Below, piece after piece: positions 1 to 64,000 of a stretch of DNA of 64,000 nt. The translations under genes and the position numbers were made by a program. Every line of letters starts with the position of its first letter. Positions within the stretch are counted from its first letter, which is position 1. The notes under the pieces were generated by a model. It ran no database searches. It was given only the letters and a program-made list of their open reading frames with translations, and had not been told where the DNA came from. Origin of the DNA: an uncultured delta proteobacterium (GTDB lineage Bacteria; Desulfobacterota; Desulfobacteria; Desulfobacterales; JAFDCJ01); assembly GCA_963769935.1 (NCBI GenBank), contig CAVYNY010000013.1, positions 96,001-160,000 on the forward strand. The letters run 5' to 3'.

Positions 1-64
1 ATTTCGGATCTATCACTCAGAAGAAGTTAATCCAATAAATGAGGGATTTATCCTCAGGTGAAAA

Positions 65-1072
65 ATGCCTGCAGGATTGGAGGCAACATGCAAATCAAAG
101 ACAAACCAGCTGCTTTATCTTTCCCAGGCTGATGTCGCAAATGTCGGTGTGACCATGGCCGAAATTATCGAATCCATGCAGGTCATGTTTCACGCCAAAG
201 GAGAGGGCCGCACCGAGATGCCCCCCAAACCGGGCATTCACCCCGGCGGCGGCGACAGTTTCCTGCACGCCATGCCGGCCTGCATCCCGGATCTCAAATC
301 CGCGGGTATCAAATGGGTCAGTGCTTTTCCGGAAAACCCCGCCAAGGGCCTGCCGTATATATCCGGCCTGGTAATCTTCAACGATTTTGAAACAGGCCTG
401 CCCCTGGCGGTGATGGACTGCGTGTGGATCACCGCCAAAAGAACGGGAGCCGCCAGCGCGATCTCCGCCCGCCATCTGGCGCGCCCGGAATCTTCCGTGA
501 TGGGAGTGTTGGGGTGCGGGGTTCAGGGACGCAGCCATGTGGAAGCCATGCAGGTACTGTTCCCCCTGAAAAAGGTCATGGTCTTCGACACGAAGCGGGA
601 TGTCCAGGCGCAGTTTGCCGCGGAAGTGGGACGCAATTTCGAGCTGGAGGTTGTGCCGGTAAAAGATCCGCAGGAAGCCGTCAGCGGCTGTGATATCGTG
701 GTTACGGCCGGGCCCATGAAGAAAAAGCCCCACGGCACGATTCAGGCCGGCTGGCTGGATGCAGGCGCCTTCGCATCGCTGGTGGATTATGACTCCTACT
801 GGCAGCCGGCGGCCATGCACGAGGCCGACAAATTTTGCACCGACGACCGGGCCCAGTTTCAGGCGACGCGGCAGGGAGGCTATTTCCCGGATATTCCGGA
901 AATTCACGCCGACTTGGGCGAGCTGGCCACCGGCCGGAAGCCGGGGCGCGAGACGCCCGCAGAACGCACCATGACCGCCAACCTGGGGCTGGCGTTGAAT
1001 GACATGGCGGTCGCGCCGTTGATTTACCGGAAAGCGAAGGAAAAAGGTATTGGGACGTGGCTGTCTCTCTAG
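65..1072 (+). CDS. Ornithine cyclodeaminase / mu-crystallin family protein
   Basis: GIKWVS..PEN motif, ITAKRTGA, Rossmann GCGVQG, C-terminal GLALNDMAVA. Confidence 0.9.
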   Translation: MPAGLEATCKSKTNQLLYLSQADVANVGVTMAEIIESMQVMFHAKGEGRTEMPPKPGIHPGGGDSFLHAMPACIPDLKSAGIKWVSAFPENPAKGLPYISGLVIFNDFETGLPLAVMDCVWITAKRTGAASAISARHLARPESSVMGVLGCGVQGRSHVEAMQVLFPLKKVMVFDTKRDVQAQFAAEVGRNFELEVVPVKDPQEAVSGCDIVVTAGPMKKKPHGTIQAGWLDAGAFASLVDYDSYWQPAAMHEADKFCTDDRAQFQATRQGGYFPDIPEIHADLGELATGRKPGRETPAERTMTANLGLALNDMAVAPLIYRKAKEKGIGTWLSL

Positions 1073-1176
1073 TTTTGCGTCCCGGAAATCCGTTAAAAAA
1101 ATATGTTTCGAATTTCGATATACGTGCTTTGGATTTAGTTCCCTTATTTTGAATTCATTATAGAAAGCTCACAAGC

Positions 1177-2352
1177 ATGATGAACAGCAAAGAATATGAT
1201 GTAATTATAATCGGCGGCGGCATCATGGGCAGTTCCACCGCCTATAATCTCATGAAAGCCGACAAAGCACTCAAAGTGGCCGTAATTGAACCGGACCCTT
1301 CGTACGCCCGGGCGTCTACCACCCTGTCCCTGAGCAATGTTCGCATTCAGTTCAGTCTCAAAGAAAATATCCAGATTTCCCGGTATACCATGGAGGTACT
1401 GGACCGATTCGCAGAGGAAATGACGGTAGAGGACCGCGTACCCAAAGTATACTTTCATCGTGAAGGCAATCTGTTCCTTGTCGATCGCGACAACCGGGCC
1501 GCTGCCGAACGGGCTTTTAATTTGCAAAAAGAGCTGGGCTGCCGGATCGAGTGGTGGCCGCCGGAAAAAATCAGGGAGCAATACCCGCTGTATGAGCCGG
1601 GCCAACTTGTCGGCGGCACATTCGGCCCCGACGACGGTCACATCGATGCCTATGCCATGCTGATGGCCTATAAGGCCAAGGCCAGGTCCTGGGCGGCGAA
1701 ATACATCAGCGATGAGGTTGCGCAAATTCGGACGGCCGGCGACAGGGTGACCGGAGTGGCGCTCGCGGACGGCCGGACCTTGAGCGCGGGGCATGTGATC
1801 GACTGCGCCGGTGCCTGGGCGGCCCGGATCGCGGAATCAGCCGGAGTAAAATTGCCCGTGGTTCCCATCAAACGTCAGGTATTTGCACTGGACACGGCCG
1901 TCAAGCCCGAGCGTCCCCTGCCGTTAACCGTGTTGCCGTCGGGAATGTACTTTCGATCCGAAACCGGAGGACTCATACTGCTTGGCAAATCAATGGATGA
2001 CGATGCGGCGGGGTTTAATTTTTCCTGGGATGAAAAACGCTTTCAGGAGATTTTGTGGCCCGAACTGGCGGAATTCGTCCCGGCCTTTGACAGGCTTAAA
2101 CTGGTCAGAGGCTGGGCCGGACTTTATGCCGTCAATACCCTGGACGGCAATGCCATTCTGGGAGAATGGCCGGAGCTCAACGGTTTTTATCTGGCCAACG
2201 GCTTTTCCGGGCACGGTCTGCAGCAGGCCCCGGCGGTGGGCCGCTATCTGGCCGAACTCATTCTGAAACAACCGTTGTCGCTGGATCTTGCAATATTCAG
2301 CCCGCAGCGGATTCTGGAAAACAAACCGTTGAGCGAAGGGGGGTTGGTTTGA
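1177..2352 (+). CDS. FAD-dependent oxidoreductase, DAO / sarcosine-oxidase-beta family
   Basis: N-terminal IIGGGIMG dinucleotide-binding motif, WAGLY, GFSGHGLQQAPAVG. Confidence 0.9.
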   Translation: MMNSKEYDVIIIGGGIMGSSTAYNLMKADKALKVAVIEPDPSYARASTTLSLSNVRIQFSLKENIQISRYTMEVLDRFAEEMTVEDRVPKVYFHREGNLFLVDRDNRAAAERAFNLQKELGCRIEWWPPEKIREQYPLYEPGQLVGGTFGPDDGHIDAYAMLMAYKAKARSWAAKYISDEVAQIRTAGDRVTGVALADGRTLSAGHVIDCAGAWAARIAESAGVKLPVVPIKRQVFALDTAVKPERPLPLTVLPSGMYFRSETGGLILLGKSMDDDAAGFNFSWDEKRFQEILWPELAEFVPAFDRLKLVRGWAGLYAVNTLDGNAILGEWPELNGFYLANGFSGHGLQQAPAVGRYLAELILKQPLSLDLAIFSPQRILENKPLSEGGLV

Positions 2353-2640
2353 AATTGGTTGGGTTAACGCTATAATCGCCTAAAATATTGCATTATATTG
2401 TTTTGACATCCGGGGTTGAGAGCTGTTATGGATACGCCAAAAATATTCCCCAAGTCCGGCAAATGATATAGCGACTGGGTTGACAATCTTGACGTAAAAT
2501 GATTATAAAGCCGATCTATCGCCTGATTTTATCAAAGCAGGCGAATGGGACCAAAACCACAAACTCCAGATAGAATTGCGTGATTGATTATTCGATTGTT
2601 TCGCTAATTGTAAATTTGGAGACCATCCGGGTCGATTGCT

Positions 2641-3415
2641 ATGGCTGAACTAATTCTGGAAAATGTGTCGAAGCGATTCGGCGGTTTGCTGGCGGTCAAC
2701 AAGCTGGACATGAAGGTGCCCGCAGGCACAATACTAAGCCTGATCGGTCCCAACGGCGCCGGCAAAACCACCGTGTTCAACATAATTACCGGCGTTTACC
2801 CCCCCACCGACGGCAAAATTTCCTACAGAGGTAAAACGCTGAACAACCTGAAGAGCCATCGTATCATTTCCCAGGGGATTGCCAGAACTTTTCAGAACAT
2901 CCGGCTGTTCAAATCCATGACAGTCCTTGAAAATGTTCAGGTCGGGAATGCACTGCCGCACCCGCAGCGGTGCAGCAAGGGCCCTGCTGAAAACGCGCAG
3001 TGAAAAGCGTGAGGAAAGGGAAATAACGGAAAAATCGCGGGAAATTTTGAACTTTTTCGGTTTGATCGGTCATCAAAACGACTACGCATCCAACCTGGCT
3101 TATGGTGAACAGCGGCGCCTGGAAATCGCCAGGGCCCTGGCCACACAGCCGGAATTACTGCTTTTGGATGAGCCGGCGGCCGGCATGAATCCCAAAGAGA
3201 CCGCTGAACTGATGGAGTTGATCCTCAAGCTGCGGGATACGGGTTTGACCATTTTTCTGGTGGAACATGACATGCGTCTGGTTATGGGGATTTCGGAAAT
3301 CGTAACCGTACTTGATTACGGCCAAAAAATCGCAGAGGGAACCCCCAAGGAAATCCAGCAGAACGAAAAAGTTATTGAAGCCTACCTGGGAACCGGCGCC
3401 AAAGCGCGGAATTAG
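2641..3415 (+). CDS. livG: Branched-chain amino acid ABC transporter ATPase (LivG-type), interrupted by a single +1 frameshift
   Basis: Walker A GPNGAGKT in ORF 2641-3003; LAYGEQRRLEIARALA and LLLDEP in ORF 2927-3415. Removing one base at 2944-2948 (gggaa) restores one 257-aa frame (...ENVQVGMHCRT...). Confidence 0.85.
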
Positions 3416-3720
3416 GCTTTGTCCGAAAGATCTTTTGGCTGATTTAGGTCAATAATATTACTAAGGCTTTTGTAAAATCCGGATATCGAAATCCGAAATC
3501 CGAAAAAATATTAAAATCCGAATATTTAAAATCCAAAACGAGGAAATTCTGGAACTCAAATAAACCGTTTTGGTCATTCAAATAAATTGATCATTGGCAT
3601 TTGTTTCGAATTTCGGTATTCGATTTTCGGATTTTTTCCGCTGTACCAGGAAATAAAAAATATCCTGGGTATTTAATCAAGCTGTTAAAAGGGACAACAT
3701 TTAAAAAAGGAGGTAGCATC

Positions 3721-4845
3721 ATGAAAAAGGGTGGAATTCTCGTTCTGTGTTTAGCCTTGGTTCTGGGTTTTCAGAGTATGGTTCTGGCCAAGACTTTGAA
3801 AATCGGTACCTTGAGCCCCCTGACCGGGCCCTACGCCCAAGACGGCACGGACATTCTGCAGGGTGTCAAAACGGCAGTAGCCGTCTTCGGACCGGTTAAG
3901 GGCTACGATAAAGTCGAAGTCCTCCCCGGCGACAGCGCCTGTGACGGCGGCAAAGCCACCATGGCCGCCAATAAGCTGATCAACAGCGGCGTGGACGTTG
4001 TCATCGGTGCCTACTGTTCCTCGGCCACCGAACCGGCGCAGATACCGCTGATGGATGCCAAGATTGTTATGATTACCCCGGCTTCGACCAACGAACGTTT
4101 GACGGCCAAAGGCGACAAGTATTTCTTCCGGATGCCGCCCAGAGACGACGTCCAGGCCTGGTCGACGGTTCAGTTTATCGAGAAAAAGCTGAAAGCCAAA
4201 ACCCTGGCGCTGATCGATGACAAACAGACCTACACCGCCGGCCTGACCGCCAATATCACCAAATTCGCCAAAGAGGGCAACAAGATAAAAATCGTGGCCC
4301 ATGAGTACATCACCCCCGGCGACAGCGACTTTACCGCAGTCCTGACCAAATTGAAGCGGATCAATCCCGACGTCATCTACATGGGTGTCTATCAGCCCGA
4401 AGGCTCCAAAATGATCCAGCAGGCCCGCAAGCTGGGCATGAACAACATCTTCATCTCTGAGGATGCTGTTTATCATCCGAAGTTTTTGGAAGTGGGCGGT
4501 CCGGCGGCCGAAGGCGTTTACCTGACCTTTGCCAAAACCCCTGAAACCCCCGCAAAAGAGCAATTTATCAAGACCTACAAAGCCATGTGGAATGTCGACG
4601 CCGTCGGCACCTACGCTTACTTTGCGTATGACGCGGGCATGATGGCCCTGGCGGCCATTCAAAAAGCCGGGACCACCAACGGGGATGCGCTGCAAAAAAC
4701 CATCCGCGGCAACACCTGGCCGGGTGTAACCGGGGAAATCAAGTTTGATGCCAATGGCGACCGCAAACTGGCCCATATCATCTGGGTCGTCAAGGACAAT
4801 AAGTTTGTACCCTACTGGGATCCGCTGACCGGCAAGGACCTGTAA
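3721..4845 (+). CDS. livK: Branched-chain amino acid ABC transporter substrate-binding protein (LivK/LivJ-like)
   Basis: AGGAGG RBS before ATG 3721; signal peptide; PLTGPYA, GAYCSS, GVTGEIKFDANGD. Confidence 0.9.
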   Translation: MKKGGILVLCLALVLGFQSMVLAKTLKIGTLSPLTGPYAQDGTDILQGVKTAVAVFGPVKGYDKVEVLPGDSACDGGKATMAANKLINSGVDVVIGAYCSSATEPAQIPLMDAKIVMITPASTNERLTAKGDKYFFRMPPRDDVQAWSTVQFIEKKLKAKTLALIDDKQTYTAGLTANITKFAKEGNKIKIVAHEYITPGDSDFTAVLTKLKRINPDVIYMGVYQPEGSKMIQQARKLGMNNIFISEDAVYHPKFLEVGGPAAEGVYLTFAKTPETPAKEQFIKTYKAMWNVDAVGTYAYFAYDAGMMALAAIQKAGTTNGDALQKTIRGNTWPGVTGEIKFDANGDRKLAHIIWVVKDNKFVPYWDPLTGKDL

Positions 4846-4856
4846 TCTGTAAACCA

Positions 4857-4881
4857 GACCGGGTGCCGTTGGTGCCCGGTC
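4857..4881 (+). terminator. Stem-loop after livK (terminator or mRNA-stabilising hairpin)
   Basis: gaccgggtgcc-gtt-ggtgcccggtc inverted repeat 11 nt after the stop; weak U-tract. Confidence 0.5.
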
Positions 4882-5369
4882 CGTCTTTATAGGGTAGCGG
4901 ATAGAAGACAGATTGAACGTCGAACATCGAACGCTCAATATTAATGGCGCTGCTCTTTATTTATACTTAAAAAAGCCAACCGCAAAATTTCAAATGATCG
5001 GTTAGCTCGCGCAACGCACTCGCCGCCTGTTGCTAAGTTTTTTTTTAATTGGCAGAATACCATATTCGATGTTGGACGTTTCACGCCTTGGCGTGATTCA
5101 GTGTTCGACCTGCCCGCAATGCCTTGAAAGCGGTGTGTGTCCAAATGGAACTTTTGATTTATATATCCTTGCTTACGCCAACCCAACGACCTATGCATGG
5201 CAGGCGGGCGTTCATTAGTTTTTTTTTCGATCAAACTGGTCACCCTAAAATATAAAATTCGGCGGCCAGCGGTTGGGCTGACTTCTGTCATTTGACATCT
5301 GTCTTCTGCCATCTGACTTCTGTGTTCAGACATCTGACTTCTGTAATCTAGGGAAGGATTTCAAACCCA

Positions 5370-6290
5370 ATGGATCTGTCCTCTTTTTTACTTCAGCAAA
5401 TCATCAATGCCGTTTTTCTCGGCAGCATATACGCCCTGATTGCCCTTGGCTACACCATGGTGTACGGCATCATTGAACTGATCAATTTTGCCCACGGTGA
5501 ATTATTTACGGCCGGAGCCTTTATCGGGGTCATCGTCCTGACGGCCCTGCAGCAGATCGGATTTGTGGACTCCCATTTCGTCCTCACCTTGATTATCGTG
5601 TTTGCCCTGGCAATGGCTTATGTGGCGGTTTTGGGTGTGGCCCTGGAACATGTCGCCTATAAGCCTTTGCGCGCATCCTCCCGGCTGTCGGCGCTTTTAA
5701 GTGCGCTGGGCATGTCAATTTTCCTGTCCAACGGCATGATGCTCAGCCAGGGAGTTTCCGATCGCGCTTATCCCCAGGTTTTCGGCCTCGAAGGCATCGA
5801 GATTATGGGCGCCAGAATCACGAACGGCCAGGTTTTCATAATTTTGCTGGCTGTCGCCCTGATGGTCGGATTGCAGCTGTTCGTTCACCGCACGCGGCTG
5901 GGCAAGGCCATGCGGGCGACCGCCCAGAACAAAACCATGGCCCGCATCCTGGGGATCGACATCGATCAAACCATTCGGATAACCTTTATGATCGGTCCGG
6001 CCCTGGGCGCTGCCGCGGGCGTGATGGTGGGCCTCTATTACGGCGCGGTCCGATTCGACATGGGGTTTATTTTCATGATCAAGGCTTTTGCGGCAGCCAT
6101 ATTGGGAGGCATCGGTTCGATTCCCGGCGCGATGGTAGGCGGGTTGATTATCGGCACCATTGAAGTGATGTGGGCCGCTTTCCTGCCCAGTGCCTGGAAG
6201 GATGTGACGACATTCACGGTGCTGATTTTGGTTCTTTACTTCAGACCCGCCGGTCTCCTGGGTGAAAGCTCCACGGAGGTGCGCGTCTAA
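5370..6290 (+). CDS. livH: Branched-chain amino acid ABC transporter permease LivH
   Basis: YALIALGYTMVYGIIELINFAHGE, GKAMRATAQN, AAILGGIGS. Confidence 0.93.
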   Translation: MDLSSFLLQQIINAVFLGSIYALIALGYTMVYGIIELINFAHGELFTAGAFIGVIVLTALQQIGFVDSHFVLTLIIVFALAMAYVAVLGVALEHVAYKPLRASSRLSALLSALGMSIFLSNGMMLSQGVSDRAYPQVFGLEGIEIMGARITNGQVFIILLAVALMVGLQLFVHRTRLGKAMRATAQNKTMARILGIDIDQTIRITFMIGPALGAAAGVMVGLYYGAVRFDMGFIFMIKAFAAAILGGIGSIPGAMVGGLIIGTIEVMWAAFLPSAWKDVTTFTVLILVLYFRPAGLLGESSTEVRV

Positions 6291-7516
6291 TGATACGGCA
6301 AGAACTCAAAAAACTCGTTGTCTACGGTATCTTCCTGGCCATCCTGATCATTCCGATGCTCGGATTCAAAAGCCCGACGTTTGAACCCGGCCGGGCTTTT
6401 AAGACGCTGGGTGTTTTTATGGCGGTCCTCGTTTTAAACTTTGGCGTTAAAATATTCCGCGGCCGGCAAAAAGATCAGGCCGAACGAAAAACGCCTCTGA
6501 CCGAGCGTATCGGTGAACAAATCAATCGCTTCCCCCGAATCTACACGCTGGGCGGGCTGCTGGCGGCGGCCGCAATTTTCCCGCTGTTTGCCGACAACTA
6601 TATGATCGATGTCGGTATTACCTGCCTGATCTATGTCTGCCTGGGTCTGGGATTGAACATCGTGGTCGGCCTGTGCGGATTGCTGGATCTTGGTTATATC
6701 GCCTTTTACGCTGTCGGGGCTTACACCTATTCGCTGCTGAACCTTACCTACGGGGTGTCATTCTGGGCGGCATTGCCCATCGGTGTTGTTCTGGGCATGG
6801 TGGTCGGCTGCATCATCGGCTATCCGACATTGAAGATGCGCGGCGACTATCTGGCCATCGTCACCATGGGCTTCGGTGAGATTGTGCGCCTGGTGCTCAA
6901 CAACTGGGATTCCCTGACCGCCGGACCCAACGGCCTCTTCGGCATGAAGCGGCCCGCTTTGTATTATCCCAGCTTTGCGGATGACGGATTCGCCTGGGCG
7001 GCCTATTATCTTAAATCCTTGCCGGCCCTGTATTATCTTATCCTGGCAATCGCAATCCTGACCATTATCGCCGTCCGGCGCCTGGACCATTCGCGCGTCG
7101 GCCGGGCCTGGATCGCGATTCGCGAGGATGAAGTGGCGGCGGAACTTTCCGGTGTGCCGACCACCTGGATCAAATTGCTGGCATATGCCCTGGGCGCTGC
7201 ATTTGCCTCGGTGGCGGGGGCCTTTTTCGCCGCCAAGTTGAGCTACACCAACCCCAACTTCTTTATATTCATGGAATCCTGCATCGTGCTGAGCATCGTG
7301 GTACTGGGGGGAATCGGCAGCATTCCGGGCGTTATTGTCGCCGCCTTCATTCTGATCGCCGCCCCTGAAATTTTCCGGGGCCTGCAAAATTATCGCATGC
7401 TGGCCTTCGGCGGCATCATGGCCGCCATGATGGTCCTCAAGCCTGAAGGATTAATTCCGGCGTCGCGCCGCCAGCGTGAATTGCACGAAGGCAACGAGCC
7501 TAAACCCAAGGACTGA
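6290..7516 (+). CDS. livM: Branched-chain amino acid ABC transporter permease LivM
   Basis: GLNIVVGLCGLLDLGY, RGDYLAIVTMGFGEI, GRAWIAIREDE; TAATG overlap with livH. Confidence 0.93.
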   Translation: MIRQELKKLVVYGIFLAILIIPMLGFKSPTFEPGRAFKTLGVFMAVLVLNFGVKIFRGRQKDQAERKTPLTERIGEQINRFPRIYTLGGLLAAAAIFPLFADNYMIDVGITCLIYVCLGLGLNIVVGLCGLLDLGYIAFYAVGAYTYSLLNLTYGVSFWAALPIGVVLGMVVGCIIGYPTLKMRGDYLAIVTMGFGEIVRLVLNNWDSLTAGPNGLFGMKRPALYYPSFADDGFAWAAYYLKSLPALYYLILAIAILTIIAVRRLDHSRVGRAWIAIREDEVAAELSGVPTTWIKLLAYALGAAFASVAGAFFAAKLSYTNPNFFIFMESCIVLSIVVLGGIGSIPGVIVAAFILIAAPEIFRGLQNYRMLAFGGIMAAMMVLKPEGLIPASRRQRELHEGNEPKPKD

Positions 7517-7520
7517 CACG

Positions 7521-8243
<723 letters not shown>

Positions 8244-8428
8244 GTTAAAGTGGGATGTGGGAATGCGGAAGGTAAGAAGGTGGGAAGGTAAGAGGGTAAG
8301 AGGGTGAGAATTTGGGAAGTTGGGAAGATTAATTCCGATATAGCCTAATCAACTCAATCAATTCAGTCAACCTAATCAACCCAATAAACATAATCAACTT
8401 AATCAACGAACTTATCGGAGGTAGTTCC

Positions 8429-8635
8429 GTGAAACAGCAGTCCCGCTGGGAAAAATGCCGGATTAAATGTCCGGAAGATAAAGTCGACGCCGAGCTTCTA
8501 GTCGAATGGCGCGAAAAGGACGGCAAATTCGTTCCAAACAGCATCAGCTGCAACAACTCCAAATTGATGGATCTCAAACCCGTCGATTGTCAGTGGTCCT
8601 GCTGGGAGGAAGTCGAAAAAGGCAGGAAAATTTGA
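8429..8635 (+). CDS. Small 68-aa Cys-rich hypothetical protein
   Basis: GGAGG RBS before GTG; five Cys (CxxxC ... C ... CxxxC); only ORF with an RBS in the gap. Confidence 0.65.
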   Translation: MKQQSRWEKCRIKCPEDKVDAELLVEWREKDGKFVPNSISCNNSKLMDLKPVDCQWSCWEEVEKGRKI

Positions 8636-8808
8636 AGCTATATTTGGCTGTTCAAATTACTCAACTTTGAAACCGGCTTTCCAATTACCGGAATTTTTCT
8701 TTAAGCGCATGCAGCTATAATAAATTTTAAAAAAATAATGCGCCGCATAAAATAATTAATCCGCCACCACTGTTCATCGAAAATTCTTCAGTTTTCATAG
8801 AATAATGT

Positions 8809-8840
8809 CCGCCCTTGGATAATGTGCTTTCCAAGGGCGG
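8809..8840 (-). terminator. Hairpin downstream of msrAB
   Basis: ccgcccttgga-N10-tccaagggcgg perfect 11-bp stem just after the msrAB stop. Confidence 0.6.
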
Positions 8841-8845
8841 ATTAA

Positions 8846-10003
8846 TTAATTGGAAGAGCTTTGCATATTGCTCGTAAAGAGCTTCGCATATTGCTCGTAA
8901 CCCTCTTCTTTTAATTTATCCTGCGGAATAAATCGCAGGGCCGCTGAGTTGAGGCAGTAACGCAAACCCGTGGGCGGCGGCCCGTCCGGAAATACATGGC
9001 CCAGGTGGGAATCGGCGTGTTTGCTCCTGACTTCGGTACGGACCATAAACAGGCTGCGGTCCTGATGCTCTACGATATTGCCGGGCTCCAGGGGTTTGGT
9101 GAAGCTGGGCCACCCGGTGCCGGAGTCGAATTTATCCGTGGAGCTGAACAACGGTTCACCGGAGACGATGTCGACGTAAATTCCCGGTTTATGGTTATCC
9201 CAGTACTCGTTGCGAAACGGCGGCTCGGTGCCTTCCTGCTGGGTAACATTATACTGCATGGGGGTCAATTTTTGCTTTAAAACGGCATCGTCCGGTTTCG
9301 TATAGCCGGTTCCGGCGGTAGCGGAAGTATTCTGCATCTTTTTGGGGGCAGCTGTTTCTTCTTTGCCCCAGACCTGCGCCAGGAATTGGTCGCGGCCGGA
9401 GCCATAACGGTAATACTTATAACGTAAGGGGTTTTTCTTGTAGTAATCCTGATGATACTCCTCGGCCGGATAAAACGGCCCCAGCTTGACGATTTCGGTG
9501 ACAATGGGTTTGTCGAACCGCCCGGACTGCGCCAGCTTGGCCTTGGATTCTTCGGCCAGACGTCGCTGTTCATCGTCCTGGTAGAAAATGGCGCTGCGGT
9601 ACTGGGTACCGCGGTCCACAAACTGTCCGCCCGCATCGGTCGGATCAATGTGTCGCCAGAAAACATCCAGCAGCTGCTCGTAAGAAACCTTGGCCGGATC
9701 ATATATCACCTGGATGGATTCCGCATGCCCCGTAACGCCGGAGCTCACTTCCTCGTAAGTCGGGTTCTCTGTATGTCCGCCGGTATATCCGGATATAACT
9801 TCCACCACTCCGTCCACTTTTTCAAAATCCGATTCCGTGCACCAGAAACATCCGCCGGCAAAGGTGGCTCGTTTCAAATTTTTATCGTCGTATTGTTTTT
9901 TCATATTGGCAGTTGCATCCTGCTTTTGACTTTTTGCTTGTTGAATGCCTATCAGCACCAATCCCAAAAGAATGATGATGCCGACCCGGATTGTAGTTTT
10001 CAT
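8846..10003 (-). CDS. msrAB: Bifunctional peptide methionine sulfoxide reductase MsrAB with N-terminal signal/anchor (exported)
   Basis: AGGAGG RBS before ATG at 10003; hydrophobic N-terminus; MsrA motifs [20 protein letters not shown]; MsrB motifs GTGWPSF, HLGHVF, RYCLNS. Confidence 0.95.
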
Positions 10004-10079
10004 GTTAATCCTCCTGTTGCTCTCAATTAAACTGAGCAATGCTTTAAAAATAATAAGCAGCCGTTGCCGTCAATTCAAG

Positions 10080-10379
10080 CTACCTTGCGGTTCCGATATA
10101 GGTCCCCGCTTTTTTCAGAATATGCTCCATCTCAGCAATGGTGACCCGCGACGGATCATAATAAACTGTGTTTATCTCTTTGAATTTCTGAAACCCTTTT
10201 TCGATCTTTTTTACTCCCGGCAGCCCATCCAGGGCTGCTTGGCCCACATCATATCACTGGACATAAAACACGGTTTTGGCTAATGCGGGATCCTCGGCAT
10301 GTGCGCTGGCGTAACTGCCGAGGATTAAAAGCGTAAAAAAGGCCAACCTGAGGCCAAATTTTCGATTGTGTTTTGGCAT
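10080..10379 (-). CDS. Putative exported 99-aa selenoprotein (Sec42), MsrA-core / HMA-like fold; absent from the ORF track
   Basis: Hand translation: MPKHNRKFGLRLAFFTLLILGSYASAHAEDPALAKTVFYVQ-U-YDVGQAALDGLPGVKKIEKGFQKFKEINTVYYDPSRVTIAEMEHILKKAGTYIGTAR. In-frame TGA at 10256-10254, TAG at 10082-10080; signal peptide ending AHA; hairpin 15 nt after the UGA. Confidence 0.82.
10220..10238 (-). promoter_or_regulatory. SECIS-like hairpin of the 10080-10379 gene
   Basis: mRNA GCAGCCC-UGGAU-GGGCUGC: perfect 7-bp stem with a G-containing loop, starting 15 nt after the UGA. Confidence 0.75.
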
Positions 10380-10469
10380 GGTTTTATCCCTTCGATGGTT
10401 GTTATGCCGGACTGATTATATCGCTATTTTTGGTTCTGTCTTGTTTGATCTGTAATTTAATCAGTCAGC

Positions 10470-10508
10470 TTCACGGGATCATCACGAAATTATAACATTT
10501 CTGTCACA
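10470..10508 (-). promoter_or_regulatory. Four tandem OmpR/PhoB-type direct-repeat boxes with 11-bp period
   Basis: + strand cores TCACG (10471), TCACG (10482), TAACA (10493), TCACA (10504); about 90-130 bp upstream of ATG 10379. Confidence 0.65.
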
Positions 10509-10521
10509 AAATTTGCGGAGT

Positions 10522-10753
10522 CCTTACCTTGGATAAACCAGAACCCAAAAAGCAGGCGGTTGCTCGAATTTCATACTTTTATTTAGAAACTATTTAACTA
10601 AAATCACGTCGTGTTTGCACATGAATTATGCAGCAATCAGATTGAATATTTTAGGTATGTTACCGATTTTAAATTTAAAAGACAGAGCGAAGCGATACAA
10701 CAGATATTCAATCTTCAATTTTCAATATTCAATTCCGGCTTGTCCGGGTTAGG
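10522..10753. repeat. Non-coding repeat / MITE-like element with imperfect terminal inverted repeats
   Basis: Left end ccttaccttggataaaccagaa versus right end ttccggcttgtccgggttagg; the same terminal motif recurs at about 41523-41542; an internal gacagagcgaagcga motif recurs in reverse at about 25333-25349. Confidence 0.45.
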
Positions 10754-12242
10754 GGCGGGTGCGGGCAGGGAGTCGGGCCGGCAGGGAAAATGTAAAACAG
10801 GTGCCGGTTCCCGGTGCACTTTCGACCCTGATGGTTCGATCGTGCAATTCTAGGATGCGCCTGGCAATGGCCAGTCCGAGTCCGGAATATCCTGTTTTGC
10901 CGTTTTGCGTTTGATCTCTGTGATAAAATCGGTCAAAAATAAACGGCATATCTTCCGCAGGGATACCGCAACCGGTATCGCTGACACGCACGGCGATATC
11001 ACCGTTTTGCGGGCTGAAAGCCAGCCGGATCGAACCGCCGGCGGGGGTGTGGCGCACGGCGTTTTCGAGCAGGTTTTCGATGACCCGCTCAATCATGGCG
11101 ATGTCGGCGTTTGCGAAAGGCAGGCTTTGATCAAGGTCGACCTGAATGGCGATTTGTTTTTCACGGGCGGATAAATCGAATTTTTGTACCACATCCTGCG
11201 CCAACTCGCCGATGTTAAACGGTTCATAGCGGGCCTTGGTCTCATGTGAATCCAGTTTGGCGAGTTCGAAAAGCGCATCGACCAGTTTAGCGAGCCTCTC
11301 ACAATGCCGGATGGCAATCTCAAGGTGTTGTTTGCGTTCCTGGGCGGTCAGGTTTTTGTCTTTAAGAAAAAGCGTTTCGATATACCCCTGCAATGTGGCC
11401 AGCGGCGTTCGCAGGTCGTGGGACACGTTGGCGACAAGTTCACGGCGCGACATGTCCGCCTTTTGCAATTTTTCCATTTGCAAATTAATGCGTTCAACGA
11501 GCTGATTAAACGTAAAAGTCAATCGGTCGATTTCATCGCCCTGCTGCCGGTCCTTGACGCGGATGGATTGCAGCCGGGCCGCCGTCTGCGCCCCGTCGAA
11601 GGAATCCATAACGGAGGCCAGGCGTCTCAGTCGACGGGTCAGGTAGGCAAACAACAGCAATCCCGTAACCAGCGCAAAAAAAAGGCTGGCGGCGATCCAC
11701 CAGAAGCTTAACCGCAGGATGTAGCTGCCTTTGAGGTTCTGGACGATGCTGTCGAAAATTTCTCCGCCCAGGATAATGTACAGATATCCCTGCAGCGGGC
11801 CCTGTTCCGGAATGCGCGCGGCCGTAAAAACTTTTTTTCTTCCCGGATTGCGGGGGTCATCGCCGGTCAGCGGAAGCACGACGTCCTTTTCAAACCAGGA
11901 CTTGATCGGCGCCATATCAACGCGGTCCAGCTTGACCTTGCCGGGCGGTGCCGAATAGGCCAGGATCCGGCCGGCGGGATCAAGCAGGTAAACCTCAATG
12001 CTGGGATTGACCACCATCAGCATGTTAAAAATATCTTTGAGCCCCTTCTCATTGATGCGATGCGCCTGCATGAGGATCTTTTGGGCGACGATTTGCCGGG
12101 CCAGATTGCGGTTGAGTTTCTGAACGACTTCCTGCTGGTACATGTCCGATGCAAACTGGGTGACAATGACAATCGACACGCCCAGCAAACAAAACACCCC
12201 GAGCAGTGTCATCGCAAGTTTTGCGTAAAGGGATTTAACCAT
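10749..12242 (-). CDS. HAMP-domain sensor histidine kinase
   Basis: Two TM segments around a periplasmic domain, HAMP (GDEIDRL), H-box NVSHDLRTPL, N-box NLLENA, DTGCGI, GLGLAI; TGATG overlap with the regulator. Confidence 0.93.
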   Translation of the reverse strand: MVKSLYAKLAMTLLGVFCLLGVSIVIVTQFASDMYQQEVVQKLNRNLARQIVAQKILMQAHRINEKGLKDIFNMLMVVNPSIEVYLLDPAGRILAYSAPPGKVKLDRVDMAPIKSWFEKDVVLPLTGDDPRNPGRKKVFTAARIPEQGPLQGYLYIILGGEIFDSIVQNLKGSYILRLSFWWIAASLFFALVTGLLLFAYLTRRLRRLASVMDSFDGAQTAARLQSIRVKDRQQGDEIDRLTFTFNQLVERINLQMEKLQKADMSRRELVANVSHDLRTPLATLQGYIETLFLKDKNLTAQERKQHLEIAIRHCERLAKLVDALFELAKLDSHETKARYEPFNIGELAQDVVQKFDLSAREKQIAIQVDLDQSLPFANADIAMIERVIENLLENAVRHTPAGGSIRLAFSPQNGDIAVRVSDTGCGIPAEDMPFIFDRFYHRDQTQNGKTGYSGLGLAIARRILELHDRTIRVESAPGTGTCFTFSLPARLPARTRP

Positions 12243-12964
12243 CAGCCGGATTCTTTCAAAGCTTCGCTGTCTACAAACTTGTAGCCGACCCCCCATACGG
12301 TGAGAATATATACGGGATGAGCGGGATCCTTTTCGATCTTGGCGCGCAGCCGATTGATGTGCGAATTGACCGTATGCTCGTAGCCGTCATGCCCGTAGCC
12401 CCAGACTCTATCCAGCAGCTGGGACCGGGTATAGACCTTGCCGGGGTTGCGGGCAAAATGCAGCAGCAGGTCGAATTCCTTGGCCGTCAGGTCGACGCTT
12501 TGACCCCCGCAGCGGGCAATTCTTTTGGTTGGATCAATCTCCAGGTCGGCGGCCCGGATGACGGCCGGCACAGCCTCACCGGTCCCCTCCGTTAATTCCT
12601 CCACGCGTCTTAAGATGGCTTTGACCCTCGCCAGCAGTTCTCTGATGCTGAACGGTTTGGTGACGTAGTCGTCCGCCCCTATTTCCAGCCCGAGCACCCG
12701 GTCCATTTCCGAGGACTTGGCGGTCAGCATCAGGATGGGCAGGTAAGCGGGCCTGCGGCGCAGGCGCCGGCAGACTTCCATGCCGTCCAGCCCCGGCAGC
12801 ATCAAATCGAGGATCACTAAATCATAATTAACAGAATTTGCTCTGGCAAGCCCTGTTGGACCGTCAAAGGCCACATCGACCTGAAATGCCAGGTCCCGCA
12901 GATGATTTTCTACAAGATGCGCCAGGTCCCGGTTGTCTTCAATGATTAGAATTTTTTTGGTCAT
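12242..12964 (-). CDS. OmpR/PhoB-family DNA-binding response regulator
   Basis: ILIIED, LDLMLPGLDG, GADDYVTKPF, TVNSHINRLRAKIE, TVWGVGY. Confidence 0.95.
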   Translation of the reverse strand: MTKKILIIEDNRDLAHLVENHLRDLAFQVDVAFDGPTGLARANSVNYDLVILDLMLPGLDGMEVCRRLRRRPAYLPILMLTAKSSEMDRVLGLEIGADDYVTKPFSIRELLARVKAILRRVEELTEGTGEAVPAVIRAADLEIDPTKRIARCGGQSVDLTAKEFDLLLHFARNPGKVYTRSQLLDRVWGYGHDGYEHTVNSHINRLRAKIEKDPAHPVYILTVWGVGYKFVDSEALKESG

Positions 12965-13119
12965 GCGGGTGGTCACTTGATGGATTATTGACGCTTGACG
13001 ATTTAAGGATTTCAATCGTTTTTAATTTTATAAAATGCCAAATTGCCTCAAAAAAGTAAATAAAAGAATATTTTTTTCATTTGACAAAATTTCTGTATTC
13101 AATAATCTTGTTCGCAGAT

Positions 13120-13328
13120 CGATCCAAGCAACCTATTTCGAGACCGAACTGGTTACCCAGATCCGCAACGATCCGGAGCGCTTCAATTTCATCAACGAAC
13201 GCACGCCCATGGGCCGGTGGGGCTATTTGCCCGAGCTGGAAGGCGCCCTGACATTTCTGGTCTCCCCGGCCTCGGATTTCATCACCGGCCGGACGATCTA
13301 TGTCGACGGCGGATGGACGATATGGTAG
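13120..13328 (+). pseudogene. C-terminal remnant of an SDR oxidoreductase (KduD/gluconate-5-dehydrogenase-like)
   Basis: TPMGRWG..PELEGA..FL.S.ASDFITG.TIYVDGGW present; Rossmann fold and YxxxK region absent. Confidence 0.8.
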
Positions 13329-13403
13329 TTTTTTGTTATAAATCGATAGCTAATAACCATTAAACCATTAACCAAAAACCAATAACTAATACCGGGAGCC
13401 ACC

Positions 13404-14876
13404 ATGAAACTAAAAAACGGGGCGGAATATATCGAAAGTTTGCGTCAATTGAAGCCCAATATATACTACAAAGGCGAGCGCATCACGGATGTCACGCGTC
13501 ATCCAGCGACGGCGCCGCATGTGCGCGCCGCCTCCATGACCTACGCGCTGGCCGCCAAGCCGAAGTACCGCGATCTGGCCACGGCCACTTCCCACCTGAC
13601 GGGCCGCACCATCAGTCGCTTTACCCACGTGCATCAAAACATCGAAGACCTGATCAAAAAGATCAAACTGCTGCGGGTGCTGGGTCAGAAAACCGGCACC
13701 TGTTTTCAGCGCTGTGTGGGATTTGACGGCATCAACGCCGTATATTCGGTGGCCTATGAGATCGATCGGAAGCATGGCACCGATTATCTGAAACGGTTCA
13801 CATCGTGGCTGATCGGCATTCAGGACGAAAACCGGATGGTGGTCGGCGCCATGACCGACCCCAAGGGCGACCGCTCCAAAAGCCCGGCCCAGCAGCCGGA
13901 TCCGGACCAGTATGTGCACGTGGTCGAACGCCGAGCCGACGGCGTGGTCATCCGGGGCGCCAAGCTGCACATGACCGGCGCGGTCAACTCCCATGAAATT
14001 CTGGTCATGCCCACCACCGCGCTGGACGAGCGTTCAAAGGACTTTGCGATGGTGTGTGCGATTCCGATCGACGCCCCCGGCATCACCTTGATTTTCGGCC
14101 GCCAGGCGGGCGACGACCGACGCGACAAGCAGGAGCGGATCGACTCGGGCAAGCCGCGCTTCGGGATCGTGGGCGGCGAGGCCGTGATCGCATTCGAAGA
14201 TGTGTTCGTGCCCAATGAGCGGATTTTCCTGAACGGCGAGACCGAGTTTACCGGCCTGCTGGTCTATCGTTTTGCGGCCCATCACCGGGCCAATTACGGG
14301 GCCTGCAAAACCGGGCTGATGGATGTGCTGACAGGGGCGGTCAGCTACCTCGCGCAGATTCAGGGGGCAGCCCAGGGCTCGCATATCAAAGACAAGGTGA
14401 CCGAGATGATCCACCTGAGCGAGACCCTTTACAGCTCATCGATCGCCTGTTCGGCCGAAGGGGTGCCGACCCCCTCCGGGGCTTACATGGTGGACACGAT
14501 GCTGGCCAACGTCTGCAAGCAGAATGTGACCCGCTTCCACTTCGAAGTGGCGCGGCTGGCCACCGACATTGCGGGCGGGTTCATCGCCACCATGCCCAGC
14601 GAGTACGACCTGAGAAGCGAGGATGTCGGCCATCTGGTCAAAAAGTATTTTGTCGGGGTGTCCGAGATTCCCGTGGAAGACCGCATCAAGATCGGCCGGC
14701 TGATCGAGGCCATGACCGGCGGCACGGCCATGGTGGAGTCCATGCACGGGGCCGGCTCGCCCCAGGCCCAGCGCATCATGATTTTTCGAGAAGGCAAACT
14801 GGCCGAAAAAATCAAGCTCGCCAAAGCCCTGGCGGGGATTCCCCAGCACAAAAAAGGGGAAAAGGCGTCGAAATGA
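13404..14876 (+). CDS. abfD: 4-hydroxybutyryl-CoA dehydratase / vinylacetyl-CoA isomerase (AbfD-like, HpaB superfamily)
   Basis: TGTCFQRCVG and HHRANYGACK supply the Cys/Cys/His/Cys [4Fe-4S] ligand pattern; GAMTDPKGDR; ESMHGAGSPQAQRI. Confidence 0.85.
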   Translation: MKLKNGAEYIESLRQLKPNIYYKGERITDVTRHPATAPHVRAASMTYALAAKPKYRDLATATSHLTGRTISRFTHVHQNIEDLIKKIKLLRVLGQKTGTCFQRCVGFDGINAVYSVAYEIDRKHGTDYLKRFTSWLIGIQDENRMVVGAMTDPKGDRSKSPAQQPDPDQYVHVVERRADGVVIRGAKLHMTGAVNSHEILVMPTTALDERSKDFAMVCAIPIDAPGITLIFGRQAGDDRRDKQERIDSGKPRFGIVGGEAVIAFEDVFVPNERIFLNGETEFTGLLVYRFAAHHRANYGACKTGLMDVLTGAVSYLAQIQGAAQGSHIKDKVTEMIHLSETLYSSSIACSAEGVPTPSGAYMVDTMLANVCKQNVTRFHFEVARLATDIAGGFIATMPSEYDLRSEDVGHLVKKYFVGVSEIPVEDRIKIGRLIEAMTGGTAMVESMHGAGSPQAQRIMIFREGKLAEKIKLAKALAGIPQHKKGEKASK

Positions 14877-15443
14877 CTTCTTATTACAACCAGAAACCGT
14901 GGCGGGCAACCTATCCCGAATGGCTGCCGGGGGAACTTCCGGTACCGGTGGTCAGCCTGCTGGACGAATTTATACAGTCCGCCACCGCCTATCCGGATGA
15001 TCCGTGTCTCCACTACTATGAACGGATACCGGGAAAAACCGGAGGAAACGGCCAATGCCATTCGCAACGGCCGCTTGCACACCGGCGATGTGGCTAAGCT
15101 CGATGAACACGGCTGGTGTTTCATCGCCGACCGCCAAAAATATCTAATCAACGCCTCCGGGTCTAAAGTCTGGCCGCGCGAAGTGGAGGACGTACTCAAT
15201 CAGCATCCCGGGGTCAGAGAAGCGGCCGTGGTCGGCGTACCGGATGCTTACCGGGGCGAAACAGTCAAAGCTTTTGTTGCCCTGACGGACGAGTACAGAG
15301 AAACCGTCACAGCGAACGACTTGACTCACTTTTGCAAAGAGCGCATGGCAGCCTATAAGTATCCACGGATCGTCGAAATCATCGATGAAGTTCCCAAGAC
15401 GCTGACCGGAAAGTATTTGCGGCGCAAACTGCGCGAGGTCTAA
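14873..15443 (+). pseudogene. Long-chain acyl-CoA ligase with a large internal deletion and frameshift
   Basis: N-terminal ~49 codons (KPW...YP) joined out of frame near 15020 to the C-terminal AMP-binding segment (LHTGD, PREVEDVL, YKYPR, PKTLTGK); the central core with the P-loop is missing. Confidence 0.85.
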
Positions 15444-15514
15444 GGCATAGGATCTCACCGCCGAAAAATTATTACTGCGAATACGTCACCGCAATTACGA
15501 AGAAGAGTACTTAG

Positions 15515-16774
15515 CTAGAAATCCAGGCCGAAAAATTTGATAAAAAACCGCTCGGCACATTTTTGCAGGACGGCATAGGAGTAATGTTTTAAGGCGATTT
15601 CATAATTCGTATTCACCATGATCTCTCGTCGTTCAGGGGATGTTAAAATCTCTTTGACCCGGGATACGGTTCTCCGGTTTAGATATCCGTCCATGGCAAT
15701 CAAATCGAATCCCTTAGGCTCAATATCTCTGACAAAAGTCGCATAACGATTGATGAGCAATGGTTTCCTGAAATAGACGGCATCAAGAAAGGCATTGCCG
15801 AAACCCTCATACAGGCTCGGATAGGTTATGAAATCCGCGTGGGGGTAAACATCCCACAGCGAAATCTGACGGCCATGCGATTCAAAGCCGGCGGGGTCGT
15901 CAGAGCTCGTATTTACCATTCGCAGATCCACGCCCCTTTGCAGGGCACTTTCCTGCAGCCAGATTCCGTATTCATAAGCTTCGGCTTCAACTTCATGAGT
16001 GATAAGCAGCTTGTAACGCGGATCGCCCAATTCCTCCACCAGTTGAATAGCGTGTTCGATACCTTTGCGCGGGATGATGTAGGTCGGCTGCAGAATGATG
16101 ACATCATCCGGTTTGAATCCCAGCGATTCCCGGAATTTTCGGATCTGTTTTTGATGGACTGTCGGGGGATTTTCAAAATCCTGGACATTCGGGATGATTG
16201 TCGACGAGATTCCGGCGCGCAACGCCAGTTCCTCCTGAGCCGCCGAGTTGATAACCACATGTTCTATGTTGGGCAGGTTCGGGGGAAATGCCATTCGCAG
16301 GTAATCTCCCACGGAATTTACCAGAAAACGGGGACTCTCCCAGTAGAAATTGTGGTGGTGCGCGACGGTAGGGATCTGGGTTTCGGCAATCGTTTCGGTC
16401 AGCGCAAGCCCGAGCGGAATGTGAACGGGATTGGTCAGAACATTGTGGGCGATGATAAGGTCTATCTTGAAGCGCCGGATAAATTCCTTGAGCTGCTGCT
16501 TCAAACAAACTTTCAGCTCGTAAATGCTGTCGGTAACCGATGCGTCGCGCCTCTTTTTCCCGAAAACCTGCTGATCGATCCAATGGTTTTTTTCATACAG
16601 GACAGCGGCTTCCGGCACCAGAAAGCTTTTATCCGGCGCACGATCCAGCATACCGGCAAACCAGAAACATTCGTGACTGTTTCTTTCCAGCACGGCAGCA
16701 CATTTGCCCGCTTCAAGGCTGACGCCGTCGGTCCCGGAAAATCGGGTTGCTATAAATCCTATATGCTTGCCCAT
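15515..16774 (-). CDS. GT4-family glycosyltransferase (mannosylglucosylglycerate-synthase-like)
   Basis: TRFSGTDGVSLE N-terminus, PRKGIEHAI, YPSLYEGFGNAFL. Confidence 0.85.
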   Translation of the reverse strand: MGKHIGFIATRFSGTDGVSLEAGKCAAVLERNSHECFWFAGMLDRAPDKSFLVPEAAVLYEKNHWIDQQVFGKKRRDASVTDSIYELKVCLKQQLKEFIRRFKIDLIIAHNVLTNPVHIPLGLALTETIAETQIPTVAHHHNFYWESPRFLVNSVGDYLRMAFPPNLPNIEHVVINSAAQEELALRAGISSTIIPNVQDFENPPTVHQKQIRKFRESLGFKPDDVIILQPTYIIPRKGIEHAIQLVEELGDPRYKLLITHEVEAEAYEYGIWLQESALQRGVDLRMVNTSSDDPAGFESHGRQISLWDVYPHADFITYPSLYEGFGNAFLDAVYFRKPLLINRYATFVRDIEPKGFDLIAMDGYLNRRTVSRVKEILTSPERREIMVNTNYEIALKHYSYAVLQKCAERFFIKFFGLDF

Positions 16775-17229
16775 GACGTTTTCGTTAGTTTTATATTATC
16801 CGGTGGGAAATCTAAAGGCTGTTTCAGCAGGAACAGATTCGGATCAGATGGAATTAGACGCCCAGATCATTAGATAGTTATATACACAATTCGGATGGAC
16901 CGGGTCAAGTAAATGCTAACATTGCATAAATATTTCTATATCTTCATGTTTGGTAGAAGTAATGCGGTCGTTTTTACCCCGACGATGCTGGCTGCTGGAT
17001 CCTTGATGCTGGATATTCTGGAATGCGCCGCGAGCGTGATCCGGAAACATCCAGTATCCAGAAACCAGTATCCAGGATCAGGCAATAATGCCAATGACTT
17101 TCATTACCCGGCTAAATTCAAGAAGATACTTTATGCAACTTAAGGGTAATGATAGGGTTATATAAGGCCGTCCCGCCAAGTAAAGGAACGGCCATTCATA
17201 CTGCCCGCGGCATACCCGCCCGGGATACT

Positions 17230-17952
17230 TTAGTCGAAGGCCATCTCCGTTTTCCAGGCCTGCCAGACTTTTCCGACCAGATCCGGGCCCGGCTTGAGCG
17301 TCGTTTTGCCCGGTTTCCAGCCGGAGGGCGTAGCTTCCTTGCCCTTTGATTCCCGGACAAGCTGGAAGGCCTGGACTTGCCGGAATGTTTCCCCCACGTT
17401 GCGTCCGACCGGCGGCGTCAGCACCTCGTAGCCCTGAATCACACCGTCCGGATCAATGATAAAGCGGCCCCGGTTTTCGACCCCGGCTTCTTCATTGAAG
17501 ACGCCATATACTTTTCCCACCTTGCCCCCGGTATCCGACAACATGGCAAAAGGAATTCCGCCGTCCACCATTTTTGACAACTCGTGGTCATCCCACATTT
17601 TGTGGACAAACACACTGTCGATGCTCATGGATATTACTTCAACGCCCAGCTTCTGAAACTCCGGGTATTTTTCAGCAACTGCTGAAATCTCCGTTGCTCA
17701 GACAAAGGTAAAGTCGCCCGGATAAAAACAGAGCAGTACCCATTTGCCTAAAAACTCCGACAGCTTAAGTGAAATAAATTGTCCCTTGTGATATCCCGGT
17801 GCTGCAAAATCCGGCGCCTTTTGGCCGACATGAATCATAGCTGAAATCTCCTTGCGAGTAGTTGGAATTTCGTTTTTGGTTTCTTCTTCAGCAATCTCAC
17901 CGACCGGACCGCCGGTCGGTCGTGCACAGCCGACATCCATCTTTTCCGCCAT
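17230..17952 (-). CDS. prxU: Selenocysteine-containing peroxiredoxin PrxU (240 aa; ORF track splits it in two)
   Basis: [12 protein letters not shown](17700-17698)[28 protein letters not shown] continues in frame; the UGA occupies the peroxidatic Cys position of PxxxTxxC; GGAGG RBS. Confidence 0.93.
17670..17687 (-). promoter_or_regulatory. SECIS-like hairpin of prxU
   Basis: mRNA UUUCAGC-AGUU-GCUGAAA stem-loop starting 10 nt after the UGA. Confidence 0.7.
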
Positions 17953-18323
17953 AATTCCCTCCTTTCATTTTATCAATAGTTATGGGATAATGTTCAAAAA
18001 CACATACCGTATTATAATTCTATTGTCAAAAGAAAAACGTTTCCCGCCAAACCCAATAGCCCCGCATTCCATTAGCCTATTACCTCATGCTATTCGATTG
18101 ACCTCCTATCCGATTACCTCCGATATCGACTGGAGAACATAGTTTTCAAAGCAGGGATAAGCACCCGTTCGAATTATGCCGAACTTGATATAAAGCCTGA
18201 GCTGCATTAATGTTAAAGGTCAGCCTTGTGCTATGCATTTATGGATGATACGGGTTGAATTTGACACGTGTGAAATGATTTGGTTATAGGCTTATTTAAA
18301 ACTGGGATAATGGCACACAAGCT

Positions 18324-21300
18324 ATGAAAGATACCGACACTCTCGCTGAAGAAGCAATCCGGCTGGCCACCCGCTGGCAGAATCGCGCCAACGAACTGCA
18401 GACTCCTCAGGAAAAGACACGCCACCGCAAATTCGAACGGCTGTTTACCAACCCCAGGGATAAAGTCATTCTGACCCGGATGATCGATCAGAGTTTTCGA
18501 ACTGCCAATAGACGGCGCGTGGCCGACCAGATCCATTATTTGCTGACCGCCTATGGAATCCCCTCTTTTTTTTCACTCCCCGAAAAGATTCTCATGCACC
18601 TTTTCATCCATGCCGGACGCTACCTGCCCGGGATTAGCGTGCCCCGCATCATCAACAAAATGCGGCAGGACAGCAGCCACATGATCATACCGGGTGAACG
18701 CGAAGCCCTAATGGCTTTTTTACGGAAACGCAGGCGCCAGGGAATTAAAATCAATATCAATCATATCGGCGAGGAGGTGCAGGGAGAGGAAGAGGCCGCT
18801 TCCCGTATGGATTTGTATCTGTCTGACCTCCAAAATCCGGCTGTGGAACACATCTCCATCAAAATTTCAACCATCTTTTCCCAGATTCAGCCGCTGGCGT
18901 TCGACCATACCGTGGATGTCCTGCAAAAACGCCTATCAACGCTTTATCGAACCGCGGCTGAAAATAAATTTGTACGCCAGGACGGCACCCGGATGCAAAA
19001 ATTTGTGCATCTGGACATGGAAGCGTACCGCGATCTGGCCATCACCGCCGAAGCCTTCATCCGCACGCTGGATCAGGCGGAATTTAAAAACTTTACCGCC
19101 GGCATGGCCCTGCAGGCCTATCTGCCCGACTCCTACCATATCCTGCGGGAAATTACCGCCTGGGCGCGCCGGCGCGTGGCCGGCGGCGGCAGCCCTGTTA
19201 AGATTCGCATCGTCAAAGGGGCCAACATGGAGATGGAGCAGGTTGAAGCGGCTTTGTACGATTGGCCCCTGGCACCTTTCGACAGCAAGGTGGAAACGGA
19301 TGCCAGCTGGAAGCGCATGGTTGATTTCGGCATGCAGCCTGAAAACATAAACGCCGTGCGGCTGGGAATCGCTTCGCACAATCTGTTTGACATCGCCTAT
19401 GCCTATCTGCGGGCCCGGGAAAACGGGGTCACCGACTATTTTACCTTTGAAATGATCGAGGGCATGGCCAATCATGTACGCCGCACCATCCAGGAGACCG
19501 GCCGGGAAATGGTGGTGTATGCGCCGGTGGCCACCCAAAAACAGTTCATTCACGCCATCGCCTACCTGATACGACGCCTGGATGAAAACACGGGCCCTGA
19601 AAATTTTCTGCGCCATTTAAACCAGCTGCAAACCAAAACCAGCTCCTGGGAGTTTTTAACGGATCACTTCAAATCATCCATCCGGCACAAGAGCCGGCCC
19701 CCGGCCCAGCCGCACCGCATCCAGAACCGGCTCACCGAAAAATTTCCGGACAAAATGGGCACCTACCATGAGGCCAACTTTAAAAACGAACCGAATACGG
19801 ATTGGTCGCTGGCCGCCAATCGGAAATGGGCGGATGAAATTCGACGCAAATGGAAAAAAGGTCCCCAGGACAAGCCAATGGAAATCCCGCTGGTGGTCGC
19901 CGCCAAAGAAATCTTTAACGGCCGGCGGATCCGGGAGATTATCGACCCTTCCCAAATTAACCGGAAAATCGTGGTCGCCCGCTTTGCCCTGGCCAATGCG
20001 CAGGATATTGAAAAAGCCGTTGCGATCGCCCATGAGGACGCGGACGGCTGGCGCCGCAAAACCCACCGGCAGCGTCACAGGATTCTCTCCCTGGCAGCCC
20101 ATGGAACTGCGCAAGGCGCGCGGAGACCTGATCGGGGCCGCAGCAGCCAATACCGGCAAGATTTTTACCGAGGCCGATGTGGAAGTATCCGAGGCGGTGG
20201 ACTTCACCGAATACTATCCTCACTCCGCCGCGGATTTTTTTGGAATAAGCCATACCCGCTGCCGCGGTAAAGGCGTCGGGGTGGTGATTTCACCCTGGAA
20301 CTTTCCGATTGCCATTCCCTGCGGGGGGATTGCAGCCGCGCTGGCAGCCGGCAACACCGTGATTTTCAAACCTTCATCCGATGCGGTCCTGGTGGCCTGG
20401 GAGGTGTGCCGCTGTTTCTGGCGCGCCGGCGTGCCCCAAACGGTCCTGCAATTTCTGCCCTGCGCCGGCGCCGACACCGCGGTCAGGCTCACCGGCCATC
20501 CGAAGGTGGACTTTATAATCCTGACCGGCGGCACGTCAACCGGGCTCGCCATTTTAAAGCAGCGGCCCGATATCTTTCTGGCGGCTGAAACCGGCGGCAA
20601 AAATGCCGTCATCGTCACCGACATGTCCGACCGCGATCAGGCCCTCAGCGATGTCATTTATTCGGCTTTCGGCAACAGCGGCCAAAAATGCTCGGCCACG
20701 TCGCTGCTTATCCTCGAACCCGAAGTCTATCAAGATTCAGGCTTTAAACGCCAGCTGGTCGACGCCGCCCGCAGCTGGGGTACCGGATCGGCATGGGATT
20801 TTTCCAATAAGATGGGGCCGTTGATTCAACCGCCGCGGAAAGATCTGGCCAAAGCGCTGACGGAATTGGAAGCCGGTGAATCCTGGGCGTTGAAACCCGA
20901 CAATATTGAAGACAACCCTCATTTGTGGACGCCGGGAATCAAGTGGGATGTCAGACCGGGAAGCTACACCCATATGACGGAATTCTTTGGACCGCTGCTG
21001 GCAGTTATGCGGGCCAAAGATCTCAAGCAGGCCGTTGAAATGGTCAATCAGACCGGATACGGCCTGACCTCGGGCCTCGAAAGCCTGGATCGGCGCGAGC
21101 AGGACTACTGGAAGTTGCACATCAAAGCCGGCAACCTGTATATCAATCGGGGCACGACCGGCGCGGTTACCCTGCGCCAGCCCTTCGGCGGGATGGGAAA
21201 ATCCGCCTTGGGAGCCGGCATCAAAGCCGGCAGTCCGAAGTATGTGGCGCAGTTTATGGCGTATGAGGAAAGCGGGCTGCCGGCGGTGGGGCCCGTTGCA

Positions 21301-21921
21301 AAATCTCATCCATTGCTCAAACTGGTGCAGCAATGGCAGCGTAAACTGGACTGGGGCGGATTTCAGGGGATCGAGTCGGACATACAAAAGAGCATTCGGG
21401 CCGTTAAAAGCTACCTCTACCATGTCGAAGCGGAGTTCTCCCGCGATATTGATTACTTTCACCTGCGCGGCCAGGACAACATCCTGCACTATCTGCCGGT
21501 GGGCAAAATGGTCGTCAGGCTGCACGCAGACGACAGCCTGTTTGAGACATTGGCCAGGATTGCGGCCGTAAAAATAACCGGGTGCCGTCTGTGGATCAGC
21601 GTCCCCAAAGGATTGGACAATCCGGTCACCCGCTTTCTGCACGCCAAAGAAGGGCAGCGGCTGACCGCGAAGGCCCCGATTTTTTATGAGCTTGACCAGG
21701 ATATGCTGAAAAGCTTGCCGAGTATCGACCGGATCAGATACGCCGCTCCGGCCAGAGTTTCCCCGGAGGTATATGAGGCCGCGGCAGCCAGCGGCTTCTA
21801 TATCGCCCGCACGCCCGTCATGATGGACGGGCGCCTCGAACTTTTGCAATACTACCGCCAGCAAAGCATTTGCCACAACTACCATCGCTACGGCAACCTC
21901 GGCGAACGCGCCCTGGAATGA
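18324..21921 (+). CDS. putA: Bifunctional proline dehydrogenase / P5C dehydrogenase PutA, interrupted by a single +1 frameshift
   Basis: PRODH motifs (LDME, RIVKGA, ASHN, YLIRRLDEN) in 18324-20270; ALDH motifs (ISPWNFP, AETGGKN, GQKCSA, EFFGP) in the second frame; an extra C at 20098-20100 joins them into ~1198 aa. Confidence 0.88.
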
Positions 21922-21943
21922 AAGGCGGGTGATACTTCATGAC

Positions 21944-21972
21944 TTGACATCCCAGCCGGTTTTGGCCATACT
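21944..21972 (+). promoter_or_regulatory. Sigma70-type promoter candidate for pncB
   Basis: TTGACA-N17-CATACT, about 230 bp upstream of ATG 22203. Confidence 0.55.
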
Positions 21973-22202
21973 CCGAATTCTCTAGCGAAACCGTTCAGGG
22001 GTTCAAAAGCTGAATGCTCATGCCGTAAGCCATCACGCCGGCATGTGAATTTTCATAAAATATTTGCTGCGCTGCAAAGCAGGTCAGGCCGAACCATCAA
22101 CCCTGCGTGTGGGGTCGAAGCCCGAAGGGCGGATCCCCAAACCCTGGACCTTTGAATCCAGAAGACCTGAATATTTGAACCCATAAAAAAGGAAATCCGG
22201 TT

Positions 22203-23414
22203 ATGCCAAACCATCTGGATGCCCATATATTTGATCTACCCGTCCAGGAACTGCGCCGTGGATATCTCAGCGATATTTATTTCTGGCGCGAGAAGATCAC
22301 CCTTGAAAAGCACAATCTGCACCCTGAAGTAACCATGCAGGTATTTCAAAAAAAAGACGCCGTACTGTGCGGGGTGGATGAAGCCGTGGCCGTGCTCAAG
22401 CTGGCGGCCGGCGAATATACGGATTACGAGAAGGCTTATAAGTTGTTCGATAGGCTGATTGAGCTCAAAATCAATGCCCGCCGGCAATTTCTCGGCAATC
22501 ACAAGGCCTATCTCAGGGACATCGAACAGAAGATGGAAGTTTCAAAGCAGCTGGACGAATTGTGGGAAAGCGGTTTCGAAAAGCTGAAAGTTGAAACCCT
22601 GTACGATGGTGCGCACATCTCACCCTGGGAATCGGTGATGCACATTACCGGAGACGCCGGCCTTTTTGCCCATCTGGAGACGGTCTATCTGGGCATTCTG
22701 GCGCGCCGCACCAAGATTGCCAGCAATGTCCGCAGCGTGGTGGCGGCGGCCAACGGCAAGATCGTGCTTTACTTTCCAGCCCGCTTCGATCATTGGGCCT
22801 TGCAGGGCGGCGATGGGTATGCGGCGCACATCGGCGGCGCCACCGGTGTTTCCACCGACGCCCAGGCCCAGTGGTGGGGTGCCAAGGCCTCCGGCACGGT
22901 GCCTCACGCATTGATCGCAGCCGTCGGCGGCGATACGGTAAGGGCCATAACGCTTTTCGGTGAGACCTATCCCGAGGTTGATCTGGTGGCCCTGGTGGAT
23001 TTCGACAACGACTGTGTCGGCACGGCTTTAAAATGCTGTGAAGCTCTGGGAGACAGGCTCTGGGGCGTGAGGCTGGATACATCCAACACTCTGGTGGACA
23101 AGTCCATTATCCCGGTCATGCAAAACTTCAACCCGACCGGAGTCACCCCCCGTCTGGTGGAAATGACGCGTAAGACATTGGACCAGCACGGCTTTAATCA
23201 TGTCAAAATCATTGTGTCCGGCGGATTCAATCCGGACCGCATCGCCGAGTTTGAGAAACTGCAGGTGCCGGTGGATGCCTACGGAGTGGGCAGCTACCTG
23301 ATGCGCGGCGTCAACGCCTTTACCGCTGATGTTGTTCTGCTGGAAGGCAAGCCCTGCGCCAAGGTCGGCAGGAAGTATAGTCCGAATCCACGTCTGGAAT
23401 TGGTGCGATTCTAG
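22203..23414 (+). CDS. pncB: Nicotinate phosphoribosyltransferase (type II PRTase, NAPRTase/QPRTase family)
   Basis: SDIYF, LETVYLGIL, FPARFDH, GTVPHALI, LVDFDND, GVRLDT, IIVSGGF, YGVG. Confidence 0.8.
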   Translation: MPNHLDAHIFDLPVQELRRGYLSDIYFWREKITLEKHNLHPEVTMQVFQKKDAVLCGVDEAVAVLKLAAGEYTDYEKAYKLFDRLIELKINARRQFLGNHKAYLRDIEQKMEVSKQLDELWESGFEKLKVETLYDGAHISPWESVMHITGDAGLFAHLETVYLGILARRTKIASNVRSVVAAANGKIVLYFPARFDHWALQGGDGYAAHIGGATGVSTDAQAQWWGAKASGTVPHALIAAVGGDTVRAITLFGETYPEVDLVALVDFDNDCVGTALKCCEALGDRLWGVRLDTSNTLVDKSIIPVMQNFNPTGVTPRLVEMTRKTLDQHGFNHVKIIVSGGFNPDRIAEFEKLQVPVDAYGVGSYLMRGVNAFTADVVLLEGKPCAKVGRKYSPNPRLELVRF

Positions 23415-23453
23415 AATGAAGGATCGACATCGTCCCAGCCTCGGAAATTCCGA

Positions 23454-24173
23454 TTAAAGCGCACAGTATCTTTCATAAACCACATCTGAGAGTGCATCGA
23501 TCGTACTTTCGTGGCGGATAGCGCCGTGATGGATGAGATAGGCGCGGTTGCAAATAGACCTGGCAAAGTTTAAATTTTGTTCGGCCAGCAGAATCGACAC
23601 GCCCTCATTCTTAAGTTTTTGAATCATCAGCGCCAGCTGATCGACGATGACGGGGGCAAGTCCCTCGGAAGGTTCATCCATGATAATCATTTCAGGGTTG
23701 CCCATGAGGGTGCGGGCAATGGTCAGCATCTGCTGCTCGCCGCCGCTGAGGGTTCTCCCGATCCGGGTGCGTCGCTCAGCCAGATTGGGAAACAATTCAA
23801 ACAACCTCTCCGGATTCCAGGGCTCATAACCTTTCCTGGCAGGCTGCCGGCCCACCTCCAGATTTTCCAAAATGGTGAGGCCGCTGAAAATGCGCCGATC
23901 TTCCGGCACATAACCAAGCCCCAGAGCACAGATCTTAAATGGGGGCAATTTCTCGATCGCCCGTCCTTGATATATTATTTTTCCGCTCTTGGGCGGCACG
24001 ATTCCCATAATACTTTTGAAAGTAGTGGTCTTGCCGGCACCGTTGCGGCCGAGCAGCACGACAACCTCACCCTGTGTGATTTCAAATTCCAGGTTGAATA
24101 GAATTTGGGCTTTTCCGTAAAACGTGTTCAACCCGCTAACCTGAAGGATTTTACCATTTGGCATGACTGCCAT
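23454..24173 (-). CDS. ABC transporter ATPase (LivF-type)
   Basis: GRNGAGKTT, LSGGEQQML, MDEPSEGLAP. Confidence 0.92.
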   Translation of the reverse strand: MAVMPNGKILQVSGLNTFYGKAQILFNLEFEITQGEVVVLLGRNGAGKTTTFKSIMGIVPPKSGKIIYQGRAIEKLPPFKICALGLGYVPEDRRIFSGLTILENLEVGRQPARKGYEPWNPERLFELFPNLAERRTRIGRTLSGGEQQMLTIARTLMGNPEMIIMDEPSEGLAPVIVDQLALMIQKLKNEGVSILLAEQNLNFARSICNRAYLIHHGAIRHESTIDALSDVVYERYCAL

Positions 24174-24474
24174 AGTTTAGAACGCCTCGCTTTTTGAAGA
24201 AAGAAGTTGAGAAGTTGGGAAGTTGAGCAAAAAGACAATAAAAAAACATTTATTAATTGCTAGTCGAATATCACTGAACGGTCCGACAAATCTCATCAAG
24301 ACAATTCAATGGCGCCAACATCCAACCTCCCGGCATCTCAATCTCTCTACTTCTCAATTTCGTATCTTCCCGCTGTTGCATCAAAAGATAGACTTCCGGC
24401 CCTTCTGAACCGTGAACCCTGGGCCCAGAACCTCTGAACCCCTGAACAAATCCCTTTGCCCCCGGCCCCATGCC

Positions 24475-25221
24475 CTATGCCCTCTTACCCAGATAGATTT
24501 CCTGAACTTTCGGACTATTGCGAACTTCCGCCGGTGTGCCTTCAGCGACCAGCTCGCCCCGGTTGAGTACAATGATGCGATCGGCGTGGGTAAAAACAAC
24601 ATCCATGTCATGCTCGGTGAACAAAACACCGATGTTCCGGGTTCTAACGATATTGGTAGTCAATTTCATCAAGGCCCGGCGTTCGGCGGGACCCATACCG
24701 GCGGTCGGCTCATCCATCAGCAGGAGTTTGGGCCTGGTGGCCAGAGCGACGGCCAACTCAACCCGCTTTAAATCCCCGTAGGCCAGCACATCACAGGCCC
24801 TGTCATGCTGATCTTCGATTCCTACCATTTTGAGCAATTCCATGGATTCGTCGCTGTAAAGTTTGCGCACCCTGCTGAAAAAGGATTTGGTCTGCCGGTG
24901 GTAAGACAGCATCGCCATTTTTATATTCTCCAGCACGGTCATCGAGGCAAAGGTGGATGTGATCTGAAATGTTCGGCCCACTCCCAGTTGCCAGACCTGT
25001 CGCGGCCGGTGGCCGTTAATCTTTTTGCCCCTGATAACAATACTGCCGCGATCCGGCCGCAGCTGGCCGTTGATCAGGTTGAAACAGGTCGATTTGCCGG
25101 CGCCGTTCGGGCCGATCATCGCCAGCAACTGGCCTTCACTCAAATCAAAGCTTAAATTGTTGACGGCCTGCACCCCGCCAAACGATTTGGCAAGCTCATG
25201 TACTTCGAGTACTTTTGCCAT
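24475..25221 (-). CDS. ABC transporter ATPase (LivG-type)
   Basis: GPNGAGKST, LAYGDLKRVELA, MDEPTAGM, EHDMD. Confidence 0.92.
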   Translation of the reverse strand: MAKVLEVHELAKSFGGVQAVNNLSFDLSEGQLLAMIGPNGAGKSTCFNLINGQLRPDRGSIVIRGKKINGHRPRQVWQLGVGRTFQITSTFASMTVLENIKMAMLSYHRQTKSFFSRVRKLYSDESMELLKMVGIEDQHDRACDVLAYGDLKRVELAVALATRPKLLLMDEPTAGMGPAERRALMKLTTNIVRTRNIGVLFTEHDMDVVFTHADRIIVLNRGELVAEGTPAEVRNSPKVQEIYLGKRA

Positions 25222-25396
25222 TGAGTGTTGTCACCTCATTTTGGAAGCTAAAAAAATTTTCGATTCTACAATCCCCAGTCCTGCTGCTCTGGAAAAATGC
25301 CTGAAATGCGCTAAAATGCCTAAAATTGTCGAGTCGTTGCACTCCGTCCTTCATTATATTGGTTGACACTTGGTAATTTGGAAACGATAGAATTCC

Positions 25397-27283
25397 TTAA
25401 TTCGTCATTCGAAATTCGACGCTCGACGTTCCCTCTTGGGTCTGGTCGGCAAAATACTTGCCGAAGCGGTTGTAAATCCCGCCGACAATCCCCTGGGGGA
25501 ACACCGCTACCAGAAAAATAAAAATAAACCCTAAAATGAGCTGCCAGAAATCGAGCCGTGAAATCTTGTCGTACAGCCAGGTGTAGGCCGCTGATCCGAC
25601 AACCGGTCCGAACAAGGTTTTAACGCCGCCCAACAACACCATGTACAGGAAGTCAAAAGAACGCGGAATGGCCATTTCATCCGGGAAGACACTGCCTTTG
25701 GAAAACACGTAGATACCACCGGCCAATCCGGCGAAGATTCCGGCGACAATAAACGCCAGCCATTGGTGCCGGCGCATGTTAATCCCGATGGAATCCGCCC
25801 GCAGGGCCGAGTCGCGACAGGCGCGCATCGTATAACCGAACGGCGTAAAAACAAGATACCGCAGTGCCAGGATGCCCCCGCTGCACAACACAACGGTAAG
25901 GTAATAAAAAACGATTTTACTGTCGGCCCATTGCGAGGGCCAGATACTTAAAATACCATCGTCTCCACCGGTAAATTCACCCCATTGAAACACAATCGAC
26001 CAGCAGATTTGCGCAAAGGCCAGAGTCAGCATGGCAAAATATATTCCGGACAGCCGCACGCAGAACCAGCCGATAATCAACGCCAACAGTCCGGTCAGCA
26101 GGGGCGCCAACAGCAGGGCCAACTCCATCGGGCTTTGGACATAATGCACCATCAGGGCGGCGGCATACGCGCCACCCCCGAAAAAGGCGGCGTGCCCGAA
26201 TGAGACCATACCTCCCGGTCCGAACAGGAAATACACACTCATGCTGGCCAGTGCAAAGATGGCGATCTCGGTAATCAAAATCAGCTGAAACGTACTCGCA
26301 AACATGGGCATCAGCAGGATCAGAATCAATAAAGCCAGACCGAGAAGCCTCAGCCGGGCCGAGGCCGGCCGCAGCAGGGACCCGGCCCCGTTGGGGGAGC
26401 TATGTGCATGGGCTTCGGCCTTGCCCAGCAGACCATGCGGCCGAATGACCAGCACCACGGCCATTACCAGAAACATCAGAACCAGTGTGCTGGCCGGAAA
26501 AACCAAAACCCCGAATGAACTGAGCTCTCCGATGATGACGGCTGCCAGGTAAGCCCCGAAGATGCTGCCCATGCCTCCTACCACCACAACCACAAAGGCG
26601 GTGGCAATCACATTTAAATCCATTAGAAGATCTGCACCCCCCTTCGGCAGCTGCAGCGCCCCCCCCAGTCCGGCTAAAAAAGAACCCAGGAAAAATACGC
26701 CGGTAAACAGCCGGGTTTGATTTACCCCCAGAGCATCGGACATCTCCCGGTCTTCGGTGGCGGCGCGCACGAGAATACCCCACCGCGTTCGATTCAATAG
26801 CAGCCACAGCCCGCCGAGAATCAGCGGGGCAATGATGATCAGCGCCAGATCGTACTGCGGCTGCAAGGCTCCCATAATGTCAATGCTGCCCTTTAGACCC
26901 GGCGCTCTTGGCCCCAGCAGGTCTTCGGCGCCGAACAGCCAGCGGGACAGATCCTGAAGAATTAAGACGATCCCGAAGGTGGCCAAGAGAATAAAAAGCT
27001 CGGGTGCCTGGTACAAACGCCTCAATAATAACACCTCCACAATGACCCCGATCAAACCCACCACCAGGGCCGCCAGCAGGATGCTGCCCCAGAATGGCAC
27101 AATGCCCGGCGGGAAATAGGCAATCAGGTAGTAAGCCAAATACGCGCCTACCATGTAAAAAGAGCCGTGGGCCAGATTGACGATGCGGGAGACGCCAAAA
27201 ATAAGAGACAAACCGCAGGCCACAAGAAACAGGCCGGAGGCAGCCGATAAGCCGGTGAGAAATTGTACAACGTAAAAGCCCAC
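25397..27283 (-). CDS. ABC transporter permease, fused LivH-LivM type
   Basis: Two tandem permease domains (GLSLIFGV..IVNLAHG; GMVSFGHAAFFG, YFAMLTLAFAQ), 628 aa. Confidence 0.92.
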   Translation of the reverse strand: MGFYVVQFLTGLSAASGLFLVACGLSLIFGVSRIVNLAHGSFYMVGAYLAYYLIAYFPPGIVPFWGSILLAALVVGLIGVIVEVLLLRRLYQAPELFILLATFGIVLILQDLSRWLFGAEDLLGPRAPGLKGSIDIMGALQPQYDLALIIIAPLILGGLWLLLNRTRWGILVRAATEDREMSDALGVNQTRLFTGVFFLGSFLAGLGGALQLPKGGADLLMDLNVIATAFVVVVVGGMGSIFGAYLAAVIIGELSSFGVLVFPASTLVLMFLVMAVVLVIRPHGLLGKAEAHAHSSPNGAGSLLRPASARLRLLGLALLILILLMPMFASTFQLILITEIAIFALASMSVYFLFGPGGMVSFGHAAFFGGGAYAAALMVHYVQSPMELALLLAPLLTGLLALIIGWFCVRLSGIYFAMLTLAFAQICWSIVFQWGEFTGGDDGILSIWPSQWADSKIVFYYLTVVLCSGGILALRYLVFTPFGYTMRACRDSALRADSIGINMRRHQWLAFIVAGIFAGLAGGIYVFSKGSVFPDEMAIPRSFDFLYMVLLGGVKTLFGPVVGSAAYTWLYDKISRLDFWQLILGFIFIFLVAVFPQGIVGGIYNRFGKYFADQTQEGTSSVEFRMTN

Positions 27284-27492
27284 TATGCCTATATCCTAAA
27301 ATCGCTTAGGGGTAGTACACCTTAATAAATAATTGATGATGACAGCGAACGGTCAGACGCCGGTTGTCCATGGTTCGTTGCGTAAGATATGGTGCAAATA
27401 TCCTATTTTAACCAACTGACAACGGACATTATTGAATTTCGATATCCGAATTTGAAAATGGGTGCGGTCCCTTAAACCAGGTCCGACTTCGA

Positions 27493-28704
27493 TTAGTCTT
27501 GCGGCCGCAATTTCATTACCTCGGCATCGCTGGGAAGATAATCTTTGCCGTCTTCATATTGCCAGTCAACCATAATGCCCTTGCCGTTTTTAAACGCTGT
27601 GTATCCCACCCATGCGCCCATGGTGGACTGGTGGTCGATTTTACGGTAGGTGATCGGTCCGATAATCGAATCGAAGGTCAGGCCTTCCATGGCATCCACC
27701 ATTTTCTCCGTATCGGTGCTGCCGGCCTTTTTCAACATGAAGTAAACGGACATCATGGTGTTATAACCCACTATCGATCCGGTGCGCGGATAATCCTTGA
27801 ACTTCTTCTGGTAAGCTTCGACAAACTTCACATGGGGCTGATCTTTGATGTCGTACCATGGATATCCCGTAACCAGCCACCCCTCCGGCGCTTCATCTTT
27901 CAGGGGATCGAGATATTCAGGTTCACCGGTCAATAAACTGACGACATATAAACCTTTAAAAAACCCTCTCAATTTGCCTTCCCGCACAAACTTGGCCAGG
28001 TCGCCGGCAAATGTGACGTTGTATAAGGCTTCCGGTTTGGCATCCGTCAGAGCCTGAATTTCGGCACCGGCATTGATTTTAAAAAGGGCCGGCCATTGCT
28101 CGGCTACAAATTCGACATCCGGGCGTTTGGCTTTCAGCACCGCTTGAAACGACTTTACGGCATCCTTGCCATAGGCATAGTTGGGGGCAATGGTCGCCCA
28201 GCGTTTGGCAGGATTTTTTGCGGCTTTCTCGGCCAGCATGGCTGCCTGCATGTAAGTCGAGGGGCGCAGCCGGAAGGTGTAGCGATTGCCATTTTCCCAT
28301 ACCAGGGCGTCTGAAAGCGGTTCAGCAGCGAGAAACAACACTTTGTTGCGTTTAGCAAAATCCGTTACGGCCAACCCGATGTGGGAAAAGTAGGTTCCCA
28401 TCAGCAGGAGGACTTTATCTCTCCGAACCAGCTCCTCGGCAACTGTGACGGCGGTTCCCGGTTTGCCGGCATCATCGCGGGAGATCACTTCAAGCTGCTT
28501 GCCCATGACACCGCCCGAGTTGTTGATTTCTTCAAGGGCGAGCTGCCAGCCGTTGCGGTAAGGGAAAGTAAAGTTGGTTAATTGGCTGTAGGTTTGAATC
28601 TCGCCGATCTTGATGGTGTCCGCAGCCAGAGCAGCAGAGCTTGCCCCCGCCACGAAAATCGAAACATAGGCTATGACAGCCCAAAAAACTTTTGTTGCTT
28701 TCAT
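27493..28704 (-). CDS. ABC transporter substrate-binding protein (type 1 periplasmic binding fold)
   Basis: Signal peptide (ALA-ADTIKIG), INNSGGVMGK, YTFRLRPST; AGGAG RBS. Confidence 0.92.
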   Translation of the reverse strand: MKATKVFWAVIAYVSIFVAGASSAALAADTIKIGEIQTYSQLTNFTFPYRNGWQLALEEINNSGGVMGKQLEVISRDDAGKPGTAVTVAEELVRRDKVLLLMGTYFSHIGLAVTDFAKRNKVLFLAAEPLSDALVWENGNRYTFRLRPSTYMQAAMLAEKAAKNPAKRWATIAPNYAYGKDAVKSFQAVLKAKRPDVEFVAEQWPALFKINAGAEIQALTDAKPEALYNVTFAGDLAKFVREGKLRGFFKGLYVVSLLTGEPEYLDPLKDEAPEGWLVTGYPWYDIKDQPHVKFVEAYQKKFKDYPRTGSIVGYNTMMSVYFMLKKAGSTDTEKMVDAMEGLTFDSIIGPITYRKIDHQSTMGAWVGYTAFKNGKGIMVDWQYEDGKDYLPSDAEVMKLRPQD

Positions 28705-28718
28705 TTTCGCTACTCCTT

Positions 28719-29423
28719 TTACACATCCAATTCTGATTTAATCGTTATCCCTTTGGCTTTCATTTCTTCCAGAGCTTTGGCGGTTGTACCGGGTGCCACC
28801 CCTTTGCTCAAACCTTCTATGACGGAAACTTTGTACCCGGCATCCGCGGCATCGATCGCGGTTGCCTTGACGCAATAGTCGGTGGCAATACCGTAAACAA
28901 TCAGCGCTTTGATGCCGTTTTTTTGCAGGATTCGGTTCATTTCCGTTTTAGCGCCGCCATCATCCTGGAATCCGGAGTAGCTGTCATATAGCATGTCCTG
29001 GCCTTTTTTAACAATGGCCAGAAAGAGGTTGTTGTCGATCAGAACCCTGGCATTTTCAGTCCCCTGAACGCAATGCGGCGGCCAGAGCACCTGGGTTCTA
29101 TCTTCGATTTTAATTACGTCAAAGGGTTTTTTGCCCTCATGATTCGTAAAAAAGGACACATGATTTTCAGGGTGCCAGTCCTGGGTTCCGAAAATTGGGT
29201 AACCTTTTTCACTCAGCTCTACGGTTGCTTTTTGGACTTTATCGATAAAGACCTTATCGGTTCCGTCTACTGCAAGGGATCCGCTTTTGTAGGTGGCAAA
29301 GTCGCCCTGTACATCAACCACAATCACGCCGGTTTTCTGCTGCCCAAAGGACGCGGATGCATCTGAGAAATAATATAGGGTGACCATCACAGTGGCGACA
29401 ATAATTAAAATTAATCCTTCCAT
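28719..29423 (-). CDS. pncA: Nicotinamidase (isochorismatase family) with hydrophobic N-terminal extension
   Basis: VDVQGDF, TQDWHP..H.SF, WPPHCVQGT, KG...DSYSGF, GIATDYCV; AGGAGG RBS before ATG 29423. Confidence 0.9.
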   Translation of the reverse strand: MEGLILIIVATVMVTLYYFSDASASFGQQKTGVIVVDVQGDFATYKSGSLAVDGTDKVFIDKVQKATVELSEKGYPIFGTQDWHPENHVSFFTNHEGKKPFDVIKIEDRTQVLWPPHCVQGTENARVLIDNNLFLAIVKKGQDMLYDSYSGFQDDGGAKTEMNRILQKNGIKALIVYGIATDYCVKATAIDAADAGYKVSVIEGLSKGVAPGTTAKALEEMKAKGITIKSELDV

Positions 29424-29605
29424 TGCAATGCCTCCTGTTTTGAATTTTGGGTTGGAAAAACTCCGGGCTTCAACATTGTTCACTGTGGCCGGTGATCCGT
29501 AAATTCTATACTAAAGAGCTGCTTCAAAGGTCAATTAAAATTAAAATCTCCTTGAATAGTTTACTCGTTGGGATAGTTGTTTGGGGAAATTATAAATATA
29601 ATTGT

Positions 29606-30115
29606 CTATTTGGCAGTTATCGCAGGGGCGTTGCAACCAACAATTTTACTACGTCGTTCCAGGATCAGCGTGGATCGCCAAAGCCCATCCAACTGCGCAA
29701 TCAGCTCTCGCCGGCCCACTTCCCTGAAACCGAATTTTAAGAGCAATCTATGACTGGCTTTATTCTCAGGAAATATGGAGGAATGAATGGTCCAGATGCC
29801 GTTTCTTTCCGATTCGGGGATTAGATGGGCGATGAGTTGGGTGCCGATTCCCCGGCCGGATTGGTCGGGATCGACATAAATGCTTAATTCAGCAACGCCG
29901 GAATAGCATGATCTTTGCGACACCGGACTCAGGGCTGCCCAGCCGGCCACCGTCCCGTTATCGACGCAGACATAGCGGCAGAATTTATGGTGGGACTGAT
30001 TCCATTTCTCTGCCGTGGGCAGCGCTGTTTCAAAAGTGGCATTTCCGGTCTCGATGCCCTTTTGGTAGACATCCAGCACTGCCTGCAAGTCGGCATTATC
30101 CATATTTCGAATCAT
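29606..30115 (-). CDS. GNAT N-acetyltransferase, phosphinothricin / methionine-sulfoximine acetyltransferase-like
   Basis: GIETGNATFE, YSGVAELSIYV, GRGIG, N..S..L...FGFREVG. Confidence 0.88.
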   Translation of the reverse strand: MIRNMDNADLQAVLDVYQKGIETGNATFETALPTAEKWNQSHHKFCRYVCVDNGTVAGWAALSPVSQRSCYSGVAELSIYVDPDQSGRGIGTQLIAHLIPESERNGIWTIHSSIFPENKASHRLLLKFGFREVGRRELIAQLDGLWRSTLILERRSKIVGCNAPAITAK

Positions 30116-30179
30116 AAGAGTATTCTCTAAGTCTTCAGCAACATTTTACAGCAGTTCTCTTTAGACTGGCGTTGCATTC

Positions 30180-30446
30180 TCAACCAAGAATTCTTGCGGA
30201 GGCTGCTTTGGAGGTAACTACCGGAATTACTTCAAATTCAACCAGGCCCTGCCATTTTTCAATCCATTTGGAAAAGAGTGACGGATCATCCGTTTCCCTG
30301 AGTTGAAAGCAGCGATCGAAGTCTGTGGCCACCCAGCTATTCACATATTGAAGTCCTGCGGGCAGCATGCGTCCCTTGGTCTGAGCCCGGCGGTATACTT
30401 TCCCGGCGCTATCATTTTTGAAGTGTTCAACTACCATATACAGCAT
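30180..30446 (-). CDS. DUF3303-like small protein
   Basis: LYMVVEHF...GRMLP.GL.YV.SWV...RCFQL.ETDD...W..LVEFEVIPV pattern recalled from this family. Confidence 0.75.
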   Translation of the reverse strand: MLYMVVEHFKNDSAGKVYRRAQTKGRMLPAGLQYVNSWVATDFDRCFQLRETDDPSLFSKWIEKWQGLVEFEVIPVVTSKAASARILG

Positions 30447-30574
30447 GTTCGCACCCTACATTTTCTCTCTATAAAACTTATCGGTAATTTTCCACAGGTC
30501 CGGCGTAAAGACTCCCTCCACCTTTTTTCGGATGTGCAGCGGGACTTCGCCAAAGAGAACGGCGCATTTCGAGG

Positions 30575-30907
30575 CTATGGGCTGTCAAAGCAGGCCTTGT
30601 CTTTGTCTTCTCCATCATATCTCCAACCCACGATCTTGCGGGTTGTTGGATCGACCGTAAAGACGTAGCGACAGAGTCCCCGAATGTTTTCGAATACATA
30701 GTGGTATTCGATATTCCCATTTGGCAATAGGGTTTTAAAGACCAATTCGGGTCTAACATGCCATGAATATGAAGGCACGTCATCTATGGATTTTCCGATT
30801 TCAGACTGCAATTGGTCCTGGAATTTTTTGTAGGGATTAAAAGTAAGACAGGAAATGGTCATCAGACACAGGATTGCCGGGACGATCCTGAACCGGTGGG
30901 TCACCAA
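30575..30907 (-). CDS. Hypothetical exported / lipoprotein-like protein
   Basis: TTG start, basic plus hydrophobic N-terminus ending in TISC, two further Cys in the mature part. Confidence 0.55.
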   Translation of the reverse strand: MVTHRFRIVPAILCLMTISCLTFNPYKKFQDQLQSEIGKSIDDVPSYSWHVRPELVFKTLLPNGNIEYHYVFENIRGLCRYVFTVDPTTRKIVGWRYDGEDKDKACFDSP

Positions 30908-31071
30908 ATTCGTATTCCTTATTTGAAGCCTGACGTGAAAATCAACGGCACGTGACCGCGCGGCCGATCAGTTTATGGATAGCACTGCCGAATTCGCCCT
31001 GCCTGGTTGCATGCCCCCTGCATTTTTTTGTTGTCACCAGCACTTCAGCCAATCCTGGTTTAGAGCATTCC

Positions 31072-32505
31072 TTAAATATAGCCGCCTAGCTGCGCCTGCA
31101 GCTCCGCCTCGATCCCGTCCAGGTATTCACGAGCAAAATCTATCTGCAACTCGACCCACATCGGCAAATGGTCGGACATCTGGTATGTCCGCCAGCTCGC
31201 GTAGCTGGAGTAGAATTCGTTTGAACCGGGCTTGCGCATAAACGGGTGGTAGATGTCTTCCTCATCGGTTCGGTAGACAGTCTCAAAGTAGTCAAAGACA
31301 CCGGCACGATACGGGATAATATGGGTATAGGTCTTGCGGCGCTTTGATTTCCCCATCCACAGTGCGATCTGGTCGTAGAACTTGTCCTGCTTGACGTTGG
31401 AACCAGGGATATTTTGCAGCGGTTGCGGGGTTACGAAGTCGTTCGACTGCAGCGCCTCCATCGTCTCATGCTCGCGATCAACGATGTTGAAGTCGCCCAG
31501 CACGATGAAATACGAGTCGGCGTCCGAATCGCTGTCGCTCTCGGCGCGTTCGGCGAGAAGTTCCGTGAGGCGTCGGATCTCCTCCTTGCGCTGTTCGACT
31601 CCCGCGGCCCCGGTGCCGTAGTATATATGCACCGTAGCCAGATTGATCTTCAGCCAACCGGCCTGAAATGATGCAATGAATGGTGTTCGTGCGAATTGTT
31701 GCGGACCGCCCACGAGCGAGTTCGGGGGCAGTACGATCTCCCCGGCCTCAGGAAGCGTCGGCGTGGACGTCGCCTCGATGGCAATCCCGTTTTCGGCTGT
31801 GATCGGCACGCGCGCGTTATTTGCGAACCGGAGCAACGAGCCGGGCGGCAGAAGGACCTTCGTCCCATCTGGAAGCAGGATGTCGACGTCCTCCGCGAGC
31901 TTCGTCTGGCCGGAGGCAAGCTTGCCGGTCTTCAGACCGGTCGGGGAGGTGAGGATCTGCCCTGCCGGAAGCTCGAACTGCGCTCCACCTTCGATTTTAA
32001 ATCGATCGCCGAACGGATCGGTGACTTTCTGCCCGTTTGGAAGCGTGAGTTCGCCGGCGACATGGCGGAACCAGACCTTGTCCCGATTGAAGAGAAACGC
32101 CATGCGTTCATCGTTTCCGGAGCTGCCTTCGGTCACGTCGGTCGCTATATAGTCCCAGTTGGAACCCAGCAGATTCTTTACGTCGTTGAGCGCGCCGAGG
32201 TCACGGCGAATCTCCTGCAGCGCAATCAGGTCAAAATGCGAAAGGATTTCAGCGATGTATGCTTTCGCCTCCTGGCTCCGCAGTCCATAACTCGGCGCAT
32301 CGAACTCGCGGAGGTTCCAGGTCGCGATCCGAACATAGCTCGCCGAGTCAGACGGCGGCACTACATCTTGCGGCAGTACGGCAGCGTCAACGTGCGCTTT
32401 AAACGCAGCACGCAGCGCTTTTAACTTTTGGGCGGCTCTCCGCTTGGTGTTCAGTGTATCGTTGTTATCGCTCAGACGAGGGCGCAGCCAAGTATAGATC
32501 GGCAT
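31072..32505 (-). CDS. Endonuclease/exonuclease/phosphatase (EEP) family protein with a ~100-aa insertion
   Basis: IATWNLREF, ALQEI, GNDERMAF, FARTPF, TVHIYYG, LGDFNI, YDQI, MSDHLPMW; AAAGGAG RBS. Confidence 0.9.
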   Translation of the reverse strand: MPIYTWLRPRLSDNNDTLNTKRRAAQKLKALRAAFKAHVDAAVLPQDVVPPSDSASYVRIATWNLREFDAPSYGLRSQEAKAYIAEILSHFDLIALQEIRRDLGALNDVKNLLGSNWDYIATDVTEGSSGNDERMAFLFNRDKVWFRHVAGELTLPNGQKVTDPFGDRFKIEGGAQFELPAGQILTSPTGLKTGKLASGQTKLAEDVDILLPDGTKVLLPPGSLLRFANNARVPITAENGIAIEATSTPTLPEAGEIVLPPNSLVGGPQQFARTPFIASFQAGWLKINLATVHIYYGTGAAGVEQRKEEIRRLTELLAERAESDSDSDADSYFIVLGDFNIVDREHETMEALQSNDFVTPQPLQNIPGSNVKQDKFYDQIALWMGKSKRRKTYTHIIPYRAGVFDYFETVYRTDEEDIYHPFMRKPGSNEFYSSYASWRTYQMSDHLPMWVELQIDFAREYLDGIEAELQAQLGGYI

Positions 32506-32693
32506 CGGAATCTCCTTTCAGTTAAGGGGAAATCTTGCCCCTTCGATTTGATGGGCCTATTTGACTTTTTCCCGATCATTTAGTTTTATGGATATCCTGA
32601 ATAAAATTCTGCTAACGCTTAATTTAAGGAGCCGGGAATCTGTGGTCAACAACATTCGGTGAAGCCGGTAAAACCCGACTAAAAATTATGAAC

Positions 32694-33095
32694 CTAATTT
32701 TTCGTGAACCCAAACACTTTATAGAGCCATACGATACAAAAGGCCGCCAACACTAACCAAATTGCGACGATAACGACTGCCGCTACACGGCTCACCGGTT
32801 TACCGTTTGATATGATTTTCTGCGCTCGTGCGCGGCACTCCGCCAGAACGGCAGGTGGAATCATTTTTATTGCCAGGGCTATTCCCATAGGAATCAATAT
32901 GAAATCGTCCACATAGCCCAGAACCGGCACGAAGTCCGGAATTAGATCAATCGGGCTAAGCGCATAGGCGACTATTCCCGCGACTAAGAGCTTCGCATAC
33001 CACGGTGTACCGGGATGGCGCGCAGCAAGGTAGAGCGCGAATGTTTCCGCTTTCAGAAGACGGGCACGCTGTTTGAGATCAGTCAGAAACGCCAT
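32694..33095 (-). CDS. YkvA / DUF1232 family membrane protein
   Basis: TPWYAK...YALSPIDLIPDFVPVLGYVDD signature. Confidence 0.92.
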   Translation of the reverse strand: MAFLTDLKQRARLLKAETFALYLAARHPGTPWYAKLLVAGIVAYALSPIDLIPDFVPVLGYVDDFILIPMGIALAIKMIPPAVLAECRARAQKIISNGKPVSRVAAVVIVAIWLVLAAFCIVWLYKVFGFTKN

Positions 33096-33318
33096 TGATT
33101 ATTTTTAAGTAGCTGAATTTATTTAATCAACTTTTTATCTTTTGGTGTATAATAGGCTAATAATTTACGCTCGAAGTCAATAGATATTATTTGTCTTTGG
33201 TAATTTCTGCACCTTGTATTATAATCTTTGGACAACATCACAAGTCGGACCGGCCGGCCGCGGCGCAGCGGAGATCCCGGGCCGGGATACCAATGCCTAA
33301 ATCAGGATATCTGACCAC

Positions 33319-34302
33319 ATGCAAAACAAAGCGTACAGTATATTAACCATTGGCGGCGGCAGCGGACAATTCACACTGCTGTCCGGTTTGAGAGACTTGG
33401 AAGACATCGTTATAACCTCGGTCGTGTCCATGGCCGATAACGGTGGGAGCACCGGCCGCTTGAGGGACGAGCTCGGCATATTGCCGCCCGGCGATGCCCT
33501 GAAATGTCTCATTGCACTTTCGCCCTTTCGTGATGCCGCCCGCAAAATCATGCTTAAAAAACTGAATAACGATAGACGCTTAAAGGGCCACAATGCCGGC
33601 AACATTCTACTGACGATGCTTTCCCGCTACACGGGCGATTTTCCATCAGCCATCAGGGCTTTATCAGAGATTCTGGAGATCAAAGGCCGGGTTTTGCCGG
33701 GAACGATCAGCAAAACAACGCTGGTTGCCGAGTTAAACGACGGGACCCGCATCTATGGTGAATCTGCAATCGATATACCGCAAAGTTCACGAAGGGAGCA
33801 GATCCGGGACCTGTTCCTGGTTCCGCACTATAAAAATTCATTTGCCGCTTACCCGCCTGTGATCGAGGCCATTGAGAACTCGGATTATATCTTTATCGGT
33901 CCCGGAGACTTATATACCAGCATTATCGCAAGCCTCATCATCCCGGGTATTAAGGAAGCCCTTCAGCAAACGGATGCAAAAATCATTTACATACTGAACA
34001 TAATGACCAAATTCGGCGAAACCGATCATTACCAGGCGGTTGATTTTGTTCGTAAGATTGAAGATTATTTAGACCGCCCGGTCAACGGCGTCATCTGCAA
34101 TACCCGCGAGCCGGACAGAAAAATCCTGAGAAAGTATGAAAAAGAAAAAGCTGAATTTGTTGAACTTGGCAAAGTAGAAGGCTGGATCGATAGCCGCACG
34201 ATCTATGCCAGAGATCTGATGGATAGCTCAGAAAATATTGTTCGCCATGATTCAAATAAGCTGGCATCCCTGATACGGGATATCGTTTTTAAGAAAACTT
34301 GA
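33319..34302 (+). CDS. YvcK / UPF0052 (CofD-related) family protein
   Basis: IGGGSG, ADNGGSTGRLR, PPGD, GHNAGN, GPGDLYTSI, VRHD. Confidence 0.9.
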   Translation: MQNKAYSILTIGGGSGQFTLLSGLRDLEDIVITSVVSMADNGGSTGRLRDELGILPPGDALKCLIALSPFRDAARKIMLKKLNNDRRLKGHNAGNILLTMLSRYTGDFPSAIRALSEILEIKGRVLPGTISKTTLVAELNDGTRIYGESAIDIPQSSRREQIRDLFLVPHYKNSFAAYPPVIEAIENSDYIFIGPGDLYTSIIASLIIPGIKEALQQTDAKIIYILNIMTKFGETDHYQAVDFVRKIEDYLDRPVNGVICNTREPDRKILRKYEKEKAEFVELGKVEGWIDSRTIYARDLMDSSENIVRHDSNKLASLIRDIVFKKT

Positions 34303-34334
34303 AAATTTTGTATCAAAAAAGGGGGCAAAAAGGG

Positions 34335-35273
34335 CTACAAAGCGCCTATGCCCATTAAACTTATTTCATTCCGGAAATGCCGCTGGAAAGCCTTTTCGGT
34401 TTGATTCGGGATCTTATCCTGCAATTGAAACAGCGATATTTTATTGATTACTTTCTTGGAAGGAATTCTTACCGGAATAATCGTGCCATTGCTTATTTCT
34501 TGAGTGACAAGATGTGAAACTATGACACCCAGGCCCAAATGGTGTTTTATCGCCGCAATAACCGCTTGCACGTTGTCAACGGTCAGGACGACATTTAATT
34601 GGAGCGGGGACTTCCCGAAATGATATTTGAACCAGCTCAACAGCGCGGAAGCATCGAGCTTATATTCTATAAACTCTGTGGCTGCGAGGTGTTTGAAGGA
34701 ATGGTCCTTCCTGATGTTGCGCTCATAGTACGGTCCGGAACAGGCCATAATAACATCCTCCTCGAGAAACGGCTCGATACTATAGCCGCTGAGCTCACCG
34801 AAAATCTGGCCGTCGTTCGAAAATACATCCATGTAGGCGAAGTCGAGTTCACCATCTCCGACAATGGGCAATAGCGTCGCTGGATCACCCAATTTAAGGA
34901 AAAAAGTCACCTCGGGGTATTTCTTTCTAAACGAGGAAATTATGCCGGGCATATATGCCTTTCCGAATTCAACGGGAGCCCCGATTCTGAGAAGCCCCGA
35001 AGGGGTTCCCTGTGCTTTCTTGATTTTCCCGATCCCGACTTCCAACTCTTTCACAAACGGCTTCAAAACACGAAACAATCTGTCACCCGCGGCCGTGGGC
35101 ACTAATCGTCTATGAAGTCGGGTAAAAAGGGGGGCGTTTATTTCAGATTCAAGCTTTTGAAGATGCTGGCTGACCGCCGATTGCGTAATATGCAGCTCTT
35201 TGGCCGCGGCCACACTGCTTTTTTTTAAATAAATGTAGAAGAAAACCTTTAGACGATTGAAGTCCGGAAGCAT
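34335..35273 (-). CDS. LysR-family transcriptional regulator
   Basis: AAKELHITQSAVSQHLQKLE HTH, LFTRLHRRLVPT, GLLRIGAP; exact start uncertain (35273 or 35282). Confidence 0.92.
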   Translation of the reverse strand: MLPDFNRLKVFFYIYLKKSSVAAAKELHITQSAVSQHLQKLESEINAPLFTRLHRRLVPTAAGDRLFRVLKPFVKELEVGIGKIKKAQGTPSGLLRIGAPVEFGKAYMPGIISSFRKKYPEVTFFLKLGDPATLLPIVGDGELDFAYMDVFSNDGQIFGELSGYSIEPFLEEDVIMACSGPYYERNIRKDHSFKHLAATEFIEYKLDASALLSWFKYHFGKSPLQLNVVLTVDNVQAVIAAIKHHLGLGVIVSHLVTQEISNGTIIPVRIPSKKVINKISLFQLQDKIPNQTEKAFQRHFRNEISLMGIGAL

Positions 35274-35399
35274 AGAGAACATCCTCTCTTCGATTCTCCA
35301 GGACCCTGAATCCAAGCCTCAATTCATGCCAACAGCGAAGAAACAAGGACCACCCGCCAAGTCGTTAAGATGGGTCAATTGACAACATGCCGGATTTAT

Positions 35400-35421
35400 T
35401 TATTAAAAGAACTCTTAATAA
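35400..35421. promoter_or_regulatory. Inverted repeat in the divergent lysR promoter (candidate operator)
   Basis: TTATTAA-N8-TTAATAA in an AT-rich divergent intergenic region. Confidence 0.45.
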
Positions 35422-35533
35422 GCTCAGCTTAATCAAAAGGTTAGATTAATTAATTTGACTTATTTAATAAACCTGCCTTAGGATGTCAATGTAGAATTGA
35501 AAACTTTTCGGTGATCCTACTAGGAGATTCCTC

Positions 35534-35731
35534 ATGTTTTATCCTCTTGAACCACCCCGCGCTACACCTGGAAAAAAGCAAGCGGCGGCTTTGGTGGTTT
35601 TGAATCCTGCGCAGTCGCGCAGACTCGTCGCTAAGGGGGCGGTGGCCATGCCGGACGAGTACAGGATCGCCGATCCGGTTCAATACAATTATGACGCCCA
35701 AGCCCAGTTGGACGTCCTGGGCGGTCTCTGA
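35534..35731 (+). pseudogene. 65-aa ORF, probable internally deleted remnant of a larger conserved hypothetical protein
   Basis: AGGAG RBS; first gene of the lysR-divergent unit; 'VVLNPAQSRRLVAKG' recalls the N-terminus of longer proteins (from memory, unverified). Confidence 0.45.
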
Positions 35732-35800
35732 GCCAAGGAAACGGCCGAACCAGCTATATCTAAATTACCCAAACCACTTTCAGGATCGAGGGAAAATATT

Positions 35801-36874
35801 ATGCAAATACCAGTCACCAAAGTCATTCCCGCTATGGCACGGCGGAAACCGGACGACGAATCCAAGCTCGGGTTCGGAGTTCTCATGTCCAACCACATGT
35901 TCAAATTGGATTATAATGCCGATCGGGGATGGCACTCCGCCCGCATCGAGCCCTACGCCCCTCTTCAGCTCTATCCCGCCGCCGCAGTTCTCCACTACGC
36001 CCAGGAGGCCTTCGAGGGACTCAAAGCCTACCGGTCCGCCGGGGGTGAACTTCTCCTCTTCCGGCCCAGGGCGAACCTCGCGCGGTTGTCCCGGACTTGC
36101 CAAAGGCTGTGCATCCCGGACTATCCTGAGGATCTGGTCCTGGAGGGGATAAAACAGCTCGTCGCCCTGGACAGGGACTGGGTACCCTCGGCCCCGGGAA
36201 CCTCTCTTTATGTCCGGCCCAACATCATCGCCACCGAACCCTTTCTCGGCGTGAGAGAGGCCCATGAGTATCTCCTCTATGTCATCACCGGCCCCGTTGG
36301 GGCCTACTATCCTGAGGGTTTTGCCCCGGTCAAGATCATGGTCGAGGATACATACACCCGGGCGGCCCCCGGCGGGGTGGGCGAAGCCAAAACCGCCGGC
36401 AACTACGCCTCCAGCCTCAAGGCCCAGATCGAAGCCCATAAAAAGGGATTCACCCAGGTCCTCTGGCTCGACGGGAAAGAGCGCAGGTACGTCGAAGAAG
36501 TGGGGACCATGAACATCTTCTTCAAATTCAAAGGGGAACTGGCCACGGCTCCCCTGGGCGGGACCATCCTGCCGGGTATCACCCGCGATTCGATCATCAC
36601 CCTGGCCAAAGACCTGGGAATCACAGTCCGGGAGCGTCCTATTGCCATCGACGAAGTGATCGACAAGGCCCGGTCAGGCGAATTGGAAGAGGTCTTTGGT
36701 TCGGGGACCGCCGCCGTGGTTTCCCCTGTGTCCACGCTCCGTTACCAGGACGCGGACTATGAGATTTCCGGCGGTCGGACCGGCCCCCTGGCCCAGAAAC
36801 TTTTCGACACGATCGTCGCCATCCAGTATGGTGCAGCCGATGACCCGCACGGCTGGCGGGAGAAAGTCGTTTAG
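35801..36874 (+). CDS. ilvE: Branched-chain amino acid aminotransferase
   Basis: LHYAQEAFEGLKAY, LFRP, LYVRP, AKTAGNY, EEVGTMN, ILPGITRDS, GSGTAAVV. Confidence 0.96.
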   Translation: MQIPVTKVIPAMARRKPDDESKLGFGVLMSNHMFKLDYNADRGWHSARIEPYAPLQLYPAAAVLHYAQEAFEGLKAYRSAGGELLLFRPRANLARLSRTCQRLCIPDYPEDLVLEGIKQLVALDRDWVPSAPGTSLYVRPNIIATEPFLGVREAHEYLLYVITGPVGAYYPEGFAPVKIMVEDTYTRAAPGGVGEAKTAGNYASSLKAQIEAHKKGFTQVLWLDGKERRYVEEVGTMNIFFKFKGELATAPLGGTILPGITRDSIITLAKDLGITVRERPIAIDEVIDKARSGELEEVFGSGTAAVVSPVSTLRYQDADYEISGGRTGPLAQKLFDTIVAIQYGAADDPHGWREKVV

Positions 36875-36958
36875 ATCGGCCGGAATACGCTACCGGCTGG
36901 ATTTTACCCTGGCAGGGTGAATATCGAGCCAAAACCGATGGAAAGGGAGGTAAGGCAT

Positions 36959-37357
36959 ATGTCGTTGTACAAAACGGTTTCGGAAAACGAGGCCACCGGA
37001 AAAGTGAAAGAGGTATATGACGATCTCAAGGCGACCAAAAAGATCGATTTCGTTCCGAATTTCTGGAAGGCGCTTTCGATCAATCCGGATCACCTGGAAG
37101 CCGTCTGGCAGAAGCTGAAGGCCGTCATGAAACCCGGCAAGCTCGATTTGCGCACCAAGGAGATCATCGCCCTCGCGGTTTCGATCACCAACAATTGTGA
37201 GTACTGAATCCACTCCCACAGCGCCGCCGTGAAGCGGCTTGGACTTGACAACGAGGCCATCGGTGAGATCGTGGCCGTGGTGGACGTGTTTTCCGGCACA
37301 AATTGTATTGCAAATGCCTATCGGGTCGAGCCGGATGTTTCGCCCGCCCCCGAATGA
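36959..37357 (+). CDS. AhpD / carboxymuconolactone-decarboxylase family selenoprotein (CxxU), 132 aa
   Basis: KEIIALAVSITNNCEY-TGA(37205-37207)-IHSHSAAVKRLG...SPAPE* continues in frame for 49 codons and matches the AhpD CxxC..H core; GGAGG RBS. Confidence 0.9.
37223..37238 (+). promoter_or_regulatory. SECIS-like hairpin of the AhpD-like gene
   Basis: GCCGC-CGUGAA-GCGGC stem-loop starting 15 nt after the UGA. Confidence 0.65.
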
Positions 37358-37568
37358 TCGGCATCCGGTGTAAAATACTTAAATATTGCAAAACCCCGGA
37401 TAATTAATTGTCGACTTTAAAAACTTATGACCAGGGCAGACTTGCTGGATCTCTAAATCCTTGATGTTTTCCATTGCGATTTCGGCGCCGGGAACAAAAT
37501 TATTGCTCAATAATTCGGCGCCAAGCCATCTACAAGAATGCCGGCACAGGTCGGAAAGTATCCAAGAA

Positions 37569-37940
37569 ATGACAAATAGTAAAGTTCAGCGATTCAAATG
37601 GGACGATATGCCCAAAGAGAAACTAAATGATCGCATTGCCAGGAGAATTATCACCGGCGAAAAGGTTATGCTCACGCATGTCTATTTGAAAAAAGGTGCC
37701 GTGGTGCCAATGCATTCGCATTTCAATGAGCAAATCACCTATATCTTAGAGGGAAAGCTCAAGTTTTGGATTGAAAGCGAGGATGCGGATCCTATAACAG
37801 TTGGCCCGGGGGATGTGCTGATTCTGCCGTCTAATCTTTCCCATAAGGCAGAGGCACTTGAGGATACCTTAGACGTCGACATTTTTGCCCCTCCCAGAGA
37901 GGATTGGTTGAAAAAGGAAGATGCTTATTTGAGGGGATAA
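37569..37940 (+). CDS. Cupin-domain protein
   Basis: GAVVPMHSHFNEQITYILEG ... HKAEALEDT..VDIFAPPREDW. Confidence 0.88.
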   Translation: MTNSKVQRFKWDDMPKEKLNDRIARRIITGEKVMLTHVYLKKGAVVPMHSHFNEQITYILEGKLKFWIESEDADPITVGPGDVLILPSNLSHKAEALEDTLDVDIFAPPREDWLKKEDAYLRG

Positions 37941-37942
37941 AA

Positions 37943-38734
37943 ATGGATTTAGGCTTAAAAAATAAAACCGCCTTAGTTTGCGGATCGAGCAAGGGTTTAG
38001 GCAAAGCAACAGCCAAATGCCTTGCGGTAGAAGGCGCCTCCGTTATCCTGTGCTCGTCCAATCCAGATAACCTGCAGAAGGCGAAACAGGATATACAGGA
38101 GGTTTCAAGCACGGAGGTGACGGCAATTTCTGCGAACTTGTCCGAACGTGACGATGTAAGCAGGCTCATCGAAATGCTGTTCAAACGATATAGCCACATT
38201 GATATATTGGTAAACAACACCGGTGGGCCTCCTCCCGGCAAATTCGACGAACTGGGCATCGCTGACTGGCAAGATGCATATGAAGCCATGTTTATAAGCG
38301 CCGTGATGCTGACAAAAAGTGTTTTGCCGGGAATGAAATCACAACGATGGGGACGAATATTGAACATTACCTCCATTGCCGTGAAACAACCAGTGGAAAA
38401 CCTGATTCTTTCGAATAGCATTAGAGCGGGAATTACGGGTTTTGCCCGAACCCTGGCCAACGAAGTGGCACCTTTCGGTATAACAGTGAATAACATATTG
38501 CCTGGATATACCAGAACGGAACGGCTGGAGAATTTGGCCGCAGAAACGGCCGGGAGAAAGGGCGGTTCTGTAGAAGAAGCCTACCAGACCTGGATAAAAG
38601 ACATCCCCATGAATCGGCTGGGGGAGCCGGAGGAATTCGGGAATGTTGTTACGTTTCTGGCTTCAGAAAGAGCCTCATATGTGACTGGCACGTCGATTAC
38701 CGTTGATGGCGGATGGGTTAGAAGTTTGATATAA
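37943..38734 (+). CDS. SDR family oxidoreductase
   Basis: GSSKGLG, ILVNNTGGP, SNSIRAG (atypical catalytic motif), TVNNILPG, VDGG. Confidence 0.92.
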   Translation: MDLGLKNKTALVCGSSKGLGKATAKCLAVEGASVILCSSNPDNLQKAKQDIQEVSSTEVTAISANLSERDDVSRLIEMLFKRYSHIDILVNNTGGPPPGKFDELGIADWQDAYEAMFISAVMLTKSVLPGMKSQRWGRILNITSIAVKQPVENLILSNSIRAGITGFARTLANEVAPFGITVNNILPGYTRTERLENLAAETAGRKGGSVEEAYQTWIKDIPMNRLGEPEEFGNVVTFLASERASYVTGTSITVDGGWVRSLI

Positions 38735-38791
38735 AAAAGAAGATTAAACCGTAACTTCAAAAAAAAGTTAGCGTGAACTTCCGAATTCCCG

Positions 38792-39505
38792 CTAGATTCC
38801 CAGGTAGGCTTTTCTAACCTGATCGTTGGCCAACAGGTTTGCGGCGGTGTCTGATAAAGTAACGCGGCCGGTCTCCATGACATAGCCCCGGTGAGCCACT
38901 CTGAGCGCCATGTTGGCATTTTGCTCAACCAGAAAAATGGTGGTCTTGTTTTCAGTATTTATTTGGCGGATGATATCGAAAATCCGTTTAACAAAAATCG
39001 GTGCCAGCCCCAGGGAAGGTTCGTCCATCAGCAGAAGACGTGGCCTGGCCATCAAAGCCCGCGATATGGCCAGCATTTGCTGCTCGCCGCCGCTCAGTGT
39101 TCCGCCGGCCTGATGGCGTCGTTCCGCCAGAATTGGAAAAAGCTCGTAGACATATTCAAGGTCGCGTTTGATTTCCTGCTGATCGGACCTCAAAAAGGCT
39201 CCCATGTCCAGATTTTCGTCCACGCTCAGAAATGGAAAAATGCGGCGGCCTTCGGGCACCTGGCAGATGCCGAGGGCGACAATTTCATTGGGCGGCAGGT
39301 CCTGAATCGGCTTGCCCATAAAATTGATTTCACCGGATCTGGGCGGAACGATTCCGCAAATCGACATGAGGGTAGTGGTCTTGCCGGCGCCGTTGGCCCC
39401 AATCAGCGTGATGATCTCGCCCTCGGATATATTAATCGAAACGTCTTTTAAGGCCTGGATGTTGCCGTAATACGTTTTTAAATGTTTTACCTCAAGCATC
39501 GACAT
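38792..39505 (-). CDS. livF: Branched-chain amino acid ABC ATPase LivF (second copy)
   Basis: GANGAGKTT, LSGGEQQML, DEPSLGLAP. Confidence 0.93.
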   Translation of the reverse strand: MSMLEVKHLKTYYGNIQALKDVSINISEGEIITLIGANGAGKTTTLMSICGIVPPRSGEINFMGKPIQDLPPNEIVALGICQVPEGRRIFPFLSVDENLDMGAFLRSDQQEIKRDLEYVYELFPILAERRHQAGGTLSGGEQQMLAISRALMARPRLLLMDEPSLGLAPIFVKRIFDIIRQINTENKTTIFLVEQNANMALRVAHRGYVMETGRVTLSDTAANLLANDQVRKAYLGI

Positions 39506-40280
39506 CTTCTCCGAGATACGCTTTAATCACCTCGGGATTATTTTTTATTTCCTGCGGAGATCCCTGGGCAATTTTTTTTCCGTAATCCACGACATAAATT
39601 CGATCGGATAAACTCATCACGAGCTTCATGTCATGTTCGATCAAAAGAATGGAAACGCCTTCTTCTTCACGGAGTTTGACGATCAGTTCATCGAGTTCCT
39701 GTGTTTCGTGAGGATTCATGCCGGCGGCCGGTTCATCCAGCAGCAGCAAAAACGGTTCGGTGGCCATGGCCCGCGCAATCTCGAGCCGGCGCTGGGCGCC
39801 ATACGGCAAGTTTTTGGCAAAATCATTGACAAACCGCGCCAGGCCCATTTTTTCCAGGACCAGGTAGCTGTGCTCAACAATTTGCGACTCTTCCTGCCGG
39901 GTCGATGCTCTCTTCAGAACGGCCCCCACGATACCGGATGACGTGCGGCAATGACGACCGATCATGACATTTTCAAGCACGGTCATATTCGGAAACAGCC
40001 GGATATTTTGAAAAGTTCGCGCCAGGCCGTTTTCCGTGACATTGTTGGGTTTTAAGCCGTTCAGCTTCCTGGATTTTTTACCGGGAGGACGAATCAGCAT
40101 AATACCCGACGTCGGCGAATATATACCGGTAATGCAGTTGAAAAAGGTGGTTTTGCCGGCACCGTTCGGACCGATGAGGGCCACAATCTCCCCCCGGCTG
40201 ATCTTCAGATCCAGGTGGTCCAGCGCCCGCAGGCCGCCGAAATCCATTGTTAATTCATTAACTTCCAGTATCGGTTCCAT
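39492..40280 (-). CDS. livG: Branched-chain amino acid ABC ATPase LivG (second copy)
   Basis: GPNGAGKTT, ARTFQNIRLF, LPYGAQRRLEIARA. Confidence 0.93.
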   Translation of the reverse strand: MEPILEVNELTMDFGGLRALDHLDLKISRGEIVALIGPNGAGKTTFFNCITGIYSPTSGIMLIRPPGKKSRKLNGLKPNNVTENGLARTFQNIRLFPNMTVLENVMIGRHCRTSSGIVGAVLKRASTRQEESQIVEHSYLVLEKMGLARFVNDFAKNLPYGAQRRLEIARAMATEPFLLLLDEPAAGMNPHETQELDELIVKLREEEGVSILLIEHDMKLVMSLSDRIYVVDYGKKIAQGSPQEIKNNPEVIKAYLGEDVDA

Positions 40281-40288
40281 ATCCTAAA

Positions 40289-41512
40289 TTATTTCGTCTT
40301 AGCGGTTGTTGCACCTTTGAACTGGTATGTCCGGCGCACTTCACTGACAATTCCCCCGGGGCGAAAGACCATCATCACAACCAGGACAGCCCCGAAAATC
40401 AGCAGCCGGTATTCGGAAAAAGCCCGGAGGTATTCCGGCAGCAGAATTAGAATCATTGCACCGCAGATAACGCCGAAAATTGAGCCCATGCCGCCCAGCA
40501 CCACCACGCAAAGAATGATGATGGATTCCCAGATCGTAAAACTTGCCGGATTGATAAATGTTGTCTTGGCCGCAAATACGACCCCCGCCATTCCGGCCCA
40601 GGTGGCGCCCATGGCGAATGCCGTCAATTTGGTCTTGGTTTTGTCAATGCCCATGGCCTGGCAGGCTACCTCGTCTTCGCGCAGGGCAATCCAGGCCCGG
40701 CCGATGCGCGAGTTTTGCAGGCGGGCGACGACAAAAATCGTCATCAGCACCAAGCCAATCATCAAAAAATACAGGTACGTGGTAGCCTGGGACAGCGACA
40801 ATTCGATTCCGAATAAACCGGGACGGGGAATATTGGCAATGCCACTGGGGCCGAAGGAAAATTGATTCCAGTTCTCCAGGATCAGCCGGATAATTTCGCC
40901 AAAGCCAAGCGTGACGATGGCCAGGTAATCCCCCCTCAGGCGCAATACGGGAAAACCCAACAGGATGCCGAACGTCATACTCAATCCGGCTCCGATGGGC
41001 AGCGCCAGCCAGAATCCCAGGCCGAAATGGTAGTTTAAAAGCGCATAGCTGTATGCGCCGACGGCATAAAACGCCACATAACCCAGGTCCAGCAGACCGG
41101 CCAGCCCGACCACGATGTTCAATCCAAGACCCGTGATCACGTATATCAGAGCGGTGATCATGATATTGGTTTGATACAGTGAAAAAATAAAGGGAAAGAC
41201 CAGAACAAAAGCGCATAAGGCGATCAGTCCCGGAATGGAAAGCCGGCGATCCCGGTAAATCCGCTGGCTCCAGGAAACGCTTTCGGCTTCAGCCAGATCG
41301 GTCTTTTTCCGGCCAAGCTCCTTGCGTTTAAGCAGATAGCGCCAGACGAACGACAAGAAAAAACTTCCGATCCCGACCAGAAACATTCGTTCCCAGCGCC
41401 ACTCGATAACGTTATTAATCGTGTTGACCCGGATGACCATAATCGGGAAGGTCAAAAACATAAACCATATGGAAGCGAAAAATGATTTTTTGATTTCTGC
41501 AAGAGTGACCAA
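40289..41512 (-). CDS. livM: Branched-chain amino acid ABC permease LivM (second copy)
   Basis: GLNIVVGLAGLLDLGY, LRGDYLAIVTLGFGEI; start uncertain because the upstream codons lie in a repeat. Confidence 0.9.
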   Translation of the reverse strand: MVTLAEIKKSFFASIWFMFLTFPIMVIRVNTINNVIEWRWERMFLVGIGSFFLSFVWRYLLKRKELGRKKTDLAEAESVSWSQRIYRDRRLSIPGLIALCAFVLVFPFIFSLYQTNIMITALIYVITGLGLNIVVGLAGLLDLGYVAFYAVGAYSYALLNYHFGLGFWLALPIGAGLSMTFGILLGFPVLRLRGDYLAIVTLGFGEIIRLILENWNQFSFGPSGIANIPRPGLFGIELSLSQATTYLYFLMIGLVLMTIFVVARLQNSRIGRAWIALREDEVACQAMGIDKTKTKLTAFAMGATWAGMAGVVFAAKTTFINPASFTIWESIIILCVVVLGGMGSIFGVICGAMILILLPEYLRAFSEYRLLIFGAVLVVMMVFRPGGIVSEVRRTYQFKGATTAKTK

Positions 41513-41622
41513 TGGTCCCAAACCTAACCCGGATAAAACCGGCAAAACGAGCTAAGGTACGTTGACCCCTTTAGCTCAATAAATTCAACAAACTCAATAA
41601 ACTATACAAACTCAACGAACGC

Positions 41623-42525
41623 CTACACCTTCTGCGAATCGGAGCGCCCCAGGAGGCCGGCCGGTCTGAATATCAGGACCAACACCAGGATGACGAATGC
41701 AAAAACATCTTCATAGTCGCTGGATACAAATCCGGTGAAAAACGATTCGGACCAGCCTAAAACCAGGCTTCCCAAAACCGCCCCCGGCATGCTGCCGATC
41801 CCGCCCAGCACGGCGGCCACAAAGGCCTTGATGCCGGCAATAAATCCGATATAAAAATTGATCTGGCCGATATGCGAGGCAATCAGCACACCGCCCAGTG
41901 CCGCCGTGGCGGATCCGACGATAAATGTAAAGGATATGACCTTGTTGACGTCCACCCCCACCAGCAGCGCCATTTCCCTGTCCTGAGCGGTCGCCCGCAT
42001 CGCTTTTCCGACCCGGGTAAATTTGATCAGATAGGTCAGCAACAACATGACGATGGCGGTCGTAATGATAATTACCACCTCCGGCGTGCTGAGGAAAGCG
42101 GAATAAGGTTCGAGAATTTTAAGGTCGGGTATGAGGCTGGGAAACGGCAGGAAGTCCGAGGTCTGGGCCAGCAGCACATAGTTTTGTAAAAACAGAGACA
42201 TGCCGATGGCGCTGATTAAGGCCGACAATCGCGGTGCGTGTCGCAGCGGTTTGTAGGCGACTTTTTCCACCGTATACCCATAGGCCATGGAATAAATAAC
42301 CGCCACAATCGAGGCGATGAAAATGATCGCAATATGGTTCCATCCCATGAAGCTGAGAACCCCGACAACTATTAAGGCGGTGAAGGCGCCGATCATGTAT
42401 ATTTCGCCATGGGCAAAATTAATCAGCTCAATGATTCCGTACACCATCGTGTAGCCCAGGGCAATCAGGGCATATATGCTCCCCCGCACCAAACCGCCGA
42501 TGAAAAGTTCAATAAAATATTCCAT
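41623..42525 (-). CDS. livH: Branched-chain amino acid ABC permease LivH (second copy)
   Basis: YALIALGYTMVYGIIELINFAHGE, GKAMRATAQD. Confidence 0.93.
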   Translation of the reverse strand: MEYFIELFIGGLVRGSIYALIALGYTMVYGIIELINFAHGEIYMIGAFTALIVVGVLSFMGWNHIAIIFIASIVAVIYSMAYGYTVEKVAYKPLRHAPRLSALISAIGMSLFLQNYVLLAQTSDFLPFPSLIPDLKILEPYSAFLSTPEVVIIITTAIVMLLLTYLIKFTRVGKAMRATAQDREMALLVGVDVNKVISFTFIVGSATAALGGVLIASHIGQINFYIGFIAGIKAFVAAVLGGIGSMPGAVLGSLVLGWSESFFTGFVSSDYEDVFAFVILVLVLIFRPAGLLGRSDSQKV

Positions 42526-42872
42526 AATATTTACCGTTGCAGGGCGAATCGTTTATTAGCGCTAAAATATAATGAATCCAGGGTTAGGTGGATCCGGGCC
42601 TGGTCGTGCCTCTCGACGAAATCAGTCGGACGCAGCGCTTTAAGGCTTTTTGAGCAAGGAAGGGGGCGCCAATGCAGTTGCGGATTTGGGATTTGGGATT
42701 GCGGATTGCGGATTGATGACAAGGATCCTGGTTCGAAAACTTTATTTTAAAATTTTGTTCTAAAATCAAAAATCCGAAATCGAGGCAACTCCCCACCCGC
42801 CTTGCCCTTGTCGACACAGCCGGATATTTTCAGTCCGGACCGAGGAACATACTTTCAAGCAGTTGAATACAA

Positions 42873-42909
42873 ATCAGGGGTCAGGTCCATTAAAGGACCT
42901 GCCCCTGAT
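42873..42909 (-). terminator. Stem-loop between livK and livH
   Basis: atcaggggtcaggtcc-attaaa-ggacctgcccctgat long inverted repeat after the livK stop. Confidence 0.55.
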
Positions 42910-42926
42910 GGGTTTAAGTCAACACT

Positions 42927-44057
42927 TTATTTGACCTCGACATATACCCCGTTTTTAACCTGGTACACGGAAAAGCCGACACCCGTGGCATCGCCGCGCT
43001 CGTCAAAATGAATGGATCCGAGGGGGGTATCCACGTTTTTGGTGTGCAGGGCATTGGACAACGCAGCATAATCCGTGGAACCGGCCTGCTGGATCGCATT
43101 CAGCAACGCCAGCGCAGCCGAATAGGCATTCAGATAAAATGCACCGGGATCTTCGCCGTAGGCTTTTTTGTGGGCCTCAATGGCGGCAATCGCCATGGGG
43201 TTTTTAGATACATCTCTGGGTCCGGTGGCATATACGCCTTCGGCGTATTTTTTGGCAACTTTGATAAAGGTGTCGTCCTTGACGCCGTCATCGGAAATAA
43301 AGATGGTTTTCATGCGTTTTTTACGCATCTGGGTCACGATCTTAGAAGCTTCGGGATGATAACCGCCGAAAATGACGGCTTCGGCGCCCGAGCGTTTGAT
43401 TTTTTGAACCACGGCCGAATAATCAACCGCACCGGGTGTAATTCCCTCAAACAGCACCACTTTGGCCCGCGGATCTTGCTCCAGAAATGTTTTGGCGAAC
43501 TCCGCCAGTCCTTTGCCGTAATCACCCTTGTCATGCAGCACCGCGACCTTTTTGAGTTTGAGAACATTCAGCGCAAAGTCGACTTCAAGGCGTGCCTGGG
43601 CGTCGTCGGAGGCGATGGTACGGTAAAAATTGGGGTAGTCGCCGCTCTGGGTCAGAGCCGGATTGGTGGCGGACGGCGACATGGCAATAATGTTTGAATC
43701 TTTGTAAATACCAAGCGCAGCTTTGGTGGCGCCGCTGCAAATATGCCCCAAAACCACATCTACCTTTTCCGATATCAGCTTGGTGGCGGTGTTGGTTGCT
43801 ACCTCGGGTTTGCAGACATCGTCTTCAACCAGCAGCTCAACTTGTTTACCAAGCACTCCGCCTTTGGCATTGATATCCTTGACGACGAGCTCGGCGGCAT
43901 GAACGGTGGGAATTCCGTAGGAAGCCAGATCACCGCTGTGAGGCCCGGCAACGCCCATCTTAATCGTATCCCCGGCCAGGGCAGGGCTAAAGGTACAGAC
44001 GGCCAAAAACAGACCAACCATAGTCAGAACAACCAGTTTTCCGAAATTTCGTTTCAT
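42927..44057 (-). CDS. livK: Branched-chain amino acid ABC substrate-binding protein LivK (second copy)
   Basis: Signal peptide, INAKGGVLG, GHICSG, SATNPALT, AGGAGG RBS. Confidence 0.93.
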   Translation of the reverse strand: MKRNFGKLVVLTMVGLFLAVCTFSPALAGDTIKMGVAGPHSGDLASYGIPTVHAAELVVKDINAKGGVLGKQVELLVEDDVCKPEVATNTATKLISEKVDVVLGHICSGATKAALGIYKDSNIIAMSPSATNPALTQSGDYPNFYRTIASDDAQARLEVDFALNVLKLKKVAVLHDKGDYGKGLAEFAKTFLEQDPRAKVVLFEGITPGAVDYSAVVQKIKRSGAEAVIFGGYHPEASKIVTQMRKKRMKTIFISDDGVKDDTFIKVAKKYAEGVYATGPRDVSKNPMAIAAIEAHKKAYGEDPGAFYLNAYSAALALLNAIQQAGSTDYAALSNALHTKNVDTPLGSIHFDERGDATGVGFSVYQVKNGVYVEVK

Positions 44058-44360
44058 AATACTTTATTCCTCCTTCAAGTTGCATAATGTAGGGCAGATT
44101 CGTCCGAAAACAGATTCGTCCGAAAACATGTTTTTATAATAAAATGGAAACACTGAGTCAAGATCGAATTTCAATATTCTCAAGTTTTCCAAAGCACAAT
44201 TTACACCCGCCGAAGCGCTGTTTATCAGGGCGGCCTAATTCGCAAAAATTGCTTGCTGTTCAAACCTGATGCTTGTATGAATACACTGTTCCGGATTTAT
44301 GCCTGCCGCAGGTCGATTCGAACCTGCTGGAAATAAGATTAGAAAGATTGGACTGCTATT

Positions 44361-45215
44361 TTGCGCAAAGTCGGATTATTTGTCAAAAAAGATAAAAATG
44401 CCTGCCAGGAAGCCGATAAATTTGAAGCGTGGCTCGCCAACAAAAATATCCAGGTGCTCAGAAAGCAGAGCGCACCGCCGGACATGCATTCATCGGCCGA
44501 TAATCAGATTTCAGCACCGCCGGATCTGTTTTGCTTGTTTGTGCTGGGGGGAGACGGCACCTTTTTGAGCGCCGCTCGCTGGATCGGGGATCTGAATATT
44601 CCGGTGCTGGGAGTTAAATTCGGCGAGATCGGATTTCTGGCGGAAACCGCCGCCGAAAACCTGTTTACAGCCGCCGAAAAAATAATCAGCGGTAATTATT
44701 CCATCAGCCGCCGCATGCGCCTCAATGTGGATGTGGTACGGGAAAATAAGAAGATCGTCAGCGAATCCGTCCTCAATGATATTGTCATAAACAGGGGCGC
44801 ATTGGCCAGACTGGCCGACGTTGAAACCCACATCAACGATCACTATCTGACGACATTCAGATCCGACGGGCTCATTTTGGCGACTCCGACCGGTTCGACG
44901 GCCTATTCCCTGGCGGCCGGCGGTCCGGTCATCCATCCCGATGTTCCCGGTATCATTATCACCCCGATCTGCCCCTTCACTCTGACCAACCGGCCCTTGA
45001 TCATTCCGGATTCAATCCGGATCACACTCAAGCTCGCCCAGGGGGCGTCCGATATCATGTTGACCTTTGACGGCCAGAAAGGCCTCGATATAAGCGATCG
45101 GGATACCATTATCGTCCGCAAAGGTCCCCATCCGCTCAACATGATTACACTGCCCGGCCAGCACTATTTTGACGTGCTGAAAGCGAAGCTGAGGTGGTCG
45201 GGGGGAAGGGCTTGA
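44361..45215 (+). CDS. nadK: NAD(+) kinase
   Basis: LGGDGTFL, GFLA, LND, DGLILATPTGSTAYSLAAGGP. Confidence 0.95.
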   Translation: MRKVGLFVKKDKNACQEADKFEAWLANKNIQVLRKQSAPPDMHSSADNQISAPPDLFCLFVLGGDGTFLSAARWIGDLNIPVLGVKFGEIGFLAETAAENLFTAAEKIISGNYSISRRMRLNVDVVRENKKIVSESVLNDIVINRGALARLADVETHINDHYLTTFRSDGLILATPTGSTAYSLAAGGPVIHPDVPGIIITPICPFTLTNRPLIIPDSIRITLKLAQGASDIMLTFDGQKGLDISDRDTIIVRKGPHPLNMITLPGQHYFDVLKAKLRWSGGRA

Positions 45216-45386
45216 TAGGTGAGGTGATAGTTGATAGATTATCATAGTTGATAGGTCATAGTTGATAGGTCATAGTTGATAGTAAAATGGATCTGGCTGC
45301 AGCTTTTTTTGATTTACGGTGAATTATCTGCCAAAAACTATGCCCCATGAACTATCATCCATGCACTATCGACGATGTACCATCAT

Positions 45387-45779
45387 CTATATCCTATCGA
45401 CTGCTTTTATTTCAAATAGGTTCCCGTCGAAATCCTTGATAAAGGTCAGGGTCTTGTCTCCCTTCGGTATTTGGCTGATCTCGACGTTTAAAGTGCGACA
45501 TTTTGCGATAAAATCGGAGAGAGCATCGACTTCAAGGCATTGGTGCGAAATTTGTCTGGATTTATTATCAATCAGGCTGGTAATAAATACCTCGAAGTGG
45601 AGCTTTTCATCCATGTAGTTGATAATTTGCAGTTCGGCCTCGAGGTTGAAAATGGCTTTGGAAAGATCGGACGGTAAAGTTTTAGGCTCCGATTTACTCA
45701 AGCCTAATAGATCCTGATAGAATTTATCCGCCTTGTCTTCAGTACTGCAGGTAAGTCCCACATGTTTTAGCAGCATCAC
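45387..45779 (-). CDS. VOC / glyoxalase family protein
   Basis: LKHVGL...FYQDLLGL...HQCLEV...FIKDFDGNLFEI. Confidence 0.88.
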   Translation of the reverse strand: MMLLKHVGLTCSTEDKADKFYQDLLGLSKSEPKTLPSDLSKAIFNLEAELQIINYMDEKLHFEVFITSLIDNKSRQISHQCLEVDALSDFIAKCRTLNVEISQIPKGDKTLTFIKDFDGNLFEIKAVDRI

Positions 45780-45839
45780 GGCCTCTTAAAATGAGCCAAA
45801 ATATTTTTTCCGTATCAGAAGTACTTCCTACCAACCGAC

Positions 45840-46865
45840 TCAGGCATTCGGTTTAATAATCACCTTAATCGATTCGCGCCCATCCAGGACCAGTTGAAAC
45901 CCTTTGGAAATATCCTTTAAAGGCAGCCGGTGGGTGATCATTTCATCCACAACGATGCTTTTCGAATCGATAAGGTTTATCGATTCGACTATATCCGGCG
46001 GTCCGCAGTAATAGGAGGTAAGTATTTTGATTTCCCTGGTCCAGAATTTATTAATCGGTACGGTAACTTTTTTGTCCGGACCGGGGACTGCAAAAAAGAC
46101 GACCGCCCCCCCCTTTTCGACACACTTCCAGGCCTGTTCAACAGCCGACATGGCCGAGGTACACAAAATGACGATATCGGCTTTTCGGCCGGTTTCAGCA
46201 GCCAGTCGTTCCGCAACATTTTCAGCGGCATCAATGGCGACGTCCGCTCCCAAGCCGGAGGCAATTTGCAGCCTTTGCGGGTTGATATCGGTGGCAATAA
46301 TGCGGCATTTTCCGGCTTTGGCAAGCTGGACATGCAGCAGTCCGGACATACCGCAACCCATTACCAGCACCGTCTGATCGCCCCGCACCCCTGCCAGGCG
46401 CTGGGCTCTGACCACACAGGCCAGCGGCTCGATAAACGTACTTTCATCATAGCCGATATTGTCCGGCAGACGATAGGTACCATTTTCGACGAGTGCCGGC
46501 GGTGCGAGAACATATTCGGCAAATCCGCCGGGCAGTCGTTCCGCAATCATAGAACAAACAGGATAGTGCCCCTTTTTACAATAATCGCATTGCATACACG
46601 GCACTTTCGGTGCAATGAAAACCCGGTCTCCGGGCTTATATTTTTTTACCGATTCCCCAACGGCCGCCACCTCAGCGCCGATTTCATGCCCCTGCACCAG
46701 GGGTGCGCGGGGAAGCCGGTACCATTCAACAACATCACTGCCGCATATGCCGCACGAATTTACTTTGACCAGGATCTCATTGGGGCCGGGCGTTGGTCGT
46801 GGAACCTCTTCGATGCGAATATCTTTATTGTTGTACCAGACGGCAACTTTCATTTTGTGATCCAA
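45840..46865 (-). CDS. Zinc-dependent alcohol dehydrogenase (L-iditol-2-dehydrogenase-like MDR)
   Basis: CGICGSD, GHE, CxxCxxC-x7-C, EPLAC, GCGMSG. Confidence 0.92.
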   Translation of the reverse strand: MDHKMKVAVWYNNKDIRIEEVPRPTPGPNEILVKVNSCGICGSDVVEWYRLPRAPLVQGHEIGAEVAAVGESVKKYKPGDRVFIAPKVPCMQCDYCKKGHYPVCSMIAERLPGGFAEYVLAPPALVENGTYRLPDNIGYDESTFIEPLACVVRAQRLAGVRGDQTVLVMGCGMSGLLHVQLAKAGKCRIIATDINPQRLQIASGLGADVAIDAAENVAERLAAETGRKADIVILCTSAMSAVEQAWKCVEKGGAVVFFAVPGPDKKVTVPINKFWTREIKILTSYYCGPPDIVESINLIDSKSIVVDEMITHRLPLKDISKGFQLVLDGRESIKVIIKPNA

Positions 46866-47103
46866 TCAAGCAGGTGAAATCGTTAACAATTCAGCAATTC
46901 AGAGGATGTTTGTATTTTCCAATCAGCCTTTTTTCGGATTGTTGACTTACGTTTTCTCTTACAATATATAGAACCCAATGGTCAACCGAATTAGAATCAG
47001 CGGGGTTAAAACCGGTTCTATCATATACGAAACATCCAAAGGGTGTCGAAAGGCCGCAGAACCGCCTGCAACCTTTCTTTGCTGAAAGAAACAGGGAATT
47101 GCT

Positions 47104-48015
47104 GTGCGCATACATCGAAGTCCGGCAGAAGGGACGAAAGGGCAATTGGCCACGGCATGTCTGATAATTTTGTTTAGTTTCGCGTCTGCCGCCGCCTATG
47201 GCGCCGATCTCCTCTCACTTATCGAATTCAAGGGCCAGGGAAGCATTGATTGGACCGCAGGGGTTGTCACGGCCAGGGGCATCGGCGATCCTTCGACCTA
47301 CAGCTATCCTGCCAGGACCCAGGGAAACCAAGAACAGACTGCAACCGAAGCCATCACCAAAGCCCGTCACAACCTGCTGGAAACTATTGTCGGCATGCGG
47401 ATAAATGCCCAGGACAGGGTGATCGATATTATCGAAAATTACCCTTCCATTATGACCTCTCTGCGGGAGATGGCTTATAAAGCGCCGGAAGTCGAAAATC
47501 TAAGGACGTATCTCTACGACGGCGGGGTGGAGGCGTGGTCCCAGCTGGCATTCAACGGTGGATTTTCACAGCTCATACTCCCCCCTGATATCAGGCAAAT
47601 CGAGTCCATTAAACAGGTTTTACCGCGCCGGGATCCCGCAAATCCGCCCAACAGGAAGCGCTCAACGGATATATACACCGGAATGGTGGTCGATGCCAGG
47701 GGTATTGGGGCCGTCCCGGCAATAGCGCCCAGAATCTTGGATGAAAATCTGGAGGAAGTATTCGGACCGACATATGCCAGTCGTGAATTCGCAGTTCAGC
47801 ATGGCGTCGTGCATTATGCAACCAACATTTGGCAGGCAAAATTCGATCAGAGGGTTTCCGACAATCCCATAATAGTCAAGGCCCTTAAAACCGTCTGGCC
47901 GGGCCGCTGCGACTTTATCATCAGCAATGCCGATGCCGGCAAGCTGCGCCGAGAATCGGAGCATCTGCTGTTTCTGAGAGAGTGCCGGGTGATTATCGTC
48001 CTCGATCCGATGTGA
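47104..48015 (+). CDS. Exported hypothetical protein (LPP20-like)
   Basis: Signal-like segment, IDW..G.V.A.GIG, YTGMVVDARG, P.IAPRILDE, CRVIIV; start uncertain. Confidence 0.7.
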   Translation: MRIHRSPAEGTKGQLATACLIILFSFASAAAYGADLLSLIEFKGQGSIDWTAGVVTARGIGDPSTYSYPARTQGNQEQTATEAITKARHNLLETIVGMRINAQDRVIDIIENYPSIMTSLREMAYKAPEVENLRTYLYDGGVEAWSQLAFNGGFSQLILPPDIRQIESIKQVLPRRDPANPPNRKRSTDIYTGMVVDARGIGAVPAIAPRILDENLEEVFGPTYASREFAVQHGVVHYATNIWQAKFDQRVSDNPIIVKALKTVWPGRCDFIISNADAGKLRRESEHLLFLRECRVIIVLDPM

Positions 48016-48219
48016 ATGGCCCCGCAGACAGAGAACAGACGCGAGGTCAGAAGGTGAGAAGGTGGGAAGGTTAGAAGTTGAGAAGATATGTTTTTTTCCA
48101 TATTCCGACTCAATTTCCTTCCCCCAATTTCCATCCGTGATCTGTCTTCCGCCCACTGTCTTCTTACATCTGACTTCTGCCCTCTGTCCGCTGTCCGCTG
48201 TCCTCTGTCGTCTGGAACT

Positions 48220-49491
<1,272 letters not shown>

Positions 49492-49546
49492 CTATTTCAA
49501 ATTTATCCGCATCGAGTTAATGCACGTATACGCAAAAAGACCGGGG

Positions 49547-50743
49547 CTAGCCTTTGCAGGCGTCGGCCGGTTTTTCGCCCTTCAACCCTGCCATCTCTCT
49601 GATCATATCGGCCTTGTCTGTTTTTTCCCAAGAAAACTCGGGTTCATTGCGGCCGAAATGACCGTAAGCCGAGGTCTTGCGATATATGGGACGCAGCAGG
49701 TCAAGATATTCGATGATGGCGCGGGGTCGCAGGTCGAATACCTCTTTTACAATTTCTTCAATCCGTTGTTTGGGAACGATACCGGTGCCCATCAGATCGA
49801 CCATTATAGATACGGGTTCGGCCACACCGATGGCATAGGCGATTTGAATTTCGCATTTTTTGGCGACGCCGGCCGCGACGATATTTTTGGCGATATGGCG
49901 TCCCATGTATGAGGCGCTGCGGTCCACCTTGGATGGATCCTTGCCGGAAAAACAGCCCCCACCGTGGCTGCCCTGGCCGCCATAGGTGTCGACGATGATC
50001 TTGCGGCCGGTCAATCCGCAGTCGCCCATGGGGCCGCCGATGACAAATCTGCCGGTGGGATTGATAAAATAGCGGGTGTCACCGTCCGTCATCTCCAGCG
50101 GAATCACTTTTTTGATAACTTCCTCAATAATCGCCTCTCTCAGATCTTCATGGGTCACTTCCTCTTTGTGCTGGGCGGAAACCACCACGGCATCCACGCG
50201 TTTAGGGGTGCCGTTTTCATATTCGATGGTAACCTGGGATTTTCCGTCCGGCCGTAAAAAATCCAGGGAACCGTTTTTGCGAACCGTGGCCAGACGACGA
50301 CAGAGTTTGTGGGCATATGTGATCGGCATCGGCATCAGTTCAGGGGTCTCGGCCGAGGCAAACCCGAACATCAGCCCCTGGTCGCCGGCGCCCTGGTCCT
50401 TAAAGAGTCCTTCGCCTACATTGACGCCCTGGGCGATGTCCGGCGATTGGCGATCGATACTGGTAATGACCGAACAGGTTTGATAGTCAAACCCCATCCG
50501 CGATGAAGAATATCCGATCTCGCGAATGGTTTCCCGGACGATCTGCGGCATATGAACGTAACAGTCAGTCGTAATTTCTCCGGCAATAAACGCCAGACCG
50601 GTCGTAACCATGGTTTCGCAGGCAACCCGGCAATTTTTGTCCTGGGCCATAATGCTGTCCAGAATTGAGTCGGATATGGCATCGGCGATCTTATCCGGGT
50701 GGCCTTCGGTCACTGACTCGGATGTAAAAAAGTATCTATCCAT
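49547..50743 (-). CDS. metK: Methionine adenosyltransferase
   Basis: [49 protein letters not shown] before ATG 50743. Confidence 0.97.
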
Positions 50744-51127
50744 GAATTCTCTCCTTGATCCGGTTATTTGTATTTTACTCTGCCGTTTGGATTGGGCGTT
50801 GCGCGAAATCAAGCAGAAAGATTGCTCACGCGATTGTCACAAAACAGGCGGAAATATTTAAGTTGCGACTAAAATAAATGATCATAAATCATCAAAAAAT
50901 TTCTGTCAATAAGCAGGTTGCCACTTGAATATTTAACCGATTTTTGTTTGACTTTGTTAGTATACCTGTTATTGGCTTCATATGCGCCCAAATGATTGTT
51001 GTCTGATAGATTGGAGGTGATAGGGCTGCCTTCAAATTTTTTCAGCAACAAAGCCGGCATACGTTTTGAGTTAAGAATCCATTGTCAATACTCCAGGCAA
51101 ACAAAAATCAAAAGCGAAGGAGGTATT

Positions 51128-54100
51128 ATGAAAGTAAACCGACGGGAGTTTATCCAGGTTACCGGAGCTGCGGCTGCCGGACTTGCCTTCAGCGGATTGG
51201 GATTTGACCTGCGCCCGGTCAAAGCCCATGCCCAGATGCTGAAAACCAAGTATGCCAAGGAAACCACCACCATCTGCTGCTATTGCGCGGTGGGCTGCGG
51301 TGCCATCGTACATACCAGCCAAAAAGGCGACGGCCGGGTCATCAACATCGAAGGCGATCCGGACCATGTGATCAACCGGGGCTCGCTGTGCTCGAAAGGT
51401 GCGGCCCTGACCCAGTTGGTGGAAAACAGCGAGCGCATCACCGAGCCGATGTACCGGGCGCCGTATTCAAAAGAATGGCAAAAGGTTTCCTGGAACTGGG
51501 CCTTGACGGAAATCGCCCACCGCGTCAAAGCCACGCGCGAGGCTACATTTGAGGCCAAAAACACCAAGGGGCAGCTCGTCAACCGCACCGGGGGCATCGC
51601 CTCGGTGGGCAGTGCCGCTCTGGACAACGAGGAGTGCTGGCTTTACCAGGCACTGATCCGGGCCATCGGGGTGACATATATCGAACACCAGGCTCGTATC
51701 TGACACAGCGCCACAGTTGCGGCTCTGGCAGAGTCGTTCGGACGCGGCGCGATGACCAATCACTGGATCGACATCAAAAACAGTGACTGCATTTTAATCA
51801 TGGGCAGCAATGCTGCCGAAAACCACCCTATTTCCTTCAAATATGTGGCTGCCGCCCAGCAGCGCGGCACCCAGCTGATCAATGTGGATCCCCGTTTCAC
51901 GCGCACTTCTTCCAAAGCAGACATCTACGCGCCCATTCGATCGGGGACGGATATCGCTTTTCTGGGGGGTATGATCAAGTATATCCTGGACAATGACCTC
52001 TATTTCGAGGAATACGTCGCCAATTACACCAATGCGCCTTTTATCGTCGGGCCGGCCTATGATTTTAAGGACGGTCTGTTTTCGGGCTACAATGCGCAAA
52101 CCCGCAAGTACGACCAAAGCAAATGGGCCTTTGAGATGGACGCCAACGGCGTGCCGAAAATGGATCACACCCTGCAGGACAAACGATCTGTGTTTCAGCT
52201 GCTGAAAAATCACTATGCCCGTTACACCCCCGAGCTGGTGTCTGAAATCACCGGAACGCCAAAAGAGAGTCTGTTGGTAATTTACAAGACCTATGCCGCC
52301 ACGGGTGCCAGGGGCAAGGCGGGGACCATCATGTATGCCATGGGCTGGACCCAGCACACCGTAGGGGTTCAAAACATCCGCGCCATGGCGATCATCCAGT
52401 TGCTGCTGGGCAATATGGGGGTTGCCGGCGGCGGCGTCAATGCCCTGCGCGGGGAGTCCAACGTCCAGGGCTCCACCGATCACTGCCTGCTGTGGCACAT
52501 CTGGCCCGGTTATCTGAGAACCCCCCGGGCATCCGACGTGTCACTGGCAGTCTACAATGAGAAGTCGACCCCTAAGAGCAACGACCCACTCAGTGCCAAC
52601 TGGTGGCAGAATTATCCTAAATATTCGATTAGCTTGCTCAAGTCGTTTTTCGGGGATAATGCCACCGCTGCCAACAATTTCGGCTTCAACTGGCTGCCCA
52701 AGGTGGACGACGGCCAAGATTACTCCTGGCTGACGCTGTTTGACGAAATGTACAAGGGCGCCTTCAAGGGATTCTTTGCCTGGGGCCAGAACCCGGCTTG
52801 CAGCGGCGCCAACGCCGGTAAAAACCGCAAGGCGTTTGCCAAACTGGACTGGATGGTCAATGTCAATCTCTTTGCCAATGAGACCGGCTCCTTCTGGAAA
52901 GGACCAGGGGTCGATCCGGCCGAAATCAAGACCGAGGTTTTTTTCCTGCCGGCCGCCGTGTCAGTTGAAAAAGAAGGCAGCATCACCAACAGCGGCCGCT
53001 GGAGCCAGTGGCGCTACCCGGGCCCCAAACCGCTGGGCAACAGCCTGCCGGACGGCCAGATGATCATGGAACTGGGCCACAAAATCAAAGCCGAATATAA
53101 AAAGGGCGGCACCCTGCCGGAACCAATTGTCAATCTCAAGTGGGATTATCTGACCGACGGCAAGTACGATCCCCACAAAGTCGCCAAAGAAATCAACGGC
53201 TACTTTTTAAAAGACGTCACTATCAAAGATAAAACCTACAAACAAGGCACCCTGGTGCCCAGTTTTGCCTTTCTGCAGACCGACGGCTCGACCTCGTCGG
53301 GCAACTGGCTTTATTGCAACAGCTATACCGAAAAAGGCAATATGGCGGCCCGCCGCAGCCAGAAGGATGCCCCCAACAACATCGGACTGTACCCGGAGTT
53401 TGCCTGGTGCTGGCCGGTTAACCGCCGTATCATATACAACCGCGCCTCGGTGGATCTCAAAGGGCAGCCCTGGGACAAGGAACAGCCGGTCATCCAATTC
53501 GCCGGCGATTCCGCCGACGGCAAGTATATTTCGAACAAATGGGTCGGCGATGTTCCCGACGGCGGCTGGTATCCCATGCAGAATCCCGACGGCACCATGC
53601 GCGCGGATTCCAAGTATCCGTTTATCATGCGCAAGCACGGACACGGCCAGATCTTCGGCCCGGGACGGGCCGACGGTCCTTTCCCGGAACACTACGAGCC
53701 GCTGGAATGTCCCATCGAGAAAAACCTGCTGAGCAGCCAGCGGATGAACCCGACCGCACCGGTCTATGGAACCAAGGCTGACGAATGGGCCAGCTGCGAT
53801 CCGCGATATCCCTATGTGGCGACCACCTACCGCGTGACGGAACACTGGCAGACGGGGGTCATGACGCGCTGGCAGCCCTGGCTGCTGGAAATGCAGCCCC
53901 AGGTATTCGTGGAAATGAGCGAGGAACTGGCCCTATTGAAGGGCATTAAAAAGGGTGAGCGGGTCAAAGTTTCATCCCCGCGCGGCTCCCTGATGGCAAC
54001 GGCAATTGTCACCAAACGGTTGCAGCCGTTTAAAATCGGCGGTGCCGTGGTGCACCAGGTCGGGTTGCCGTGGCATTATGGCTGGCGCATGCCGGTCAGC

Positions 54101-54202
54101 GGTCTGGAGGAAAGTGCCAACCTGCTGACGGCGGCCACCGGCGATCCCAACACCCGCATTCCTGAAACCAAAGCCTTTATGGTGAATGTCACCCAAAAAT
54201 AG
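51128..54202 (+). CDS. fdhA: Periplasmic Sec-containing formate dehydrogenase alpha subunit (FdnG/FdhA type), 1024 aa
   Basis: Tat signal NRREFI; CCYCAVGC Fe-S motif; EHQARI-TGA(51701-51703)-HSATVAALAESFGRGAMTNHW in frame with the 51752 ORF; ALRGESNVQG. Confidence 0.96.
51710..51729 (+). promoter_or_regulatory. SECIS-like hairpin of fdhA
   Basis: GCCAcAG-UUGCGG-CUcUGGC stem-loop immediately 3' of the UGA. Confidence 0.7.
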
Positions 54203-54217
54203 AAGGAGGTGATCGCG

Positions 54218-54937
54218 ATGAGCAAGTCTTTTTTAATTGATACAACCCTGTGCACGGCCTGCCGAGGGTGCCAGGTTGCCTGCAAGCAATGGCATAATCT
54301 GCCGGCTGAAAATACCGTCAACCGGGGTACGTACCAAAACCCGGCCGATCTCTCCTTCGACACCTACAAACTGGTGCGCATGCGTGAAGAGGTCATCGAC
54401 GGTGAACTGAGATGGCTGTTTTTTCAGGATCAGTGCCGGCATTGCATTGACCCGCCCTGCCAGGACACGGCCGGCGACCCGACGGCCATCTTCACCGAAG
54501 AGGTGATCGGGGCCGTGATTTACACGGACAACACCCGTCATCTGGATCCAATCGAAATCCGCGAGTCCTGTCCCTATGACATTCCTCGTCAGGCTGAAGA
54601 CGGCACGCTGGCCAAGTGCGATATGTGCAGCGACCGGGTGCAAAACGGACTGGAACCGGCCTGCGTCAAGGTGTGCCCGACGGGTGCCATGAACTTCGGC
54701 GAAAGAGAGGAAATTGTGGCGCTGGCAAATGAGCGTCTGGCCGCTGCCAAAAAGAAGTATCCCAACGCCCGGTTGCTGGACCCGCAAGATGTCAGAACCA
54801 TTTTCCTGGTCGGGTTTGATCCCATGCATTACCATGACGCAGCGGTAGCGTCTGTCCGCCTTAAAGGCATGACCCGGCAAGCAGCCTTAAGAAAAATGCT
54901 TCGCCCGTTTAGCCGGGCGGCTGCGGGCCTTGGCTGA
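54218..54937 (+). CDS. fdhB: Formate dehydrogenase iron-sulfur beta subunit
   Basis: CTACRGCQVAC, CRHCIDPPC, CPY, KCDMC...PACVKVCP; AAGGAGGT RBS. Confidence 0.95.
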   Translation: MSKSFLIDTTLCTACRGCQVACKQWHNLPAENTVNRGTYQNPADLSFDTYKLVRMREEVIDGELRWLFFQDQCRHCIDPPCQDTAGDPTAIFTEEVIGAVIYTDNTRHLDPIEIRESCPYDIPRQAEDGTLAKCDMCSDRVQNGLEPACVKVCPTGAMNFGEREEIVALANERLAAAKKKYPNARLLDPQDVRTIFLVGFDPMHYHDAAVASVRLKGMTRQAALRKMLRPFSRAAAGLG

Positions 54938-54980
54938 AACAGGCCGAGTGGTATATTTAAGCGCTACACAGCGTCAATGT

Positions 54981-55013
54981 AAGGGGAGGAGGAGATTCCT
55001 TTCTCCCCTTTTT
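54981..55013 (+). terminator. Rho-independent terminator after fdhB
   Basis: aaggggag...ctcccctt stem followed by a T run. Confidence 0.7.
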
Positions 55014-55244
55014 AATATCTTATGGATATGGTAATAATTTAATTACTCCACCCTGAAAAATAAGAATACCTGGTGTGTATAAACGTATGGGTCAGATTGA
55101 AACTGATAAGATTGTATTGATATTTTCCGGGCGGATTAATTAAATTATATTTTGAAGTTGTGAGGTTGGATTTTGCTTGAATTCCGATATTGCGAGGTAG
55201 CCATAATTTAAACCCGCTGATTCAAAAATGTAAAAGGAAAGCAA

Positions 55245-56171
55245 ATGAAAGTAAATTTCGCCCTAACCTCCGATCAGGTCAAAAGGGCCGTTGAAGCAGT
55301 AAAAAAAAGCAAACCGGTTTATGAGGAAATCCTGAATTTTTACGGCCGCATGTTTGCCGCCCAGATAGCAAGTATGAGCCGTCTCCATATAGAACCGCTT
55401 CAAATTCCGGCTAAAATTCGATCCGTCAAGACGGGCGAAAAATTCCCCCTCATCAAAATAAAGCAATTTGCTTATGACAAAATTGAGTCCGGTAAACTGT
55501 TTATCTCAATCTGCCGGCTGGCCCACGAAGCCATCCCCAAATTGGCCCGCGCGGCTCGGCGCATCCTGGATGCGGTGGAGGAAACGGTAGCGCCGGATGC
55601 ACTTTTTGGGGCGCTGCTTGCCGGCGACGAAGCCTTATTTGAAAATATAAGCGCCGAGCTTGAAATCGAAAAACAGGTCCTGGGCTTTATCACCTACAAC
55701 AGCTTAAAGCCTTCACTTTGCACCTGCGCTGACCAGCTTGCGGGCTATTTGAATCAGAGCGAGCCCTGGCTGCTGGGGAACTGCCCGGTATGCGGCAGTG
55801 CGCCGATACTTTCCATCCTTGAAGATGAGGGTGCGCGAAGTTTAATCTGCAGTTTCTGCTGGTACAAATGGCCGGTGAAACGGCTCTACTGTCCTTTTTG
55901 TGAAAATTCAGACAGCAAATTGCTGCACTATTTATTCAGTGAAGAGGAAAAAGACGTTCGGGTGGACCTTTGCGATAATTGCAAAAAATACATTAAAACC
56001 GTCGATTCACGCCGGGCAAACCGTTTGATTTATCCGCCCCTTGAACAGATCTCAACACTGCACCTCGACATCAAAGCCCGCGCAGAAGGGTTTGAGGCCG
56101 GGGTGAAACTGTTTATGGAGATGCAGAATCCAAGGTCCCGGGGTTCAGAGGTTCCGGGTTCCGGGGTTTAG
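55245..56171 (+). CDS. fdhE: Formate dehydrogenase accessory protein FdhE
   Basis: CPVCG, CSFC...W, CPFC, CDNCKKYIK, TLHLD; follows fdhAB. Confidence 0.93.
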   Translation: MKVNFALTSDQVKRAVEAVKKSKPVYEEILNFYGRMFAAQIASMSRLHIEPLQIPAKIRSVKTGEKFPLIKIKQFAYDKIESGKLFISICRLAHEAIPKLARAARRILDAVEETVAPDALFGALLAGDEALFENISAELEIEKQVLGFITYNSLKPSLCTCADQLAGYLNQSEPWLLGNCPVCGSAPILSILEDEGARSLICSFCWYKWPVKRLYCPFCENSDSKLLHYLFSEEEKDVRVDLCDNCKKYIKTVDSRRANRLIYPPLEQISTLHLDIKARAEGFEAGVKLFMEMQNPRSRGSEVPGSGV

Positions 56172-56286
56172 GACATAGGGTCAAGGAACAGGTGCACGGC
56201 TCAAGGCGAGGGGAAAAGTAACTTATGAACATCGAACGTCCAACATCGAACGTCGAATGCGGGTACTACCATTGAAGCTGACAGAC

Positions 56287-58152
56287 ATGGAAAAACGCTG
56301 GTTCTGCTTTTTGGTGTTTGCTTTATTTGCCGCAGTAATTTTAATTCCGCCTTGCATAGCGTCAACCGCGCTTGACGAGGCGGTTAAGGTCAGAACGGCA
56401 TGGTCGGCGGACCGGGCACGTCCCGGTGATTCGATCGTCCTGGCAGTGGTGGCGGACATTAAAAAAGGCTACCACATCAATGCCGATGCGCGCCAGGTCA
56501 AATCATCTGAAGATTTCAAACCGTATCCCACGCAAGTGAGCGTTGTTGAAGCCGCTGAGGGGATGACCATCGAGTCCCCCCGCTATCCCAGGGCTGTTGC
56601 CTTGAAGGTGCAGTATGCGGCCGAACCATCCCTGTCTTTTGAAGGGCGGACCGTCATCTACCTGCCCATCAGGCTGGAAGAGACCCTGGCACCGGGCCAA
56701 GCGGGGATGAAACTTCAGTTTGAATATCAGGCCTGCGCCGACAATTACTGCCTGTTCCCCCAAAAGATTAAGATTGAAGAAACCCTTACGGTCGCAAAAG
56801 GCGGAGTCGTTTCAAAAATCAATCCGGAATTGTTTGCCGGCTTTTACGCGGCGCCCGCAGCCGCAGCGCCCCGCAGCGTCGATTTTGACCTGTTCGGCTG
56901 GGGTTTTTCGATCGATGCTTCGTCCGGCCTGGGATTGGTTCTGCTGCTGATCACCGCCGCCTTCGGCGGGCTGCTGCTGAACTTTACGCCCTGCGTGCTG
57001 CCGCTGATTCCGATTAAAATCATCAGTCTGTCGAATGCCGCCCAGAATCGGCGGCGCTGCCTCATGCTCGGGCTGACCATGTTTCTGGGGGTTCTGGCAT
57101 TCTGGCTGGCCCTGGGTGTCATGATCGCTCTGGTCAGCGGTTTCAGCGCGACCAATCAACTGTTCCAGTATCCGGCCTTTACCATCACAATCGGCGTCAT
57201 CATCGCAACGATGGCGACGGGCATGTTCGGTTTCTTTTCCATGCGGCTGCCTAATTTTATTTATATGATCAACCCCGAGCAGGATACCCTGCACGGCTCT
57301 TTCGGACTTGGCATTCTGGCGGCAATCCTTTCCACACCCTGCACGGCGCCGTTTATGGGGGCCGCGGCGGCCTGGGCCGCGACTCAGACCCCGGCCACAA
57401 CCCTTTTAACTTTTGGCGCCATCGGCACGGGAATGGCCCTTCCCTACCTGGTGCTTTCGGCCTCACCGGGGTTGGTCAAAAAGATGCCGAAAACCGGCCC
57501 GGCCAGCGTATTGATAAAGCAGGTGATGGGGCTGTTTATGCTTGCGGCCGCGGCCTATTTTATCGGCGTGGGGGTTGCAGCCCTGTTTAACAGTCCACCG
57601 AATCCGCCCAGCAGATTGTACTGGTGGCCGGTAATGCTGCTGGTCATCGCTGCGGGCGGGTGGCTGGCGTATCGAACACTTCAGATTGCATCCGGTAAAA
57701 AAATAAAGGTATTCTTCGCCGGTGTCGGCGTCATCCTGATCGCCTTGTCCGCCTGGGGATCGGTTCGGCTGACCGACAAGGGGCCGATCGACTGGGTTTA
57801 CTATACCGAAAAACGGTTTCAGGATGCGACCGCTGCCCGCAAAGTGATCGTCATGGTCTTCAGCGCGGAGTGGTGTTTGAACTGCAAAGCCCTGGAAAAG
57901 GGCGTTTTGGACGATTCCCGAATCATTGAACTGTTGGCACGCCGGGAACTCGTGCCGATGAAAGTGGACATCACCGGCAACAATCCCGCCGGCAAGGCCA
58001 AGCTGAGAGAAGTCGGCAATCTGACCATTCCGCTGCTGGTGATCTTCTCCCCGCGCGGCGAGCAGGTGTTTAAAAGTGATTTCTATACGGTCGAGCAGGT
58101 CTTGGATGCCGTGGCCGAAGCCTTGAGTGGCAAAGCGAACCCGGAAAGTTAA
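56287..58152 (+). CDS. dsbD: DsbD/ScsB-type thiol:disulfide interchange membrane protein
   Basis: Periplasmic N-domain with YQACADNYC, TM domain with LNFTPCVLP and STPCTAP, C-terminal thioredoxin WCLNC. Confidence 0.88.
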   Translation: MEKRWFCFLVFALFAAVILIPPCIASTALDEAVKVRTAWSADRARPGDSIVLAVVADIKKGYHINADARQVKSSEDFKPYPTQVSVVEAAEGMTIESPRYPRAVALKVQYAAEPSLSFEGRTVIYLPIRLEETLAPGQAGMKLQFEYQACADNYCLFPQKIKIEETLTVAKGGVVSKINPELFAGFYAAPAAAAPRSVDFDLFGWGFSIDASSGLGLVLLLITAAFGGLLLNFTPCVLPLIPIKIISLSNAAQNRRRCLMLGLTMFLGVLAFWLALGVMIALVSGFSATNQLFQYPAFTITIGVIIATMATGMFGFFSMRLPNFIYMINPEQDTLHGSFGLGILAAILSTPCTAPFMGAAAAWAATQTPATTLLTFGAIGTGMALPYLVLSASPGLVKKMPKTGPASVLIKQVMGLFMLAAAAYFIGVGVAALFNSPPNPPSRLYWWPVMLLVIAAGGWLAYRTLQIASGKKIKVFFAGVGVILIALSAWGSVRLTDKGPIDWVYYTEKRFQDATAARKVIVMVFSAEWCLNCKALEKGVLDDSRIIELLARRELVPMKVDITGNNPAGKAKLREVGNLTIPLLVIFSPRGEQVFKSDFYTVEQVLDAVAEALSGKANPES

Positions 58153-58209
58153 GCTCTGGTGACTTCCACCGTTCATATTCTTAGCTGATTTATTACATAT
58201 ATTAGCGGA

Positions 58210-58511
58210 CTTGATGTTCCTTTGAGTCGCGTTAAGATCGTACAACAAGTTCGCCCGGTCAGGAAATTCATCATCCCGGTCATATAAAATGAGCTGTAGT
58301 GGAATCTGCGGAAGCAAATCAAAAATCAGGCTCACCGCACCCAAACCAGCTTCTCCAGCCTGGCGTCCGCCGTAAGATGCCGCCGCCAAAAATAATTCCG
58401 GGATGCGCCCTTGAAAGCCTTGTTGCCCCAACCCGGTTCCAGTATTGCTCGGAAACCTTGCGGGAGTGTGTCGAGGTGTTCGGCCAATCTTTGATAAACG
58501 TCGCCGGTCAT
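58210..58511 (-). pseudogene. Mosaic remnant: N-terminus of a 4Fe-4S-protein-like gene joined to a DUF3786-like fragment
   Basis: GGAGG RBS + MTGDVYQRLAEHLDTLPQGF; then, in another frame, FDLLPQIPLQLILYDRDDEFP.RANLLYD, which ends abruptly. Confidence 0.65.
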
Positions 58512-58530
58512 GATGCGTTTTTCCTCCAAA

Positions 58531-60774
58531 CTACGCCGCTTCAACCCGGCAGGGAACATAGCGATGCATAGGGGTTCCGACAAAGTCTCGGTTTGTGTTT
58601 TTTGTTAATCTGTTGACGTTAGCGCCGTATTTAACGCCATCGTAGACCAGACCAAATCCTTGCGGAATGATGACCTGGCCCTTTCTGGCATCTGTCGTCA
58701 CTTCGACCTCGATGGATTCTTCGCCCGCCTCGGTGATAACCTTCACCATTTGTCCGTCGGAGAACCCATATTTCTCTGAGTCCGCTGGATTCATTGCCAG
58801 GGTGCAGGGCCGCCTGCCTTCGTTCCACGCAGGGTTCCGCATAGCTGTATTGGAATTCATGTCCATGTGACGTCCTGCCATTAGGATCAATGGAAATTCA
58901 TTATCAGTTTTCAGTCGTTTCTCTTCCTCATCGGGACTGATTTCCTTTATCCAGTCTTCCGCCTCTGCGGTATGAAGCCGTATCCTGCCGTCCTTTGTGG
59001 CCAATCTACCAAGGTTTTTCACGATATCCTGTACTCCGACCAGCGCGCCTTCCGGATGGTCGATGATGGCCTGGCAGAGGGCCAGCCCCTGGTCCGGTCC
59101 GGCGTCGAATCCCACCCCTGCCGCCGCCGCCTGCTTTGCCGGGGACCTCTGTAAAAGTCCGGTGAAATAGCTGGCCAGGTGGGCGGAACCGATGGTATTA
59201 CCCAGCGTCTTGGCTGCTATGAAGGGTACCCACATCATGTTTTCAGGATGCTCCCTTACATAACCTGTCAGCGCATCACGATATGTCCTCAGGCTGCCGC
59301 TTTCGGCAGCCTGGTAAAGTGAGTCGGGTAGTGCGGGGATCAGCCCCATGGCGTCGGCCAGGAGAGTGAATATCTCACCCGCTTCTTTCTGCTCTCCTTC
59401 TACCTCAACAACAGGCCGGCGCATCCGGCTGTATACGTCCAGGAAACCTTCGTTGGTTTTGGAAGGGATAATAGCGTCGGCCGTTGACCATGATTCGTAA
59501 ATTGACCTGCAGGGCAAAACGTAGTGTGCAAGTGCGGCGGTCTCACTCATTGCAATCTCGGTTACCACCAGCAGATCAAGCCGCCCGAATGCCTCTTCAT
59601 ACGCGGTCGTATCGGCGTAAGACCGCAATGGATTGGATCCCAGGACGAAGGCGGCCCTCAGCCGGTCGGGACGGTCGTTTGCGATCTCTTCCGGCATCAC
59701 ATTGGGGGGGAACATCCCCCCGATAGCCGGGATGTCGGTCACCGCTGTCCTCCACGTCTTGGGGTCATTCGGATCTGAGTACATCTTTCCGCCCACAAGG
59801 TAGTTTCCTCCCGGCACACCGATGCGTCCGCAGATCGCCAGCAGCACAACGAGCAGATAGGATACAAGGGCGCTGTGCCGGTTCATCAGGATGCCAAGAT
59901 CGTCACGCAGGCAGGACTGGCGTCTGGTGAATTCCTGGCAGACCCGGAACACCTGGTCGTACTCCAGTTCGCAGACCTTTAGCGCCGCGTTCACGTCAAA
60001 TCCGGCGAACCAGGGCAGTATCTCCTTGAACCCGTTAACGTGCTTGTCGATGTATTCCTGGTTATGCATTCCTTCTTTGAGGATGATGGCAATCATCGAT
60101 TTTAACAGCAAGGCATCCGTACCCGGCCGAAGGGCCAGGTGAATATTCGCTGTTTTCGCAGTTTTCGAACGCCGCGGGTCGATCGCTACAAGCATCTTGT
60201 CCGGGTCTTTGGAAATCCTGGACAATACTCTCCTGGCCTGGGGTATATGGTGGCTCATCATCCCATTCCAACCGACGGCCATCAGCATCTCTGTATTCTT
60301 GTAATCAGGTGCCAGCTCGAGCAGCTGGCTTCCGAATGTTAGCCCGTGCGCCCAATACCGGCCGGAAAACTCCTGATTGGCGGATGAGTACTGGTATCGC
60401 GACCCAAGAGCCCGAACGAAGCCGACCAAGAACCGGGCCGGGTAGAAGTTGAATTCGCCCCCGCCGGCGACCGAGGCTAGGGACCGCGGCCCATGTTCTT
60501 GAAGTATCTTCTTGAGTATTTCTGCGATCTCGCCGATTGCCTGATCCCAGCTTATGCGTTCAAACTTGCCGCCCGCCTTCTTCATCGGGTAAAGCAACCG
60601 GTCCGCATTGTGCTGGTGATAAACGATATTCAAGCCCTTTCGGCAGACGTATCCTTCGCTGATAGGGCTGTCCTTGTCAGGGCGGACTTTAACAATCCGG
60701 TTGTTTTCAACTTTGACTTCAAGGCCGCAGCAGACAGCGCACATTGAGCAGGTAGTCTTCTTCCATTCTTCCAT
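58531..60774 (-). CDS. Cytoplasmic molybdopterin oxidoreductase (DMSO reductase family, uncharacterised clade)
   Basis: CSMCAVCCG..C Fe-S motif, ISWDQAI, IDPRRSKTA, RPGTDA, ETAALAHYVLP, C-terminal MGD domain; no Tat signal. Confidence 0.9.
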   Translation of the reverse strand: MEEWKKTTCSMCAVCCGLEVKVENNRIVKVRPDKDSPISEGYVCRKGLNIVYHQHNADRLLYPMKKAGGKFERISWDQAIGEIAEILKKILQEHGPRSLASVAGGGEFNFYPARFLVGFVRALGSRYQYSSANQEFSGRYWAHGLTFGSQLLELAPDYKNTEMLMAVGWNGMMSHHIPQARRVLSRISKDPDKMLVAIDPRRSKTAKTANIHLALRPGTDALLLKSMIAIILKEGMHNQEYIDKHVNGFKEILPWFAGFDVNAALKVCELEYDQVFRVCQEFTRRQSCLRDDLGILMNRHSALVSYLLVVLLAICGRIGVPGGNYLVGGKMYSDPNDPKTWRTAVTDIPAIGGMFPPNVMPEEIANDRPDRLRAAFVLGSNPLRSYADTTAYEEAFGRLDLLVVTEIAMSETAALAHYVLPCRSIYESWSTADAIIPSKTNEGFLDVYSRMRRPVVEVEGEQKEAGEIFTLLADAMGLIPALPDSLYQAAESGSLRTYRDALTGYVREHPENMMWVPFIAAKTLGNTIGSAHLASYFTGLLQRSPAKQAAAAGVGFDAGPDQGLALCQAIIDHPEGALVGVQDIVKNLGRLATKDGRIRLHTAEAEDWIKEISPDEEEKRLKTDNEFPLILMAGRHMDMNSNTAMRNPAWNEGRRPCTLAMNPADSEKYGFSDGQMVKVITEAGEESIEVEVTTDARKGQVIIPQGFGLVYDGVKYGANVNRLTKNTNRDFVGTPMHRYVPCRVEAA

Positions 60775-60894
60775 GATACGCTCCTTTCCTAAAATTCTCC
60801 TTACAACATTCTAATGAGAAGCCCTTTCAAAAAGACTATTTTTCAGAGTGCAAATTCGGTAAAAGGTTCTTCATTTCATCATATCCAGTTTGCT

Positions 60895-61452
60895 TTACTT
60901 CGGGGGTGTCCATATCATCCCGGGAACAATTCTTACTTCTTTATTGGGATTGCGTTTTGCCCGCTCTTCCGCTTTGGATCCGGCCGTGACGTAGACCCGT
61001 TCCGTCCGGTCTTTGAAGGGCTTCAATATCCTTTTAACATGATCCTTTTTGTTCTTGAGGTAATCTTGCTTGACGTCTTCGCCGGCAGGACACACGGCCA
61101 TACAGTAGCTGCATCGGTAGCTCATCCGAAACATCAGCGATTGCCACATGAGGGCCGTTTCCCGGTCATCGAAGTGGGTGCGGTATTCAGCCATGTCCTG
61201 AGAGGTGACCATGGCTTCTACCCAATTCTGAAACCCGATATAATTGTCTCTGTAGGTGTGGGTGATGCAAGCCATAGAGTCGAAAGGTTGGCCTTTGGTA
61301 ATGGCCCCGGTGGGGCAGACGGCCGCGCAGAGGTTGCAATCGATGCATGGGTTTTCCGCAAGCGGGCGGTCATATTCACTGAGCACCCCGTTGATCAGGA
61401 TGCTTTCCAGCTGAATGCAGCTGCCGAACTTCGGGTGCAGAACAAGCCGGTT
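60895..61452 (-). pseudogene. 5'-truncated QueG-like double [4Fe-4S] protein
   Basis: HPKFG..IQL, CIDCNLCAAVCP, CSYCMAVCPAG; no RBS or N-terminal domain. Confidence 0.75.
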
Positions 61453-61606
61453 CGGCCACACCGGTTCCCAGAAATATGTTCATTCCGGGTCGAATTTTAT
61501 CCAGCACCTTATCCGGTTTAAGTATTCTATCCTTCCAGGACGGGTTTTCAACCAGACTCATGCCGGACCTTGATGATTTATTGGTCCGCCTAAATTCTAC
61601 AATCAT
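61447..61606 (-). pseudogene. N-terminal remnant of an acetyl-CoA hydrolase/transferase-family gene
   Basis: GGGAG RBS; WKDRILKPDKVLDKIRPGMNIFLGTGVAEP, then loss of similarity at the junction. Confidence 0.7.
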
Positions 61607-61755
61607 TGTTTTAGTCTCCCGCAGATTGCAGTGTTTACATTACTGTAGCTGACCGGAAAATTCTGTTTTTTACTTCAATCCTGCGAGTCACAGCCTGTAC
61701 AAATGTTGATTTGGCTTTTATGGCTTCTTCTTTTCTAATAAAGCGCTTAAAAACT

Positions 61756-61769
61756 ATACCAATCGGTAT
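61756..61769. promoter_or_regulatory. Candidate TetR operator 2
   Basis: ATACC-AATC-GGTAT palindrome just downstream of tetR and upstream of the next transcription unit. Confidence 0.65.
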
Positions 61770-61787
61770 TTTAACGGACAAAAAAAT

Positions 61788-62381
61788 TTACAATCGAAGC
61801 TCGGCATTTACCAGGTATATGATTTGATCGATGTTGCGGCTTAAATGAATGGTGTTGCCGGTCGCCTTTGACAGCATAAGTCCACCTTCTATCAGTGAAA
61901 CAAAAACAGATGCGAATTGTTCGGGTTTGGTATTGGCATTTATCTGTTTATGTTTAATACCGTTGTAAACAATCCGTGTGACGGTGCTTATCCAAGTTCC
62001 AATGGCTTCTGCTGCCCTCTCTTTTAAAGGTGGATGTATATGGTCGGAATCAACGACAGCATTTAGTAAGGGACATCCTCCTTTGCGGGTTATTTCCATA
62101 AAGTGGTCCAAATAAAAATTGGCAAATGCAATGAGTTTGTCACAGGCGTTTTCTTCGGAACGGACAACATTTTCAACTTTCTTCGAAATTTCATTAAAAT
62201 TATAGTCGAAAGCCGCAAGGGCAATCTCGTCTTTATCGATGAAATTACCGTAAATCGCGCCTTTGGTCATATTGATGGCCTTGGTCAACTGTGACATCGT
62301 CGTGCCCTTATAACCATGCATGTTGAAGATAGGTGCCGACTTTTTAATAATGAAATTTCTGGTTTCTTCTGCCTTGCTCAT
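61788..62381 (-). CDS. TetR/AcrR-family transcriptional regulator
   Basis: FNMHGYKGTTM...TKGAIYGNF..KDEI HTH; GGCPLLN C-domain. Confidence 0.93.
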   Translation of the reverse strand: MSKAEETRNFIIKKSAPIFNMHGYKGTTMSQLTKAINMTKGAIYGNFIDKDEIALAAFDYNFNEISKKVENVVRSEENACDKLIAFANFYLDHFMEITRKGGCPLLNAVVDSDHIHPPLKERAAEAIGTWISTVTRIVYNGIKHKQINANTKPEQFASVFVSLIEGGLMLSKATGNTIHLSRNIDQIIYLVNAELRL

Positions 62382-62406
62382 TTTTGCATCCTTTCAGATC
62401 GAGCAC

Positions 62407-62435
62407 AAAATATACCATTTGGTATTTATTGTCAA
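62407..62435 (-). promoter_or_regulatory. tetR promoter with overlapping candidate operator 1
   Basis: TTGACA-N17-TATTTT on the minus strand; ATACC-ATTT-GGTAT palindrome at 62412-62425 lies in the spacer. Confidence 0.7.
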
Positions 62436-62577
62436 GCATTTTATCTCATAAAACATCCGATCACAGATTTGCATACGCAAGCCTTCAATTTTTTGCGGGT
62501 GCCCAAATTGTGTAAATCGTGCCTCAATCAAACCCGGCCATTGGTTTGATTTTATAATATATTTGTTCAGCTAATCC

Positions 62578-63414
62578 TTACTTCCAGTGAATCACGGGTG
62601 CCTTTCTCTCCGGCAATCGATGATACTTAAACTTGGGATACCCTATCATCATCGGGTAGAACCAGGTGTGTCCCTCGGGCAGGCCCATGGATTCCACCAA
62701 CTCGGGGGTGGCCAGCATGGCCCCCCGAAGCAGCCCGGCCCAGCAGGTGCCCACGCCCAGGGGCAGGGCGGCCAGCTCCAGATAAACCAAGGCGATGCTC
62801 AAGTCCACCAAGCCGTTGGCGTTCTCTTTGGGAGCAGAGGCAACAATTAAGGTCTGGGCTGTGCGCAGGATGCCGTCGTAGCCGGTGGCCCAGCGGGTCA
62901 CTACTGGACCGAAGTAGTCGGCCGCCGGCGAGCCGGGCTGGGCTTTGATAACCCTTTCCATCCAGTTGATGGTTTCCTGGGACAACGACTCCAATTTGTC
63001 CCGCCCTTCGATCACCGTCCAATGAAGGTTTTGGGCGTTGCTGGCCGTTGGGGCGTAGCGGGCAGTCTCGATCAACTTTTCCAGAGTTTCCCGGTCCATG
63101 GCCTTGTCTTTGAACAACCGGATGGATCGCCGGGAGCGGAGAAACTGCTCGGTCTGATCCCGGGATAGGACCAGCTTTTTTTCTATCTCCGGGCAGTCTT
63201 CAATGTGCACTCCGGTCACGCTCAAGGCACCGTGGGGGCAGACGGCCACGCAGTGTCCGCAGGCCATGCAATAGGTTTCATCAACCTCGGCAACTTGAGG
63301 GAAACTCGCGTCATCTTGCTGGGTTATAATCTGTCTGGGGCACTCGGCCGCACAGATTCCGTCCTGTTTGCACTTGTTTTCATCAATCGTCAGAAAGGCC
63401 ATTTTTGTCTCCAT
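62578..63414 (-). CDS. Nitroreductase family protein with N-terminal ferredoxin domain
   Basis: CKQDGICAAECP, CMACGHCVAVCP, RRSIR, APTASNAQ, GVGTCWAG. Confidence 0.93.
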   Translation of the reverse strand: METKMAFLTIDENKCKQDGICAAECPRQIITQQDDASFPQVAEVDETYCMACGHCVAVCPHGALSVTGVHIEDCPEIEKKLVLSRDQTEQFLRSRRSIRLFKDKAMDRETLEKLIETARYAPTASNAQNLHWTVIEGRDKLESLSQETINWMERVIKAQPGSPAADYFGPVVTRWATGYDGILRTAQTLIVASAPKENANGLVDLSIALVYLELAALPLGVGTCWAGLLRGAMLATPELVESMGLPEGHTWFYPMMIGYPKFKYHRLPERKAPVIHWK

Positions 63415-63446
63415 GTGTAGTTGTTAAACCCATCGCTGGGGTGTTC

Positions 63447-63683
63447 TTACAAGATAGGATCAACTTTTTTAATTCCAGCTTGTTTTCCTTGTTTTCTGGC
63501 CTTAGCAATGAGGCTATCGAATTCATCGAGAGATGGGGGCGATATGCTTTTTAAAATGACAATGTCATTTTCACCCATAACCACAAATTGGGTGCCGGCC
63601 TTTAACTTCAGTTTTTTCCTTATATTTTCAGGGATTACAACTTGCCCTTTTGAGGACATTTTTGTTGTTGCTATATTTGCCAT
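63447..63683 (-). CDS. AbrB/MazE/SpoVT-family DNA-binding protein (antitoxin-like)
   Basis: TTKMSSKGQVVIPENIRKKLKLKAG motif; GGAGG RBS. Confidence 0.88.
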   Translation of the reverse strand: MANIATTKMSSKGQVVIPENIRKKLKLKAGTQFVVMGENDIVILKSISPPSLDEFDSLIAKARKQGKQAGIKKVDPIL

Positions 63684-63945
63684 GCTTATCCTCCAGATAG
63701 AGAATCAATCTTACTGGTAAGACTATATGGCGCACCTGTTTAAAAAGCAAGCCGTATTTTATTTTCTCAAGCGAACGTTGAGATTAAAAGTGGCGGAGGG
63801 GGCGAAGGAGCCGTTCGTGCAGAGCTTGCAAAAAAAAACTTCCGAAAAATATAAAATATAGATGATGTAAATTATATAATACCATCCAAAGCCGCAGGAT
63901 ATCGGTCGACCGCAAAACCTTTGATATGTCCGACAACTGTGCGGG

Positions 63946-64000
63946 CTTCAACGTTTTTAATGACCGGTGCTGTCAGGTGTCGGTTGATTAATTTGTTAGC
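63946..64000. repeat. attC-like imperfect palindrome at the window edge
   Basis: cttcAAC-gtttttaatgaccgg ... tcggttgattaattt-GTTagc; the arms are approximately complementary with AAC/GTT ends. Confidence 0.45.

Follow-up and report, generated by a model that had tools for sequence, protein, structure and literature searches.

On the minus strand of the window, by which we mean the whole 64,000-nucleotide stretch of DNA that was analysed, lies a gene that starts with ATG at position 10379, reads through an in-frame TGA at codon 42, continues for 57 sense codons and ends with TAG at 10080 (Table 1). The listing of open reading frames, made without read-through, held just a 55-residue, GTG-start fragment of it. 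A preliminary description of this DNA had placed a hidden minus-strand frame here, with the same coordinates, the TGA at codon 42, the 57 further codons and a mature chain free of cysteine, and all of this is borne out by the sequence. Gene callers truncate this small gene at its internal stop; most likely, its product is exported and contains just one selenocysteine (Sec). No paralog was found in its own genome using tblastn. One of four metatranscriptome runs yielded a single contig across the gene (depth 4, 94% alike) that extends over the TGA, where no change is listed, bearing in mind that contigs cannot show transcription.

The gene is accompanied on the same strand by an msrAB gene and a two-component system (Table 1). 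Further along the window, the three other genes with a UGA codon and hairpin that had been noted previously, encoding a peroxiredoxin, an AhpD-like protein and FdhA, are all present. In four RNA runs, the intergenic stretch 10670-10755 attracted hits from numerous unrelated contigs, loose-ended at either side, and it probably represents a dispersed repeat of small size. At 14873-15443 (+), an acyl-CoA-synthetase-like gene is present as fragments in two frames. Elsewhere in the source genome, an exported Sec-MsrA (GUFWG) with a lipoprotein-like leader is encoded at G000:C11:57550-58250 (+), with an msrB motif 1.4 kb off; it is frameshifted near its C-terminal third in the assembly, and many intact relatives exist in the class (L222-L235).

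Table 1 Features of the selenoprotein locus and further Sec-encoding genes, in window positions
Feature	Position	Strand	Basis or remark
Selenoprotein gene, 99 aa, Sec at codon 42	10080..10379	-	sequence and family conservation
Predicted signal peptide, residues 1-28, ending in AHA	10296..10379	-	sequence; putative cleavage site
Predicted mature 71-aa ferredoxin-like domain, beta-alpha-beta-beta-alpha-beta	10083..10295	-	AlphaFold2
Predicted Sec codon (in-frame TGA), opposite the catalytic Cys of MsrA and the second CxxC Cys of HMA	10254..10256	-	alignment
SECIS-like apical hairpin, GG in loop, GCAGCCC-UGGAU-GGGCUGC	10220..10238	-	fold and family
Glu68, aligns with MsrA Glu94	10176..10178	-	alignment; kept in 160/163 non-redundant homologs
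Thr93-Tyr94; Thr 156/163, Tyr/Phe 158/163	10098..10103	-	putative place near MsrA Tyr134, from structural-match range ends only
RBS-like GAAGGGA, 7 nt 5' of ATG	10387..10393	-	sequence
Sigma-70-like promoter, 10/12 positions, TATAAT	10415..10442	-	consensus match alone
msrAB, N-terminal hydrophobic leader, GCFWC motif	8846..10003	-	starts 76 nt past selenoprotein stop
Sensor histidine kinase	10749..12296	-	subfamily Met of FHMLM kept 88% and 100% (n=18)
OmpR-type response regulator	12242..12964	-	upstream of the selenoprotein gene
Sec peroxiredoxin, FTFVU, TGA 17700, split by ORF calling	17230-17952	-	close in sequence to a deep-Sep supplement entry
AhpD/CMD-like selenoprotein, CEYU, TGA 37205, hairpin	36938-37354	+	
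Formate dehydrogenase alpha subunit FdhA, Sec, TGA 51701, hairpin	51128-54202	+	

Conservation of the TGA codon and its hairpin

A scan of genome contigs with the single protein as query gave no match, and with the alignment as query it gave 77 loci. From 237 hits in all, leaving out two that were gapped at the Sec site, we obtained 195 distinct genes, of which 174 carry TGA at this site, 13 TGT, five TGC, two CGA and one AGC. Cysteine is thus encoded in 18, arginine in two and serine in one, and TGG never occurs, which is the picture of TGA or Cys codons that the preliminary description had expected of homologs, along with conservation beyond the TGA. The latter is seen in 150 homologs, whose differences to the window gene follow a coding pattern on both sides, with third codon positions differing most, then first, then second (0.62, 0.42 and 0.25 upstream; 0.60, 0.25 and 0.20 downstream). 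A protein search returned 30 homologs as 55-residue fragments starting past the site or as full chains with Trp there. Because one of these, P0013, equals the gene at locus L044 letter for letter bar a W for the TGA, the Trp in the databases is a misread TGA. The Cys homologs are named in their sources as 'copper chaperone CopZ', 'MsrA' or hypothetical.

The 7-bp hairpin reported 15 nt past the TGA is present and, with -19.9 kcal/mol and a z of -1.9, was matched by 9 of 200 shuffles; since on its own this is modest, chance is excluded via the family and not via the single fold. Its four-bp core and GG loop are found in 166 of 174 TGA genes vs none of 18 Cys genes, one pair being changed from C-G to U-A in eight genes. 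Codon usage points the same way: the Leu codon within the hairpin ends in G in 161/161 TGA genes, vs six codons used for a distant conserved Leu, and the preceding Ala codon ends in C in 155/161; in these first 161 TGA genes, conserved Leu, Ala, Gly and Thr codons outside the hairpin vary freely. Part of the conservation seen at residues 49-53 is imposed by the hairpin.

The components for Sec insertion whose presence was to be confirmed (selA, selB, selC and selD) were all found in the source genome, as tRNA-Sec, selB, two selD and selA. The selA gene lies in two frames owing to a one-base indel (G000:C22:678107-679262, -), which is likely an assembly error, because EF-Tu-like genes on the same contig are also in pieces; the assembly has further shifts in essential genes. 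Among the carrier genomes tested, 51/54 have selB. Genes of the Cys type also occur in genomes with selA and selB, and therefore are not simply the form kept by hosts lacking Sec. In the window gene, SelB would almost certainly read the hairpin, leading to insertion of Sec at codon 42. None of the outcomes named beforehand as refuting the selenoprotein reading was encountered.

The absence of TGG from 195 genes in practice rules out the TGA as a Trp codon or a true stop, and the wider notion of a pseudogene or two tiny ORFs, which could draw on the Trp and 55-residue entries in databases and on other frameshifts in the assembly, is extremely improbable given the identity of P0013 and L044, the Cys homologs, the constraint on the SECIS-like element and the coding signal on both sides of the TGA.

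The family was found in 37 of the 401 class genomes, in 15 of 401 genomes at phylum level and in 21 of 64 from the class reached via a Nitrospirota record; named records belong to Desulfobacterales, Syntrophales, Desulfomonilia, Thermodesulfovibrionales and Nitrospirota, with one Planctomycetota bin, and the record of an Olavius symbiont also has a family gene (L054). In two related genes (L056, L184), CGA (Arg) replaces the TGA and the hairpin is damaged, so that Sec was lost without a stop. Several copies per genome occur in L130-L132, with two paralogs on either side of an ECF sigma gene in L130, and G788 has five family matches in which Sec and Cys types are mixed.

Export, predicted fold and active site

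A hydrophobic, signal-like stretch precedes the Sec site in 162 of 163 genes and, using the same hydropathy rule, occurs in the mature part of none of 171. Export is therefore likely, in agreement with the signal peptide recognised earlier, and the Sec export pathway would very probably carry the chain out. For the mature part, AlphaFold2 on 89 homologs gave a model with a pLDDT of 93.8 that places selenocysteine at the start of helix 1. Its structural matches include MerP (Z 10.8, rmsd 1.7) and the HMA domain of ATP7B (Z 9.8), each over 66 residues, and MsrA of Clostridium oremlandii (Z 8.3, rmsd 1.3 over 66 residues); the best Z-scores are those of HMA domains and the lowest rmsd values those of MsrA cores (1.3-1.6 A over 66-68 residues). 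Foldseek with the model returned nothing at E <= 0.001, the best hit of a PDB sequence search was MerP (E 0.0018), and the nearest ESM Atlas clusters, which are leads only, were HMA (scores 0.86-0.88). The 'mini-MsrA / HMA-like' fold proposed at the outset is thus matched by a model that ties HMA/MerP with the MsrA core, 'mini-MsrA' describing a shape and not enzyme membership.

The sequence comparison is likewise balanced. Profiles built from 49 neighbouring MsrA domains and from 73 HMA domains, a set rich in CopA of one class, resulted in a tie (96.0% over 60 columns for MsrA vs 96.7% over 53 for HMA), and 60 columns at ~20% identity are too little to decide between MsrA and HMA ancestry. 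In the alignment with the MsrA profile, Sec falls on the catalytic Cys and Tyr43 on Phe, Gly-Phe pairs with Gly-Tyr, and Glu68 pairs with the Glu of HxE. In the MsrA of the window, Cys+31 is the Tyr of NPTY, +43 the Glu of HAE and +83 the Tyr of QY, and the Glu that the preliminary description had aligned by eye (E-INT with E-SIQ) is Cys+43, which is Glu94 in MsrA. Its placement of Sec on the catalytic Cys accordingly stands, and more of the site is kept than it had said, since Glu94 is also included. This Glu is no proof of MsrA ancestry, because 94% of the HMA set from the same class has Glu at that place, and its conservation may reflect a structural role.

Other parts of the MsrA site are gone. 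The family motif is x-U-Y/F-D-V-G, vs G[C/U]FW[G/C] in MsrA, with an aromatic residue directly after Cys/Sec in 159 of 163 homologs and, at the place of the Trp, Asp in 142 of 163 and never Trp. A 17-residue gap over NPTY removes the Tyr82 loop and the chain stops short of the His and Tyr of HQxY, consistent with the reported lack of the GCFW Trp, the NPTYEEV loop and the C-terminal half of MsrA. The GMxCxxC loop of HMA domains is missing too (a 6-residue gap in the global alignment), and the strand-to-helix loop has the length of that in MsrA. Overall, the N-terminal half is MsrA-like (F-x-x-x-U, the aromatic next to it, and a Gly-aromatic pair closing strand 2), and size and C-terminal end are HMA-like. 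A second Cys occurs in 0/271 full domains, all of which have a single Sec or Cys. In three MsrA structural matches the last residue of the model lies six past the Tyr134-type residue, judging from range ends only.

According to PMC6210582, the catalytic residue of MsrA is Cys51, its general acid is Glu94, either Tyr82 or Tyr134 donates a proton, and a Trp grips the methyl group. The site of C. oremlandii MsrA comprises GCFWG, Tyr47, Glu55, Gln89, Tyr90, His137 and Tyr140 (PMC4333827, accessible part). In the model and the alignment, the selenolate of the window protein would be exposed at the start of helix 1, in the place of the MsrA catalytic Cys.

Gene neighbourhood and proposed role

For the neighbour census, which used a radius of ~1.5 kb, we took the 105 distinct genes that had 1.4 kb or more of sequence to either side. 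An Msr motif was nearby in 57 of these loci and absent in 48, a molybdopterin oxidoreductase of the MsrP/sulfite-oxidase kind was nearby in 27, either of the two in 72 and neither in 33, counts that overstate independence because the genomes are related. Two-component systems were seen at 37/105 loci, YHS proteins at 9/105 and exported Met-rich proteins at 7/105. An HMA CxxC motif was near just two of 105, no recurrent metal transporter cluster was seen among the neighbours, and some loci have MerA-like or arsS genes. Of the 'redox or metal-binding' role first put forward, the context therefore leans towards redox (Msr at 57/105) over metal (HMA CxxC at 2/105). The 8-Mb source genome has Msr motifs in only five places. 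Msr was near 17 of 30 loci in a sample of the class and, in a Nitrospirota sample of which 27/30 loci were readable by pattern, near 14 of the 15 genes with Cys and five of the 12 with TGA; at six Cys-type loci, msrAB begins 2 nt past the stop.

The best matches of the upstream kinase are general kinase models and do not identify it as HprS. The kinase (10749-12296, -) and its relatives share periplasmic FHMLM and IEVYLLD motifs and are linked to msrAB and spondin-domain genes; judging by these motifs, the subfamily is a candidate methionine-switch sensor. The Met-rich exported neighbours in Nitrospirota (L045:6023-6481, L086; 20-31% Met) match no Pfam or NCBIfam family and are candidate MrpX-like scavengers. 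Directly upstream in 41 of 139 loci are twin-Arg molybdopterin proteins of ~220 aa with an LLICPG motif (L124:3269-3928, L055, L040, L130), which score below the MsrP and SorA cut-offs.

Taken together, these data make it likely that an exported protein of 71 residues meets periplasmic oxidants with its single Sec within the adjoining methionine-repair system, and we consider a function in Msr-linked oxidant defence probable; the best reading is of an oxidant scavenger or a redox relay in a methionine-repair regulon. How it would do so is held more tentatively: with close to an even chance, the protein is a periplasmic single-Sec oxidant trap that retains MsrA-like chemistry without the substrate pocket and is not a true MsrA. 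The selenolate would attack an oxygen or chlorine donor, such as hypochlorite, chloramine, peroxide or a weakly bound sulfoxide, and Glu68 could donate the proton in the manner of MsrA Glu94. Such a trap would be unselective because it has no Trp pocket, and would require re-reduction from outside because there is no second Cys; candidate donors are the GCFWC MsrAB, the molybdo-enzyme often found alongside, or sulfide or thiols. By analogy, the upstream two-component system may induce the operon upon methionine oxidation.

It is possible, though somewhat unlikely, that the protein instead serves as a periplasmic recycling partner, its selenolate reducing the oxidised GCFWC site (or MsrB) and passing the oxidation on, in parallel to the thioredoxin-like N-terminal domain of Neisseria PilB or the Sec-glutaredoxin of C. 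oremlandii MsrA. HMA-fold proteins are small docking shuttles, which would suit this role, as would the close same-strand linkage to an exported MsrAB without a fused thioredoxin domain and the GCFWC motif in 66 of 66 neighbouring MsrA domains counted; moreover, a periplasmic Msr requires a reductant (PMC6210582, accessible part). However, the fold is not that of thioredoxin, a resolving Cys is absent, 48 of the 105 loci have no Msr nearby, and msrAB-like genes are common in the class, yet only 37 of its 401 genomes have the selenoprotein. Nor was any fusion to Msr seen in 208 domain hits at the loci or in nine longer homologs, from a search that scored 8000 candidates, so that this absence is weak.

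Binding of Cu(I), Hg(II), Ag(I) or As(III) by an exported HMA/MerP-like protein that has lost the first Cys of CxxC, with the metal held by one Sec and perhaps bridged between two copies, is distinctly unlikely. The HMA top Z-scores and ESM Atlas leads, a weak NF041115 match in 88 of 89 members, the MerA-like or arsS genes at some loci, and the earlier prediction, for relatives, of exported HMA selenoproteins that have CxxU or a lone U (PMC12013277) would all agree with it; the lack of GMxCxxC, the MsrA-length strand-to-helix loop, the rarity of nearby HMA CxxC motifs and the lack of a recurring metal transporter cluster argue against it.

We regard as very unlikely that Sec, Glu68 and Thr93/Tyr94 form an MsrA-type site without stereo-selectivity, making the protein a true minimal sulfoxide reductase and MsrA a descendant of an HMA-sized core. 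The positions of Cys51, Phe52 and Glu94 are kept, and the invariant Thr93 would fall at Tyr134 in three MsrA matches, as estimated from range ends. Against this, Asp stands where MsrA has the methyl-holding Trp, neither the Tyr82 loop nor the active-site His and Tyr remain, and the C. oremlandii site is reported to collapse on truncations that are smaller still (PMC4333827).

Relation to known families and systems

No Pfam family matches the window protein, the cut-off of PMSR (PF01625)/TIGR00401 not being reached; across 89 members, PF01625 matched weakly in 16 (best E 4e-4). In NCBIfam release 20, the window protein scored 33.1 bits on NF041383 (cut-off 275), over model positions 139-203 only, and 25.8 bits on NF041115 (cut-off 95), lacking UxxU and having one Sec. 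Over the 89 members nothing better than these two models was found, NF041383 being best in 89/89, and searches of 151 genomes with both found no member above cut-off. None of 119 selenoprotein families listed in 2026 (PMC13188914) fits by motif or model, labels and not sequences being compared. The four deep-Sep supplements with their representative sequences (PMC12013277) show none of the words typical of the family, and the accessible portion of the Olavius main text (PMC1976440) names no such family. No paper on it was found in print, with the BSepDB family table and the 2007 Olavius supplement outside this comparison. As suspected from the start, then, this is not a family described in these sources, and we could not find it catalogued as what it appears to be, a widespread selenoprotein family of anaerobic bacteria, with the nearest listed families compared by label.

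Its nearest relatives each share part of its features. Like MsrA (PF01625), including the Sec-MsrA of C. oremlandii (GUFWG, PDB 4lwj), it has the core fold (rmsd 1.3 A over 66 residues), F-x-x-x-U, the aromatic after Sec, the Gly-aromatic end of strand 2 and E-x-x-x-V-x-Y-D-P, and like the C. oremlandii enzyme it has a lone Sec without a resolving Cys; unlike MsrA, it has 71 instead of ~150-200 residues and Asp for Trp53, and lacks the NPTY loop, the DPT...QY region and HQxY. With NF041115 ('putative mercuric reductase', UxxU/CxxU) and the MerP/CopZ HMA domains (PF00403) it shares size, fold, the A-G-x-Y C-terminus and export, its Sec matching the second Cys/Sec of their motif, but it has one Sec, no GMxCxxC and a place beside msr genes instead of metal transporters. 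The C-terminal, MsrA-like part of NF041383 (VPGUxxT thioredoxin-like type 2, OS_HP5) is its top NCBIfam match, a part on which true MsrA scores about equally, whereas the Sec of NF041383 lies in a thioredoxin-like N-terminal part that, along with VPGU, is missing here.

The family is a common but hidden addition to the bacterial selenoproteome, present in about one in eleven genomes of the class and a third of those of a Nitrospirota class, and appearing in databases as 55-aa fragments, under the name 'CopZ' or with its TGA misread as Trp. It would place a selenoprotein in the periplasmic methionine repair of anaerobes. Surprise at its breadth, its Msr link and its bridging of HMA and MsrA is moderated by the fairly frequent reports of new selenoprotein families in bacteria. 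The boldest reading, which we think unlikely, is of a stand-alone selenoenzyme of 71 residues performing MsrA-type oxygen transfer on an HMA-sized scaffold, linking metal chaperones with MsrA and forming a periplasmic selenium shield against reactive chlorine or oxygen in sulfate reducers and Nitrospirota. The protein is small enough to ask whether an HMA-sized fold can support the catalytic core of MsrA, and the natural Cys versions make this easier.

The gene context of the family resembles two known systems of periplasmic chlorine defence: MrpX/YedY of Azospira (PMC4436054) and HypVW(HprSR)-msrPQ of E. coli, in which HypV is a Met-switch kinase found with msrPQ (10.1101/2021.09.09.459708). 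Both differ from it in being without a selenoprotein, and we claim no sequence likeness to MrpX; the likeness lies in the combination of an exported Msr, a molybdo-enzyme, Met-rich exported proteins and a sensor with conserved Met residues in its periplasmic part.
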